Origin: Candidatus Latescibacterota bacterium | GTDB taxonomy: Bacteria > Latescibacterota > UBA2968 > GCA-2709665 | NCBI GenBank assembly: GCA_965116875.1 | Contig: OZ220733.1 | Location: 4,352,001-4,416,000, forward strand | Length of the DNA stretch: 64,000 nucleotides | Direction: 5' to 3' | Shown: positions 1-64,000 of the stretch, one piece after another | How positions within the stretch are numbered: the first letter of the stretch is position 1 | Layout: every line of letters starts with the position of its first letter | Notes under the pieces: generated by a model | Databases searched by the model: none | Seen by the model: the letters and a program-made list of their open reading frames with translations, nothing else | Told to the model about the DNA's origin: nothing | Translations under genes and position numbers: made by a program

Positions 1-1
1 T

Positions 2-1285
2 GTGGATCTGTGTACGACGCTGCTCATCCGGTACGGCACGCAATCCTTCGAGGCGATCGTTTCTCCCACGCTGGAAATCCTGGATAAAGGTAAGGAGTCC
101 TGGCATCCCAGGCTTGCGGTGACGCTGCGCAGGCTGGTCGAGGCGGAGCAAGCAGCGCGCGGAAGCCGCGAGGAGAGGGTGGCGGCGGCGAGCGACCGCT
201 TCTACGGGCGAAGCGGGGCCCGCCAGGACGTCGCGGATGAACTGGAAGCGGACTACGTCGAAAAGGGCGGATTTTTGCGCAAGGCGGACTTGGCGGCTCA
301 CCAGACGCTGATTGAGGATCCCGTTGCGGTCAGCTACCGGGGATATGACGTATACAAATGCGGTCCGTGGACGCAGGGGCCGTACCTCTGCCAGGCGCTG
401 CGCCTGCTGGAGGGTTTCGACCTGAAATCCATGGGCCATCTTTCCGCGGATTACGTGCACGTGGCGGTTGAAGCGCTGAAGCTGGCGATGGCCGACAGGG
501 ACGCGTATTACGCCGACCCGGAATTCACGGACGTTCCGATGTCCGAACTGCTGTCGGACGCCTATACCGAAATCCGCCGGCCGCTGATCGATATGGCGAA
601 CGCGTCGCTGGAGGCTCGTCCCGGCGACCCGTACGGGTTGAAGCCGCTTCGGGGTACGGGGATGTTCGAACGCGGAATCGGGGGAACGACCACGTGCGTG
701 GTCGCGGACCGCTGGGGAAACGTCGTTTCGGCAACACCGAGCGCGAACGTCTATCGCGGGGAAACACCACTTGGCGGGCGAACGGGGGTGTCGTACGGAA
801 ACCGCCTGCGAAGCCTGAATACGACCCCCGGCCATCCCAACTGCATCCAGCCGGGAAAACGACCGCGCATCACGCTGACGCCCACGCTCGTCCTGAAAGA
901 CGGCAAGCCGGTTCTGGCGATCAGCGTGGCGGGCGGGGACCTGCAGGACCAGGCGACGCTGAATCTGCTCCTGGATTTCATCGAATTCGATATGCTTCCT
1001 GAATGCGCCGTCACCGCGCCGCGTTTCGCCACGTCCCACCACGAGGACTCGTTCGATCCAAATCCCGATCGTCCCGCAACGTTCAAACAGGTCGGCTCTC
1101 TAACGATAAGCGACCGCGTGAGCCGGGGCGTCCGCGCCGACCTCGCCTCGCGGGGGCATCGCGTGGCATCGAGCGCTGGTCCGATCGCGACCCCGGTCAT
1201 GCTCTTCATCGATCGGGAAAACGGACGGTTCCACGCCGCAGGCGACCCCGCCGCGGGCCGCCACGCGGCCGGGCTGGAGGGATAA
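2..1285 (+). CDS. ggt: Gamma-glutamyltransferase family protein (5'-truncated by window edge)
   Basis: Motifs GTTTCVVADRWGNVVSATPS (N-terminal nucleophile Thr), PGKRPRITLTP, GGDLQDQ, EALKLAMADRDAYYADP. Confidence 0.9.
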   Translation: MDLCTTLLIRYGTQSFEAIVSPTLEILDKGKESWHPRLAVTLRRLVEAEQAARGSREERVAAASDRFYGRSGARQDVADELEADYVEKGGFLRKADLAAHQTLIEDPVAVSYRGYDVYKCGPWTQGPYLCQALRLLEGFDLKSMGHLSADYVHVAVEALKLAMADRDAYYADPEFTDVPMSELLSDAYTEIRRPLIDMANASLEARPGDPYGLKPLRGTGMFERGIGGTTTCVVADRWGNVVSATPSANVYRGETPLGGRTGVSYGNRLRSLNTTPGHPNCIQPGKRPRITLTPTLVLKDGKPVLAISVAGGDLQDQATLNLLLDFIEFDMLPECAVTAPRFATSHHEDSFDPNPDRPATFKQVGSLTISDRVSRGVRADLASRGHRVASSAGPIATPVMLFIDRENGRFHAAGDPAAGRHAAGLEG

Positions 1286-1600
1286 CCGGAGAAAACACCG
1301 TTCAATACGTGTACGGTTTGTCGAAGTAAGTCCGTATGGCCAATCCGCGCAATCGGACGTTGCTTCTTCCCACGGCCTTTGCTGATAATATGTCAACAGG
1401 GCCTTTTTCAGTTTGATTTCGCGACCCCGACCGGGCTGAAACAGAACACATCCGGCAACGATACCAATCTGCATTCAATTCCACGCGGCCTCCACCCACG
1501 GTCCCGCTCATTTCCCCGCAATCGACGTACAGGCTCTCCAACCCAACTGGCGCCTCACGACTCTTCCTGGACGCCATAACCACCCATTGATGTTCTGATA
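1283..1600 (-). pseudogene. Decayed OmpR-type winged-helix (Trans_reg_C) fragment
   Basis: REAPVGLESLYVDCGEMSGTVGGGRVELNADWY and DKPYTY*TVFSGY resemble EEPCVLQDLTVNFEERSVTVGGRLVELTAHEY and DEPCYIFTEHGVGY of the intact regulator at 12891-15332. Confidence 0.5.
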
Positions 1601-1696
1601 GTACTCCGGTGCGATCTGATCCGAGATCGTCGGCAACCGCCTGTCCCAGGTGTACCGACCGGCATCGCCGGGAATTTTTGTTGTTTTCGCGAGAAT

Positions 1697-1760
1697 TCAC
1701 GATAATATCACGATTTAAGGACGCAATAGTCACTATAAAAACACTTTAACGTGGTATATT
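1697..1760 (+). promoter_or_regulatory. 11-bp-periodic TCACGAT direct-repeat box plus extended -10
   Basis: TCACGAT 1697, TCACGAT 1708, GGACGCA 1719, TCACTAT 1730, ACACTTT 1741, then TGGTATATT at 1752. Confidence 0.65.
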
Positions 1761-1763
1761 ATC

Positions 1764-4700
1764 ATGATATTTATATATTATCTGTCGCTCATAGCAACCG
1801 TAGGCCAACTCAAGGGGAGGGATGTCGTGTATATTCACTATCGCAGGCGATTCAAGGCGTGTGTTGCTGCCTGGAGGCGGTTGTGCGGCGTCGCGTACCG
1901 CGGTGTCGTGCGGACCGGCGGCTGGATGGCGGTCCCTGCAATCTGTTTGTTTCTGGTAACGACGATCTACGCGCAGACCGGCAACGGTCCGACGAACCTG
2001 AACGTGTCGCTGGTCGGACAGGACGTGGTGGAACTGACGTGGGACCCGCCGGCGGTGGATGGGGCGAGTGTGAACCATTACGACATCAGATACGAGGAAC
2101 AGACCGGAGCATTGCAGGGATGGGAGAACGGCACGATCGGCGCGCTGGGAAGTGCGACGAGCACGCAGTTGTTGTTGAGAAACCGCACGCAGGCGAGGTA
2201 TTACACGTATCGAATGTTTGCCGTACGCAACGGCGTGGAAAGCGAGTGGTCGAACAGCGTAACGTATGATGCGGACACGGACGCGGTGGTGGCGCTGCCG
2301 GCGGCGCCTGGCGGGCTTACGGCCAGTCCGCGAGACGGCGCGATCGGTTTGTCCTGGGACGACCCTGCCGACGCCACGATCGTCAACTATCAGTTGCGCT
2401 ACGCTCCCGGCGGCATGACCTCCCCACCGAACTGGACGGGCGTTGTATGGAGCGATATTGCCGGCAGTGACGCCGGCACGACCGATCACGACGTCACGGA
2501 CCTGATCGCCGGCACCGAGTATACGTTCGAGATGCGGGCCAGAAACGCGGCCGGCGTGGGTGACTCGAGCGTGGTAACGGCCACGCCCGGCCTGCCGTCT
2601 CCGCCCGTCAATCTGTCGTCGACTCCCGGCGACGGATCGGTGCGGTTGACGTGGGACGATCCGGGCGACGTCAGGATCACGGGATACCAGCGTCATGTAC
2701 AGCACTGCCACGGTCCTGGAACAGGACTGGACGGACATCACGCCTAGCGATCGATACACGGCGGAACACGAGGTGACGGGCCTGACGAACTGGACTGAGT
2801 ATACGTTCAAGGTGCGCGCGTTGAACGCGGCGGGCCCCGGGGCGCCGGCCGGCGTAATCAGCAGGCCCGGGGGCCCGCGGGCGCCCGAGGGTCTGTCCGC
2901 ATCCGCGGGCGACGGGGCGGTGACGCTGTCATGGGACGATCCGACCGATGCCGCGATCACCAAGTACCGGATCCGGTACGCGGAGACGAACGCGTCGCTG
3001 CCGGCGTGGAGCGACATATCGGGCAGCGGCGCAAGCACCACGACCCACGACGTGATGGACCTGACCAACGATACGGAATACACCTTCGAATTGCGAGCGC
3101 AGGCGACGGACACACCCGGCGACTCGTCGGTCGTGACGGGGACGCCGCGGTCGTGTCCGGCGATTATTGTGACCGGAATCGGCCCTGCGACCGTGACGGT
3201 GAACCAGGCCGTCACGCTCGCGGCGCAGGCCAGAGGGGGATGCGGGAGGATCGAATTCACGAAGAAGAGCGGCCCGACGTGGATCACCGTCCACGCCAAC
3301 GGGAACATCCGTGGCACGGCGCCATCCACGCCCGGCTCGCATCCTGTCACCCTGACGGCGGCGGACGGCGAAGGGAACAGCACGGACAAGACGTTCACGA
3401 TTACCGTCCGGTGCAGCAGGGTCAGAATCACAGACATCCCCGACCTGACGGTGTCAGCGGCCGCCGCCTTTTTGCACACCACGTCCGTGGGCGGGGGCTG
3501 CGGGTCGCGAACGTCGTCGACCGAGGACGCGCCGGAGTGGGTTGAGGATAGAATCGAAAACAACGGAGACCTGACCATCCACGGCACCGCGCCATCGTCG
3601 CCCGGCACGCAGGGCGTGACGGTGCGGGTGCACGACGCCTTCGGCAACGGCCACGGCGACTTTTTCAGGATCACGGTTGTGTGTCCAGACGTCGAACTCG
3701 AGGACATCCCCGGCATGACGGTGACGGTGGGCGATTCCATCTCGATTGCGGCGAGCGCGCAAGGAGGATGTGGGGCGCTTAGCTATTCGATGTCCGGCGC
3801 GCCATCGGGGGTATCCATTGATCCGTCAACCGGGGAAATCAGAGGCGTCGTTGGCGGCCCTGCCGGCGAAAACAGCGTAAGGGTGACGGCGAGCGACAAC
3901 CACGCGAATTCCGATGATGTTAATTTCATCGTCACCGTTTGCGGGAAGGTCGTCATCTCACCTATATCTAATTTGACGGTCACGAAGGGCGATACAGTCG
4001 ATATTAGACCGAGTACGACTGGTGGATGCGGGAATATTACATACACGTTGACAGGCACTCTTCCTGAAGGTGTAAAATTCAACGACGGCACGGGTGTCAT
4101 CTACGGTCCAGCCAACGAGACAGGAACATTCCCCTTGACGTTGACGGCGACCGCGACGAACGACAGTGGTAATTTCGACACGGTGCAATTCGTGATCGAC
4201 GTGATCGATCCCTGTGAGCCAATCACGATCGCCGGACTGAGCAACGTGATGATTGCGGTGGGTGATTCGATTGAGGGGATCACGGCGACCGCGTCCGGCG
4301 GAAAGGCGCCGTATGAGTACAGATATGCGATCGAGAGCGGCCCCGACTGGGTAACGATCGGCGAGGTAAGCGGGTGTGTCCGAGGGACGGCCCCATTCAG
4401 TGCGGTTGGCGACAACGATGTGACTGTAAAGGTGAGCGAAGGGGACTGCCCTGAAGGCCAGGGCTCATTCCGTGTTACGGTGAAATGCCCGCAGCTTGCA
4501 GTAACGTATGGCAATCTGACGGTGGCGGTGGGCGCGTCACCCGAGCGACCCTCGAATACGCCGACGGTGAACGGGGGATGCCCGCCGATTACATTCGCAA
4601 TGCACGGGACGTGGCCGTCGTGGGTAACCCTGAACGAAGGCAACGGGAGCATTGGCGGCACGGCGCCAGCGTCCGATGCCGGGAAGAGCTTCGCGTTGAC

Positions 4701-5517
4701 GGTGCGGGCAACGGACAATAAGGGCAATTCCGTCGATGCGACGTTTACACTCACCGTTCCCTGCCTTCCGCTGTCACTCGCGTTCATCTCCGACGTGGTG
4801 GCACAGCAGGGTGTGGCCATAAGCGCGATACAGGCCAGGGGCACCGGCGGTTGTGCGCCCCTCGAGTACGGGCTTACGGCGAACCCTTCATCGGGGTCAG
4901 GCCTCTCCATTGGCACGTCCAGTGGACTTATCACCGCAACGCCGACGGCAGTGGACACGTACGCAGTCGACGTGACGGTAACCGACTCCCTCAACACGTC
5001 TAAGTCGAGGTCGTTCGAAATGCGTGTGGCGCCGGCGCTGACGTTGGACGTCGTGGATCTGTGGGAGGCCGTGGACGCGCCGATTCTGAGTGTATACGTC
5101 AGCGCCTCCGGCGGGCAGCCGCCCTACCGTTATTCGCTGTCCGGCGGTCCCGCGGGGCTTTCCCTGAACGCGACGACGGGTGAGTTCACCGGCACGGTAA
5201 CGCAGACGGGCACGTGGAACGGGACCGTCAGGGTGACCGATGCGGACAATCGCAGCAAGTCGGAGGGCATCACGATCACGATATATCTGCCCGGGGACTT
5301 CAATCGCGATGGAAAGCGTGACGCGGCCGATGCGGCGTTATTCAACCAGAAACTGGGTCTGCGGTCGACGGATGCGGAATATGACCGGATGTATGACCTG
5401 AACGGTGACGGGATCATCAACTGGGCGGACTACGTGATCCTGTCGGGGTACATCGAGGACGACGCGTCGTCCGGGAGCGGAAGCGGGGATACATCGGGTA
5501 GCGGTGAGGGCGGGTGA
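1764..5517 (+). pseudogene. Large secreted FN3 + putative Ig (He_PIG-like) repeat protein with C-terminal dockerin-like domain, split by a frameshift at ~2691
   Basis: ORFs 1764-2747 and 2695-5517 join inside an FN3 domain; removing C2691 gives ITGYQVMYST, matching IVNYQLRY and ITKYRIRY of neighbouring FN3 units. Signal-peptide-like MAVPAICLFLVTTIYA; C-terminal GDFNRDG...YDLNGDGIINWADY. True start may be downstream of 1764. Could be a sequencing error rather than a true pseudogene. Confidence 0.75.
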
Positions 5518-5551
5518 TCCCTTCGCGCATCGCGAGCAAGCGCGTGTGAGG

Positions 5552-5578
5552 GTGGGGCGCACATTCCTGTCTGCCCAC
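5552..5578 (+). repeat. REP-like hairpin GTGGGGCGGACATTCCTGTCTGCC, copy 1 of 6
   Basis: Other copies at ~10183, ~35938, ~39199, ~41749, ~43039; all intergenic and on the + strand. Confidence 0.8.
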
Positions 5579-5647
5579 GTGTGCAGTCTTGTCAAACTGA
5601 CTTCGCCATAGAGCAGTCGAAGCATCTCTCATGGAGGCGATATCTTT

Positions 5648-8600
5648 GTGAAGAGAAGGGTTGTTTATCGTTTGTCACTTTGGCTGCCGCTGTCGGCGTG
5701 TCTCCTGCCAGCGCCGTTCCTACCCACGGTCGTACGCGCAGCGCAGGCGCCTGCGGACAGCGTGGCGTTCTGCCGCGTAGTGGGCCACGAACACTGGCCG
5801 CGCGGTTACGTCGAGGCTGCGGACAAGGTTGCATCGTCGCAGCTGAACGCGGGCGAGCCGCGGACGGTGCGGATGATCTACTTTCTGCCGAACGACCGCC
5901 CGTACCGACAGTCGGTGGTGGATACGATGAGGGCGAGGATGGTGCGTATGCAGGCGTTCTTCGGAGAGCAGATGGAAGCCCACGGATATGGATATATGAC
6001 GTTTCGATATGAAGCGGACGCTGCCGGGGAACCCGTGGTGCATCGCCTGAATGGGGAGCACGACGACGCCCGATATATCGAGGAGACGAGTGGCTCAGTG
6101 CAGCAGGAGTTTTTCAGGGCGTACGAACGTGACCACCGCGTCTACTTCATCGTCATCGACAACAGCACGGATCTTATCCACCTGGCGCATGGTTTGGACG
6201 TACTTGGCGTTGCATCCGCAACCAGGAACCGAGGTCGTGCGATGGTCCCCGGGCGTTACACTTTCGATACGGCGGCACATGAACTCGGGCATGCCTTCGG
6301 GATGCTGTGGCACGATTTCCGGGACAGCGCCTATATCATGTCAGGTAGTCCCTTCAGGCACAGGCTGTCGGCGTGCTCGGCGGGGTATCTGTCGGTGTCG
6401 CCGTACTTCAACCCTGAGGTAGCTATTGAGACCGATTATACCTCTGCGCCGACCGTTGAATACGTCGGGTCCAACCCCTGGTATGGTGAGGGTACCAGGC
6501 GTTTCACACTGCCGTTGCGCGTGACGGATGCGGACGGTGTTCACCAGGTGTTCCTTACCGTCGGCAGTCCGGAAGTTCGCCTGCTGACAGCGGAGCTGAA
6601 GGCGTGCCGGTTGATGTCCGGCGAGACGGATGCGGTCGTGGCGTTCGAGTATGACGGTGTGATCCCGTCGGTGCGCCGTTCGAGCTTTTCGTATCCCACG
6701 ACACACCAGTTTCAGGCGCAGGTGTTCGATAAGGCGGCGCATTTTGGCAGTGACAATTTCGCCATCGCGCGGGCGTCGCCGCATCACGTGGCCACGTTAG
6801 CGACGGAGGGGGGGCTCTGGATTTCCTCTGTGGCGTTCTCGCCCGGCGGCGGCATGTTGGCGGCCGCGTGGGTTGGCGATAACGTCTCATCGGCTGACGT
6901 GAACACAGTGAGACTGTGGGACGTGGCAACGCGCGAAGTGGTCGCCTCGCTTGGCGGATACAGGCCGGTCGTGGAGTCGGTGGCGTTCTCTCCCGACGGT
7001 GCGATATTGGCGGCCGGGTTGAGCTCCGGCACGCTGGGGGTATGGGACGTGTCAATGCGCGAAGAGGTCGCCGTGCTGGAGGGTCACAAGGGGATGGCGT
7101 GGTCCGTGGCGTTTTCACCCGGCGGTCGCCTGCTGGCGTCGGGGTCGTGGGATGCGACGGTGAAGGTGTGGGACTCGTCGTCGTGGGAGGAGGTCGCCGC
7201 GCTGGAAGGGCATACGGATATCGTCAGTTCCGTGGCGTTTTCTCCCGACGGGCGCCTGCTGGCGTCGAGCTCTCGGGACCGCACGGTCAGATTGTGGGAC
7301 ACGTCGTCGTGGCAGGAGGCCGCCAGGCTGGCGGGGCATACGGATTTCATCTGGTCGATCGCGTTCTCTCCGGACGGCCGGCTGCTGGCGTCGGGGTCGC
7401 GCGACGGGACGGTGAAGCTGTGGGACGTGGGGTCCCGAGCGGAAACCGCAACGCTGGTAGCGCCCCTGCGGCTTGTCACGTCGCTCGCGTTTTCCCCCGA
7501 CGGCAGCACGCTGGCCGCTGTATCGCAATACGGGCTGGTCGACCTGTGGGACGTATTCAGCCGCGAGATCGTGGAGCAGTACGCGCATCCCGGCGGGGTC
7601 TATTCGCTGGCGTACGCTCCCGACGGTCGCATCCTGGCCGCCGCCGTTTCGCGGGGCCGGGTGGAGCTGTGGGACACCTCGCAATGGATGGCCCCGCGTC
7701 CTGTCGGCGTGACGGCGATATCGGGCGTTGGGCAGCGCGGCGCGCCGGGGTCCGTGCTGCCGCGGCCCTTTGTGGTGGAGGTGCGCGACCAGTATGACGA
7801 GCCGCTTGCGGGGGTTTCCGTGACGTTCACGGTGACGGAGGGCGGCGGCAGGGTGGGGGCCCGGTTCGGCAGTATGCGGGCAAGGACCGACAGCGCGGGC
7901 CGGGCGGAGGCGTTGCTGACGCTGGGCCCGGCGTCAGGACGTCACGCGGTGGACGTGTCCGTCGGCGGGCGGGTGTTCACGACGGTGGAGGCGCGCGGCG
8001 TGGGCGCGTGGGTGGATGCCGAGGAAGGTGACGTGTCGCTATGGCATCTGCCGCGAGGCGCCCTGGCGCGCCTGGGCAAGGGTGGCGTCGGCAGCGGCGC
8101 GCACGCCCTGGCCCTGTCTGCCGACGGGGGGTATCTGGTGGTGGGCACGGGCGTGGGCGCGTGGGTGTATGACGCGCGCGGGGGCGGTTACGTGACGCTT
8201 TGTCGTTCCGGCGGCGGCGCGCGTGAAAGCGTCGGATCGGTGTCGATCTCGCCGGACGGGTCGACGGTGGCGACGGGTCACGAGGGCGAACTGAAGCTGT
8301 GGGATCTTGCCACGGGGGCGCGGAAGGGCTATCTGTACCGGCCCGGCGAGCCCCTGTACTACCCTGTCGGGGTGTTTTCGCCCGACGGCGAGGTGCTGGC
8401 ATCGGGACAGAACGACGGTTCGGTGCTGTTGTGGGACGTGGCTTCCGGGCAGGTTGCCGCACGACTGGACGGGCACGGGCGCGGCGTGCGTTCTCTGGCG
8501 TTCACGCCCGACGCCCGTGTGTTGGCCACGGCGTCGGCGGACAGCACGGTGCGGTTGTGGGACGTGGTCTCGCGCGAAGCGCTGGGGGTGTTGCGGGGCC

Positions 8601-10021
8601 ACGGCGGCGGCGTGAAATCGGTGTCTTTCTCACCCGACGGTCAACTGCTGGCGTCGGGATCGGCTGACGGCGCGGTGCTCTTGTGGGACGTGGCGTCGCG
8701 CGAGGAGGTGGCGGGGTTGCGCGGCGTCGCGGGCGCGGTCAACGCGGTGTCGTTTGCCTCCGGCGGCGGTAGGCTGGCCGCGGCGCTGAACGACGGTACG
8801 GTCAGGGTATGGGACGTCGCATCGTGGGACGAGGCGGCGGTGCTGGAGGGCGGCGGGGGGCGGATCGGTTCGGTGGCGTACTCGCGCGACGGCGCCGTCA
8901 TGGCCTACGGCGCCGTTGACGGGGCCGTTGTGGTGCATGACGAGGCGACGGGGCGCACGCGCAGGCTGCAGGGGTTTGCCGGTAACGACGCGATGGCGGT
9001 CTCTCCGGGAGGAACGGTGGTGGCGTCGGGGTCCTGGCAGGGCCGGGTCGTGCTGTGGGACGCGGCGTCGCGGTCGGCGCTGGCGGCGCTTTTGGCACAC
9101 GACGGTCACATCACCGCATTGTCGTTCTCTCCCGGCGGGCGCATGCTGGCCTCGGCAGGGGCCGACGCAACGGTCAGACTGTGGGACGCGGGCACCGGCG
9201 AGGCGATCGCCACGCTGCCGGGGCATGCGTCCGGCGCCGCGCTGTCTTTTTCCGAAGACGGCAGCAGGCTGGCCTCGGGCGGAGCCCGGGACGGCGTGGT
9301 GCGGGTGTCGGACGTCGCAAAGCGGAAGGTGATCGCAACCGTGGAAGCAGGAGACGGCTTCACCACCCTGGCGCTGTCTCCCGGCGGGACGCTGCTGGCG
9401 ACGGGGACGAGTGCCGGCGCGGTGACGGTGTGGGACGTGGATCCGGGGCGCAACGTCGCGACGCTGGAAGGGCGCGAACGCGTGGTGACGCTGGCGTTCT
9501 CGCCGGACGGCGGCGCGCTATCTTCCGTGACGGACGCGGGGACCGTGACGGTGTGGGACGTGGAGACCCGGCAGGCGCGGGCAGTGACGCATACGTCGCC
9601 CCGGGTGGTCCGCGCGGCGGCGCTCTCACCCGGCGGGGAGGTGCTGGCGATCGCGTCCGGTTGGGGACGGATCACGTTGTGGGACGCCGCAACGGGGCGG
9701 CAGGCGGCCGTCCTTTCAGGACAAAGCGGCGGTGTCGACCACCTGGCGTTCTCCCATAGCGGGAGGACGCTGGCGTCGGGCGCGCGCGACGGCGCCATAC
9801 TGGTCTGGGATATGTCCGCGTACGTCACGCCGCGATACCGCAGCGCGGACTTCGACGGCGACGGGCAGGTGGACTTCAGCGACTTCGTCGTGTTCGCGGG
9901 AAAGTTCGGGACAAGCCGCGGCGATTCGGGCTATGACGCGCGCTTCGACCTGGACTGGAACGGCGCCATCGGCTTTTCCGACTTCCTCATCTTCGCCGGC
10001 GCCTTCGGGCAGACCGCGTGA
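5648..10021 (+). CDS. Secreted zinc-metallopeptidase-motif protein with two WD40 propeller regions, Ig-like linker and dockerin-like C-terminus
   Basis: Signal peptide; HELGHAFGMLWH; many GH..V.SVAFSPDG.LLASGS.D.TV.LWD repeats; ADFDGDGQVDFSDFVVFAGKFG...FDLDWNGAIGFSDFLIFAGAFG. Confidence 0.9.
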   Translation: MKRRVVYRLSLWLPLSACLLPAPFLPTVVRAAQAPADSVAFCRVVGHEHWPRGYVEAADKVASSQLNAGEPRTVRMIYFLPNDRPYRQSVVDTMRARMVRMQAFFGEQMEAHGYGYMTFRYEADAAGEPVVHRLNGEHDDARYIEETSGSVQQEFFRAYERDHRVYFIVIDNSTDLIHLAHGLDVLGVASATRNRGRAMVPGRYTFDTAAHELGHAFGMLWHDFRDSAYIMSGSPFRHRLSACSAGYLSVSPYFNPEVAIETDYTSAPTVEYVGSNPWYGEGTRRFTLPLRVTDADGVHQVFLTVGSPEVRLLTAELKACRLMSGETDAVVAFEYDGVIPSVRRSSFSYPTTHQFQAQVFDKAAHFGSDNFAIARASPHHVATLATEGGLWISSVAFSPGGGMLAAAWVGDNVSSADVNTVRLWDVATREVVASLGGYRPVVESVAFSPDGAILAAGLSSGTLGVWDVSMREEVAVLEGHKGMAWSVAFSPGGRLLASGSWDATVKVWDSSSWEEVAALEGHTDIVSSVAFSPDGRLLASSSRDRTVRLWDTSSWQEAARLAGHTDFIWSIAFSPDGRLLASGSRDGTVKLWDVGSRAETATLVAPLRLVTSLAFSPDGSTLAAVSQYGLVDLWDVFSREIVEQYAHPGGVYSLAYAPDGRILAAAVSRGRVELWDTSQWMAPRPVGVTAISGVGQRGAPGSVLPRPFVVEVRDQYDEPLAGVSVTFTVTEGGGRVGARFGSMRARTDSAGRAEALLTLGPASGRHAVDVSVGGRVFTTVEARGVGAWVDAEEGDVSLWHLPRGALARLGKGGVGSGAHALALSADGGYLVVGTGVGAWVYDARGGGYVTLCRSGGGARESVGSVSISPDGSTVATGHEGELKLWDLATGARKGYLYRPGEPLYYPVGVFSPDGEVLASGQNDGSVLLWDVASGQVAARLDGHGRGVRSLAFTPDARVLATASADSTVRLWDVVSREALGVLRGHGGGVKSVSFSPDGQLLASGSADGAVLLWDVASREEVAGLRGVAGAVNAVSFASGGGRLAAALNDGTVRVWDVASWDEAAVLEGGGGRIGSVAYSRDGAVMAYGAVDGAVVVHDEATGRTRRLQGFAGNDAMAVSPGGTVVASGSWQGRVVLWDAASRSALAALLAHDGHITALSFSPGGRMLASAGADATVRLWDAGTGEAIATLPGHASGAALSFSEDGSRLASGGARDGVVRVSDVAKRKVIATVEAGDGFTTLALSPGGTLLATGTSAGAVTVWDVDPGRNVATLEGRERVVTLAFSPDGGALSSVTDAGTVTVWDVETRQARAVTHTSPRVVRAAALSPGGEVLAIASGWGRITLWDAATGRQAAVLSGQSGGVDHLAFSHSGRTLASGARDGAILVWDMSAYVTPRYRSADFDGDGQVDFSDFVVFAGKFGTSRGDSGYDARFDLDWNGAIGFSDFLIFAGAFGQTA

Positions 10022-10289
10022 TATGGCCCTCCCACTGTCGCAAAACGCTACAGTCGCGACGCATTATGCGACACACCTGCCATTCCGGAAACTGCCAATT
10101 GGCTCTACCGCTTCACCCGGCCCCGTTCCCGATGCAGGGGCGTCCCTTGTGGGCGCCCGCACCTCGACGGACCGGTCTGAAGGTGGGGCGGACATTCATG
10201 TCTGCCCGCGTCGCATCGTCCCACCCTCCCCGCGTCCGGGAGGGTGGGGGAGGGATCTCGTACCGACGAAGCTTTTTTACAGAGGTGGT

Positions 10290-12833
10290 ATGGCCATGAA
10301 GAGAAGGGATGTTCATCGATGGGTCAGACGGTCGGGGGTGGTGTCGTATTTCGTGGCAGTGCTGATTCAGCCTGTGATGACGCATGCTTCATCTGCTCAA
10401 TCGGACAGCGTGCTTCACTGCGTGCTGCTGAATGAGGAGGACTGGCCGCGTGGGGACGTGGAGGCTGCCGGCAAGCGCGCGTCGGAGCTGAACGTGGGCG
10501 AGCCGCGCACCGTGCGCATGATCTACTTTCTGCCGAACGACCGCCCGTACCGTCAGTCGGTGGCGGACACGATGAAAGCGTGGATGGTGCGTATGCAGCG
10601 GCTCTTCGGAGAGCAGATGGAGGCCCACGGGTACGGGTATATGACGTTCCGTTATGAAGCGGACGCGGAAGGCGCCCCGGTGGTGCACCGCATGGACGGC
10701 GAACACACCCGTGGCTACTACTATGCCTCCACGTTTAACCGCATGCGGCCGGAGGTTAACGAGGCGTTTGATCGGAATCATGTGGTGCGCTTCTTCGTGA
10801 TCGACCACGGATACAGGCCGGCGATAGGTACCAGTGCCGGCGGCAAAGCGGCAGGCACGGCTGCCGGGCATAAGGATCGAGGTAGCGCGTACCTTCCGGC
10901 GGGATTCCGGTTTGGCACGGGCGTGCACGAGCTTGCGCACGCATTCGGATTGATGTGGCACGACAACCGCGACGACGACTACTTCCTTTCGCCTGTAGGT
11001 GGTGGGCAACTGTCGGCCTGCAGCGCGGCCCACCTATCTGTCAGTCCGTTTTTCAACCCGGAGGTCCCCCTCGAGAGGGAGTGGCGGTCCTTGCCATCCA
11101 TCGACCTGCTGTCGCCACGCTCCTATTATGTAGTGGGTACGAAGGCCCTCGTCGTCCATGTCAGGATCGCGGCGCCGCACGGCCTGAATCATGTGACCGC
11201 GCTGGTGCCGGAACTCGGTGCGTTTTCGGTGGAAGTGTTGGGGTGCCGTATGCTTTCCGGCGAGGAGGAAGCGGAGATCGAGTACGAGTATGACGGGGTG
11301 ATCCCTTCCACCCGCACCAGCCGCGGCCACTCCACGCTGTCGGAGCCGCCTGTCCATAGTGTCTGGTTCTCGGCGATGGACAGGCGGGGTAATCAACATG
11401 CAGAGAGATTTCGCTTCGCGCAACGGTCACCGTATCACCTGGCCACGCTGGAAGGGCATTCACAACTCGCCCGGAGTGTGGCGGTCTCTCCCGACGGGTC
11501 ACTGCTGGCGTCAGGATCGTTCGACAAGACCGTCAGGTTGTGGGATACGACAACGCTGGAAGCCATCGCCACCCTGGACATGAGCGGGCCAGATCGACAG
11601 GTCTCGTCACTGGCGTTCTCTCTGGACGGGTCGCTGCTGGCCGTCGGGGAGACCGGAGGCGGAATCACGCTGTGGGACGTGGCGTCGCGGCAGATGACCG
11701 GCACGCTGGAAGGGCATACGGGTAGGGTGCAAACGCTGGCGTTCTCCGCCAGTGGTGACACGCTGGTGTCGGGGGCGTCCTATGACGAGGACAGGATCAA
11801 GGTCTGGGACGTGGCCTCGCGGCAGCTTATCGGCGTGCTGAAAGGGCATACGTCCCACGTGAGACAGGTGGCGTTTTCTCCCGACGGTCGCGTTCTGGCG
11901 TCGTGTTCGCAGGACCGTACCATCCGGGTCTGGGACCTGTCCGCGATGAAGGAACGGTACCGGCTTGTACGCATCGGCGGGGGCCGGATCGGAACGATGG
12001 CGTTCTCGCCGGACGGGCGCATCCTGGCTGCTGACTCGACGGAGGAGGGGGTGATCGCACTGTGGGACTGGGCCGCGCGCCGCAACATCGCGGACGTGCC
12101 GATTGCGCACGAAAGGGGGATTACCTATCTGACGTTTTCGCCGGACGGGGAGAGTCTGGCCACGGCGGGAGGCGGTTGGGTGATCGTGCGTGACGCCGCG
12201 ACGGGGAAGCGGGGCGAGCGGTTCAAGGTGCGGGCAAGGTTTCCGCATATCGCGACGCCGTGGACGATGGCCTTCTGGCGGGGCGGGTCGGTGCTGGCTG
12301 TGGGAACGACGAATGGCAAAGTGGAGCTGTGGGACATGTCCGAGTGGGTGCGGCGGCGTCCCGAGCGGGTGGAGGTCGTCTCGGGTCTGGGGCAGCGCGG
12401 CGTGGCGGGCGCGTCGCTGCCGGCGCCGTTCGAGGTGAGTGTGCGCGATGAGAACGGAGACCCGTTCCCGGGCATTCCCGTAATCTTCGACGTCACCGGC
12501 GGCGGAGGCGCACTTTCCCGTACGGCCGCCAGGGCCGATACGGCCGGGAACGCGGCCACGACGCTGACGCTGGGACCGGAGTCGGGGGTTCAGACCGTGG
12601 TGGCGCGGGCAGCGGGCCTGGCGCCGGCGGTGTTTACGGCCACCGCATACGGCAGCCCCGACCTGAACGCCGACGGGCAGGTGGATTTCAGTGATTTTGT
12701 GTTGCTTGCCGGAAAGTTCGGGCTGAGCGAGGACGACGAGGCGTACGACCCGCGCATTGACCTGGACGGCGACGGCGCCATCGGCTTTTCCGACTTCCTC
12801 ATCTTGGCCGGGGCGTTCGGGCAGTCCGCGTAA
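10290..12833 (+). CDS. Paralogue of 5648-10021: metallopeptidase motif + one WD40 region + Ig-like + dockerin-like
   Basis: Start at ATG 10290 or 10296 (MAMKRR, after AGAGG); HELAHAFGLMWH; near-identical EPRTVRMIYFLPNDRPYRQSV block; PDLNADGQVDFSDF tail. Confidence 0.9.
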   Translation: MAMKRRDVHRWVRRSGVVSYFVAVLIQPVMTHASSAQSDSVLHCVLLNEEDWPRGDVEAAGKRASELNVGEPRTVRMIYFLPNDRPYRQSVADTMKAWMVRMQRLFGEQMEAHGYGYMTFRYEADAEGAPVVHRMDGEHTRGYYYASTFNRMRPEVNEAFDRNHVVRFFVIDHGYRPAIGTSAGGKAAGTAAGHKDRGSAYLPAGFRFGTGVHELAHAFGLMWHDNRDDDYFLSPVGGGQLSACSAAHLSVSPFFNPEVPLEREWRSLPSIDLLSPRSYYVVGTKALVVHVRIAAPHGLNHVTALVPELGAFSVEVLGCRMLSGEEEAEIEYEYDGVIPSTRTSRGHSTLSEPPVHSVWFSAMDRRGNQHAERFRFAQRSPYHLATLEGHSQLARSVAVSPDGSLLASGSFDKTVRLWDTTTLEAIATLDMSGPDRQVSSLAFSLDGSLLAVGETGGGITLWDVASRQMTGTLEGHTGRVQTLAFSASGDTLVSGASYDEDRIKVWDVASRQLIGVLKGHTSHVRQVAFSPDGRVLASCSQDRTIRVWDLSAMKERYRLVRIGGGRIGTMAFSPDGRILAADSTEEGVIALWDWAARRNIADVPIAHERGITYLTFSPDGESLATAGGGWVIVRDAATGKRGERFKVRARFPHIATPWTMAFWRGGSVLAVGTTNGKVELWDMSEWVRRRPERVEVVSGLGQRGVAGASLPAPFEVSVRDENGDPFPGIPVIFDVTGGGGALSRTAARADTAGNAATTLTLGPESGVQTVVARAAGLAPAVFTATAYGSPDLNADGQVDFSDFVLLAGKFGLSEDDEAYDPRIDLDGDGAIGFSDFLILAGAFGQSA

Positions 12834-12890
12834 TACGGCCCTCCCACCGTCGCAAAACGCGACAGCAGCGACGTATTTCTCAAAACCGGA

Positions 12891-15332
12891 TTACTGCTCC
12901 CCCTCCGGTTGCGTTGGGCGGACGCTTTCTGACGTTTCAGTTGAATCTCCTTCCGGCACTCCGATACGGTATCCCACCCCGTGCTCAGTGAAAATGTAGC
13001 ACGGTTCGTCGGCGTCGTCACCCAACTTCCGCCGAAGCCTCTTGACCAGCGTACGGACGCGGCGCATGTCGCCGCCGCGCTGCCTGCCCCAGATTCGACG
13101 CAGAAGCACGTTGTGCGTCACCACCCGACCGGGGCTGACACAGAGCTCATACAGCAACTCATACTCGTGTGCGGTCAATTCCACGAGGCGTCCGCCCACG
13201 GTCACGCTCCGTTCCTCGAAGTTGACGGTCAGGTCCTGTAACACACATGGTTCTTCGGGGTCTTTCCGTGCCTCGCCCTCCTCCTTGCGCAGCGCCGCCT
13301 TGATTCGTACGACGAGCTCCGTTGGAGAAAAGGGCTTTACGATATAATCGGACGCGCCCATTGCGAACGCCCGTTCGACGTTTTCCTGCTGGCCGTATCC
13401 GGAAAGAAAGATTACCGGGATCCTGTCGATCTCGAGGATATCTTTCATCAGTTCAAACCCGTCCGTTCCGGGCAGTACGAGGTCGAGGAGAACAAGGCAG
13501 GGCTCGCGCGCCTCGATCAGTCCCGCAACTTCGCCGGGATCCCCCGTAACGATTGCCGTGTATCCCGCTCGTGTAAGGATTTCGCGCACGGACCTCAATG
13601 TCTGGGGGTCGTCATCCACCGCGAGGATCGCGCCGTTGTGTTTATCGGTGCCGCGCGCGTGCTGACCCGAACGTGCCGGGGTGCGGTCCACGGATGACGG
13701 GATCTCCTCCGCAACGGGCACGGTAAACGTGACCTTCGTGCCCTGGCCGGGTCCGTCGCTTTCGGCCCACACTCTTCCGCCATGGGCCTCAACGATTCCC
13801 TTGCAGATGGCAAGACCCAGCCCCGTGCCCTGGGTTACCCTCTCATCGTTGCTACTCTCGATTCGCGAAAACTTCCTGAAGAGTTGCGGCAGGAGATCCT
13901 CGGTCAGGCCCTTGCCCTCGTCGGCAACCGAAATGTGAACGTGGAAGTCTTCACGCAACGCGGCCAGCCGGATGGGGGACGACGCGTCGGAGTACCTGGC
14001 GGCATTGAATAGGAGATTGTCCAGCACCTGGACGATGCGACGCCTGTCTACCATGACCCAGGGCAGGTCCGGCGACAGGTTGATTTCTATGGCGCGCGCG
14101 TCGCCGCCGCGCAGGAAGGTATTCCGTGCCTCATCGACGATTTCTCCCACGTCGGCCGGCTCCGGGGTGATCGCAAGCGAGCCCGTCTCGATTCTGGCCA
14201 CGTCGAGAAGGTCGCTGATGAGGTCCCGCATGCGATCCGCCTGCTGGTCGATGATCCTGTAGAACTGCCGCGCTTCGGCGGGATCGAGTATCGACGCATC
14301 GTCGAGCAGGGCGGCGGTCGAGCCCTTGATGGACGTCAACGGGACCCGGAGTTCGTGGCTGACCATCCCCAGAAATTCGGCGCGCAGGCGCTCCAGGTCT
14401 TCCAGGGGCGTCATGTCCTGAATGGTCACGATCACGGACTCGATGTCGCCATTCCCGGAACGGATGGGCGTGGCATTGACCAGCGTCGTCACGGACCGGC
14501 CGTCGGGTACAACGAGGACGATCTCCTCCGCGCGCAACGTTTCCCCTGAGCGTAGCAACTGGGCCAGTTGGGACTCCTCCAGGGAGACCTCCCGACCGTC
14601 GGCGCGCCGGAACTTCATCACCTCGAGAAGCTGCTCCTCCGGATGGCCCGGCGTGCGCAGGTCCCCCACGATTCTCTTTGCCTCCCGGTTGAACGTCAGC
14701 GGCGCACCGGACCTGGCGTCGAAGACCACGACCCCGACGGGTGAGGTGTCGATCAGGGTCTCCAGGTCGAGCCTTGCCTTCTGCTCGTCCCGGTGCCGGC
14801 GTGCATTGGCGATGACCAGCGCCGCCTGCGAGGCAAACATCACCAGGGTCTCTTCGTCTGCCGCCGTGAACGCGTCTTCGCCTCCCTTCTCGCAAAGACT
14901 GAATGTCCCCACGCTCTGGCCACGGTAGCGGATCGGCGTTGCCAGCGCCGCGGGAGAGGGACTCAGAGTTACTTGAGGGCGAAACTCAGGCAGGCCTTGG
15001 GACCGGATGTAACTGTGGAGGTTCCGAAGCCGCAGCGGCTCCTTTATATGGGTGAAGTGTTCGAAGAGCCCGTGCCTCTCCGGCCGCAACCACAGCCGCT
15101 TGGACTGAATGGACGTTAAACCGGACGTAATGCAGTCCTGCACCCGCCCGTCATCGTCAAGCAATGTCATCAGGCCGTACCTCGCGCCAGTCAGCGATCG
15201 GGCGCTGTCCAGGACCTCCTGCAATACAGCGTCGAACTCCAGACTCTCATTGATACGAAGGCTGGCCTCTCCAAGCCTGGACAGCCGGTTGCGGAGGGCC
15301 TCGATCTGTTGATCCCGTTCGTCGATTTGCAT
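12891..15332 (-). CDS. Cytoplasmic hybrid sensor kinase/response regulator GAF-PAS-HisKA-HATPase-REC-wHTH
   Basis: H-box VSHELRVPLTSI, N-box NLLFNAARYS, GTGLGLAICKGIVEAHGG, REC AVDDD/LLDL/KPF, OmpR-type C-terminus TEHGVGYRI; start chosen at MQIDERD. Confidence 0.92.
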   Translation of the reverse strand: MQIDERDQQIEALRNRLSRLGEASLRINESLEFDAVLQEVLDSARSLTGARYGLMTLLDDDGRVQDCITSGLTSIQSKRLWLRPERHGLFEHFTHIKEPLRLRNLHSYIRSQGLPEFRPQVTLSPSPAALATPIRYRGQSVGTFSLCEKGGEDAFTAADEETLVMFASQAALVIANARRHRDEQKARLDLETLIDTSPVGVVVFDARSGAPLTFNREAKRIVGDLRTPGHPEEQLLEVMKFRRADGREVSLEESQLAQLLRSGETLRAEEIVLVVPDGRSVTTLVNATPIRSGNGDIESVIVTIQDMTPLEDLERLRAEFLGMVSHELRVPLTSIKGSTAALLDDASILDPAEARQFYRIIDQQADRMRDLISDLLDVARIETGSLAITPEPADVGEIVDEARNTFLRGGDARAIEINLSPDLPWVMVDRRRIVQVLDNLLFNAARYSDASSPIRLAALREDFHVHISVADEGKGLTEDLLPQLFRKFSRIESSNDERVTQGTGLGLAICKGIVEAHGGRVWAESDGPGQGTKVTFTVPVAEEIPSSVDRTPARSGQHARGTDKHNGAILAVDDDPQTLRSVREILTRAGYTAIVTGDPGEVAGLIEAREPCLVLLDLVLPGTDGFELMKDILEIDRIPVIFLSGYGQQENVERAFAMGASDYIVKPFSPTELVVRIKAALRKEEGEARKDPEEPCVLQDLTVNFEERSVTVGGRLVELTAHEYELLYELCVSPGRVVTHNVLLRRIWGRQRGGDMRRVRTLVKRLRRKLGDDADEPCYIFTEHGVGYRIGVPEGDSTETSESVRPTQPEGEQ

Positions 15333-15496
15333 CACCTTCTGATCGATGATTTCATGTTGCGCTGTGGAATGTTTCGTTGGCGACAGTCGATATATCTGAT
15401 TGTTCACAATATAGGTAAGGACGTCTCGTGAATCCAGCGCATTTTCCCGGCGGCGCGTCGGTTCACCGGAAGTCACGATTGGAAGGCCCGGTCCGG

Positions 15497-16708
15497 TCAG
15501 TCACCCAATCGATACCCTTCCCCCGGCTGATTGAAGACGTAAGTGGGATTGTCTACGTCGTCTCCCAGCTTGCGGCGGATTTTCTTTACCGTTGTTCGCA
15601 AACGTCGCGTATCACCGGCGTCCAGCGTGTCCCAGACCCGCCTCAGCAGGTCTTCATTGGTCACCAACCGCCCCGCGTTCGCAGACAACTCCCGCATCAG
15701 ACGGTACTCGAGCCTGGTCAGATGTACCGGCCTGCCTGCGAGTGTCACTTCTCGCCTGTCGTAGTCAATCCTCAAGTCTCCCAGCACGAACGGCTCTTCC
15801 GAATGGGCTTGTACCCGCGCCTCACGGCGGCGCAGCGCTGCCCTGATCCTGGCCGACAGTTCGACGGGCGCAAAGGGTTTGACCACGTAGTCGGCTGCCC
15901 CGGCATCGAGTGCGCGGGCAATGGCTTCCTCGTGCGCGTACGCTGAGAGAAAGATGACCGGAAGGTCCGGATCTGCGATGACGTCGGTCATCACCTCAAC
16001 CCCGTCTGTTCCCGGCAGGACCAGGTCCAGCAGTACGAGCGCCGGACGGTGTTTCACCAGCAGTTCGGGTATGTCGTGCGGATTGGCGGTCCCGCAGGGT
16101 CGATATCCTTCGTCGGCCAGGACGTCCAGAACGTTTCGCAGCGTTTGAAGATCGTCGTCAACCGCCAGGATGCATGTCGACTCCCGTCCCGTCGCCCGCT
16201 TGTCCGCGTCGTCCGCCCGTCCGCCGCGCATCCGCATCCGTTCTTCTACGGGCGTCAGATCCTGCAGTGTCACCACAAGCGACTCGACCGCGCCGTCGTC
16301 CGAAAGAACCGGTCTGGCGTTCATCAGTGCGCTTACCCGTCGGTCGTCGGGGGCCGGGAACTCGACTTCCACTGCCCGAATCGTCTCGCCCGCGCTCACC
16401 GCCCGGGCAACGGGATGCTCCTCGAGCGAGAGCGTTCGCCCGTCTTCTCGTCGAACCGAGATCGCCTTCAGGAAATGATTCATCGACTGCCCTGCCGTCA
16501 ACAGGTCGCCGGCGAGCCTGCTTGCCTCGCGGTTGATGGATGCCAGTGTTCCCGCGATGGCATCGATGACGACGATGCCGATGGGCATCGTGTCCGTCAA
16601 CGTATGCATGTCGAGGCGCCCACTGATCCGTACGCTCGCTTCACCCGTGATGGAAGGCCTCGCCGCCACCGTTTTGTCTTCGCCTCCGGCCCGTTGCCCG
16701 GACTCCAT
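15497..16708 (-). CDS. PAS-REC-wHTH regulator (kinase-less paralogue of the hybrid regulators)
   Basis: PAS segment homologous to 12891-15332 up to LQDLTP, then directly AVDDD REC and Trans_reg_C; no H-box or HATPase. Confidence 0.85.
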   Translation of the reverse strand: MESGQRAGGEDKTVAARPSITGEASVRISGRLDMHTLTDTMPIGIVVIDAIAGTLASINREASRLAGDLLTAGQSMNHFLKAISVRREDGRTLSLEEHPVARAVSAGETIRAVEVEFPAPDDRRVSALMNARPVLSDDGAVESLVVTLQDLTPVEERMRMRGGRADDADKRATGRESTCILAVDDDLQTLRNVLDVLADEGYRPCGTANPHDIPELLVKHRPALVLLDLVLPGTDGVEVMTDVIADPDLPVIFLSAYAHEEAIARALDAGAADYVVKPFAPVELSARIRAALRRREARVQAHSEEPFVLGDLRIDYDRREVTLAGRPVHLTRLEYRLMRELSANAGRLVTNEDLLRRVWDTLDAGDTRRLRTTVKKIRRKLGDDVDNPTYVFNQPGEGYRLGD

Positions 16709-16818
16709 GACCTCTCCCTGATTGGCTGATTGAACTCCCTGGCATCGATCGACGGAAACCTCCCGCCCCAACGTTACGGAATGGTGGTGCGGTAGTTTTT
16801 TATTGGACGCTCAAAAAA

Positions 16819-16882
16819 TCACTAAAAAATCACGTAAAATAAACCCAATAGACACAAATAAGTCACGATTATTTGGTATATT
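16819..16882 (+). promoter_or_regulatory. 11-bp-periodic TCACGAT-like box plus extended -10
   Basis: TCACTAA 16819, TCACGTA 16830, AAACCCA 16841, ACACAAA 16852, TCACGAT 16863, TGGTATATT 16874. Confidence 0.65.
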
Positions 16883-17176
16883 TACATCAAAGTACGCCTC
16901 TGTACGGGGTCCGTCAAGGCAAATTGTGGCCAAAATCCGCTGAAATGTCATATTGGCGACCGCCCCCGGCTGGGGAGGGCTGCACGTCTGGAGGCACAGG
17001 GCACACGACAGACCCGGGGAGGGGACGCCGCGATCTACAGCATCAGGATTTCTGGTCGCATCAACCGGTAGCGACTTTTAAGTCGATGGAAGCGTGATCG
17101 AGTTGCAGAACAACCGGTATTCCGATCAGAACGTCCCCCGGAGTGGATACAGCCGTTATCAGGAAGGGAGAGACAT

Positions 17177-19984
17177 ATGCACAAAAGATGCCTCCGACTC
17201 GCCGTACGAATCGCATCGATCTCCATCATTGTCGGACTGAACGTCCTTCAGGGTCCGTCCGAGGTTTTCGCCGACCACGAGATTGCCACCTTGCGAGAGA
17301 TGAACGTGATCTCCGTACCTCCGGATTCCGCGTTCTACAGCGTCTTTTCTTCATATGGCCCCAATGGAAACACCTACGGGCTGGGAGAGATCATCGAAAT
17401 CGAGGCCACCTTCAACAGGGGCATGCTGGTCACAGGGAGCGGCGAGGTCTTGATGGACCTCACCGTCGGCGACTCGACGCGGACCGCCAGGTACCATCGC
17501 GGATCCGGCACGAGAAAGCTGGTCTTCCGTTACAAAGTGATCGCCACGGACACGGATACCGACGGGATCAGCGCACCCGCGACCGCCTGGAGCGGCAGCG
17601 GCACGGTGAAGACTTCCGTCTCCAACTTTGCGGCGGTCTTCACGCCCATAGGGCTCGACACCCAGTCGGGTCACAGGGTGAACGGCAGCCTGGGCCCCTG
17701 GGTCACCCAGGTGGAAATCGCCTCCACGCCTGCCTCCGGCACCACCTACCGGCATGGAGAAGAGGTCGAGATCGACGTGACGTACACCGCTCCCGTGCGG
17801 GTCGACAGCGTCGACCGACCCTGGCTGGCCTATTTCTGGGACCGGGCGTCGGATGGCACGGAACAGCAGAATTTCGCCTCGTACCGGAGCGGGACCGGTA
17901 CCAACACGCTGCGTCTCTCCTTTACGGTGAGATCCGAATTCAAGGACACCGACGGGGTGCGGATCGGGAGTGCTTTCCCTGATCAGCCGGGCGAGAGAAG
18001 GGAAAGAATCGTCTGGGCGTTGAATCACGACGGCGTGAGGGCGCCCTGGAAGATGTCGGGGCTCGACGCGGATCCCGACCACCAGATGAACGGGGAGCCT
18101 TACGTCAAGGGGGTTGCCGTCACCTCGAGTCCGGCCTACGGCGCCACCTACCGGCGCACGGAGGCGATCCGGATCACGGTCACCTTCGACCAGAACGTCC
18201 AGGTAGAGGGTACCGTGACCAAGGGCTTGAAGTTCACCTATGGCGACGGCGAATTCACCAGCCCATTTGCCGGACACGCCGGCGGCAACCGCACCCGGGC
18301 CCTGGTCTTCAAACACACGGTCGTGGAAGGGGATGAAGACACGGACGGTCTCACCGTCCTGGCCGGCGATGACGGTGGGTGGGGGGGGAGCGGAAAGATC
18401 TGGTCGTCGCGCCCCGCGGGCTCCCTGGAGACTCTGGCGCAAGCCGATCTGAGCCACAGCGAAATCGCGAACGCCGACAGCCACAAGGTGAACGGAGCGC
18501 TGACCCTGCCCGTTCCCGGCATCTCGTCGGTCGAGTTGGTAACGGATCCGGGGGACGACTCCACATATGTCGCCGGCGACTGGATTGGCGCAAAGGTGAC
18601 CTTCGACGAAAGCGTGTCCGTCACGGGAACTCCGCAGCTCGGGATGGGAATCGGGACAACGGAGAAGATCGCCCGGTTCGGGCAGGGCTCGTTCGAGGGA
18701 AGTGTCAGCCCCGGCGACAGGACCGCCGGCCCCGAGGTGGTCTTCGGCTACCAGGTGCAGGAAGGCGACGTCGACAGCGACGGCATCGCCATCGGGGAGG
18801 ACAAGCTCACCCTCAACGGCGGCGCCATCAAGCAGGCCGTGACGGACGTGGCCGCGGACCTTAGCCACGATCCCGTGACCTCCGATGCCGGCCACAAGGT
18901 GGATGCCGTGGCTCCTGTCGTGTCATCCATCGCCATCAGCTCCCGTGCGGGCGGCGATTCCCTCTACGCCATCGGCGACAGCATCGAGGTGACGATGACC
19001 TTCAGCGAGGAGGTGACTGTCTCCGGCGCCCCGCAACTGGAGCTGGACCTCGGCGGAGAGGCGAAAACGGCCGCCTACGATTCCCCCGGTGATTCAACAG
19101 CGGTCTTTGCCTACGTCGTTCAGGAGGGGGACGCCGACACGGACGGCATCGCCATCGACGCCGACACCCTCGGTCTCGAGGACGACAGCGCCATCACGGA
19201 CCGCGTCGGCAATCCGGCGGAGCTGGCCTACGGGGCCGTCGCCGCCGACCGCGCCCACAGGGTCGACGGGGTGCCCCCGACTCGCAGCTCCGCGGAAGTC
19301 CTCCACACCGGCCGCCAGGTCAACCTGTTTTTCAGCGAGCAGGTCACCATTCCCCGGATTCTTCGCACGATCAGTGGCATCGTCAACGTAAATCTCGGTC
19401 AGTTCTACATAGCCGTCCTGACCCTTGAGGTGGACGGCGATCAGGTGAGGCCCAGTTCCGCCTCTCTTCACGGTCTCACGTTGCAGCTGGGCCTCAACGC
19501 CTCGAATCGGGTGACCGAGAACCAAAGGGTCAAAATATCCTACGACAACATCTTCGCCCGCGATGCAGTGGGGCTCTTCATCGACAGGGTCGGCAACCCG
19601 ATGGCCAACTTCGGCGCCGCCACTGCACAGAACCTTTCCAACCAGGCGGACGCGGAGGAACCGGACGTCGGGCAACTGGTATTGAGCCGGAACGAATTGA
19701 GGATCAACGAAGGGGAAACCAGAGGGTATACGGTGGCCCTGGAGTCCCAGCCTTCCGACAGCGTGACCGTCGCCGTCAGCAGCTCCTCGAGCAAGCTGTC
19801 CGCCAATCGTGACAGCCTCACCTTCACCACGGACAACTGGCATGTGGCGCAGCGGGTGAGGCTCACCGCCAGCCAGGACGACGACGACCTGAACTATTGG
19901 GTGGCTGTGACCAACAGGGGCAGCGGGGGAGGGTACGACGACACAAGGAAGTGGGTGCTTGTCGTCATCGACGACGACGACTGA
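17177..19984 (+). CDS. Secreted adhesin-like protein: five Ig-like repeats, SwmB-like domain, Calx-beta-like C-terminus
   Basis: Signal peptide; repeated TF...V.V.G...Y..G.GT..LVF.Y.V..GD.DTDG units; C-terminal INEGETRGYTVAL...LTFTTDNW. Confidence 0.75.
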   Translation: MHKRCLRLAVRIASISIIVGLNVLQGPSEVFADHEIATLREMNVISVPPDSAFYSVFSSYGPNGNTYGLGEIIEIEATFNRGMLVTGSGEVLMDLTVGDSTRTARYHRGSGTRKLVFRYKVIATDTDTDGISAPATAWSGSGTVKTSVSNFAAVFTPIGLDTQSGHRVNGSLGPWVTQVEIASTPASGTTYRHGEEVEIDVTYTAPVRVDSVDRPWLAYFWDRASDGTEQQNFASYRSGTGTNTLRLSFTVRSEFKDTDGVRIGSAFPDQPGERRERIVWALNHDGVRAPWKMSGLDADPDHQMNGEPYVKGVAVTSSPAYGATYRRTEAIRITVTFDQNVQVEGTVTKGLKFTYGDGEFTSPFAGHAGGNRTRALVFKHTVVEGDEDTDGLTVLAGDDGGWGGSGKIWSSRPAGSLETLAQADLSHSEIANADSHKVNGALTLPVPGISSVELVTDPGDDSTYVAGDWIGAKVTFDESVSVTGTPQLGMGIGTTEKIARFGQGSFEGSVSPGDRTAGPEVVFGYQVQEGDVDSDGIAIGEDKLTLNGGAIKQAVTDVAADLSHDPVTSDAGHKVDAVAPVVSSIAISSRAGGDSLYAIGDSIEVTMTFSEEVTVSGAPQLELDLGGEAKTAAYDSPGDSTAVFAYVVQEGDADTDGIAIDADTLGLEDDSAITDRVGNPAELAYGAVAADRAHRVDGVPPTRSSAEVLHTGRQVNLFFSEQVTIPRILRTISGIVNVNLGQFYIAVLTLEVDGDQVRPSSASLHGLTLQLGLNASNRVTENQRVKISYDNIFARDAVGLFIDRVGNPMANFGAATAQNLSNQADAEEPDVGQLVLSRNELRINEGETRGYTVALESQPSDSVTVAVSSSSSKLSANRDSLTFTTDNWHVAQRVRLTASQDDDDLNYWVAVTNRGSGGGYDDTRKWVLVVIDDDD

Positions 19985-20051
19985 AAGGTACTACCCGCCG
20001 ACGCGCCTGCCGGCGTCACACAGAGACTTCAAACCGGATCGAGGCAGCAAA

Positions 20052-21299
20052 ATGAAGGCATTGTTGTTGTTCGTTATCGTGATCTTTCCGGTCTCTTCAT
20101 GGGCAGACGCGCCTTCTCCGCCGGATACGTGGAACCTGGTTCCGAACAGTCTTGATTTCAATATTCGGACCATTGTCTATCCTCCGGACGAAGAGGTCGA
20201 TCCCATTCCCGTGACGCCCTATCTCACCCTTGAATTGTACCGGTGCAATTCCTACAGGCTGACCGTTGGGGTCCGGGCGGCAGCGGGGTACAGGTTTCCC
20301 CATTTCCTGCCAGGCCGGCAGGCTCACGAACCGGTTCCTGAATCGAGAGCCGTCGTCGCGTTCGGCTACTATACACTGCAATCCGATATCCTGCGTTTCA
20401 ACGCTCATTATTTGAGCCTGTTCGAAGACGGCGAAGATCTGGAAAACGTCGTAAAGCTGTCCGATAGCGAGATGGCACTGGAGGAATACAGGCTCGTTAT
20501 CACCTTCGTAAACACGATTTTCCTTGAGTTCTTTAACGACCTCTACGCGCACCTGACCCGCGACCGGCTGGTCTTCATGCTGCCCGGCGACAGCGATTTT
20601 GCCGACCCTTTCGCGGATTCTGGCGAGGAAATCGTCTGGGAACTGGCGCGGCCGGGAGGTCCCTCGTCGATTTCCCGGTCGGCGGTACAGGCCACCGTAA
20701 CGGGAAAGGCGACGGAGGCTCTGACGGTGGAATTCGCCCGTTCGGTATCGGGGCGGCCCCCGCAATTCGCCTGGTGTGCGGTCACCGACGGCGCAGGCCG
20801 CGTGGAGCTGGACGTCGTCACGCTGCACGGTTCGGGAGTCACCGGCTACTACAGCGCTCGCGCCCGCAATGAAGCCGGCGAGATCGTGGGCCGATGGCGC
20901 AGCATTCCTCTCAACGAGGACCACCGCCAGATCCTGGAATTGACACTGGGGGGCGGCGTGCGGGTGCTTGCCAGCCACGCGCTCTATTCAGGCAAAGTCG
21001 CGCCGCCCGGGAACGCACAACCTGAAGCCGGGTTGGCGCCCAATTTTCCCAATCCGTTCAACAGCAGCACGCTGATCGTGTACCGTCTGGCGGACGCGGG
21101 TCCCGTGCGTCTGGAGGTCTTCAATTCCCTGGGCCAGCATCTGAACACGCTGGTGGATGATCATCAGGCCGCGGGCAGGTACGTGGTCCGGTGGCACGCG
21201 CGCGACCGGCGCGGGAATGAAGTGGCCGCAGGTGTTTACGTCATGCGCCTGTTCCATCCGGGTGGCATGGACGCCCGGCGCATGTTGTACCTCAAGTAA
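20052..21299 (+). CDS. Secreted protein with C-terminal FlgD-Ig / T9SS type A sorting-like domain
   Basis: MKALLLFVIVIFPVSSWA signal; NFPNPFNSSTLIVY...VFNSLGQ...AAGVY...MLYLK. Confidence 0.8.
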   Translation: MKALLLFVIVIFPVSSWADAPSPPDTWNLVPNSLDFNIRTIVYPPDEEVDPIPVTPYLTLELYRCNSYRLTVGVRAAAGYRFPHFLPGRQAHEPVPESRAVVAFGYYTLQSDILRFNAHYLSLFEDGEDLENVVKLSDSEMALEEYRLVITFVNTIFLEFFNDLYAHLTRDRLVFMLPGDSDFADPFADSGEEIVWELARPGGPSSISRSAVQATVTGKATEALTVEFARSVSGRPPQFAWCAVTDGAGRVELDVVTLHGSGVTGYYSARARNEAGEIVGRWRSIPLNEDHRQILELTLGGGVRVLASHALYSGKVAPPGNAQPEAGLAPNFPNPFNSSTLIVYRLADAGPVRLEVFNSLGQHLNTLVDDHQAAGRYVVRWHARDRRGNEVAAGVYVMRLFHPGGMDARRMLYLK

Positions 21300-21375
21300 C
21301 GAGACTGAACAAGCTTTCAGGACAGGATTGAAACACGCCGCTGGATAAACAGAATCGGGGATAGGAGGAAATGCA

Positions 21376-22134
21376 ATGAAATACGCACTGGCTCATTCGA
21401 TCGTCGCGATGGCCGTTCTGGCAACCGCCGTTGCGGCGGAAGAGCCTCGTTTTGAGGGACAGGTGGTCAATCCGAAGTCCCAACCGGTCAAAAGGGTGGA
21501 GGTAGTGGTTTTCAGGCTCGATGATCCGCGTCAGAGGCTGACCGCGCTAACGGATGAAAGCGGGGGTTTCTCGCTGCCGCTGCGAGACCTTGTTCCGCCG
21601 AGACCGAATGCGCTGCTGCAGAATCATCCGAATCCATTCAATCCTTCCACCCTGATACCCTTTGAGATCGAGAAGCGCGGGCACGTGCGTCTGGACGTTT
21701 ATAACATTCTGGGACAGCGCGTGATCACGCTGGTCGACGAAGAACGCCCGGCCGGATTCCACAGGGTGCAGTGGGACGGCGCCGACAGACGTGGCAGGGG
21801 CGTGAGCGCGGGGGTCTACATCTACCGGCTCAGCACGGGAAACTGGCACGATGCGCGGAAACTGATGCTGCTGGACGGCGCGTCTGGGCGTGTTGGCGGT
21901 AACGCGGCGGGATTCTCGGAAGAAGCAGGGGCTCACACGCTGGGTGTGAAGATTACGGGCGAGGAGATCCTGCCATCGACCTTTACCTGGAGCCGGGACT
22001 CCGGGCCCCTGGTGGCGGAAGTGAAAGGAATAGAAGACCTCCTTCCGCCTGAGGTCGTGGACTCCAGGACCGGAGCCAATCCCTTCTCCGGTACCAGCCT
22101 CGCGTCCATCATCCAGATCGTTTCAGCGCGCTGA
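21376..22134 (+). CDS. Secreted protein with carboxypeptidase-regulatory-like fold and internal FlgD-Ig/T9SS-like domain
   Basis: AGGAGG RBS; signal peptide; QNHPNPFNPSTLIPF...YNILGQRV...SAGVYIYRL. Confidence 0.75.
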   Translation: MKYALAHSIVAMAVLATAVAAEEPRFEGQVVNPKSQPVKRVEVVVFRLDDPRQRLTALTDESGGFSLPLRDLVPPRPNALLQNHPNPFNPSTLIPFEIEKRGHVRLDVYNILGQRVITLVDEERPAGFHRVQWDGADRRGRGVSAGVYIYRLSTGNWHDARKLMLLDGASGRVGGNAAGFSEEAGAHTLGVKITGEEILPSTFTWSRDSGPLVAEVKGIEDLLPPEVVDSRTGANPFSGTSLASIIQIVSAR

Positions 22135-22169
22135 AACTAGATCCGTCGGCGACGTCAGCCCATACGGGC

Positions 22170-22205
22170 GGCCCTGTCTCGCATTGACGCCGGCAGGGCC
22201 TTTTT
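22170..22205 (+). terminator. Rho-independent terminator
   Basis: GGCCCTGTC...GGCAGGGCC stem followed by TTTTT. Confidence 0.65.
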
Positions 22206-22320
22206 GTGTCGGGTGAATTCGTTGCTTCACAAACCCACGTGTGATTCTACCGCAACCGCGCCTGCGCTTTCATGATGAGGAAGCCTTCCGGCTGACGATA
22301 CGCCGCCGGCGCTTCTCTGC

Positions 22321-24732
22321 CTACGCGCTCTTCGACGCTGTTTCCCGACCCTTCGGCTTTCCGATGCGGTAGCCGACTCCGTGTTCCGTGAAAATGTACT
22401 TCGGGTCGGCGGCGTTGTCCCCCAACTTTCCACGCAGTCTCCTGACCAGGGAACGGACGTGTCGCAAATCGCGCCCGCCGCGCCCGCCCCAGATTCGGCG
22501 CAACAGGGCCTCATGCGTCACCACCCGACTGGGGTTGGTGGTGAGTTCATGCAACATCCGATACTCGTTCCTGGTCAGTTGCACGTCCAGCCCGCCTAAC
22601 GTCACGAGCCGTTCCCTGTAGTCCAGCGTCAGTTCCAGATACACGAAGGGAGCGTCGGGCGCCGCCTGGACCGGACCGGCCTCCTTTTTCAGTGCGGCGT
22701 TGATTCTTGCAACGAGTTCCGTCGGTGAAAAGGGCTTTACGATATAGTCGGACGCGCCCGATTCGAATGCCCGTGCGATGTTGTCTTCCCGGCCGTATCC
22801 GGACAGGACGATCACGGGCACCTTGTCGACCTTGACGACCTCCCCCAACAGTTCAAATCCGTCGGTACCCGGCAGGATCAGGTCGAGCAGCACCAGGCAG
22901 GGTTCGTGCAACTCGATGAGATCCGCGACCTCTCCCGGGTCGGCGGTCACAATGGGCGTGAAGCCCGCATTCTTAAGGATCTCACGAACGGATTTGAGCG
23001 TCTGCGGGTCGTCGTCCACCGCCAGAATTCTTCCTCCCCCTTCTTCGATATCGGGCGAATGCTCGGTGCTGGTCCCGGCCGTACGGGCCGGCGATGCCGG
23101 TACCTCCTCGGCCACCGGTACGGTGAACGAGACCTTCGTGCCCTCGCCCGATCCTTCGCTCTCGGCCCATATCCGCCCGCCGTGGGCCTCTACGATGCCT
23201 TTGCAGATCGCCAGGCCCAGGCCGGTTTCGTGATTTCTGCGTTCGTCGTCGTTCCGTGAGAACTTCCTGAACAGGTGCGGCAGGAGATCCGCGGTGACTC
23301 CCGAGCCTTCATCCGTAACGGAAACCTCCACGTGGAAGTCACCAGGAACCGCGGTGAGGCGGATGGCGGATGACGCGTCGGAGTATCGTGCCGCGTTCGT
23401 AAGGAGATTGTTCAATACCTGCACGACCCGGCGCCGGTCGGCCATGACCCGTGGCAGGTCCGGCGGAAGGTCGAACTCGATGTTATTGCTGCCCCCGCCA
23501 CTCAGAAACGTGCTTCTGGCCTGTTCGACGATGGCGGTAAGGTCGGTCGGGTCAGGAACGACCGAGAGCGAGCCGGTCTCGATCTGCGCCACGTCGAGCA
23601 GGTCGCTGATCATATCCCGCATGCGGTCCGCCTGGTGGTCGATGATCCGGTGGAACTGCCGCATTTCGGCGGGGTCGAGGATCGACGAATCGTCCAGCAG
23701 GGTCGTGGTAGAGCCCTTTATGGACGACAGCGGGATCCGGAGTTCATGGCTGACCATGGCCAGGAACTCGGCACGAAGGCGCTCCAGGTCCTCCAGGGGG
23801 GCCATGTCCTGCATCGTCGCAACAACGGACTCGATATTGCCATCCCTGGAACGGATGGGCGTGGCATTGACCAGCGTCGTCACGGACCGGCCGTCGGGCA
23901 CAGCGAGGACGATCTCCTCCGCACGGACGGTCTCGCCTGCGCGCAACAGCTGCACCAGGGGTAACTCTTTAAGGGAGACCTCCCGACCGTCGGCGCGCCG
24001 AAAGGTCAGCACCTCCAGAATCTGCTCCTCCGGATAGCCCGGTGTTCGTAGGTCTCCCACGATCCTTCTGGCCTCGCGGTTGAACGTCAGTGGCGATCCG
24101 GACCCGGCGTCCAGGACCGCGACCCCGATCGGTGAAGTGTCGATCAGGGTCTCCAGGTCCAGCCTTGCCTTCTGTTCGTCCCGGTGCCGGCGTGCGTTGG
24201 CGATGACCAGCGCCGCCTGCGAGGCAAACATCACCAGGGTCTCTTCGTCTTCGGCCGTGAACGCTTCTCCACCTTCCTTTTCGCACAGATAGAACGTTCC
24301 CACGCTCTCACCGCGGTAGCGGATCGGCGCTGCCAACAGCGCGGGGGACGGACTCAAAGGTAACTGGGGGCGGAACTCAGGCAGGCCCTCGGATCTGAGG
24401 TGGCTTTGTACGTCCCGCAGCCGAAGCGGCTCCGTAATCGCGGAGAAGTGTTCAAAGAGCCTGTCCCTTCCCGGGTGAAACCACAAACGCCTGGACTGAT
24501 AGGGCGTAAACCCTGAGGTAATGCAGTCCTGCGCCTGTCCTGCATCGTCCAGCAGCGCCATCATGCCGTACCTGGCATTGGTCAGCGATCTCGCGCTGTC
24601 CACGGCTTCCTTCAGTACAGCATCGAATTCGAGACTTTCGTTGATGCGAAGGCTGGCCTCGCTCAGCTTTGTGAGGCGGTCCCGCAGGGCAGCCGCTTCC
24701 GGATTGCGCTCGTCCGATTTCGTCACGCTCAA
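22321..24732 (-). CDS. Second GAF-PAS-HisKA-HATPase-REC-wHTH hybrid regulator
   Basis: Collinear and highly similar to 12891-15332 (e.g. DEETLVMFASQAALVIANARRHRDEQKARLDLETLIDTSP identical). Confidence 0.92.
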   Translation of the reverse strand: MSVTKSDERNPEAAALRDRLTKLSEASLRINESLEFDAVLKEAVDSARSLTNARYGMMALLDDAGQAQDCITSGFTPYQSRRLWFHPGRDRLFEHFSAITEPLRLRDVQSHLRSEGLPEFRPQLPLSPSPALLAAPIRYRGESVGTFYLCEKEGGEAFTAEDEETLVMFASQAALVIANARRHRDEQKARLDLETLIDTSPIGVAVLDAGSGSPLTFNREARRIVGDLRTPGYPEEQILEVLTFRRADGREVSLKELPLVQLLRAGETVRAEEIVLAVPDGRSVTTLVNATPIRSRDGNIESVVATMQDMAPLEDLERLRAEFLAMVSHELRIPLSSIKGSTTTLLDDSSILDPAEMRQFHRIIDHQADRMRDMISDLLDVAQIETGSLSVVPDPTDLTAIVEQARSTFLSGGGSNNIEFDLPPDLPRVMADRRRVVQVLNNLLTNAARYSDASSAIRLTAVPGDFHVEVSVTDEGSGVTADLLPHLFRKFSRNDDERRNHETGLGLAICKGIVEAHGGRIWAESEGSGEGTKVSFTVPVAEEVPASPARTAGTSTEHSPDIEEGGGRILAVDDDPQTLKSVREILKNAGFTPIVTADPGEVADLIELHEPCLVLLDLILPGTDGFELLGEVVKVDKVPVIVLSGYGREDNIARAFESGASDYIVKPFSPTELVARINAALKKEAGPVQAAPDAPFVYLELTLDYRERLVTLGGLDVQLTRNEYRMLHELTTNPSRVVTHEALLRRIWGGRGGRDLRHVRSLVRRLRGKLGDNAADPKYIFTEHGVGYRIGKPKGRETASKSA

Positions 24733-24830
24733 ACCTCACTGATTTCGCGCTCCGTCTCCGGCCGGGGATGGTCCAGCCCAAGCCGGTGACGCGTACACGG
24801 CTCAATCAAATCTGTCGAATTGTCAAAATA

Positions 24831-24880
24831 TCACGATAATAGCACGAAAAAATGACCCGTTCTCACAGATTTGTTATAAC
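24831..24880 (+). promoter_or_regulatory. TCACGAT-like periodic box plus extended -10
   Basis: TCACGAT 24831, GCACGAA 24842, TGACCCG 24853, TCACAGA 24863, TGTTATAAC 24872. Confidence 0.55.
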
Positions 24881-25168
24881 TATTTCTTTATATTATGCGC
24901 AACATAAGACAGAATGCTTGAATAATCCAGCGGATTCTTTAGAAAAATCCAGATTTCCTGGAAAAGCATCGGTCGCGTGACCACCGGCAGTGGCGCCATC
25001 TGTTTCCTCCTGAACACCTGGGTCGCCCGGTTTCCGCAGCCCTGACCTGAGGAATCTGAGCAGATCGAAGGGCCGGACGGCCGCCGCAGAATGCGCCACC
25101 TTCGTATTCAGATCGCAATATTCGATGCCTGTTCCAATTGATGTCGAAACTGCAAAGGGAGACAACCC

Positions 25169-26534
25169 GTGACGTTGATGGTTCGAAGCTTTGCCATTTT
25201 GGTCCTGTCAGGTTTTTTCAGTGCCGTATCCGCCCAGCTACCGCCGGATATCCTCGTGGACAAACACCTGATTCACGCGGATCAACTTCACGCCGCGAAG
25301 GACTTTGCGGCCGCCTTCAACGTGATGCAGAAGATCGTCGCGCTGCAAAAAGCGCACAATCTTGCGGTGCCCGACGAGTTTCACTTCAAGTATGCGCAGG
25401 TGGCCCTGTCGGCGGACTCCATGCGAATCGCGCTGGAGTCGGTGACCAGGTACCTGGCGGCAACGGGGAAAGAGGGACAGCATTACCAGGAGGCGCTGAA
25501 GGTGATGCTCAAGGCCGAGGGGAACGAGGTCCTGTCTCTCGACGTCATCAAGGCTCAGGGGACGTGCGAAGGATTGCCAGGGGGCTCGAGTTGCTGGATG
25601 GCGTTGACCAACCATTCCGATTGTTACGTTTGGAACGCCGATCTATCCCCTGGCCAAAGCGTTATCTGGGATGGCAGGTGTGCAGGTCACGTGGCGGAGG
25701 GAGAGGGCACGCTCACCTGGTATTACATCGTAGATAGAAACGGTAGCCAGACAAAAAAAAAGGGAAACGAAAGCACGGGGCGCTTGAAGAGCGGCAAGAA
25801 GGAGGGGAAGTGGGTTTCGTCCCCGCTTTATACCGCCTTCAATGCAAAAAGGGGACATTGGAGTGTTGCCGAAACTTACCACTTTAAAGGCAGGAAGGAT
25901 ATTTTGATCGTGTGGTGGCGGGGGGCAGCCGTCACTGAGGCTGTCAGGAATGTTGCAGACATACGATCCGAGAATTTCCACCACGCAACAATAGACCTGT
26001 ACATTGACGGGGACACGACCGAACGTATTTCAATACAAGGCCTTGATGCAAACTGGACGATCGAAATTTGTAGGTCCTGACGAGACAGTCAGCGGCCGAA
26101 TTGTCATCCGCACTCCGGACGGGCGCGAATGGGGAGGTCAATATGTGAACGGCAGGAGGCATGGTCATTGGATTAACCTTGATTCAGCATATCTGAGCTA
26201 CGTTAACCTGGAAATATACGCAAGAACACGGGCATTTTGATGTCGAGAATACACGATTCTTCGGCTCACTGGACGGTGACGGAATCACAATATATTTTTA
26301 TAGTAGACATATCTGTTTTCAAGCGACTTATCTATGATCTGGACCGTATATTTCTGAGGAATCAAGGTTAACCGTGAAGGCATAGACTGGAGAAGTAAGG
26401 GAGAATACATTCGCGGGAAGAGAGATGGCGATTGGCTGGCATTCTCCGGCGAATCGTGCAGGGCAATGACCTTTCGACAAGGCGAAGAGGTTGCGTCACA
26501 GCAAGTCGCCGAGTCGAAGTGCGAGGGCTGGTAA
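25169..26534 (+). pseudogene. Array member 1 (helical N-module + Cys module + MORN-like repeats), 3' half disrupted
   Basis: ORF 25169-26080, fragment GQYVNGRRHGHW (26004-26240) and stop-isolated C-terminus 26358-26534 GEYIRGKRDGDW...SKCEGW* homologous to the end of 32237-33097. Confidence 0.75.
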
Positions 26535-27270
26535 CTGGATCGGATCCCATCACGAAACCGACGTCCGCGACAGCCTGGTGCAAACGAACGGCAGCAACGG
26601 ATCAAGCGCGGGTTCGGAGGAAATCGTGAAGGTGTTGGCGTCTGATCAACCCAATCCCACGCGATTGTCGTTCTAATGACGCAAATTGTGTCACGTACAA
26701 CTTTCGTAATGTGTACCATCAGTCGCAAATCGCAGCACAACCTTGCCATTGTGCCGCCTCCATTTCGATCCATTGAGACAGCACCCGCCTTGAGATTGCA
26801 CAGATGCAGGACTGTCCGAATACACGCATTAACGCATCTGAAGAAAGGACCTTCTCATGCCACCGTGATCCACTCACCATCCTGTGTATTGTGTCCAATT
26901 TTGGACCGGCGCTATGTAAAACAGCAAAAACGGGGTTGATACAATCTTTAAATGTCGCTCAGCCATAAAATTCAGCATTGGCACTATTGGAAAGAAATCC
27001 AAGCGAGCCAGAAAATGTGCTAAGGAGTATTAATTCGACATTCCAGATCCTCGTGTACAGTGTCAACTGCAACAGCAAGTGGGTGCTATTCTCAATTCTC
27101 CCGCCACGCTAATTTCTTTGTGCTCGCGAAGAACATCCTTGAAGAATTGGACTCAACTCCAGCAGACCGAATCATTCAATACACTGACACGGATTGAACG
27201 CCTTCTACAAAAGACTCGTGGTACATAACACACCTCCTCAAATCAGAATCAACTTAAAGGAGATTAGACT

Positions 27271-27687
27271 ATGGACACGTGGATCATCGTGGCATTTGTC
27301 TTGTGGATCGTGGCGAGTGTATTGCAATTAATACACAGTATTCCACGTCGGTGGAAGGGCACCATTTCTATCTTTCTTGCATTGACTGGAATAGGGGCCA
27401 CTTACGTGTGGGCAGATAAGGAGATTAAAGGGGAAATAACCGCCTTGGTACAAAAAAACATGGCACTGATTAAGCAAGATAGCCTTTTCGCGGCTTCGCA
27501 AGACTCAATGCTGCGTTCACATCGACTGATGAGATTGAATCTCGTGAAAGCCGTGGCTATGCACGACAGCATTCTGATGCGGATTTCTCGGCTTGACAGT
27601 TGCATCGACAGGCACTTTCAGCACGAAATAGACGGATCTCAAACATTAAAAGATAATTGGATAATCGAGGGATGGTCGTGCACCTGA
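27271..27687 (+). CDS. Hypothetical membrane protein (two N-terminal hydrophobic segments), AT-rich
   Basis: AAGGAG RBS, ATG start, hydrophobic stretches. Confidence 0.55.
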   Translation: MDTWIIVAFVLWIVASVLQLIHSIPRRWKGTISIFLALTGIGATYVWADKEIKGEITALVQKNMALIKQDSLFAASQDSMLRSHRLMRLNLVKAVAMHDSILMRISRLDSCIDRHFQHEIDGSQTLKDNWIIEGWSCT

Positions 27688-27700
27688 TGCTGAAGCCTCC

Positions 27701-28000
27701 GTGTACAACGACCGCAATAGACTAGGTCTTTGTCGAAATGAGCAGTCCAGAAAATCCGAAACCTCGTCGGAGGGAAATATGCGCTCATTCCAATGGAGAA
27801 CGTGCGATTGGCTAAGGGTTGTCTGGTGTGATAACGGCACGCCATTCGATCTTACCATAAGACCAGTCGCCAAGGTAGAATGTCTTTTTACATGTGGCGA
27901 TTCGATGTATAAAGCAGGCGCAAATGTGCCATGTGAAAGGGAAACGTGCAAGAATCCAAACAAGAGAAGCGGGCGTCCCCAATATGTCAAGGGCAACTAA
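27701..28000 (+). CDS. Small cysteine-rich hypothetical protein or fragment
   Basis: Seven Cys in 99 aa; frame is open from 27665; no clear RBS. Confidence 0.35.
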   Translation: MYNDRNRLGLCRNEQSRKSETSSEGNMRSFQWRTCDWLRVVWCDNGTPFDLTIRPVAKVECLFTCGDSMYKAGANVPCERETCKNPNKRSGRPQYVKGN

Positions 28001-28095
28001 CCTGATTAATTCATGAATCGTGAGGAAATGCAATTTACGGAAGCAGAAGGAGCTTCCGTGTGATTTGAGAAATGAAAGCGCCGCGGCGGTGACGT

Positions 28096-29052
28096 ATGTC
28101 ACGAGATTATCCACCAAAGATCCATCCAATTGAGTCCGGCAGCATCATCAATCAGAAAGTCCCTTGGTACCTGATCTGGTACCATTTCCAAAGTATTGCG
28201 CAGGCCGGGAAATACACCGTTCTATCCACACCAAAGAATAACAAAGCCCTGATCTTCGCATCTGGTGAGGGCAATCAGAAGAAAGCAGTCGCTATTGAAC
28301 CCCTTCCTGCCGGGTTCGAGCACGCGGGCGGAATCGGAGTTTTGAAAATCAGTGACGAAGGATGGATTATCGCGGTGCCCGTTTGGGTTAAGTCTTCCAA
28401 TAATGAGGGTGCAATCTTGCATTACTTCCTCCCCCAAAAGGGCGGTATTGAATCGATGGAATGTGTCGGGATCACTGAGGTTTCCGGCACGAGGGTTTAC
28501 GCCGTGGGAATTACTCAATATCAAGATTCTGTGTTAATCGCCGCTGTGATTGACGATAAAGGGAAAAAGATCGCATTCCTGACCAGCAAGGATTCGAGTG
28601 GTGACCGCGGATATCGCCAATTGGGTGACGTCTGGAATGCGCAAACTGCCATCAAGGGCGGATGGTCTCCGGATAGAAACTGGGGACCCTATCCAAATAG
28701 CATTTCGCTGATCAATTGTGGGCACAAGATCTATCTTGTGGGAATGCGCAACGGTTGGGCAGGTTTCGGTAAGGATTCGGCGGACATTTACGACGTAAAT
28801 CTGGAAGGAAACGCCAGCAACAGGCGCCTGACCAAGAAGCAACACTTCCATGCCCATTGTAATGAACCCTCGTTTCGTTGGGGCGCCAGTACAAGCATAC
28901 ATAGTGGGCTTGTCGAAATTCTGACTGTCGAGCGCAATTTTAAGAATCGCGTCCGTTATGACAGATTCCGCCTCGATTTCGACTGTGAATCTCATTCAAG
29001 TCCATTGCGGCCACATGAAATTCCAATAGACAGAGTGGACATCTCTGACTGA
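28096..29052 (+). CDS. Hypothetical protein, AT-rich
   Basis: 318-aa ORF in AT-rich sequence, no recognised family. Confidence 0.65.
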   Translation: MSRDYPPKIHPIESGSIINQKVPWYLIWYHFQSIAQAGKYTVLSTPKNNKALIFASGEGNQKKAVAIEPLPAGFEHAGGIGVLKISDEGWIIAVPVWVKSSNNEGAILHYFLPQKGGIESMECVGITEVSGTRVYAVGITQYQDSVLIAAVIDDKGKKIAFLTSKDSSGDRGYRQLGDVWNAQTAIKGGWSPDRNWGPYPNSISLINCGHKIYLVGMRNGWAGFGKDSADIYDVNLEGNASNRRLTKKQHFHAHCNEPSFRWGASTSIHSGLVEILTVERNFKNRVRYDRFRLDFDCESHSSPLRPHEIPIDRVDISD

Positions 29053-29154
29053 TGTAGCTCCAACTTAGACTGTGTGGAGACCGGTATGCGCGTTTGTTAG
29101 CATTTGGGTGGTTTGAAAAGGGAAATGGCGACGCACGACTTAAGGACACGAGCC

Positions 29155-29630
29155 ATGCGATATTTTATCGTACTCTTTGTCGTTGTAATCATGTTAGGGT
29201 TCTTCGCCGATCCATCCGTCAAACCTCCTCCCGAAATCATGGCGGTGCCTATCTGCTGCAAGTGGAGCAGCCGATTCGCGACGGGGATCTTGACCGGGGC
29301 AGGACTGTGATTCGCAAGATTCGCGCCGTGAAGAACCAGCACGAATTGGACCTGGAGGTTGAGTTTACTTCAGGTACGCCCGCGCCGCAGACGCTCTCCA
29401 CTTGTCGGATGTGGCGCTTGAATCCATCGTGAAGTACCCGGCTGCGGCAGGACGCGAGGGCAAACACGATGTCGAGACTCTCACATTGATGAACCAGGCG
29501 CAGTTCACGGTGGGTTGCACGGGTGGGGACACGGAAGAATAGTACAAAACCGCGACCCTCGATGAGGTAACGGCCTGTATTGACATGGGTATCGAAGCGA
29601 AAGTGAAGGACGATTCCGGCGTTACGCCGG
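29155..29630 (+). pseudogene. Array member 2: frameshifted, truncated paralogue of the ankyrin gene 33354-35813
   Basis: Fragments PPEIMA / AYLLQVEQPIRDGDLDRGRTVIRKIR / DTEE*YKTATLDEVTACIDMGI match 33354-35813 across different frames. Confidence 0.85.
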
Positions 29631-29899
29631 GCAGTGAAATATTCCGAATACGCGGATTTTATTATTGTCCCGCTCGATGCGCCGAGTCGATGGAGTGTAA
29701 GATCATGCGTGCGCGAACCAACGGAGCGCCAACCTATCGCGCCGATAGAAACCCGTCCCGCCAACAACGCCGCGGTCAGACTCGCCACCGGTCAGGATAC
29801 CGGGTTCGATCATCAACAGCGCTCATCCAATCATATGTCGCCCTCCCGTAGAGTTTCCCTGAGCGCAATGACGTCCGGGTGCCTGGTAGAAGAAGCCAA

Positions 29900-30778
29900 A
29901 TGGATTTAACCATGCGTAGCCCGACCCGAGCCTGTGCTTTTTTATGGGGTACAGCATTTTCCACGGCCGTATGTCTGTCCGTCGTGCACGCCTCGATCGA
30001 TTTGCCGCCGGAGATGAAGGCGGATAAGTATCTGATCAAGTCGGAGCAATTGCATGCAAAAGAAGACTATGCAGGGGCTCTCAGAGTAATGGAAGAGATC
30101 ATCGCCCTGCAAAAGGAACACGAATTCAAACTGCCGGACGCCTTTCACTTCAAGTATGCGCGCGCTGCCCTCTCCGCGGGTTCGGTCAAGACCGCTTTGG
30201 AATCGATCGGCAAGTATCTGTCAAATACGGGGAGAGAGGGCGAATTCTACAGGGACGCGTTGGCGTTATTGCTTGAGCTCGAAGAAACGCAGATCAGTGC
30301 CGAACAAACCTGCACCGGTAAGCCGGAAGGCGCCCTGTGCTGGAAGGAATTGGCCAACCATCCCCAATGTTATATCTGGGACGACTATTACTACGAGGAC
30401 CAGACGGTAACTTGGTCCGGCAAGCGTTACGGACGCTTAGCGCACGGCGACGGGACGCTGACCTGGACCTGGGGCGACGACAAGTTATCCCATACAGGTC
30501 GCCTTGAAAGAGGAAAGAAGCAAGGCCGGTGGGTCGAGCGAGGCAATGCGACGCACGAAGGTCCTTACGTGGATGGGAAACCACACGGGCATTGGGTAGT
30601 ACGGTGGGATGACGGAGACAAAGAAAAACGCTTTTATTCTGCAGGAAAAAAACAAGGCAGATGGTTGAGTTTCAGATCAGTGAGACCGGCCGGTGAAAGA
30701 TGCAGGTCTGCTATATTTCGAAATGATGTTCAAGTAACGGAATGGAGTTACGTATATGACTCAATGTGTGACTTCTGA
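29900..30778 (+). CDS. Array member 3: signal peptide + TPR-like helical module + Cys module + MORN/YwqK-like repeats
   Basis: LPPEMKADKYL...FHFKYA...GREGEFYRDAL; TCTGK...CWKELANHPQCYIW; GKKQGRW and GKPHGHW repeats. Confidence 0.85.
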   Translation: MDLTMRSPTRACAFLWGTAFSTAVCLSVVHASIDLPPEMKADKYLIKSEQLHAKEDYAGALRVMEEIIALQKEHEFKLPDAFHFKYARAALSAGSVKTALESIGKYLSNTGREGEFYRDALALLLELEETQISAEQTCTGKPEGALCWKELANHPQCYIWDDYYYEDQTVTWSGKRYGRLAHGDGTLTWTWGDDKLSHTGRLERGKKQGRWVERGNATHEGPYVDGKPHGHWVVRWDDGDKEKRFYSAGKKQGRWLSFRSVRPAGERCRSAIFRNDVQVTEWSYVYDSMCDF

Positions 30779-30945
30779 CGGAATCGGCTCCGACATTTGG
30801 GAGTACGGGCATGGACTGCAGTTGGATTATAGAAAACGGATCGCGTAGATCGCACCAAATTCAGGGAACATCCGGGTGCAGATTCGGCAGTTCGCCCGGG
30901 CAGACGTCGCGTGTATCCAGGTAAATGGAGCGGAGGAGAAACACC

Positions 30946-31842
30946 ATGCGGCATTTCGCAGGTAGCATTTATCTCCTGATCCTGATCGGGACCTTCACCG
31001 AGGCATCTGCCGAGTTGCCACCGAAGGTCCTGGCGGACAAATATCTGATGGAGGCGGAACAGCTTGTTGAGATAAAGCATTACAACGATGCGCTAAAACT
31101 CCTGGATAGGATTATCGCGCTGCAACGGGAGCACGGTTTCGACCTGCGCGACGAGTTCAATTTCAAGCGTGCGAAGATTGCCTTTGCGGCGGGGTTGGTC
31201 CCAATGGCGATTGAATCGGTGACCGCGTATCTGTCAACAGGAAATGAAGGTGCGTTCTACAAAGAGGCACTCGCACTGCTGATCAAGGCCGAAAAAGAGA
31301 TGCAAAAGATGCACGAGGTCGAAATCACCCCCGACAATACATGTGCGGGCAAGCTTGAAGGCGGCAGTTGTTGGATGGCGTTGGCCGATCGCCCGGAATG
31401 CTATGTCTGGAACCCAAACCCTCAAAAGGACGAATCCGTGACATGGTCCGGCGCGTGTCTCGGAAACGTGGCTCGGGGTGAGGGAACGCTTACGTGGGCT
31501 GTTGCTGACGCGGACTCGATCAAAATCAGCCAGACGTCAACGGGCCGCCTGCGTAACGGCAAGTTTCACGGTGATTGGATCTCACATGATGCGGACGGAG
31601 ACGTTTCCGAAGGTACATTTGCGGATGGCGTTAGACATGGGACTTTTGTCTGGCGAAAAATCTATCAAGATAGGATGATCCAGGGATCAAAAGGGAAATA
31701 TGTACACGGTAAATCAGAAGGCAGATGGTTGTATTATGATCCTGAATGGAAGACCTGTAGTTCGAGAATATTTCGTCAAGGTGAAGCAATTTCCGAGCAA
31801 CAGGAAGTCAATCTGGAGAATTGTCAACGAGAAACGTGGTGA
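30946..31842 (+). CDS. Array member 4, same architecture
   Basis: RBS AGGAGAAACACC-ATG; LPPKVLADKYL; TCAGK...CWMALADRPECYVW; GKFHGDW, GVRHGTF, GKSEGRW. Confidence 0.85.
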   Translation: MRHFAGSIYLLILIGTFTEASAELPPKVLADKYLMEAEQLVEIKHYNDALKLLDRIIALQREHGFDLRDEFNFKRAKIAFAAGLVPMAIESVTAYLSTGNEGAFYKEALALLIKAEKEMQKMHEVEITPDNTCAGKLEGGSCWMALADRPECYVWNPNPQKDESVTWSGACLGNVARGEGTLTWAVADADSIKISQTSTGRLRNGKFHGDWISHDADGDVSEGTFADGVRHGTFVWRKIYQDRMIQGSKGKYVHGKSEGRWLYYDPEWKTCSSRIFRQGEAISEQQEVNLENCQRETW

Positions 31843-42371: not shown

Positions 42372-42372
42372 A

Positions 42373-42771
42373 CTATACCTCCAGGTCGACAAGATTGACA
42401 CCAAGAGTACGTGCCAACCGGCCGAGTTTTCGGTCCAGCGTCAATAGAGGGGCGGCATGCCTCAATGCGCAATCCAGAAAGTACGCGTCGTAGGCGTAGA
42501 CGTTCTCCGCGGCCGCAATGGACATCACATTCGACATGTCGACGCTCACGTATTGAATCGGGATGTCATCCAGAATCTCCATTCCCCGCTGTGCATCCGA
42601 AACGCTTACACGACGCTGCCTGATCATAGCTGAGAAGGCATTTCCGATTTCCCATGGTATGGATCCGGGACCGATCAGAGCATGACCCGATGTGGCCTCA
42701 ATGATTGTATCTTTTTCAGGTTCTGCGACGATTACCGCGACAATTGCTGAAGAGTCGATCACAATGTTCAT
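42373..42771 (-). CDS. vapC: PIN-domain (VapC-family) toxin
   Basis: IVIDSSAIVAV, WEIGNA, YAYDAYFLDCA, LLTLD. Confidence 0.9.
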   Translation of the reverse strand: MNIVIDSSAIVAVIVAEPEKDTIIEATSGHALIGPGSIPWEIGNAFSAMIRQRRVSVSDAQRGMEILDDIPIQYVSVDMSNVMSIAAAENVYAYDAYFLDCALRHAAPLLTLDRKLGRLARTLGVNLVDLEV

Positions 42772-42793
42772 TCCCGCCCCCTCCGATAATAAT

Positions 42794-42823
42794 CAATTGT
42801 ACAATTGTCACAAGAATTGTCAA
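42794..42823 (-). promoter_or_regulatory. Sigma70-like promoter overlapped by palindromic operator
   Basis: Minus strand TTGACA-N16-TACAAT; perfect palindrome CAATTGTACAATTG at 42794-42807. Confidence 0.7.
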
Positions 42824-43353
42824 GTGCTGAATTGAGATTTGATGATCGCTGAGATTGGTGACGCAAGTACAACCGCTGAATACGAAACGGTTGCCGTCGT
42901 AGTCTGTCTGTATGTACGTCACCGAAAGTCGACGGGTACAGCGACGCCCTTCTGTCAAACGAAGTGAAGACAAGGACCTGCGTTTTCTATGGGAATGTCA
43001 ATGTGGCCAGACGATACCTCGAACGCGATCTTGACAGGGTGGAGCAGACATTCCTGTCCGCTCACAAGGGAACAACCGTGATCCGGTTTCCCGTGTCCGG
43101 AAATGCATCGTCGCACTTGCCGGCCATTGAGAGCTTTCACCAGTCGAATTCGCAGTGGAAGGACGATGAGACTGGCAGACACACCTGTTAAAAGCCGTCT
43201 CTTCCAACCGCCATCACGACATGATCCACCTGTAACCGGAGCGAGGGCAGGATGCCCTCGCTCCCGGGAACGCAAACCACACCACCGCGTGCTCATCGGC
43301 TGGACCGGACGATGTGTGCGCGTGTATTCCGTTTGAGCGTCTATCTGGAAACG

Positions 43354-43390
43354 AAAACACCCTGCTGATCGACTTTCAGCAGGGCGTTTC
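43354..43390 (-). terminator. Terminator downstream of tRNA-Glu
   Basis: CCCTGCTGA...TCAGCAGGG stem with T-rich tail on the minus strand. Confidence 0.65.
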
Positions 43391-43407
43391 TATGTGCGGT
43401 TTATTTA

Positions 43408-43483
43408 TGGTGACCCCGAGGGGAGTCGAACCCCCGTTTCCAGGGTGAGAACCTGGTGTCCTAGGCCACTGAACGACGGGGTC
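43408..43483 (-). tRNA. tRNA-Glu (CTC)
   Basis: GACCCCG acceptor stem, CCAGG-TT-CTC-AC-CCTGG anticodon arm, GTTCGACTC T-loop, encoded CCA. Confidence 0.95.
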
Positions 43484-43644
43484 ACCTTGTCAAATCGGGC
43501 GAAATCTACCCAAATCGGCCCATTTTGTCAAGGGATACCGGTTTTTCGCGGCGTCGCCTCGATGTACATTTCGAACCGAACCCTTCTGTGCCTTTTGTGC
43601 TTTTTTTGTGGCAAATAAAACGGCTTTGTCTTTTCGAAATGAGA

Positions 43645-44016
43645 TCAGTCTCTCGGCGGCACGGCGCACAGGAAACTCAGGGGCTCGTCCCCGGTATTTT
43701 CGAACTGGTGCTGCTCGTTCGGCGGAATGTACACGATGTCTCCCGGGCCGATTTCGTACATCTCCCATCCCATCAACAGGCGGGCGGTGCCCCTGAGGAC
43801 GTACACGCCGTGGTCGTGGTCGTGACGGTCGAAGGAAGTCTGTCCTCCGGGCGCGATCTCGTAGTACCGCATGCCGAAGTTGACGGCGCCGTCCCGCTTG
43901 CCGATGACGACCTGCCTGCTGCCGCCCACCGCGCCGCCCATGTCGTAGGTCTCGACTTCGACGCCTTCCCACGCGTAGTTGCCCTGTTCTCCCGTAAAGC
44001 GATGCAGAACGCCCAT
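43645..44016 (-). CDS. Cupin domain protein
   Basis: HDHDHGVYVLRG and GDIVYIPPNEQHQF cupin motifs. Confidence 0.88.
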   Translation of the reverse strand: MGVLHRFTGEQGNYAWEGVEVETYDMGGAVGGSRQVVIGKRDGAVNFGMRYYEIAPGGQTSFDRHDHDHGVYVLRGTARLLMGWEMYEIGPGDIVYIPPNEQHQFENTGDEPLSFLCAVPPRD

Positions 44017-44040
44017 GGAAGCCTCTCATGTAACCATAGC

Positions 44041-44090
44041 GCGACCCTTCGACCCTTCGACAAGCTCAGGGACCGCAATCTCAGTGAGCG
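44041..44090 (-). repeat. Two nested CTGAGC.TGTCGAAG hairpin units
   Basis: Reverse complement reads CACTGAGATTG[cggtCCCTGAGCTTGTCGAAGGG]TCGAAGGG. Confidence 0.75.
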
Positions 44091-44152
44091 GCTCGGGATC
44101 GGCGGACCAGGGATGCTGGATACCTGCCCTCGACGTCACTCAACCGGAACAT

Positions 44153-45232
44153 TTACATGAAGTTCCTGACGCCGCTGCCGTGGAGTTCGGAGATACGGGC
44201 GGCGGTCTCTTCGTCGAAGCCCACCTGGACCAGTTCCTGAATGCGCTTGTTGTGCATCGTACTGTAGAGGTCTCGCACGAGGCCGCGGCCCTTTTCGATC
44301 TGTTCGGGCGAGGACCCGCCGCCGGCGAGCGTCATCATCGCCTTCAGCACGAAGGGACTCGCGCCCGAAACCTGCTGCAGAAAGGCGGTTCGTTTCTCCG
44401 CCGCCTGTGCGAGCCGGCTGATGACTTCCGGTCGCTGCTGGACGTGGTACCCGATGTGCGAGAGGCCGTAGCCGACGTGACGGCCTTCGTCTTGCCGGGC
44501 GAGTTTGAAGACCCGGGCCGTGACGGGGTCCGGCGACACTTCCTCGAGAAACCTGAGTAACTCCATGAACGTGCCTTCCCCCAGCACGTGGAGAAGGAAC
44601 GACGCGTCCGTGAAGTCCTCCTGGGCGAGCAGGCTTTGAAGCGACCACTCCGTGGCCGAGGAGACGTACTGCAGCCCGCCGCCGTTGGCCAGCGCACGCT
44701 TGGTGAAGACTTCCACGTGCCTGGCCTCGTCCATCACCTGGCTGGAAAGAAACAGGATGACTTCGGAAAAACACGGGTCGATGCGCCCGATGAACTTCGC
44801 GGGCAGGTACAGGGCCAGGTATTCGTTCTGGATCATGAACGTACAGATCTGGCAGACCGCGCGTTCCAGATCTTCCTCGAGTTCCGGCAGGTCGCGCCAG
44901 GGGATATCCGTCGTGGCGTTCCATTGTCCCTGTTTGGCCTGTTCGACCAGTTCGGCGATATTCTCGGCCCAGACCTCGGTCTTCTGAACGATGCCGAAGT
45001 CGAATTTAGGGGTCTTTGGGTCCACGACCGAGCCCCGCTGCGCCAAACCGTGGTTGGGAGGCGCCCGGTCCGGAACGACGCCAGGACTGCCCACGAGACA
45101 GTCAGGAAGGAAAATGCCCCGGTCGTCGCGCGGCGGCACCCTGATGCCCCAGTCGGGGTCGCCCCAGGCGGAGGTATCCGGGAGATTTGGGTCCACGATT
45201 CGATGCTCCTCTTTTGTACTATCGTGCTTCAA
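44153..45232 (-). CDS. Ferritin-like diiron-carboxylate protein
   Basis: QNE...DEARH...GE...DEGRH ligand pattern. Confidence 0.8.
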   Translation of the reverse strand: MKHDSTKEEHRIVDPNLPDTSAWGDPDWGIRVPPRDDRGIFLPDCLVGSPGVVPDRAPPNHGLAQRGSVVDPKTPKFDFGIVQKTEVWAENIAELVEQAKQGQWNATTDIPWRDLPELEEDLERAVCQICTFMIQNEYLALYLPAKFIGRIDPCFSEVILFLSSQVMDEARHVEVFTKRALANGGGLQYVSSATEWSLQSLLAQEDFTDASFLLHVLGEGTFMELLRFLEEVSPDPVTARVFKLARQDEGRHVGYGLSHIGYHVQQRPEVISRLAQAAEKRTAFLQQVSGASPFVLKAMMTLAGGGSSPEQIEKGRGLVRDLYSTMHNKRIQELVQVGFDEETAARISELHGSGVRNFM

Positions 45233-45238
45233 CGGGAT

Positions 45239-46405
45239 TTATCGCCCGTTGTTGAGAACCAGCTTGACGAAGTCGCCGAAGTCGGTCGTGTCGAAGGTCC
45301 TGAACGAAGTCAACATCGATGGCGTCCACTCGTCGTGCCAGATCCAGGCGGTCCATCCAATATTCCGGGTCTTGCAGAAGTCGACCAGGGGCATGGCGTA
45401 TTCCCGCCTGGTTCTCTCGGGATCTTCCGAATGACCGTAGCCCCATTCGCCCAGGAAGACCGCATCGGTTTTATCCAGATTGAAGAGTACGCCCTTCCAC
45501 GCTTCGCCCTTCCAGGGGTACGGATGCGTCTCGTACACGACGTTGGGCCGGTCCACGGGATCGTCCAGGGCGCCGCTGAGGTCGTATCCCCAGTCGATGC
45601 CGGAAACCAGGACGAGCGCGCGGGGATCCACGGCGTGGATGACGTCGACAAGTGACTCGGCGACCGGGCGCCATTCTTCCCAGGTGATAAACGCGGGTTC
45701 GTTGAACGTGCCGTATATGACATGCGGCAGGTCGCTGTACCTTCGGACGATTGCGTCCAGCCCCTCGATCGCCAGTGACAGGTCGGGGTTGTACGGATTG
45801 CCTCGCCACGGGTGTCGATACCCCCAATCGGGGTGTTCCGTCTGCCCGGTGAGCGGGTTCCCGTGCGCGTGCCAGCCAAGAAAGACGTAGACGCCGCGCC
45901 GCTGCCCCCAGTCGACGATCGGGTCCACGAACGCGGGCAGATAGTCCCGGTACCGTTGCCAGAGGTCGGGGTGAATGGGCACGCGGATGACGTTCACGTT
46001 CCACTCGTCCGCCAGAATGTCAAGGGCCTCCGTCCCGTTGCGGCGGGCGGCGTGAAGAAAGTACGGGTCGATGACGGCAACGCCCCGCAGCACCACGTCC
46101 ACGTTCTGCCCGAATGCGTCCGCAAAGGCCAGAAAGTCGGCGAAGTCGACGTCGCCGCTGTCGTCGAGGTCGTATTCAGCCTGGCTTGTGCCGAAGGCTT
46201 CCGAAAACAGAAGAAAGTCCGAAAGGTCCACCCGCCCGCCGCCGTCGAAGTCCGCATCGGCTGCCTTCGCGCTGACGATTCTGTGTCCGTCCACCCGCAG
46301 TCTCGAAAGGCTTTCGGCGGCCCCCACAAGGGTTGCCGGAAACGACAGGGCCAGGATCAGAATGGAAACGACGATGCTTCTGGATTTCCGGACTTTCATG
46401 GACAT
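45239..46405 (-). CDS. Glycoside hydrolase family 5 with N-terminal dockerin-like domain
   Basis: Signal peptide; ADFDGGGRVDLSDFLLF; NVIRVP, FNEP, ETHPY, GEWG. Confidence 0.88.
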   Translation of the reverse strand: MSMKVRKSRSIVVSILILALSFPATLVGAAESLSRLRVDGHRIVSAKAADADFDGGGRVDLSDFLLFSEAFGTSQAEYDLDDSGDVDFADFLAFADAFGQNVDVVLRGVAVIDPYFLHAARRNGTEALDILADEWNVNVIRVPIHPDLWQRYRDYLPAFVDPIVDWGQRRGVYVFLGWHAHGNPLTGQTEHPDWGYRHPWRGNPYNPDLSLAIEGLDAIVRRYSDLPHVIYGTFNEPAFITWEEWRPVAESLVDVIHAVDPRALVLVSGIDWGYDLSGALDDPVDRPNVVYETHPYPWKGEAWKGVLFNLDKTDAVFLGEWGYGHSEDPERTRREYAMPLVDFCKTRNIGWTAWIWHDEWTPSMLTSFRTFDTTDFGDFVKLVLNNGR

Positions 46406-46448
46406 TCCGGGTTCGCTCGCGAGTCAATTTCGTCACTCGTTCGCAAAG

Positions 46449-46985
46449 ACTGTCATCCAGAGGAGGCCTGCGCGCGACGTCGCCGAAACACATCCGGTCC
46501 ACGTGAGAACAGCCTGCCATGCAGCGCAGGCCGACGAAGGATCTACTGCAGCATCGGTTCATCATCACGCGGTTTGCACGTTGCGACACCGACGAGGCAG
46601 CACGTCCGCCAAGACTGTCATCCAGAGAAGGCCGAAAAGCAGGCGATGGGTCCGCGCACAAGTTCGTCTGCGAAGGGCATGTACTCCACGTCCAATCGAG
46701 AAGACGGGAGATTCTTCGCTCCGCTCTGAATGACATGACTTTCAATTGCCATTAGTAAATCGCTTCCTTCAAGTGTTCGCCTGGACTGTTGTGCTGAGAA
46801 GGCAGGCGCGCTCAGAATGACATGTTGGCCGATAGCCAGGCGCGTTGCTTCCCACTGTCATCCAGAGGAGGCCCCCCAGGCCGACGAAGGATCTAATGCG
46901 GCATGGTATTGTCCCAGCGCGATTTGTACGTGGCGATACCTGAGAGGCAGCACGTTCGCTTCCTGCTACGACTCCGCTCAATGAG
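46449..46985. repeat. Left REP-like array flanking GIY-YIG gene
   Basis: ACTGTCATCCAGAG at 46449, 46614, 46854; inverted CTC(T/A)GAATGACA at 46724, 46811. Confidence 0.85.
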
Positions 46986-47039
46986 ACGAAGTTCGAACAA
47001 TACAAGCGTGGGCATATCTGACAATTATCCGCAAACCAC

Positions 47040-47321
47040 CTACCAATCTATGGAAAGGTCTCCCATGGCCGGATTGGCACGATTTATCAATTCGAGTTTT
47101 TTCTGTCGACTCCAACCCTTCAGTTCCTTCTCTCTCGAAATTGCTCGGTGTATGTCAGATGTTGTTTCAAAGTACACCAGCCTATTCATCCGGTACTTGC
47201 TTGTGAACCCTGCAGAGAGCGTGTGTCTGTGTTCATAAACTCGTCGTTTGAGATCGTTGGTTACACCAATATATAACGTTCCACTCCGATTTGTCATGAT
47301 GTAGACGAAGTATTGGTTCAT
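47040..47321 (-). CDS. Stand-alone GIY-YIG nuclease family protein
   Basis: YFVYIM...LYIGVTNDLKRRVYEH...FTSKY...AISREKELKGWSR.KK. Confidence 0.92.
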   Translation of the reverse strand: MNQYFVYIMTNRSGTLYIGVTNDLKRRVYEHRHTLSAGFTSKYRMNRLVYFETTSDIHRAISREKELKGWSRQKKLELINRANPAMGDLSIDW

Positions 47322-47364
47322 CGAATGTTAGAATTATGGGATTGAACGACGGTGCGCCCACCAC

Positions 47365-48031
47365 ACATCCGCCGAGATTGCCATGTTGAGAAAGCCGCCA
47401 GGCAGGCGAAGCGTCCGCGCACAAGTTCATCCGCCAAAGGTCTGCGGGACACGTACTGCCCGGAAGACGGGAGATTCTTCGCTGCGCACTGAATGACATG
47501 TCCTGCAATGACCATCGGCGAAATGTATCCTTCACACATCGGCGCGTACAGTTATGCAGCAAAGGCCTGCGCGCTCAGAATGACATGTTTTGCAATAACT
47601 ATTGGCGAAATGTAACGGCCAAACCTTCGCCGATACTGTCATCCAGAGGACTTGCACTGAGCATGTCGAAGTGCCCTTCACGCTCTGAATGACACGTTGG
47701 CCCATAGCCAGGCGTGTTGCTTCCCACTGTCATCCAGAGGACTTGCACTGAGCTTGTGGTCCCTGAGCCGTTGTCCTGCTTGTGCTGAGCCTGTCGAAGC
47801 AAGCCTGCCGAAGGATTGTCGAAGGGTCGAAGTGGCATGCGCGCGACGTCGGCGAAACACATCCGTTACACGTGAGAGCAGACTACCTTGCAGAGCAGGC
47901 CGACGAAGGATCTACTGCAGCATCGGTTCGTCCCTGAGAGAATTTCACGTGGCGACACCTCAGAGGCGGCACAAACACGTCCTTCGCAGAATGGAAGTGA
48001 CGGGAGGTTCTTCGCCGCGGCCAGAATGACA
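47365..48031. repeat. Right REP-like array flanking GIY-YIG gene
   Basis: ACTGTCATCCAGAG at 47635, 47726; GAATGACA ends at ~47487, 47574, 47683, 48020; 47365-47500 homologous to 46601-46737. Confidence 0.85.
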
Positions 48032-48278
48032 GGCTGCTCTTAATCATGCCAGCGCGACCTCTCTGCGAAAGATAGGAACAAAGCCGGCGTCGAGCAAGGC
48101 CGAAGGGTGAATTGCGTCGCTGATGCGTCGACATACGGGTCCCGAAATGTGACGGTCGAGTCACGGAAATATCTTGTAAGCCCCGTCGGTTGGCGTTATA
48201 TTTGAAGCTTTTGTGCGGACCTGCGCAAAGACCGCTCTGTCTGTCCGGCGCAGCCATGACGGAAACGGAGACTGCTTG

Positions 48279-49265
48279 ATGCTGAAATATATCGCATGGC
48301 GAATCCTGATGATGATTCCCACGCTCTTCGCCATTTCGATCGTGTCGTTCCTGATCATCCAGCTTCCGCCCGGAGACTTCCTCACGTCGTACCTGGCGCA
48401 ACTCACGTCGATGGGGGAAACGGTGAGCGAGGAAGTCATCGAGGCGCTCCGCGCGCGCTACGGGCTGGGCAGTCCGGTCTACGTCCAGTACTGGACGTGG
48501 ATAACGGGCATCGTCACCCAGGGCGATTTCGGGATGTCCCTGCTGTGGGGCAGGCCGGTGAGCGAGCTGTTGTGGGAGCGGGTCAGCCTCACGGTGATGG
48601 TGAGCGCGAGTTCGGTGCTCTTCATCTGGGTGGTCGCGATACCCATCGGCATCTATTCCGCGGTGCGGCAATATTCCATTGGCGACTACATCTTCACGTT
48701 CCTGGGTTTCCTCGGGCTGGCCACGCCGCCGTTCATGCTGGCCCTGATCGCGCTGTGGATCGTCTTCGTGTCCACCGGCAGCGTACTGGTGGGGCTCTTC
48801 TCACCGGAATACATCGACGCGTCCTGGTCGTTCGGCAAGGCGTTGGACCTGCTTGCGCACCTGTGGATTCCGATGGTGATTCTGGGCACCGCGGGGACGG
48901 CCGGAACAATCCGCGTGATCCGCGCCCAGATGCTGGATGAATTGCACAAACCCTATGTGGTCACCGCCAGGGCGAAAGGCGTTTCGGAACTGAAGCTTCT
49001 CTTCAAATACCCGGTGAGGATCGCCCTGAATCCCTTCTTCAGCACCCTGGGCTGGCTGCTGCCCCGGCTGATCGCCGGTGAGATCCTGGTGTCCATCGTG
49101 CTGAATCTGCCCACCACCGGGCCGCTTCTGCTGGGCGCACTCACCAATCAGGATATGTACCTGGCCGGGAGCTTCATGCTGATCCTGAGTACATTGACCG
49201 TGATCGGGACGCTGATTTCGGATATTCTGCTCGCCTGGGTGGATCCGAGAATCCGCTACTCATAG
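48279..49265 (+). CDS. ABC transporter permease (DppB/OppB family)
   Basis: LPPGD, GDFG.S, YVVTARAKG, QDMYL. Confidence 0.92.
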   Translation: MLKYIAWRILMMIPTLFAISIVSFLIIQLPPGDFLTSYLAQLTSMGETVSEEVIEALRARYGLGSPVYVQYWTWITGIVTQGDFGMSLLWGRPVSELLWERVSLTVMVSASSVLFIWVVAIPIGIYSAVRQYSIGDYIFTFLGFLGLATPPFMLALIALWIVFVSTGSVLVGLFSPEYIDASWSFGKALDLLAHLWIPMVILGTAGTAGTIRVIRAQMLDELHKPYVVTARAKGVSELKLLFKYPVRIALNPFFSTLGWLLPRLIAGEILVSIVLNLPTTGPLLLGALTNQDMYLAGSFMLILSTLTVIGTLISDILLAWVDPRIRYS

Positions 49266-49371
49266 ACATCCGGTAATCCGGTAGAATGAACAGGAGTCGA
49301 TTAAGATCGCTACGGAACCGCAGGACAGAACACGCTCGGAGAATCCGCTACCGCGGAAGTCGATAAGGGAT

Positions 49372-50538
49372 GTGGTCGGGAAGCTGCGTAAGAACGGATT
49401 CCCCGGATTTCGTCGTCGCCGGCAGGGCCCGCGATCCGGCGAGGAGTCCGGGGCGAAGGTGCTTGTGGCTTCCCAGTGGCGGCTGATGTGGTGGAAGTTC
49501 CGGAAGCATCAGCTGGCGAAGATCGCCGGCGCGGTCCTGATTCTCTTTTATCTGGTGGCTGGATTCTGCGAGTTCGTGGCGCCGCACGATCCGCACCGCC
49601 TGAATACGAAATATATCCATGCGCCTCCACAAAAGGTCCGATTCTTCGACGCCGCGGGGGCTGTTCATTTCTGGCCCTTCGTGTACCGGCACGTACAGCA
49701 GCGCGACCCCGTCACGCTCCGGCTCTCGTATCACGAAGACCACTCCGAACGTTTCCCGATACGGTTCTTCGTCCAGGGTGATCCATATACGTTGTGGGGG
49801 TGGATCCCCATGCAGCGCCACCTGATCGGTCTCGACAACGGGGAGCGCCTGTTCCTGCTGGGGGCGGACCGGATGGGCAGGGACCTGCTTTCGCGAATCG
49901 CTTACGGGGCGCGGATCTCCCTGTCGATCGGTCTGATCGGCATTGCCATCAGTTTCGTGCTGGGACTGATCATGGGCGGCATCTCCGGCTATTTCGGAGG
50001 GAGAATCGACGACGTGATCCAGCGGCTGATCGAGTTCATCATGGGCATTCCGGGCCTGCCGCTCTGGATGACGCTCAGCGCGGCGCTGCCGCCCGACTGG
50101 CCGATCATCCGCGTCTATTTCGGTATTACGATCATCCTGGCATTTGTGGGTTGGACCGGGCTGGCGCGGGTCGTGCGCGGTCGGTTTCTGGCGTTGAGGG
50201 AAGAGGACTTCGTGATGGCCGCGCGCCTGGGCGGCGCCCGCGAGAGCCGGATCATCGCCAAACACATGGTGCCTTCGTTCCTGAGTTATATCATCGCCGC
50301 GCTCACGCTGGCGGTGCCGCAGATGATCCTGGGCGAGACGGCGCTGAGCTTCATCGGGCTGGGGTTGCGTTCGCCGGCCATCAGCTGGGGGGTGCTGTTG
50401 CAGGACGCGATGAATATCCGCGCGGTGGCGCATTTCCCCTGGCTGCTGCTGCCGGGCGCGTTCGTCATCGTCGCGGTGCTGGCATTCAACTTTCTGGGGG
50501 ACGGGCTGAGAGACGCGGCCGACCCGTACTCCAGGTAG
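49372..50538 (+). CDS. ABC transporter permease (DppC/OppC family)
   Basis: LLGADRMGRDLLSR, FVMAARLGG, FNFLGDGLRDAADP; exact start uncertain. Confidence 0.92.
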   Translation: MVGKLRKNGFPGFRRRRQGPRSGEESGAKVLVASQWRLMWWKFRKHQLAKIAGAVLILFYLVAGFCEFVAPHDPHRLNTKYIHAPPQKVRFFDAAGAVHFWPFVYRHVQQRDPVTLRLSYHEDHSERFPIRFFVQGDPYTLWGWIPMQRHLIGLDNGERLFLLGADRMGRDLLSRIAYGARISLSIGLIGIAISFVLGLIMGGISGYFGGRIDDVIQRLIEFIMGIPGLPLWMTLSAALPPDWPIIRVYFGITIILAFVGWTGLARVVRGRFLALREEDFVMAARLGGARESRIIAKHMVPSFLSYIIAALTLAVPQMILGETALSFIGLGLRSPAISWGVLLQDAMNIRAVAHFPWLLLPGAFVIVAVLAFNFLGDGLRDAADPYSR

Positions 50539-50547
50539 AAGGGATTT

Positions 50548-51549
50548 ATGGATCCATCGGTTCTGCTCGACGTCCGCCATTTGCGCGCACACTTCTTCTC
50601 CGACGAAGGTACAGTGCGGGCCGTGGACGGCGTGGATTTCCGGATCATGAAGGGAGAGACGCTGGGCGTGGTGGGAGAAAGCGGCTGCGGCAAGAGCGTG
50701 ACCGCCCAGGCCATTCTCCAGATTCTGCCCAAAAACGGGCGGATCGTCTCGGGTGAAGTGCTGCTGCAAGCCAACGGGAAGGTCGTCGACCTGGCGAAGC
50801 TGAGGCCGAACGGCAGGGAGATCCGGAATATCCGCGGCAAGGAAATCGCCATGATGTTCCAGGAGCCCATGACCTGCCTGAGTCCGGTCCATACCATCGG
50901 GAACCAGATCGAGGAGGCCATCCGGCTGCATCGGAGCGCGGACCGGAAGGAAGCGCGTGAAATCGCCGTCGACATGCTGCGCAAGTGCGGAATCCCGGAG
51001 CCGGAGCGGCGGGTGGACGCCTACCCCCATCAGTTGAGCGGTGGCATGCGGCAGCGGGCGATGATCGCAATGAGTCTGTCCTGCCGGCCGCGTCTGCTGA
51101 TCGCCGACGAGCCCACCACGGCGCTGGACGTGACCACGCAGGCGCAGATTCTGGATCTGCTGAAGGCGCTGCAGGAGGAAATCCATACCTCCATTATGAT
51201 GATTACGCACAATCTCGGTGTGGTGGCGGAACTGGCAGACCACGCGATGGTGATGTACCTGGGCAGGGTCGCCGAGTTCGCCCGGTGCGAGACCATATTC
51301 GACGATCCAAAACATCCGTATACCCGCGCCCTGCTGAAATCCATCCCCAGGCTGGGACGCAAGGCGAAGGAAGGACTGCTGTCCATCGAAGGATCGGTGC
51401 CGAATCCGTACGAGTTGCCCAGGGGATGCATGTTTCATCCGCGTTGCCCGGACCGGATCGACGGCGTCTGCGATCGGTACGAGCCGGAGTTGACAATGAT
51501 CGGTTCCGAGCACGGCGTGAGTTGTTTCCTGTATTCCGACCCGAACTGA
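50548..51549 (+). CDS. ABC transporter ATP-binding protein (DppD/OppD family)
   Basis: [28 protein letters not shown]. Confidence 0.95.
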
Positions 51550-51922
51550 CATGGGTGGACAGGATAAACAGGATGAAAGGCGATAGGCCTGACACACACG
51601 ACATTTGCCTGACGAAAGCGATGAATCTACAGATAAGGAATCACGGGACGTCATAAAGGCCTCACCGTTTCCATCGCTTGCCGAAACGTGGTCATTGAGC
51701 TTGTCGAAATGCCAGTGTTCCGCGATACGTTCGGCGCGTACATGGAGTTCTTCACCGACCCTTCGAAAAGCGAACCGGCCGCAGGCTCAGCGATCTGCAC
51801 CAAAATCGGGCGCGTTTCTGGCCGCGCGACCCGGCGACAGAATCCTGCCAACCTGCTTCAGAATTAGAAAGCCTGAGCCTGCAACGTCGCATGAAGCCAA
51901 TCATCCGCGAAGAAAGAAGACC

Positions 51923-52951
51923 ATGTCCGATAGCAATTCCGTACTCCTGGACGTGAAGAACCTCCGGAAGTACTTCCCCATCACCGAGGGGTTTCTCAAA
52001 CGCGTGGTGGGGCAGGTGAAGGCCGTTGACGGCGTCAGTTTCGCCGTGAAGAAACAGGAGACGCTGGGCCTGATCGGCGAGAGCGGGTGCGGAAAGACAA
52101 CGGTTGGCAGGAGCATTCTGCGGGCAATCGAACCCACGGACGGCGAGGTGCTCTTCGAGGACGAGGGAACGATGGTCGACGTCTGCCGGTTGTCACCCAG
52201 GGAGTTGAGGACGTTCCGCAGACATATGCAGATGGTGTTTCAGGATCCGTATTCGTCGCTGAATCCCAGGATGACGGTCTTCGACATCGTGGCCGAGCCG
52301 CTGGTTGTGAACCGGATCTCCCGTGGGGCCGAACTGGAGGACCGGGTCGCGGAACTGCTCAGGGTCGTCGGTCTGGATCCGCAGTTCATGCGCCGCTATC
52401 CTCATGCGTTCAGCGGCGGCCAGCGCCAGCGGATCGGCGTCGCCAGGGCCCTGGCGCTGAACCCCAGGCTGATCATCGGCGATGAACCCGTTTCGGCGCT
52501 GGACGTGTCGGTCCAGGCGCAGGTGTTGAACCTGCTCCAGGAACTGCAGGAGCGGATGGGGCTCACGTATCTGTTCATTTCCCACGATCTGGCGGTCGTG
52601 GAGCACATCAGCGACCGGGTCGCCATCATGTACGTGGGGCAGATCGTGGAACTGGCAGACGAGGAGACGTTGTTCGCCACACCGAAACATCCCTATACCG
52701 AAGCGCTGCTTTCGGCCGTCCCCAAGCCCGATCCGGCATACAGGAAACGGAAGATCCCGCTGCAGGGTGAGGTGGCCGATCCCGCCAATCCGCCGTCAGG
52801 GTGTTATTTCCACCCCCGCTGCCCGTACGTGGAGGACGTGTGCCGGGAGGAATCGCCGGAACTCGTCAACGTCGCACCGGCGGATGCAGACCCGCATTTC
52901 GTCCGCTGCCATTTCAGCGACACGCTGAGTCTGGTCGGCATCGAAGCATGA
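51923..52951 (+). CDS. ABC transporter ATP-binding protein (DppF/OppF family)
   Basis: [24 protein letters not shown]; start at MSDSNS. Confidence 0.95.
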
Positions 52952-54879
52952 GAGTCTTCCACAACATACGGTGCCACAAAGTGGGCATCCTGGCGAATCC
53001 AGTCATCCTGCTCGCGTGGTTGTGTTCGCCGGTCGCACCTGACGTGCGGGCTTCCGGCGTTACGCTGAATGAAGCGCCGATGCTTCGTGAACGTGTTGCG
53101 GCAGGAGCGCTACCGCCATTGCGGGAGCGGTTGCCGGAGGCGCCGGCGGTGGTGCGGCCCGTGGAGCGGATCGGCCGGTACGGCGGGACCTGGCGTCGCG
53201 TGCACATGGGCATGCCGGACCGGGCCGGGTGGATGCGGCTGACCTACGATCCGCTTCTTCGCTGGTCCAGGGACTACGCGAGGGTGGAGCCCAATCTCGC
53301 CCACGCCTGGGAGGTTTCGGAAGACGGCCGGGAATTCACCTTCCATCTGCGAAAGGGGATTCGCTGGTCCGACGGGGCGCCGTTCACGGCTGACGACTAC
53401 ATGTTCTGGTACGAAGACGTGATCCTGAACGACGACCTGAATCCCGTCAAGCCGAGCTGGCTCTCGATTGCGGGTGAACTGGGCGTTGTCGAGCGCGTGG
53501 ACGACCATACCATCCGGTTTCGTTTCGTGAAGCCGAACGGCGTGATCCTGCAGTGGCTGGCCTCCTGGACGGACATCGTTGCCGGTCCGCCGCCGAAACA
53601 CTATCTCAAGCAGTTCCACCCCAGCTACGTTTCGAAGGAGAAACTGGACGCCGTCGTGGTCGCCGAGGGGTACGACACCTGGATGGCGTTGTACGATACC
53701 AAGAGCATTGCGTTTCTGAATCCGGACCGGCCGGTTCTGTGCGCATGGCAGGCGAGGACCGGAGCGGACGCGGCCATCTTCATCGCGGAACGCAACCCGT
53801 ATTACTGGAAAGTGGACCCGGCGGGCAACCAGCTTCCCTACATCGACCGGGTGGAAATGACGCTCGTACAGAGCGCGGAGACGGTCACGCTGAAGGCCAT
53901 CGCAGGCGAGATCGATATGCAGAGCCGGCGGGTCGAGTTCATGAATTACCCGCTGTTGATGGAGCATCGGGAGAGCGGCGGTTACCGCGTCCTTCGCTGG
54001 AAGCCGGCCACGACGGGGCAGGGCACCGTGTATCTGAATCAGAACTACACCCACCAGGACCCGGTAATGGGGGCACTGCTGAGGAATCGACGGTTCAGAA
54101 GGGCGCTGTCGCTCGGGATCGACAGGCGTCAGATCATCGACCTCTTCTACATGGGCGTCACCGAACCCAGGCAGGTGGTCCCGTATATTGATGAATTGCA
54201 TGGCGTACCCAGTACCGATACACTGTACGCCACGCATGATCCGGACCGGGCGAACCGTATTCTGGATGAGCTCGGGCTGGACAGGCGGGACGGCGCGGGA
54301 TACCGGCTGCGCCCCGACGGAAAGAGGCTGAAATTCACCATCGCGGGATTCACGCCGGGTACGGCATACGTGGACGTGGCGGAATTGCTGGCCGCACAGT
54401 GGACCGCGCTGGGCATCCAGTCCACCGTCAAACCCGAAGACGTGGCGCTGTGGGTGACGCGCGCCACGGCCGGCGAACACCACGTCTCCGTATACGCGGC
54501 GTCGGGCGGATTCCGACCGCTGATGGATCCCGTGTGGTTCTTCCCGTCGGCGTCAACGGCATACTGGGCGCCGCTCCACGGACTCTGGTACAGCAGCGGC
54601 GGCAGGGCGGGAGAAAAACCCACCGGGGAAATCGCCCGCATCGTGGAGATCTACGAGCAGGCAATGACCACGATGGACGAAGACGAGCAGGTGGCGCTCG
54701 TGAAGCAGGCCGTGCGGATGCACTCGGAAAACCTCTGGCGAATCGGCGTGTGCGGCGGGTTTGACCAGGTATTCGTGGTCAAGAACGACTTCCGCAACGT
54801 CCCCGAAACCGGTCTGGGCGATAACCCGCTGCTCACACCGGGCTACACCCATACCGAGCAGTATTTCTTCGATCGGTAG
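52948..54879 (+). CDS. ABC transporter substrate-binding protein, family 5
   Basis: ATGA overlap with upstream stop; [35 protein letters not shown]. Confidence 0.92.
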
Positions 54880-54930
54880 GCACGTCCGTCACGTCAGGAT
54901 TTGCGGGTTGGAACAGCGACAAACACAGAA

Positions 54931-54963
54931 ACGGGAAGTTGAGAATTGCTCCCAACTTCCCGT
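54931..54963 (-). terminator. Hairpin terminator between ABC operon and tRNA-Arg
   Basis: ACGGGAAGTTG...CAACTTCCCGT inverted repeat. Confidence 0.7.
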
Positions 54964-54970
54964 GATCATA

Positions 54971-55047
54971 TGGTGCGGATGCCAGGATTCGAACCCGGAA
55001 CCGCCTGGTCCGTAGCCAGGTGCTCTATCCAGTTGAGCCACATCCGC
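54971..55047 (-). tRNA. tRNA-Arg (ACG)
   Basis: GCGGATG acceptor stem, CCTGG-CT-ACG-GA-CCAGG arm, GTTCGAATC, encoded CCA. Confidence 0.95.
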
Positions 55048-55204
55048 ACCGATTCGATGGGCCGAAGCGCGTTTTTTCAGGATTGCGGCCAGATAAATTA
55101 ACCAAAACGCAGGGCGGTGTCAAGGAATCCGGCGGAAAGGGAAGAAATGCTCCGGGCGGGTCCGGAACCGAAACCGGGAGTAAAAACATACGCGGGAGGA
55201 TACC

Positions 55205-57289
55205 GTGAGTGAATCTGAAGCGCCAGTTTACGTGGCCGGGGAATTCTGGGGGCAGGTAAAACGCGGTGTTGCAGGTCTGGACCTGCCGGACGACGTGTCC
55301 GGCCCCGCGGACGAAGCGGCCGCATGGCGCGCGTGGCACGGCTATCTGGCCGGCAGGACGGAGCCCACGTGGCACTTCGACACGGAGCGGTTCGGCGATA
55401 CCATCCGTACGCACTGGCCGGCGCTGGCGCGCGTGTGGGTCGAGCAGTCGGATCTCCTGATCGACGGGAAGATGATCTACGGCGAAGGTACGGTGGATTA
55501 CGTACCGGGAGTCGGCCTGGACTGGAACGCGAATCCGGACAGGACGTCGAACTGGGGCGGGATACACTACATGTTCTTCGTCAGGTGGCCGATCCGGGCG
55601 GCGATGTTGACCGGCGAGGGGAAGTACGTCCGCGTGGTTGGGGACTGTTTGCGAAGCTACTTCGAACAGATGGACGATATCCGCGACGAAGCGCTTGTGA
55701 TGGGGCGGGGCGAGGAGGAGGGTGGATTCTACGCGGTGTGGAACACGCTTGCCGTGGGGCTGAAGCTGAAGGCGCTCGGCGAGGCGTTGTACGCGCTGCG
55801 CGCCCATCCGGACTGGACAGCGGAAGACTGCCGGGCCGTTTCCATCATGATCTGGCGCCTGGCGCGGCATCTGTACGGTCAGGTGGCCTCGCAGACCGCG
55901 GTGGAATGGCAGCAGCAACTGAACTTCATCTCGTCAGGCAGCGGGGGATTGGGCGGCGTGGGCGCGCTGCTGCCGGAGTGGGCGTCCGCGGAAGACTGGC
56001 TCGAAATCACGCGGCAGATCCAGGAAGTGCTGCTCCTGAACCAGGTGTATCCTGACGGATTTCAGAAGGAAATATGCACGCAGTACCATAAAACCGTTAT
56101 GCGTTCGTTCGCCACGCTGCAGACGATCCTTGCCCGCCGCGGGCTTCCGAGTTTCTACGATACGGAGCCGTTCCGGACGCGTTTTCTCGCGATGCACCGC
56201 TTCCTCGCCGAAATCGTCACGCCGGACGGGTTCACGCCGGCCATCAATTCGGCGGTGTACGCGCAGGACTGGCCGGCTTTTCTGGCCGCGGGAAACGCCT
56301 TCTTCAAGAATCCCGTCCTGCAGTGGCACATCAACCGAGGGTACCATCCGGATCTGGTGCCTGTCCAGAAAGGCGGCGTGGGGTGGGGCAATACGATACT
56401 GAACGACCTGTGCGTACCCAGGGCCGGCGGTGTGCCCGCTCATGCGCCCGCCCCGGACTCGCGCCTGTTTCCCGACTCCGGTGTGGCGGTACTTCGCGAC
56501 GGGTGGGACGGGGACGCGAACGTCCTGGTGCTGGACTTCGGACATCCCGAAGGCGGTCACGCCTACGGGGCGCAGGCTTCGTTTTCTGCCTGGGTGAAGG
56601 GTCGCCCGGCAGCACTCTCTCCCGGATCGCCGTTCGCATACAGCGACCCGGACTACATGCCCTGGTATTACAGCACGCAGGGGCAGAATACGGTCTGGAT
56701 CGACGGGGACGACCAGGAACCCTGGCGACAGGGTAACAAGCGGCGGATCTGGGGCCGGCTGATGGACTGGCGGGATACCGAAGAAGAGACCCGGTTACGC
56801 GTCTCGCACGAGGGATACCTGCGCTCGAAGGGCGTCCGGCACGAACGCACGGTCGTGTTGAAAAAGAGGAGGTATTTCCTGATATACGACCTGCTGGATG
56901 CCGCGGAGAGCGAGGCCATGCGCACGCTTCGCTGGTCGTTGCGCTGCCCGGACGAACTGCGGGAGGCAGACAATCGCGCGGTTGCCAGCGAAGGCGCTCC
57001 CGGCGTCAGGTTGGTGCCCGCGTGGGCGGAAACGATCCGAAGCGTGGAGTTGGGCTGGGGTCCGAGCATGGTCCCGCTGAGCTATCAGCCGGATATGTCG
57101 GCACAGAGGGCGCGGGTATGCCATGCGCGTTTCGTGCAGGAGGCATCCGCGGGCCAACAGGCGCGCTTTCTTGTTCTTATGGTTTCGGGGGACTGTCCGG
57201 ACGGTGCGGTCAAGGGCGAGGTGGTCGAGGGCGGGGTTGCGGCCGCCGTGACCGCATGGGGCGAAACGGAACGCGTTTTGTTGGAATAA
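55205..57289 (+). CDS. Heparinase II/III-family polysaccharide lyase-like protein
   Basis: QVYPDGFQKE...YH, FPDSGVAVLR, GGH, NTVWIDG, SHEGY...HERTV. Confidence 0.75.
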   Translation: MSESEAPVYVAGEFWGQVKRGVAGLDLPDDVSGPADEAAAWRAWHGYLAGRTEPTWHFDTERFGDTIRTHWPALARVWVEQSDLLIDGKMIYGEGTVDYVPGVGLDWNANPDRTSNWGGIHYMFFVRWPIRAAMLTGEGKYVRVVGDCLRSYFEQMDDIRDEALVMGRGEEEGGFYAVWNTLAVGLKLKALGEALYALRAHPDWTAEDCRAVSIMIWRLARHLYGQVASQTAVEWQQQLNFISSGSGGLGGVGALLPEWASAEDWLEITRQIQEVLLLNQVYPDGFQKEICTQYHKTVMRSFATLQTILARRGLPSFYDTEPFRTRFLAMHRFLAEIVTPDGFTPAINSAVYAQDWPAFLAAGNAFFKNPVLQWHINRGYHPDLVPVQKGGVGWGNTILNDLCVPRAGGVPAHAPAPDSRLFPDSGVAVLRDGWDGDANVLVLDFGHPEGGHAYGAQASFSAWVKGRPAALSPGSPFAYSDPDYMPWYYSTQGQNTVWIDGDDQEPWRQGNKRRIWGRLMDWRDTEEETRLRVSHEGYLRSKGVRHERTVVLKKRRYFLIYDLLDAAESEAMRTLRWSLRCPDELREADNRAVASEGAPGVRLVPAWAETIRSVELGWGPSMVPLSYQPDMSAQRARVCHARFVQEASAGQQARFLVLMVSGDCPDGAVKGEVVEGGVAAAVTAWGETERVLLE

Positions 57290-59002
57290 ATGACGGACCC
57301 AGGGGGCAAGGCCGTGGCAACGCAGTCGGAGCAATTCAAAGTTCGAGTCGAGCGCAACGTGGAAACAAGGATGCGGGACGGCGTGGTGCTTCGCGCCGAC
57401 GTGGCCCGTCCGGCCGCACCGGGGAAGTTCCCGGCGCTCGTCCAGCGTACGCCGTACGGTAAGGCGGCGAACGCGCAACTGGCGGAGGCGGGGTACGTTG
57501 TCATTTCCCAGGACATGCGCGGCCGTTACGCTTCCGAGGGCGATTTCACACCCAAATTCATGCCCGGGTACCGGGATGCCGAGGACGGCTTCGATACCGT
57601 CGAGTGGGCGGCCTGCCTGCCGTACGTGAATGGAATGGTCGGGGTGTACGGGATCTCCTATCCATCCTGGGCGTCGTGGGAACTCGCGTCCGTCCGGCCG
57701 CCGCACCTGGTCGCCATGTTCAACGGCGGGTACGCCACGCGGCTGACGGACTGGGAACTGGGCGGCGTGCTGCGAACCGGACGCGTGCAGCAGTGGCTTT
57801 TCCGGACCCTGGGTCCGGACCTGCGGCGGCGCAAGGGTCTGCCTCCGCCGCACACGCCGGCCGAGGCGGGGGAATCGGCCGGCAAGGACAGAGAAAAGCC
57901 CCTGTGGTTCGTGCCCCTGAAGGACATGCCGGAGGAATACGCCGGCGGCTGCCGGGAGATCTGGCACTACTGGCTGGACCACCATCACAAGGATATTTTC
58001 GATTTTCAGAAGCGCCATGGTGACGTGGACGTGCCGGTCATGCACGTCACGGGTTGGCACGACAGGCTGGTCCTGACGGTCGATCATTTCGCGGGCATGC
58101 GCAGGAACGGCCGCACGCCGGCCGCCCGAAAGGCGCAGCGGCTGGTTGTCGGGCCCTGGTCCCATGGATCGCAGGGGCCCCGGCAGGTCGGCGAAATGGA
58201 CTTCGGGAAATCGGCGGCGGTCGACTTCAACGCACTGATGGTCCGCTGGTTCGATTACTGGCTGAAAGGCAAGCCCAACGGAATGATGCGCACGGCGCCC
58301 GTCCGGTATTTCGTGATGGGAGAGAACCGTTGGCGCACCGCGCCGGCGTGGCCGGTGCCCGGTGCGAAGCCCGTGTCGTTCCACATGGTCTCCGGCGGTG
58401 ACGCAAACGGCGTATCGGGCGGAGGGCGGCTGGTCAGGAGCCGTCCCCGGGACGCGGGTTGCGACCGGTACGATTACGACCCCCGCGACCCGGTGATGTC
58501 GCTGTTCTACGAGAGCTGCCAGGATGCCCCGTACGATCAGAGCCGGCTGGACGGCCGGAAGGACGTGCTTGTCTACCGGACGCGTCCCCTGCGGGCGGGG
58601 CTGCGCGTGGTCGGCAGACCGGAAGTGGTGCTGCACGCGGCTTCCAGCGCCAGAGACACGGACTTTATCGTCAAGTTGATGGACGTCCATCCGGACGGAT
58701 TCGCGCATCAGGTGAGCTACGGAATCGTGCGGGCCAGATTCCGGAACGGGTTCGATTGTCCCCGGACTCTGACGCCCGGGCAAATCTGTCAATACCGGAT
58801 CCGGATGCTCCCCACGGCCGTTCTCTTCCTGCCCGGCCACCGCATCCGGTTGGACGTGACGAGTTCGGACTTTCCGAATTTCGACCGGAATCACAACACC
58901 GGCGGAGACGACTACGGCGAAGCCGACTTCGCGGTCGCCCGCCAGGAAGTCTTCCACGGCGCCGGTCACCCTTCTCGTGTGGTTCTTCCCGTTGCCGGTT
59001 GA
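57290..59002 (+). CDS. CocE/NonD family serine hydrolase
   Basis: MRDGVVL, RTPYGK, QDMRGRYASEG, GISYPS elbow, GPWSH. Confidence 0.92.
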   Translation: MTDPGGKAVATQSEQFKVRVERNVETRMRDGVVLRADVARPAAPGKFPALVQRTPYGKAANAQLAEAGYVVISQDMRGRYASEGDFTPKFMPGYRDAEDGFDTVEWAACLPYVNGMVGVYGISYPSWASWELASVRPPHLVAMFNGGYATRLTDWELGGVLRTGRVQQWLFRTLGPDLRRRKGLPPPHTPAEAGESAGKDREKPLWFVPLKDMPEEYAGGCREIWHYWLDHHHKDIFDFQKRHGDVDVPVMHVTGWHDRLVLTVDHFAGMRRNGRTPAARKAQRLVVGPWSHGSQGPRQVGEMDFGKSAAVDFNALMVRWFDYWLKGKPNGMMRTAPVRYFVMGENRWRTAPAWPVPGAKPVSFHMVSGGDANGVSGGGRLVRSRPRDAGCDRYDYDPRDPVMSLFYESCQDAPYDQSRLDGRKDVLVYRTRPLRAGLRVVGRPEVVLHAASSARDTDFIVKLMDVHPDGFAHQVSYGIVRARFRNGFDCPRTLTPGQICQYRIRMLPTAVLFLPGHRIRLDVTSSDFPNFDRNHNTGGDDYGEADFAVARQEVFHGAGHPSRVVLPVAG

Positions 59003-59134
59003 CGGGTCATGGGCTTGACACATACCGGCCGCCGCCGTATTTTGCGTTCTCGGGAGACCGGGCGCCGTCCCGTCTTGCGGCGTCGGGCTCGATCGTCCGC
59101 GGGGTTTCCCGCGAATTGAATCGGTGAGGAAGCT

Positions 59135-60391
59135 ATGGACGAACTTTCAACCAACCGGCCGATGACGGCGCGCAGGGAAATGGTGCTGCGGGTGGGGCAG
59201 GGCGAGGGCGACCTGCAGGGGACCGACGACAAGGCGCTTCAGGCCGGCGCGGACTATCTGAGGCGGATTGGCGGCGGGATTCTGCGGATTTTGCCCGGGG
59301 TGTACACCATGCGCAACGCGCTCTATCTGCATCCGAATCTGACGGTTCGGGGAGAGGGTGAAGCCACGGTGCTGAAAAAGGCGCCGGGATTCAAAACGGA
59401 TCTGGTGCGGGACTCGGACTGGTACGAGGCGCGCGTGGCCGTCCGGGACCCGGAAGGGTTCGGTGCGGGGTGCGGCGTGATGCTGCGGGCGTTTCGCGGC
59501 GGAGACGGGCGGATGGAGGTCGTGAAAGACACCGTTACGGCGGTGGAGGGCAACCTGGTTTCGCTGAGCAGGCGGATCTACAAGAACATGTGGCTGGAAG
59601 AACGCGCGACGCTGGCAACGGTTTTTCCAATCCTGACGGCGGAGGAAGGCGTGCACGACGTCCGGGTTGAGGACCTGGTGCTCGACGGCAACCGCGATGA
59701 AAACGAGGAGATAAACGGGAACTATTCCGGAGCGGTGTTCCTGCAGCGCTGTCACAGGTACCGGTTCACGAACGTAACCGCACGGAACTACAACGGGGAC
59801 GGATTCAGCTTTCAGATCTGCGACGACTTCGTCTTTGAGAGCTGCGTGTCGCAGCAGAATGCCAATCTGGGTTTTCATCCGGGCAGCGGGTCGCAGCGGC
59901 CGGTGTTCCGGGACTGCCGATCCACCGGCAACAGCCAGGGCATCTTCTTCTGCTGGGGGGTATCGGACGGGCTTGCTGAGCGTTGCATCTGCTCGGACAA
60001 TCTCGACTTCGGCATTTCCATCGGGCACAGAGATACGGACAACCGGATCCGGGACTGCAGCATCGAGCGCAACCACAAGGTGGGCGTGCTTTTTCGGGAG
60101 CCCCAGTCGGAATTCAGAGGCGCCCATCGAAACGTCCTGGACTCCTGCCGCATCCGGGACAACGGATTTGCGGCCGAAGGTACGGGCGTGGACGTTCTCG
60201 GGGAGACGCATCAGGTCGAGATACGCAACTGCCGGATCGAAGACAGCGGCGACGGCAGGCAGAAAACCGGTATACGCATCGGCGGGCGGGCGAAGGAGAT
60301 TGTGGTCGACGGGAATCAGTTCCGGAACATGGAGGAAAACGTGAGGATGGAAGGCGTCCGGGAGGCAGCGCTGACCGGAGCCGCTCCCTGA
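59135..60391 (+). CDS. Right-handed parallel beta-helix (pectate-lyase-like) protein
   Basis: DDKALQAG, PGVY, repeated N...G(F/I) beta-helix turns. Confidence 0.75.
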   Translation: MDELSTNRPMTARREMVLRVGQGEGDLQGTDDKALQAGADYLRRIGGGILRILPGVYTMRNALYLHPNLTVRGEGEATVLKKAPGFKTDLVRDSDWYEARVAVRDPEGFGAGCGVMLRAFRGGDGRMEVVKDTVTAVEGNLVSLSRRIYKNMWLEERATLATVFPILTAEEGVHDVRVEDLVLDGNRDENEEINGNYSGAVFLQRCHRYRFTNVTARNYNGDGFSFQICDDFVFESCVSQQNANLGFHPGSGSQRPVFRDCRSTGNSQGIFFCWGVSDGLAERCICSDNLDFGISIGHRDTDNRIRDCSIERNHKVGVLFREPQSEFRGAHRNVLDSCRIRDNGFAAEGTGVDVLGETHQVEIRNCRIEDSGDGRQKTGIRIGGRAKEIVVDGNQFRNMEENVRMEGVREAALTGAAP

Positions 60392-60404
60392 GCATGTCGA
60401 AGGG
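60386..60404 (+). repeat. Single CCCTGAGCATGTCGAAGGG hairpin unit containing the upstream gene's stop codon
   Basis: TGA at 60389-60391 lies inside the unit. Confidence 0.75.
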
Positions 60405-60429
60405 TCGGCGCAGGAACAAGGAGGAAGCC

Positions 60430-60663
60430 ATGGCGCTACCGTTGAGTGAAGCCGAAATGAAAGAAAAGGCGATCCGGTACCTGAAAACGCAATACGGCGA
60501 GGATACGGTTCGGATGGATATCCGCAACAATGGCGTGGAAGACGGCAGCGGCGTGCTGCACGTGGACTGCACCGTCAGCGTGGGCGGATCGCATTCGGAC
60601 TGGACCAAGTGGTTCACGTTCAGGCAGGGCGACGTGGTGAGCATGCGCTGGCAGATGCGGTAG
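60430..60663 (+). CDS. Small hypothetical protein
   Basis: AAGGAGG RBS then MALPLSEAEMKEKAIRYLK; fills the operon gap. Confidence 0.7.
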   Translation: MALPLSEAEMKEKAIRYLKTQYGEDTVRMDIRNNGVEDGSGVLHVDCTVSVGGSHSDWTKWFTFRQGDVVSMRWQMR

Positions 60664-60714
60664 GGTGCAGTCCCGGCGCGGCGTTCGTCGCCGGGGCTCA
60701 GTCCCGGAAGTGCG

Positions 60715-61584
60715 ATGATGCCCGATGGAGACACACCGCCCATGCCATTACAGAATCGCAGCGTTCGCATCGGCTTGCTGAAAGCGTTGCCCGCCAAATG
60801 GGACGTTGAAGCAAACTGGGACGTGTTCGAGGAGCAGTTCACGCGGCATCGCGACAGCGGACTGGACGTGTTCGTCACGCCGGAGTGTTTCCTCGACGGA
60901 TACGCCGTGACAGAGGCCGACTGGAATGTCCCGAGGTTCCGGAGCGTTGCGCAGACCGTGGGGGAGAGTTCATTCATCCAACGCGTTCTGGATCTCGCCG
61001 GGGCGTCAGACACGCACATCGTGTTCGGTTTTACGGAATTGAAGAACGGCCGTTTCTACAACGCGGCGTTGCTTGCCGGCCGCAACGGCGAGATTGTGGG
61101 CACGTATTACAAGACCCATCTGCAGAACCACGACCGCCGGTTCGCCGCAGGGCCGGACCTACCCGTGTTCGAACTGGAATTCGGCGCCGCGGGCGTCGCG
61201 ATCTGCGCCGATCGCCGATGGCCGGAATCCATCCGTGTACTGCGGTTGAAGGGCGCCGAGGTCTGTCTTCTTCCAACCTACGGAATGTGGCACCTGGACA
61301 ACGAATGGTGGATGCGCACCCGGTCTTACGAAAACCAGATGTACGTCTGCTTCGCCCATCCCAACGTGGCGCTGATCACAGGTCCGGGGGGTCAGCTGGA
61401 CGCGAAGCTTCAGTCAAACGTGCCCGATGTGCTGGTGCACGACATCGATCTCGCGACGGTTACCGACGGAAACCATCTGGCCGACCGGAGGCCTGAATTG
61501 TACGGAATCCTCTCAGACGAGACGCATCCGTCCCGACAGGATCCCTTCAATCCGCCGACCGTCGACGGCGACGGGAGGAACTGA
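60715..61584 (+). CDS. Carbon-nitrogen hydrolase (nitrilase superfamily)
   Basis: Triad motifs TPECF, YYKTHL, AICAD. Confidence 0.9.
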   Translation: MMPDGDTPPMPLQNRSVRIGLLKALPAKWDVEANWDVFEEQFTRHRDSGLDVFVTPECFLDGYAVTEADWNVPRFRSVAQTVGESSFIQRVLDLAGASDTHIVFGFTELKNGRFYNAALLAGRNGEIVGTYYKTHLQNHDRRFAAGPDLPVFELEFGAAGVAICADRRWPESIRVLRLKGAEVCLLPTYGMWHLDNEWWMRTRSYENQMYVCFAHPNVALITGPGGQLDAKLQSNVPDVLVHDIDLATVTDGNHLADRRPELYGILSDETHPSRQDPFNPPTVDGDGRN

Positions 61585-61585
61585 C

Positions 61586-62605
61586 GTGACGGAACGCACA
61601 CTCGGAGCGGCCATTATCGGTTGCGGAAACATGGGGCGTACCCACGCGCGCCTGCTGGCCGCGTTCGAGGACGTAACCCTGCGAATGCTGGTCGATTCCA
61701 GTCCGGAAGCCGCCGGGGCCCTGAACGCGGAAGTCGGCCCGGCCATCGTCAGCACGGATTACGAGCGGGCGCTGCGGGACGATGCCGTCGACGTGGTGTT
61801 CATCTGCACGCACCACCATCTCCACGCGCCCATGTGCGTGGCGGCGGCCCAATCCGGCAAGGATATCTTCTGTGAGAAGCCGCTGGCGATATGCGCCGAG
61901 GATTGCGCCGCGATCGAGAAGGCGGTTCGTGCGGCCGGCGTCAGGTTCATGACGGGTTTTCAGGCGCGGTTCTCCCCGTTCTTCCTGAAATTGAAGGAGG
62001 TTGCGCCCCGTCCCTGGTTGACGATCGGCCAGTATTTCGATCCCAGGTGGGGAGAGCAGAGCTGGGCGAACGACCCGGTTGCCGGCGGCGGCAACGTGCT
62101 GAGCCAGGGATGTCACTGCTTCGACGCCGTCCGCTTCCTGAGTGGGTCCGAGGTAGTCTCGATTTACGCGGCAGGCGGGAACTACCACCATCCCACGCTG
62201 CCCATCACCGACGCGGTTGCGTGTACGCTCAGGTTTGCGGACGGGGCCGTCGCCAACGTCGCGATTGGGGACGTGGGCAAGCCGGCGTTGATGGGAAAAG
62301 CGGCCTATCAGGTCTTCGCAGGCGAAACAACGGCCAGCCTCTTCAATTACCACTGGAACCCCGAGATTCGACTGTGGGGCGCCGAGCCAGGCCGGCTGAC
62401 CGTCGACGACATGCCCGGATGTGACGATACGGACTTCGCACACGGCTATGTACAGCAGTTGCGGGCGGTCGTGGACTGGTCGCTGAATGGGTTAGAGCCG
62501 GTGAATGCGGCGAAACTGGACGACGGCGTCCGGGCGACCACGCTCGCGCTGCGGGCTGTCGAAGCGATCCGCACCGGAGAAGTGCAGGAATTGAGCTGGC
62601 GATAG
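61586..62605 (+). CDS. Gfo/Idh/MocA oxidoreductase
   Basis: IIGCGNMG, CEKPLA, QGCHCFD; GTG start after GGAGG. Confidence 0.9.
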   Translation: MTERTLGAAIIGCGNMGRTHARLLAAFEDVTLRMLVDSSPEAAGALNAEVGPAIVSTDYERALRDDAVDVVFICTHHHLHAPMCVAAAQSGKDIFCEKPLAICAEDCAAIEKAVRAAGVRFMTGFQARFSPFFLKLKEVAPRPWLTIGQYFDPRWGEQSWANDPVAGGGNVLSQGCHCFDAVRFLSGSEVVSIYAAGGNYHHPTLPITDAVACTLRFADGAVANVAIGDVGKPALMGKAAYQVFAGETTASLFNYHWNPEIRLWGAEPGRLTVDDMPGCDDTDFAHGYVQQLRAVVDWSLNGLEPVNAAKLDDGVRATTLALRAVEAIRTGEVQELSWR

Positions 62606-62676
62606 GGGGCGGCCGGTGTCTGAGAGCATGCCGGATGTCGGTCTGTGTCGCCATTGAACAAGAAAGGAACACCGGA

Positions 62677-64000: not shown

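Follow-up and report, generated by a model that had tools for sequence, protein, structure and literature searches.

A probable four-level nest built from a 23-nt REP-like repeat in a Latescibacterota genome

How does a hairpin repeat of 23 nt come to lie inside a copy of a related repeat, and that copy inside another, through four levels? This is the question raised by positions 47742-47834 of the window (the whole 64,000-nt stretch of DNA that was analysed), which the initial annotation had explained by an ultra-short hairpin inserting repeatedly into itself and into related hairpins, plausibly driven by a GIY-YIG nuclease like the one encoded nearby. The first part of that explanation stood, in that a hairpin-type unit does occur inside itself and inside related hairpins, with both empty and filled states; its proposed driver was not supported. 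In our view the locus is probably a REP-like repeat of very small size that has come to be nested through four levels.

The segment parses exactly into four units that all point the same way, and the whole lies within the 5' arm of a longer hairpin repeat whose head is GTCAT (Table 1). In linear order it reads cttgCACTGAGCTTG, tggtCCCTGAGC, cgttgTCCTG, cttgTGCTGAGCCTGTCGAAGCA, AGCCTGCCGAAGGA, TTGTCGAAGGG, TCGAAGTG, and on re-reading we agreed with the nested parse and found that removal of the inner unit restores a 19-nt unit at each level. Likewise, the end pairs are CA/TG, CC/GG, TC/GA and TG/CA as first described, and target duplication is absent. The level 1 unit stands alone and intact in the homologous repeat copies of two sister species (G010 and G005), and the guest type cgttg TCCTG at position 8 occurs seven times genome-wide. 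The inner levels form a 70-nt module (CC/GG holding TC/GA holding TG/CA), which blastn against the genome recovered near full length at six other loci, and at four paralogous loci without exactly the innermost 23 nt, that is, as within-genome intermediates. Folding was predicted to be weak, at -1.6 kcal/mol for a single unit and with z = -1.62 for the whole nest, and the hairpin claim therefore stands on covariation and not on energy. The energies are uninformative; the folding tool gives tandem G-A pairs no credit. Tandem G-A pairs are favoured by a 5'-YGAR-3' context.

Table 1. Coordinates of the nest, its host repeats, other units and the GIY-YIG gene in the window
Feature	Position	Strand	Remarks
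Host repeat, head, two orphan 5' halves, then two-level nest cttgCACTGAGCCTG[tggtCCCTGAGCTTGTCGAAGGG]TCGAAGTG	41799..41875	+	
Nest (cgct CACTGAGATTG [cggt CCCTGAGCTTGTCGAAGGG] TCGAAGGG)	44041..44090	-	in ~129-bp intergenic spacer
Host repeat, empty paralogue (GTCATCCAGAGGA/GGCCTG ... GGCCGACGAAGGATC)	46452..46543	+	
Host repeat, short-loop empty copy	46857..46893	+	basic hairpin GTCAT-CCAGAGGAGGCC-CCCCA-GGCCGACGAAGG-ATC
Predicted single-domain GIY-YIG gene, 93 aa, Ssn-like	47040..47321	-	PF01541, E = 1.7e-15, residues 3-75
Host repeat head, then one un-nested unit (cttg CACTGAGCATGTCGAAGTG)	47638..47673	+	
Host repeat, head and 5' arm (GTCATCCAGAGGA)	47729..47741	+	GTCAT-headed, resembles Ssn-related motif; nest directly 3'
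Level 1 unit, head, 5' half and loop (cttg CACTGAGC TTG)	47742..47756	+	cttgCACTGAGCTTG; 3' half at 47827-47834
Level 2 unit, head and 5' half (tggt CCCTGAGC)	47757..47768	+	tggtCCCTGAGC; at host position 11; loop and 3' half at 47816-47826
Level 3 unit, head and first 5 nt (cgttg TCCTG)	47769..47778	+	at host position 8; remainder at 47802-47815
Level 4 unit, innermost, 23 nt, intact (cttg TGCTGAGCCTGTCGAAGCA)	47779..47801	+	cttgTGCTGAGCCTGTCGAAGCA; at host position 5
Level 3 unit, remainder (AGC CTG CCGAAGGA)	47802..47815	+	AGCCTGCCGAAGGA; sequence parse
Level 2 unit, loop and 3' half (TTG TCGAAGGG)	47816..47826	+	TTGTCGAAGGG; sequence parse
Level 1 unit, 3' half (TCGAAGTG)	47827..47834	+	sequence parse
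Host repeat, rest: long loop, then 3' arm GGCCGACGAAGGATC	47835..47912	+	3' arm at 47898-47912
Compensated CAT/ATG subfamily unit (tggt CATTGAGCTTGTCGAAATG)	51689..51711	+	
Two-level composite: degenerate outer unit (ACCGGAGC ... TCGGCGCAGG) holding cgct CCCTGAGCATGTCGAAGGG	60374..60414	+	guest at position 8

The unit consists of a head of 4-5 nt and a 19-nt imperfect hairpin, NN-CTGAGC-YTG-TCGAAG-N'N', in whose stem co-varying outer pairs surround a conserved tandem G-A/A-G core. The core sequence CTGAGCNNNNCGAAG occurs six times in the window against 0.04 expected, a number reached in 0 of 100 shuffles. The genome-wide search for units with complementary ends that the initial annotation had called for identified 127 strict units, in 116 of which both end pairs are complementary or G-T, and allowed nesting and positions to be tabulated. 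When three complementary outer pairs were required, 134 units were found in the genome and one in the reversed genome; there are more than six subfamilies, and the compensated CAT/ATG subfamily has 26 units. All but five of the 134 units (129) lie outside crude gene calls, and some units stand alone in unique sequence.

Nesting in this family has the properties of discrete, oriented insertion. Excision of exactly 23 nt restores a strict host for 33 of the 127 units and excision of 24 nt for six, other lengths doing so for 0-1 units with the exception of a 34-nt alternative reading (seven units). A recursive parse gave 81 nesting events in 54 of 119 loci, five of which have three events and so four levels. 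The events occur at discrete sites in the host, chiefly positions 5, 8 and 11, and the head tracks the position of insertion: units at 11 have YGGT, those at 8 CGCT or CGTTG, and those at 5 CTTG, with one guest type, CC/GG, bearing different heads at different positions. Head counts among the 127 units were CTTG 28, CGGT 22, CGCT 17, TGGT 11, CCTG 9 and CGTC 3. No opposite-orientation nest was found among these 127 units or among 216 units in the loci of other phyla. Nor are guests local duplicates of the host unit: their type equalled that of the host in 81 of 164 events, and the loop base matched in 47 of 118.

The nest had been described as interrupting AGAGGA/GGCCTG, and this was partly upheld: the empty paralogue at 46452-46470 is real, but what follows the nest is GCATG and not GGCCTG. 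Among 56 GTCAT-headed repeat heads in the genome, GGCC follows directly (empty) in 25 and CTTG plus a unit (filled) in 18, the net insert at such repeats being 22 nt plus a shared G. Elsewhere in the window, the two-deep nest at 44041-44090 parses as first reported, on the minus strand, and that at 41830 is present but comes after a pair of orphan 5' halves at 41812-41829, cttgCCCTG and cttgTGCTG. Of the supposed single units, that at 51689 exists as a compensated variant, CATTGAGC...TCGAAATG, and that at 60386 is not single, as it sits within a degenerate outer unit.

Units and nests were compared between species throughout. All 15 genomes of the genus contain units (32-111 each, against 0-111 among relatives overall), and equivalent nests are present in the 14 sister genomes. 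The presence/absence comparison proposed at the outset showed, at this between-species level, exact 23-nt differences at orthologous loci. At the site orthologous to 60374-60414 there is nothing in G008, G005 and G003, there are the same two levels in G010, and there are three in G004, which has exactly 23 nt more than G010 and G000, the extra guest being identical to its host. At another orthologous locus it is G000 that has exactly 23 nt more than G003 and G004. One orthologous host unit holds a guest at position 11 in G000 and at position 8 in G005 and G003, and a second holds a guest at position 11 in G000 and at position 9 in G005 and G008. Larger differences were also seen: the site of the 44041-44090 nest comprises only ~25 bp in five sister species, the whole island 46475-48016 is absent from G008 and G014, and at some loci sister species lack the entire segment that bears the nest. 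The orthology comparison was extended to six extra loci, at two of which (L140 and L144) only one flank is conserved.

The family is also widespread. At least 110 stretches from other genomes, whose labels cover 10 or more phyla, carry the YGGT-headed position-11 nest, and at least 119 stretches of viral contigs carry the unit; a plasmid collection searched with the nest gave no match. The arms of the unit are conserved across phyla and the family is nearly identical in sequence, with one guest type occurring in several host types. This near-identity across many phyla, together with the occurrence in viral contigs, speaks for a conserved partner and for horizontal spread. The unit strings were not found in the literature searched, many subscription journals and supplements being outside its scope. 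Its four-deep nesting, the unit-exact differences between species and its presence in many phyla make the unit look like a mobile DNA element, among the smallest of all.

The GIY-YIG gene has GTCAT-headed repeats on both sides and is present in two copies in the genome; its 93-aa product has only a sub-threshold NCBIfam match, to a group I intron endonuclease, and its best solved relative is a UPF0213 protein (E = 5.8e-6). The idea that this neighbour drives the units was not supported, since a small GIY-YIG gene was not found in some sister genomes that are rich in units, and genomes with 0-1 units have close homologues of it. In G014 and G003 the sole match was an open frame of ~650 aa, taken to be UvrC, and no GIY-YIG match of any kind was found in G002 or G011; the homologues in G025, G028 and G035, the genomes with 0-1 units, are 72-74% identical. 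Of 41 relatives, the 18 that have at least 10 units include 12 with a homologue and the 23 that have fewer include 13, and the 23-nt units are mostly distant from any small GIY-YIG gene. As for other enzymes, the one RAYT-like frame in the genome (NF047646; 33 bits, where the family cut-off is 80) is interrupted and flanked by a different repeat, no RAYT gene flanked by units was found in the genome, and the Y1 HUH transposase profile (PF01797) had one partial match, of 23.7 bits, far from any unit. An Ssn-type GIY-YIG nuclease acting with host repair is an unlikely mobiliser in our estimation, and some other or housekeeping activity would be the likelier one.

Several known systems resemble the units in part. 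The small dispersed repeats (SDR) of heterocyst-forming cyanobacteria, attributed to Elhai and co-workers (2008), are reportedly 21-27 nt long and share a hairpin structure for which compensatory changes speak; some SDR families are said to lie within their own copies as complex nested insertions, and they were reportedly proposed, with no enzyme known, as the smallest mobile elements. By that account the 23-nt units share the 21-27-nt size, the compensated hairpin and the self-nesting of SDR, and are set apart by their sequence, by their occurrence in many phyla as opposed to a cyanobacterial subgroup, by their position-linked heads and by the GIY-YIG-associated hairpin repeats that they adjoin. 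IS200/IS605 elements have hairpin-defined ends and insert in a strand- and orientation-specific manner at a fixed short site with no target duplication. The units are like them in their hairpin ends and in orientation-specific, duplication-free insertion at fixed sites, but have no adjoining Y1 transposase, one hairpin versus two, a length of 23 nt versus several hundred or more, and no head-target complementarity that we could find. The 'peel and paste' transposition of IS200/IS605 is cited in the Discussion of PMC11893778.

Closer in form are the RAYT-mobilised REP, BIME and REPIN sequences, which, in the available portions of PMC3116915 and PMC3733652, share with the units a 4-nt unpaired head, a ~20-nt imperfect palindrome, an intergenic location, copy numbers of about a hundred or more, inverted doublets and subfamilies with compensated stems. 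The units differ in having YGGT, CGCT or CTTG as heads in place of GTAG or CGTC, in having no RAYT gene flanked by them and in that single units, not doublets alone, differ between species; those same portions of the two papers make no mention of nesting. CGTC-tagged REPs correspond to the NTS or Ssn-related motifs, single-stranded DNA that is bound and cut by Ssn GIY-YIG nucleases (available portions of PMC11893778 and PMC3733652). These directional motifs (with a stem of 8-9 bp) are likewise composed of head, stem and short loop, and, as in their NTS-ssnA-NTS layout, GTCAT-headed repeats flank the 93-aa GIY-YIG gene here on both sides. With one GIY-YIG domain and no extra, the predicted 93-aa protein would fit the Ssn family (cd10448; ~94 aa), and a GTCATTCTGAGCGNAGCGAAGAATCTC repeat that occurs twice in the genome has arms identical to those of the 23-nt unit (CTGAGC / CGAAG). 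The published SRM pattern, HGTCWY N(0-2) YYVSBRH N(0-5) WNVSBRG N(0-2) RNCYNB (Chenal et al. 2025), misses both the units and the host repeats, with 49 matches in the genome versus 30 in the reversed control and its sole match in the window (9243) lying off all repeats studied. Unlike SRM, the units do not follow the GIY-YIG gene in their abundance, and PMC11893778, in the part available, demonstrates cutting and not insertion and does not mention nesting. No description of nesting of the 23-nt unit family was found in the available main-text portions of the Ssn, REP and REPIN papers.

We favour with good though not full confidence a REP-like, orientation-specific and duplication-free insertion element that acts on single-stranded DNA and is moved in trans, of which we infer the single-strand chemistry and the enzyme. 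Units would be inserted in trans into single-stranded DNA, as would composites with intact outer ends, always in the orientation of the host and without target duplication. Landing would be restricted to a small set of fixed sites, within or next to the loop of a hairpin already present: positions 5, 8/9 and 11 where the target is itself a unit, and otherwise the 5' arm in the long GTCAT-headed repeats that flank the GIY-YIG gene. Each guest would supply a fresh hairpin, and insertion would therefore recurse. The most economical history of this locus has three steps: a CA/TG unit would have entered the host repeat after AGAGGA, a CA/TG-only stage that is still visible in the repeat copies of the two sister species; a pre-assembled 70-nt module would then have entered at position 11; and slippage and short deletions would have trimmed some nests elsewhere. 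As the same composites recur, gene conversion or the movement of larger repeats could supply much of the copy number, in place of insertion of single units.

We put forward only tentatively the broader possibility that YGGT-NNCTGAGCYTGTCGAAGNN is a 23-nt non-autonomous single-strand insertion element that is common to many phyla and phage contigs, targets the loop region of its own hairpin, nests recursively and is moved by a widely conserved trans activity (an Ssn-type single-strand nuclease with host repair, or a housekeeping enzyme). If so, no smaller widespread mobile DNA would be known, and the element would offer a natural means of placing short DNA at sites that hairpins define. More generally, if the units truly insert themselves, they lie at the lower size limit of mobile DNA, with no known transposase that can be assigned, and pose the question of which activity could recognise a 19-nt hairpin containing a tandem G-A core and place it in one orientation, without duplication, at fixed positions. 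The link to the Ssn single-strand nucleases is directly testable with oligonucleotides.

A homing-like spread is the alternative that survives best, and we think it doubtful. A nuclease would nick at one set point, in an intact unit or in the host repeat, and repair would copy from an already filled copy, using short shared arms or longer repeat flanks as homology, such that filled states convert empty ones and units do not transpose; each guest would be a new intact site and depth would therefore grow. This would explain why composites are stereotyped and multi-copy, why insertion positions are fixed and why the extra guest of G004 is identical to its host, and it could draw on the ~50 copies and long shared flanks of the host repeats, on the GIY-YIG nuclease gene inside the repeat cluster and on the cutting of single-stranded DNA by the Ssn family just upstream of such hairpins (PMC11893778, in the part available). 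It would not explain units alone in unique sequence, which require homology-free insertion, and the arms common to units amount to only 8-11 nt. Also against it, one guest type is found in several host types, the same orthologous host has different guests at different positions, and units are abundant where the small GIY-YIG gene was not found.

It is very unlikely that the recurrence of the units reflects function and not mobility, as it would if selection maintained them as structured elements (terminators, protein-binding sites or a structured RNA, for example). The conservation of the arms across phyla, the co-variation of the outer pairs, the almost always intergenic location and the arrangement of 23 of 33 neighbouring unit pairs as tail-to-tail inverted doublets would all suit such elements, but the units show no orientation bias to neighbouring genes (66 in the same direction, 60 in the opposite one), nor do they favour convergent spacers. 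Furthermore, presence and depth vary freely at orthologous sites, copy number ranges from 0 to 111 among relatives, and Rfam, which at gathering thresholds identified two tRNAs and no other family, had no match over 47600-47960 even at E up to 10.

Less probable again is an origin without any insertion, by independent slippage duplication of a 15-nt 5' repeat (head, arm and loop) and an 8-nt 3' repeat (arm) around the hairpin centre. Deep homotypic arrays do have unequal counts of 5' and 3' halves, for example (3,7), (3,5), (4,2) and (4,3), with no 3/3 or 4/4 homotypic array found in the genome, so slippage too shapes such arrays; the orphan 5' halves at 41812-41829 and a plain tandem array of period 24 at one orthologous site in G008 are in keeping with it. 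Slippage cannot, however, yield mirrored heterotypic order, and among 43 heterotypic two-level structures 31 were mirrored, none was crossed and 12 were neither, which already contradicts it for heterotypic nests. The four distinct and correctly mirrored end pairs of the 47742-47834 nest speak against it as well, and it would leave unexplained both the nests in which the host arm is split (positions 5 and 8) and insertion into the arm of the unrelated host repeat.

For the mis-assembly that the initial annotation had asked to be excluded, exact short-read contigs matched the two flanks and the greater part of the nest. Two runs, belonging to two studies, gave 47717-47784 and one run gave 47807-47918, while the high-copy middle, 47784-47807, and hence the whole nest, was spanned by none of the contigs listed. 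A mis-joining of reads in a repeat-rich region is nonetheless hardly credible, given that the 5' part was matched in two studies, that the 70-nt module lies at six other loci in the genome and that equivalent nests are present in 14 sister genomes and many unrelated assemblies. The nests themselves break short-read assemblies and create spurious intergenic reading frames, and they provide unit-exact markers that separate closely related lineages.

Some minor observations concern the head, the strand and the landing site. Position-dependent heads, recurring pre-nested modules and cross-phylum spread had all been missed in the first reading of the sequence. Three ideas on the head were tried and rejected: in a comparison by eye, no head-target complementarity as in IS608 was seen; the head showed no correlation with the loop of host or guest, of which it might have been a copy; and a reverse-copied tRNA-like ACCA end is disfavoured by CGGT (79) being more frequent than TGGT (51). 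The units had no replichore strand bias, judged against origin and terminus calls that are rough because the skew minimum and maximum are unevenly placed, though a lagging-strand mechanism of single-strand insertion might predict one. Landing in pre-existing hairpin loops was also rejected as a general rule, palindromic flank extension in this genome being no higher than in the control; in other phyla, an extension of at least 5 bp was identified for 13% of units versus 3% in the control.

The nested parse claimed in the initial annotation was confirmed by reading 47500-48000 and indexing each piece: four levels of a unit made up of a 4-5-nt head and a 19-nt hairpin (NN-CTGAGC-YTG-TCGAAG-N'N') lie on a single strand throughout, their terminal pairs are mirrored and complementary as had been proposed (CA/TG, CC/GG, TC/GA and TG/CA), and no target duplication is present. 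The accompanying claim of an empty site held only in part, in that an uninterrupted paralogue does exist but the nest is followed by GCATG and not by GGCCTG. The core motif is present six times in the window versus 0.04 expected. The folding energies predicted for a unit (-1.6 kcal/mol) and for the nest (z = -1.62) are weak, and the unit is termed a hairpin because covariation, not energy, supports the stem.

Coordinates of the nest and of other features in the window and in the genome containing it (G000)
Feature	Position	Strand	Detail
Nest, level 1	window 47742-47834 (all levels)		cttgCACTGAGCTTG ... TCGAAGTG
Nest, level 2			tggtCCCTGAGC ... TTGTCGAAGGG
Nest, level 3			cgttgTCCTG ... AGCCTGCCGAAGGA
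Nest, level 4			cttgTGCTGAGCCTGTCGAAGCA, intact
Uninterrupted paralogue	window 46452-46470		
Host repeat, short-loop form	window 46857-46893		
GIY-YIG gene	window 47040-47321	minus	93 aa, single domain
GIY-YIG island	window 46475-48016		
Repeat GTCATTCTGAGCGNAGCGAAGAATCTC or close variant	window 46716-46740; G000 2079447, 3100139	minus (window copy)	widespread
Repeat of type GGGGCGGACATTCCTGTCTGCC	window 41750-41775		
tRNA gene (Rfam)	window 43411-43483	minus	~560 bp from the 44041-44090 nest
tRNA gene (Rfam)	window 54974-55047	minus	
RAYT-like frame	G000 2123414-2123932 and flanks		
~200-bp repeat	G000 228019-228215 (L140:519-715)		adjoins one nest
~110-nt composite	G000 8498/8567, 1708471/1708540, 1961296/1961365, 5438891/5438959		four copies

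The window is part of one 5.45-Mb contig, in which the strict pattern NN-CTGAGC-NNNN-CGAAG-NN identified 127 units, with both end pairs complementary or G-T in 116 of them. When three complementary outer pairs were required and a compensated variant was allowed, there were 134 units compared to one in the reversed genome, and the subfamilies by outer pairs were CCC/GGG (63), CAT/ATG (26), TGC/GCA (13), CAC/GTG (12), TCC/GGA (10) and smaller ones. The units are almost always intergenic (129/134 outside crude gene calls); genome-wide, 66 are oriented like the neighbouring genes and 60 opposite to them, which shows no preference, and no replichore bias is evident. Adjacent units are mainly inverted tail-to-tail doublets (23 of 33 clusters), resembling the inverted doublets of REP dimers. 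Larger repeats also carry 23-nt units inside them, as in the ~110-nt composite, in which a CGC/GCG unit with the head GGGA or CGGA faces an inverted CC/GG nest headed by CGCT.

Nesting is precise, confined to a few positions and in one orientation only. Of the 127 units, 33 leave a strict host unit behind when exactly 23 nt (4 + 19) are excised and six when 24 nt are; other lengths do so for 0-1 units, except for a 34-nt alternative reading (seven). A recursive parse identified 81 nesting events at 54 of 119 loci, with three events (four levels) at five loci, which places the nest among the deepest in the genome. Guests are inserted at position 5 of the host unit (NNCTG^AGC), position 8 (after CTGAGC) or position 11 (after the loop), and the head type follows the insertion position, not guest identity: YGGT at position 11, CGCT or CGTTG at position 8, and CTTG at position 5 and in the arm of the longer host repeat. 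No guest in the opposite orientation was found among the 127 units of this genome or among 216 units at 110 loci of other genomes.

There is also evidence that units are gained and lost. The genome has further copies of the nest's 70-nt inner module (levels 2-4): six other loci carry it almost complete, and four carry it minus exactly the innermost 23 nt. Comparisons between species of the genus, whose flanking DNA is 80-93% identical, included orthology searches of six extra loci, two of them uninformative. At window position 60386 there is no unit in the related genomes G008, G005 and G003, there are two levels in G000 and G010, and there are three in G004, the third being an exact additional cggtCCCTGAGCTTGTCGAAGGG. 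Locus L142 has three levels in G000 versus two in G003 and G004, a difference of exactly 23 nt, and in G008 is a tandem array of period 24. A single host unit at L141 holds a CC/GG guest at position 11 in G000, and in G005 and G003 it holds a TC/GA guest at position 8; the guest at L143 is at position 11 in G000 and position 9 in G005 and G008, the entire ~330-bp segment being missing from three species. The intergenic spacer around window 44041-44090 measures ~129 bp in G000, and five species have only ~25 bp there. Host repeat copies in G010 and G005, whose orthology is uncertain because this repeat is multi-copy, have the outer CA/TG unit only, versus the four-level nest in G000. A plain tandem array at L160 in G008 (ortholog of G000 ~2404400), with five to six unit copies, period 24, spacer cgctg and no nest, indicates that the same 23-nt unit can expand head-to-tail. 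The ~200-bp repeat adjoining one nest has well over 100 matches (78-98% identity) in five sister genomes and appears to be MITE-like and very abundant in the genus.

Insertions are strictly co-oriented, cause no duplication and lie at fixed positions in or next to a hairpin loop; unrelated hairpin arms and unique DNA also carry them, and guests are unlike their hosts. What fits these features best is a trans-acting activity that inserts, or copies, a single-stranded unit at sites defined by a hairpin. On this reading composites would stay mobile thanks to their intact outer ends. The main rival, homing-like conversion in which empty units are converted by filled ones, probably contributes to copy number. 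That nests arose by independent tandem duplication is excluded by the 43 heterotypic two-level structures, of which 31 are mirrored, none crossed and 12 neither; unequal half-repeat counts in deep homotypic arrays imply that slippage acts afterwards.

As for the enzyme that would move the unit, a GIY-YIG nuclease like the neighbouring one had been suggested as the driver, but the gene is a poor predictor of unit abundance: homologues (E 1e-5 or better) were found in 12/18 relatives with at least 10 units versus 13/23 with fewer, and are 72-74% identical in three genomes with 0-1 units. A Pfam search of G014 (one contig) and G003, with a sensitivity judged imperfect since two genomes also gave no UvrC-like match, identified only a ~650-aa open frame with GIY-YIG, taken to be UvrC. 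The only RAYT-like frame in the genome has the HUH motif, scores 33 bits to NF047646 (below the family cut-off) and is interrupted, ending before the C-terminal region, which resumes in a different frame; the RAYT-like frame is surrounded by repeated gene fragments and by a distinct repeat of type GGGGCGGACATTCCTGTCTGCC. No mobilising enzyme was identified among the GIY-YIG and RAYT-like candidates.

The nest is hosted by a longer repeat, GTCAT-CCAGAGGA-GGCC ... GGCC-GACGAAGG-ATC, whose 56 heads in the genome are followed directly by GGCC in 25 cases and by CTTG plus a unit in 18, the filled form being net 22 nt longer than the empty one with one G shared. Host repeats are crowded on both flanks of the GIY-YIG gene, the same layout as that reported for Ssn nucleases, which recognise hairpin repeats in single-stranded DNA and cleave a few bases upstream of them (PMC11893778). 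The published degenerate Ssn motif had no match on the GTCAT-headed repeats or the 23-nt units. The repeat GTCATTCTGAGCGNAGCGAAGAATCTC has CTGAGC/CGAAG arms in common with the 23-nt unit and the head GTCA, typical of Ssn-associated repeats. The whole island is absent in G008 and G014, where both flanks abut, and appears to have been acquired or lost as one block flanked by two host repeat copies; the G010 copy of the gene has an in-frame TAA.

Nesting of very small hairpin repeats has reportedly been described for cyanobacterial SDR elements. The sequence of the unit was not found in the literature searched. Head-plus-palindrome repeats (PMC3733652, PMC3116915) and the Ssn link of such hairpin repeats (PMC11893778) are already published, and a search of all three papers for the word "nested" gave no occurrence. 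Three things stand out about the unit family: how widely it is distributed, its recursive nesting and the missing enzyme.

With regard to spread, there are 32-111 core copies in each of the 15 genomes of the genus, 0-2 in most other relatives and 10-26 in a few, with 0-1 for the reversed pattern. A pattern specific for position-11 nests with a YGGT head matched at least 110 stretches from the species collection; the record titles among the matches listed include Bacteroidales families, Treponema, Latescibacterota, Gemmatimonadota, Vicinamibacteria, Binatia, Gammaproteobacteria, Margulisiibacteriota, Eggerthellaceae, a flavobacterium, a cyanobacterium and one archaeal bin, and as bins may be contaminated, lone odd taxa among these labels call for caution. 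The unit sequence is strongly conserved across phyla, and among the matches listed from other genomes the YGGT head is present in 130/134 position-11 events and 51/80 solitary units. The nest itself had no match in the plasmid collection. The unit was also identified, YGGT-headed, in at least 119 viral-contig stretches (loci L180-L259 and later), which may be phage or prophage-flanking host DNA and several of which have three to five copies.
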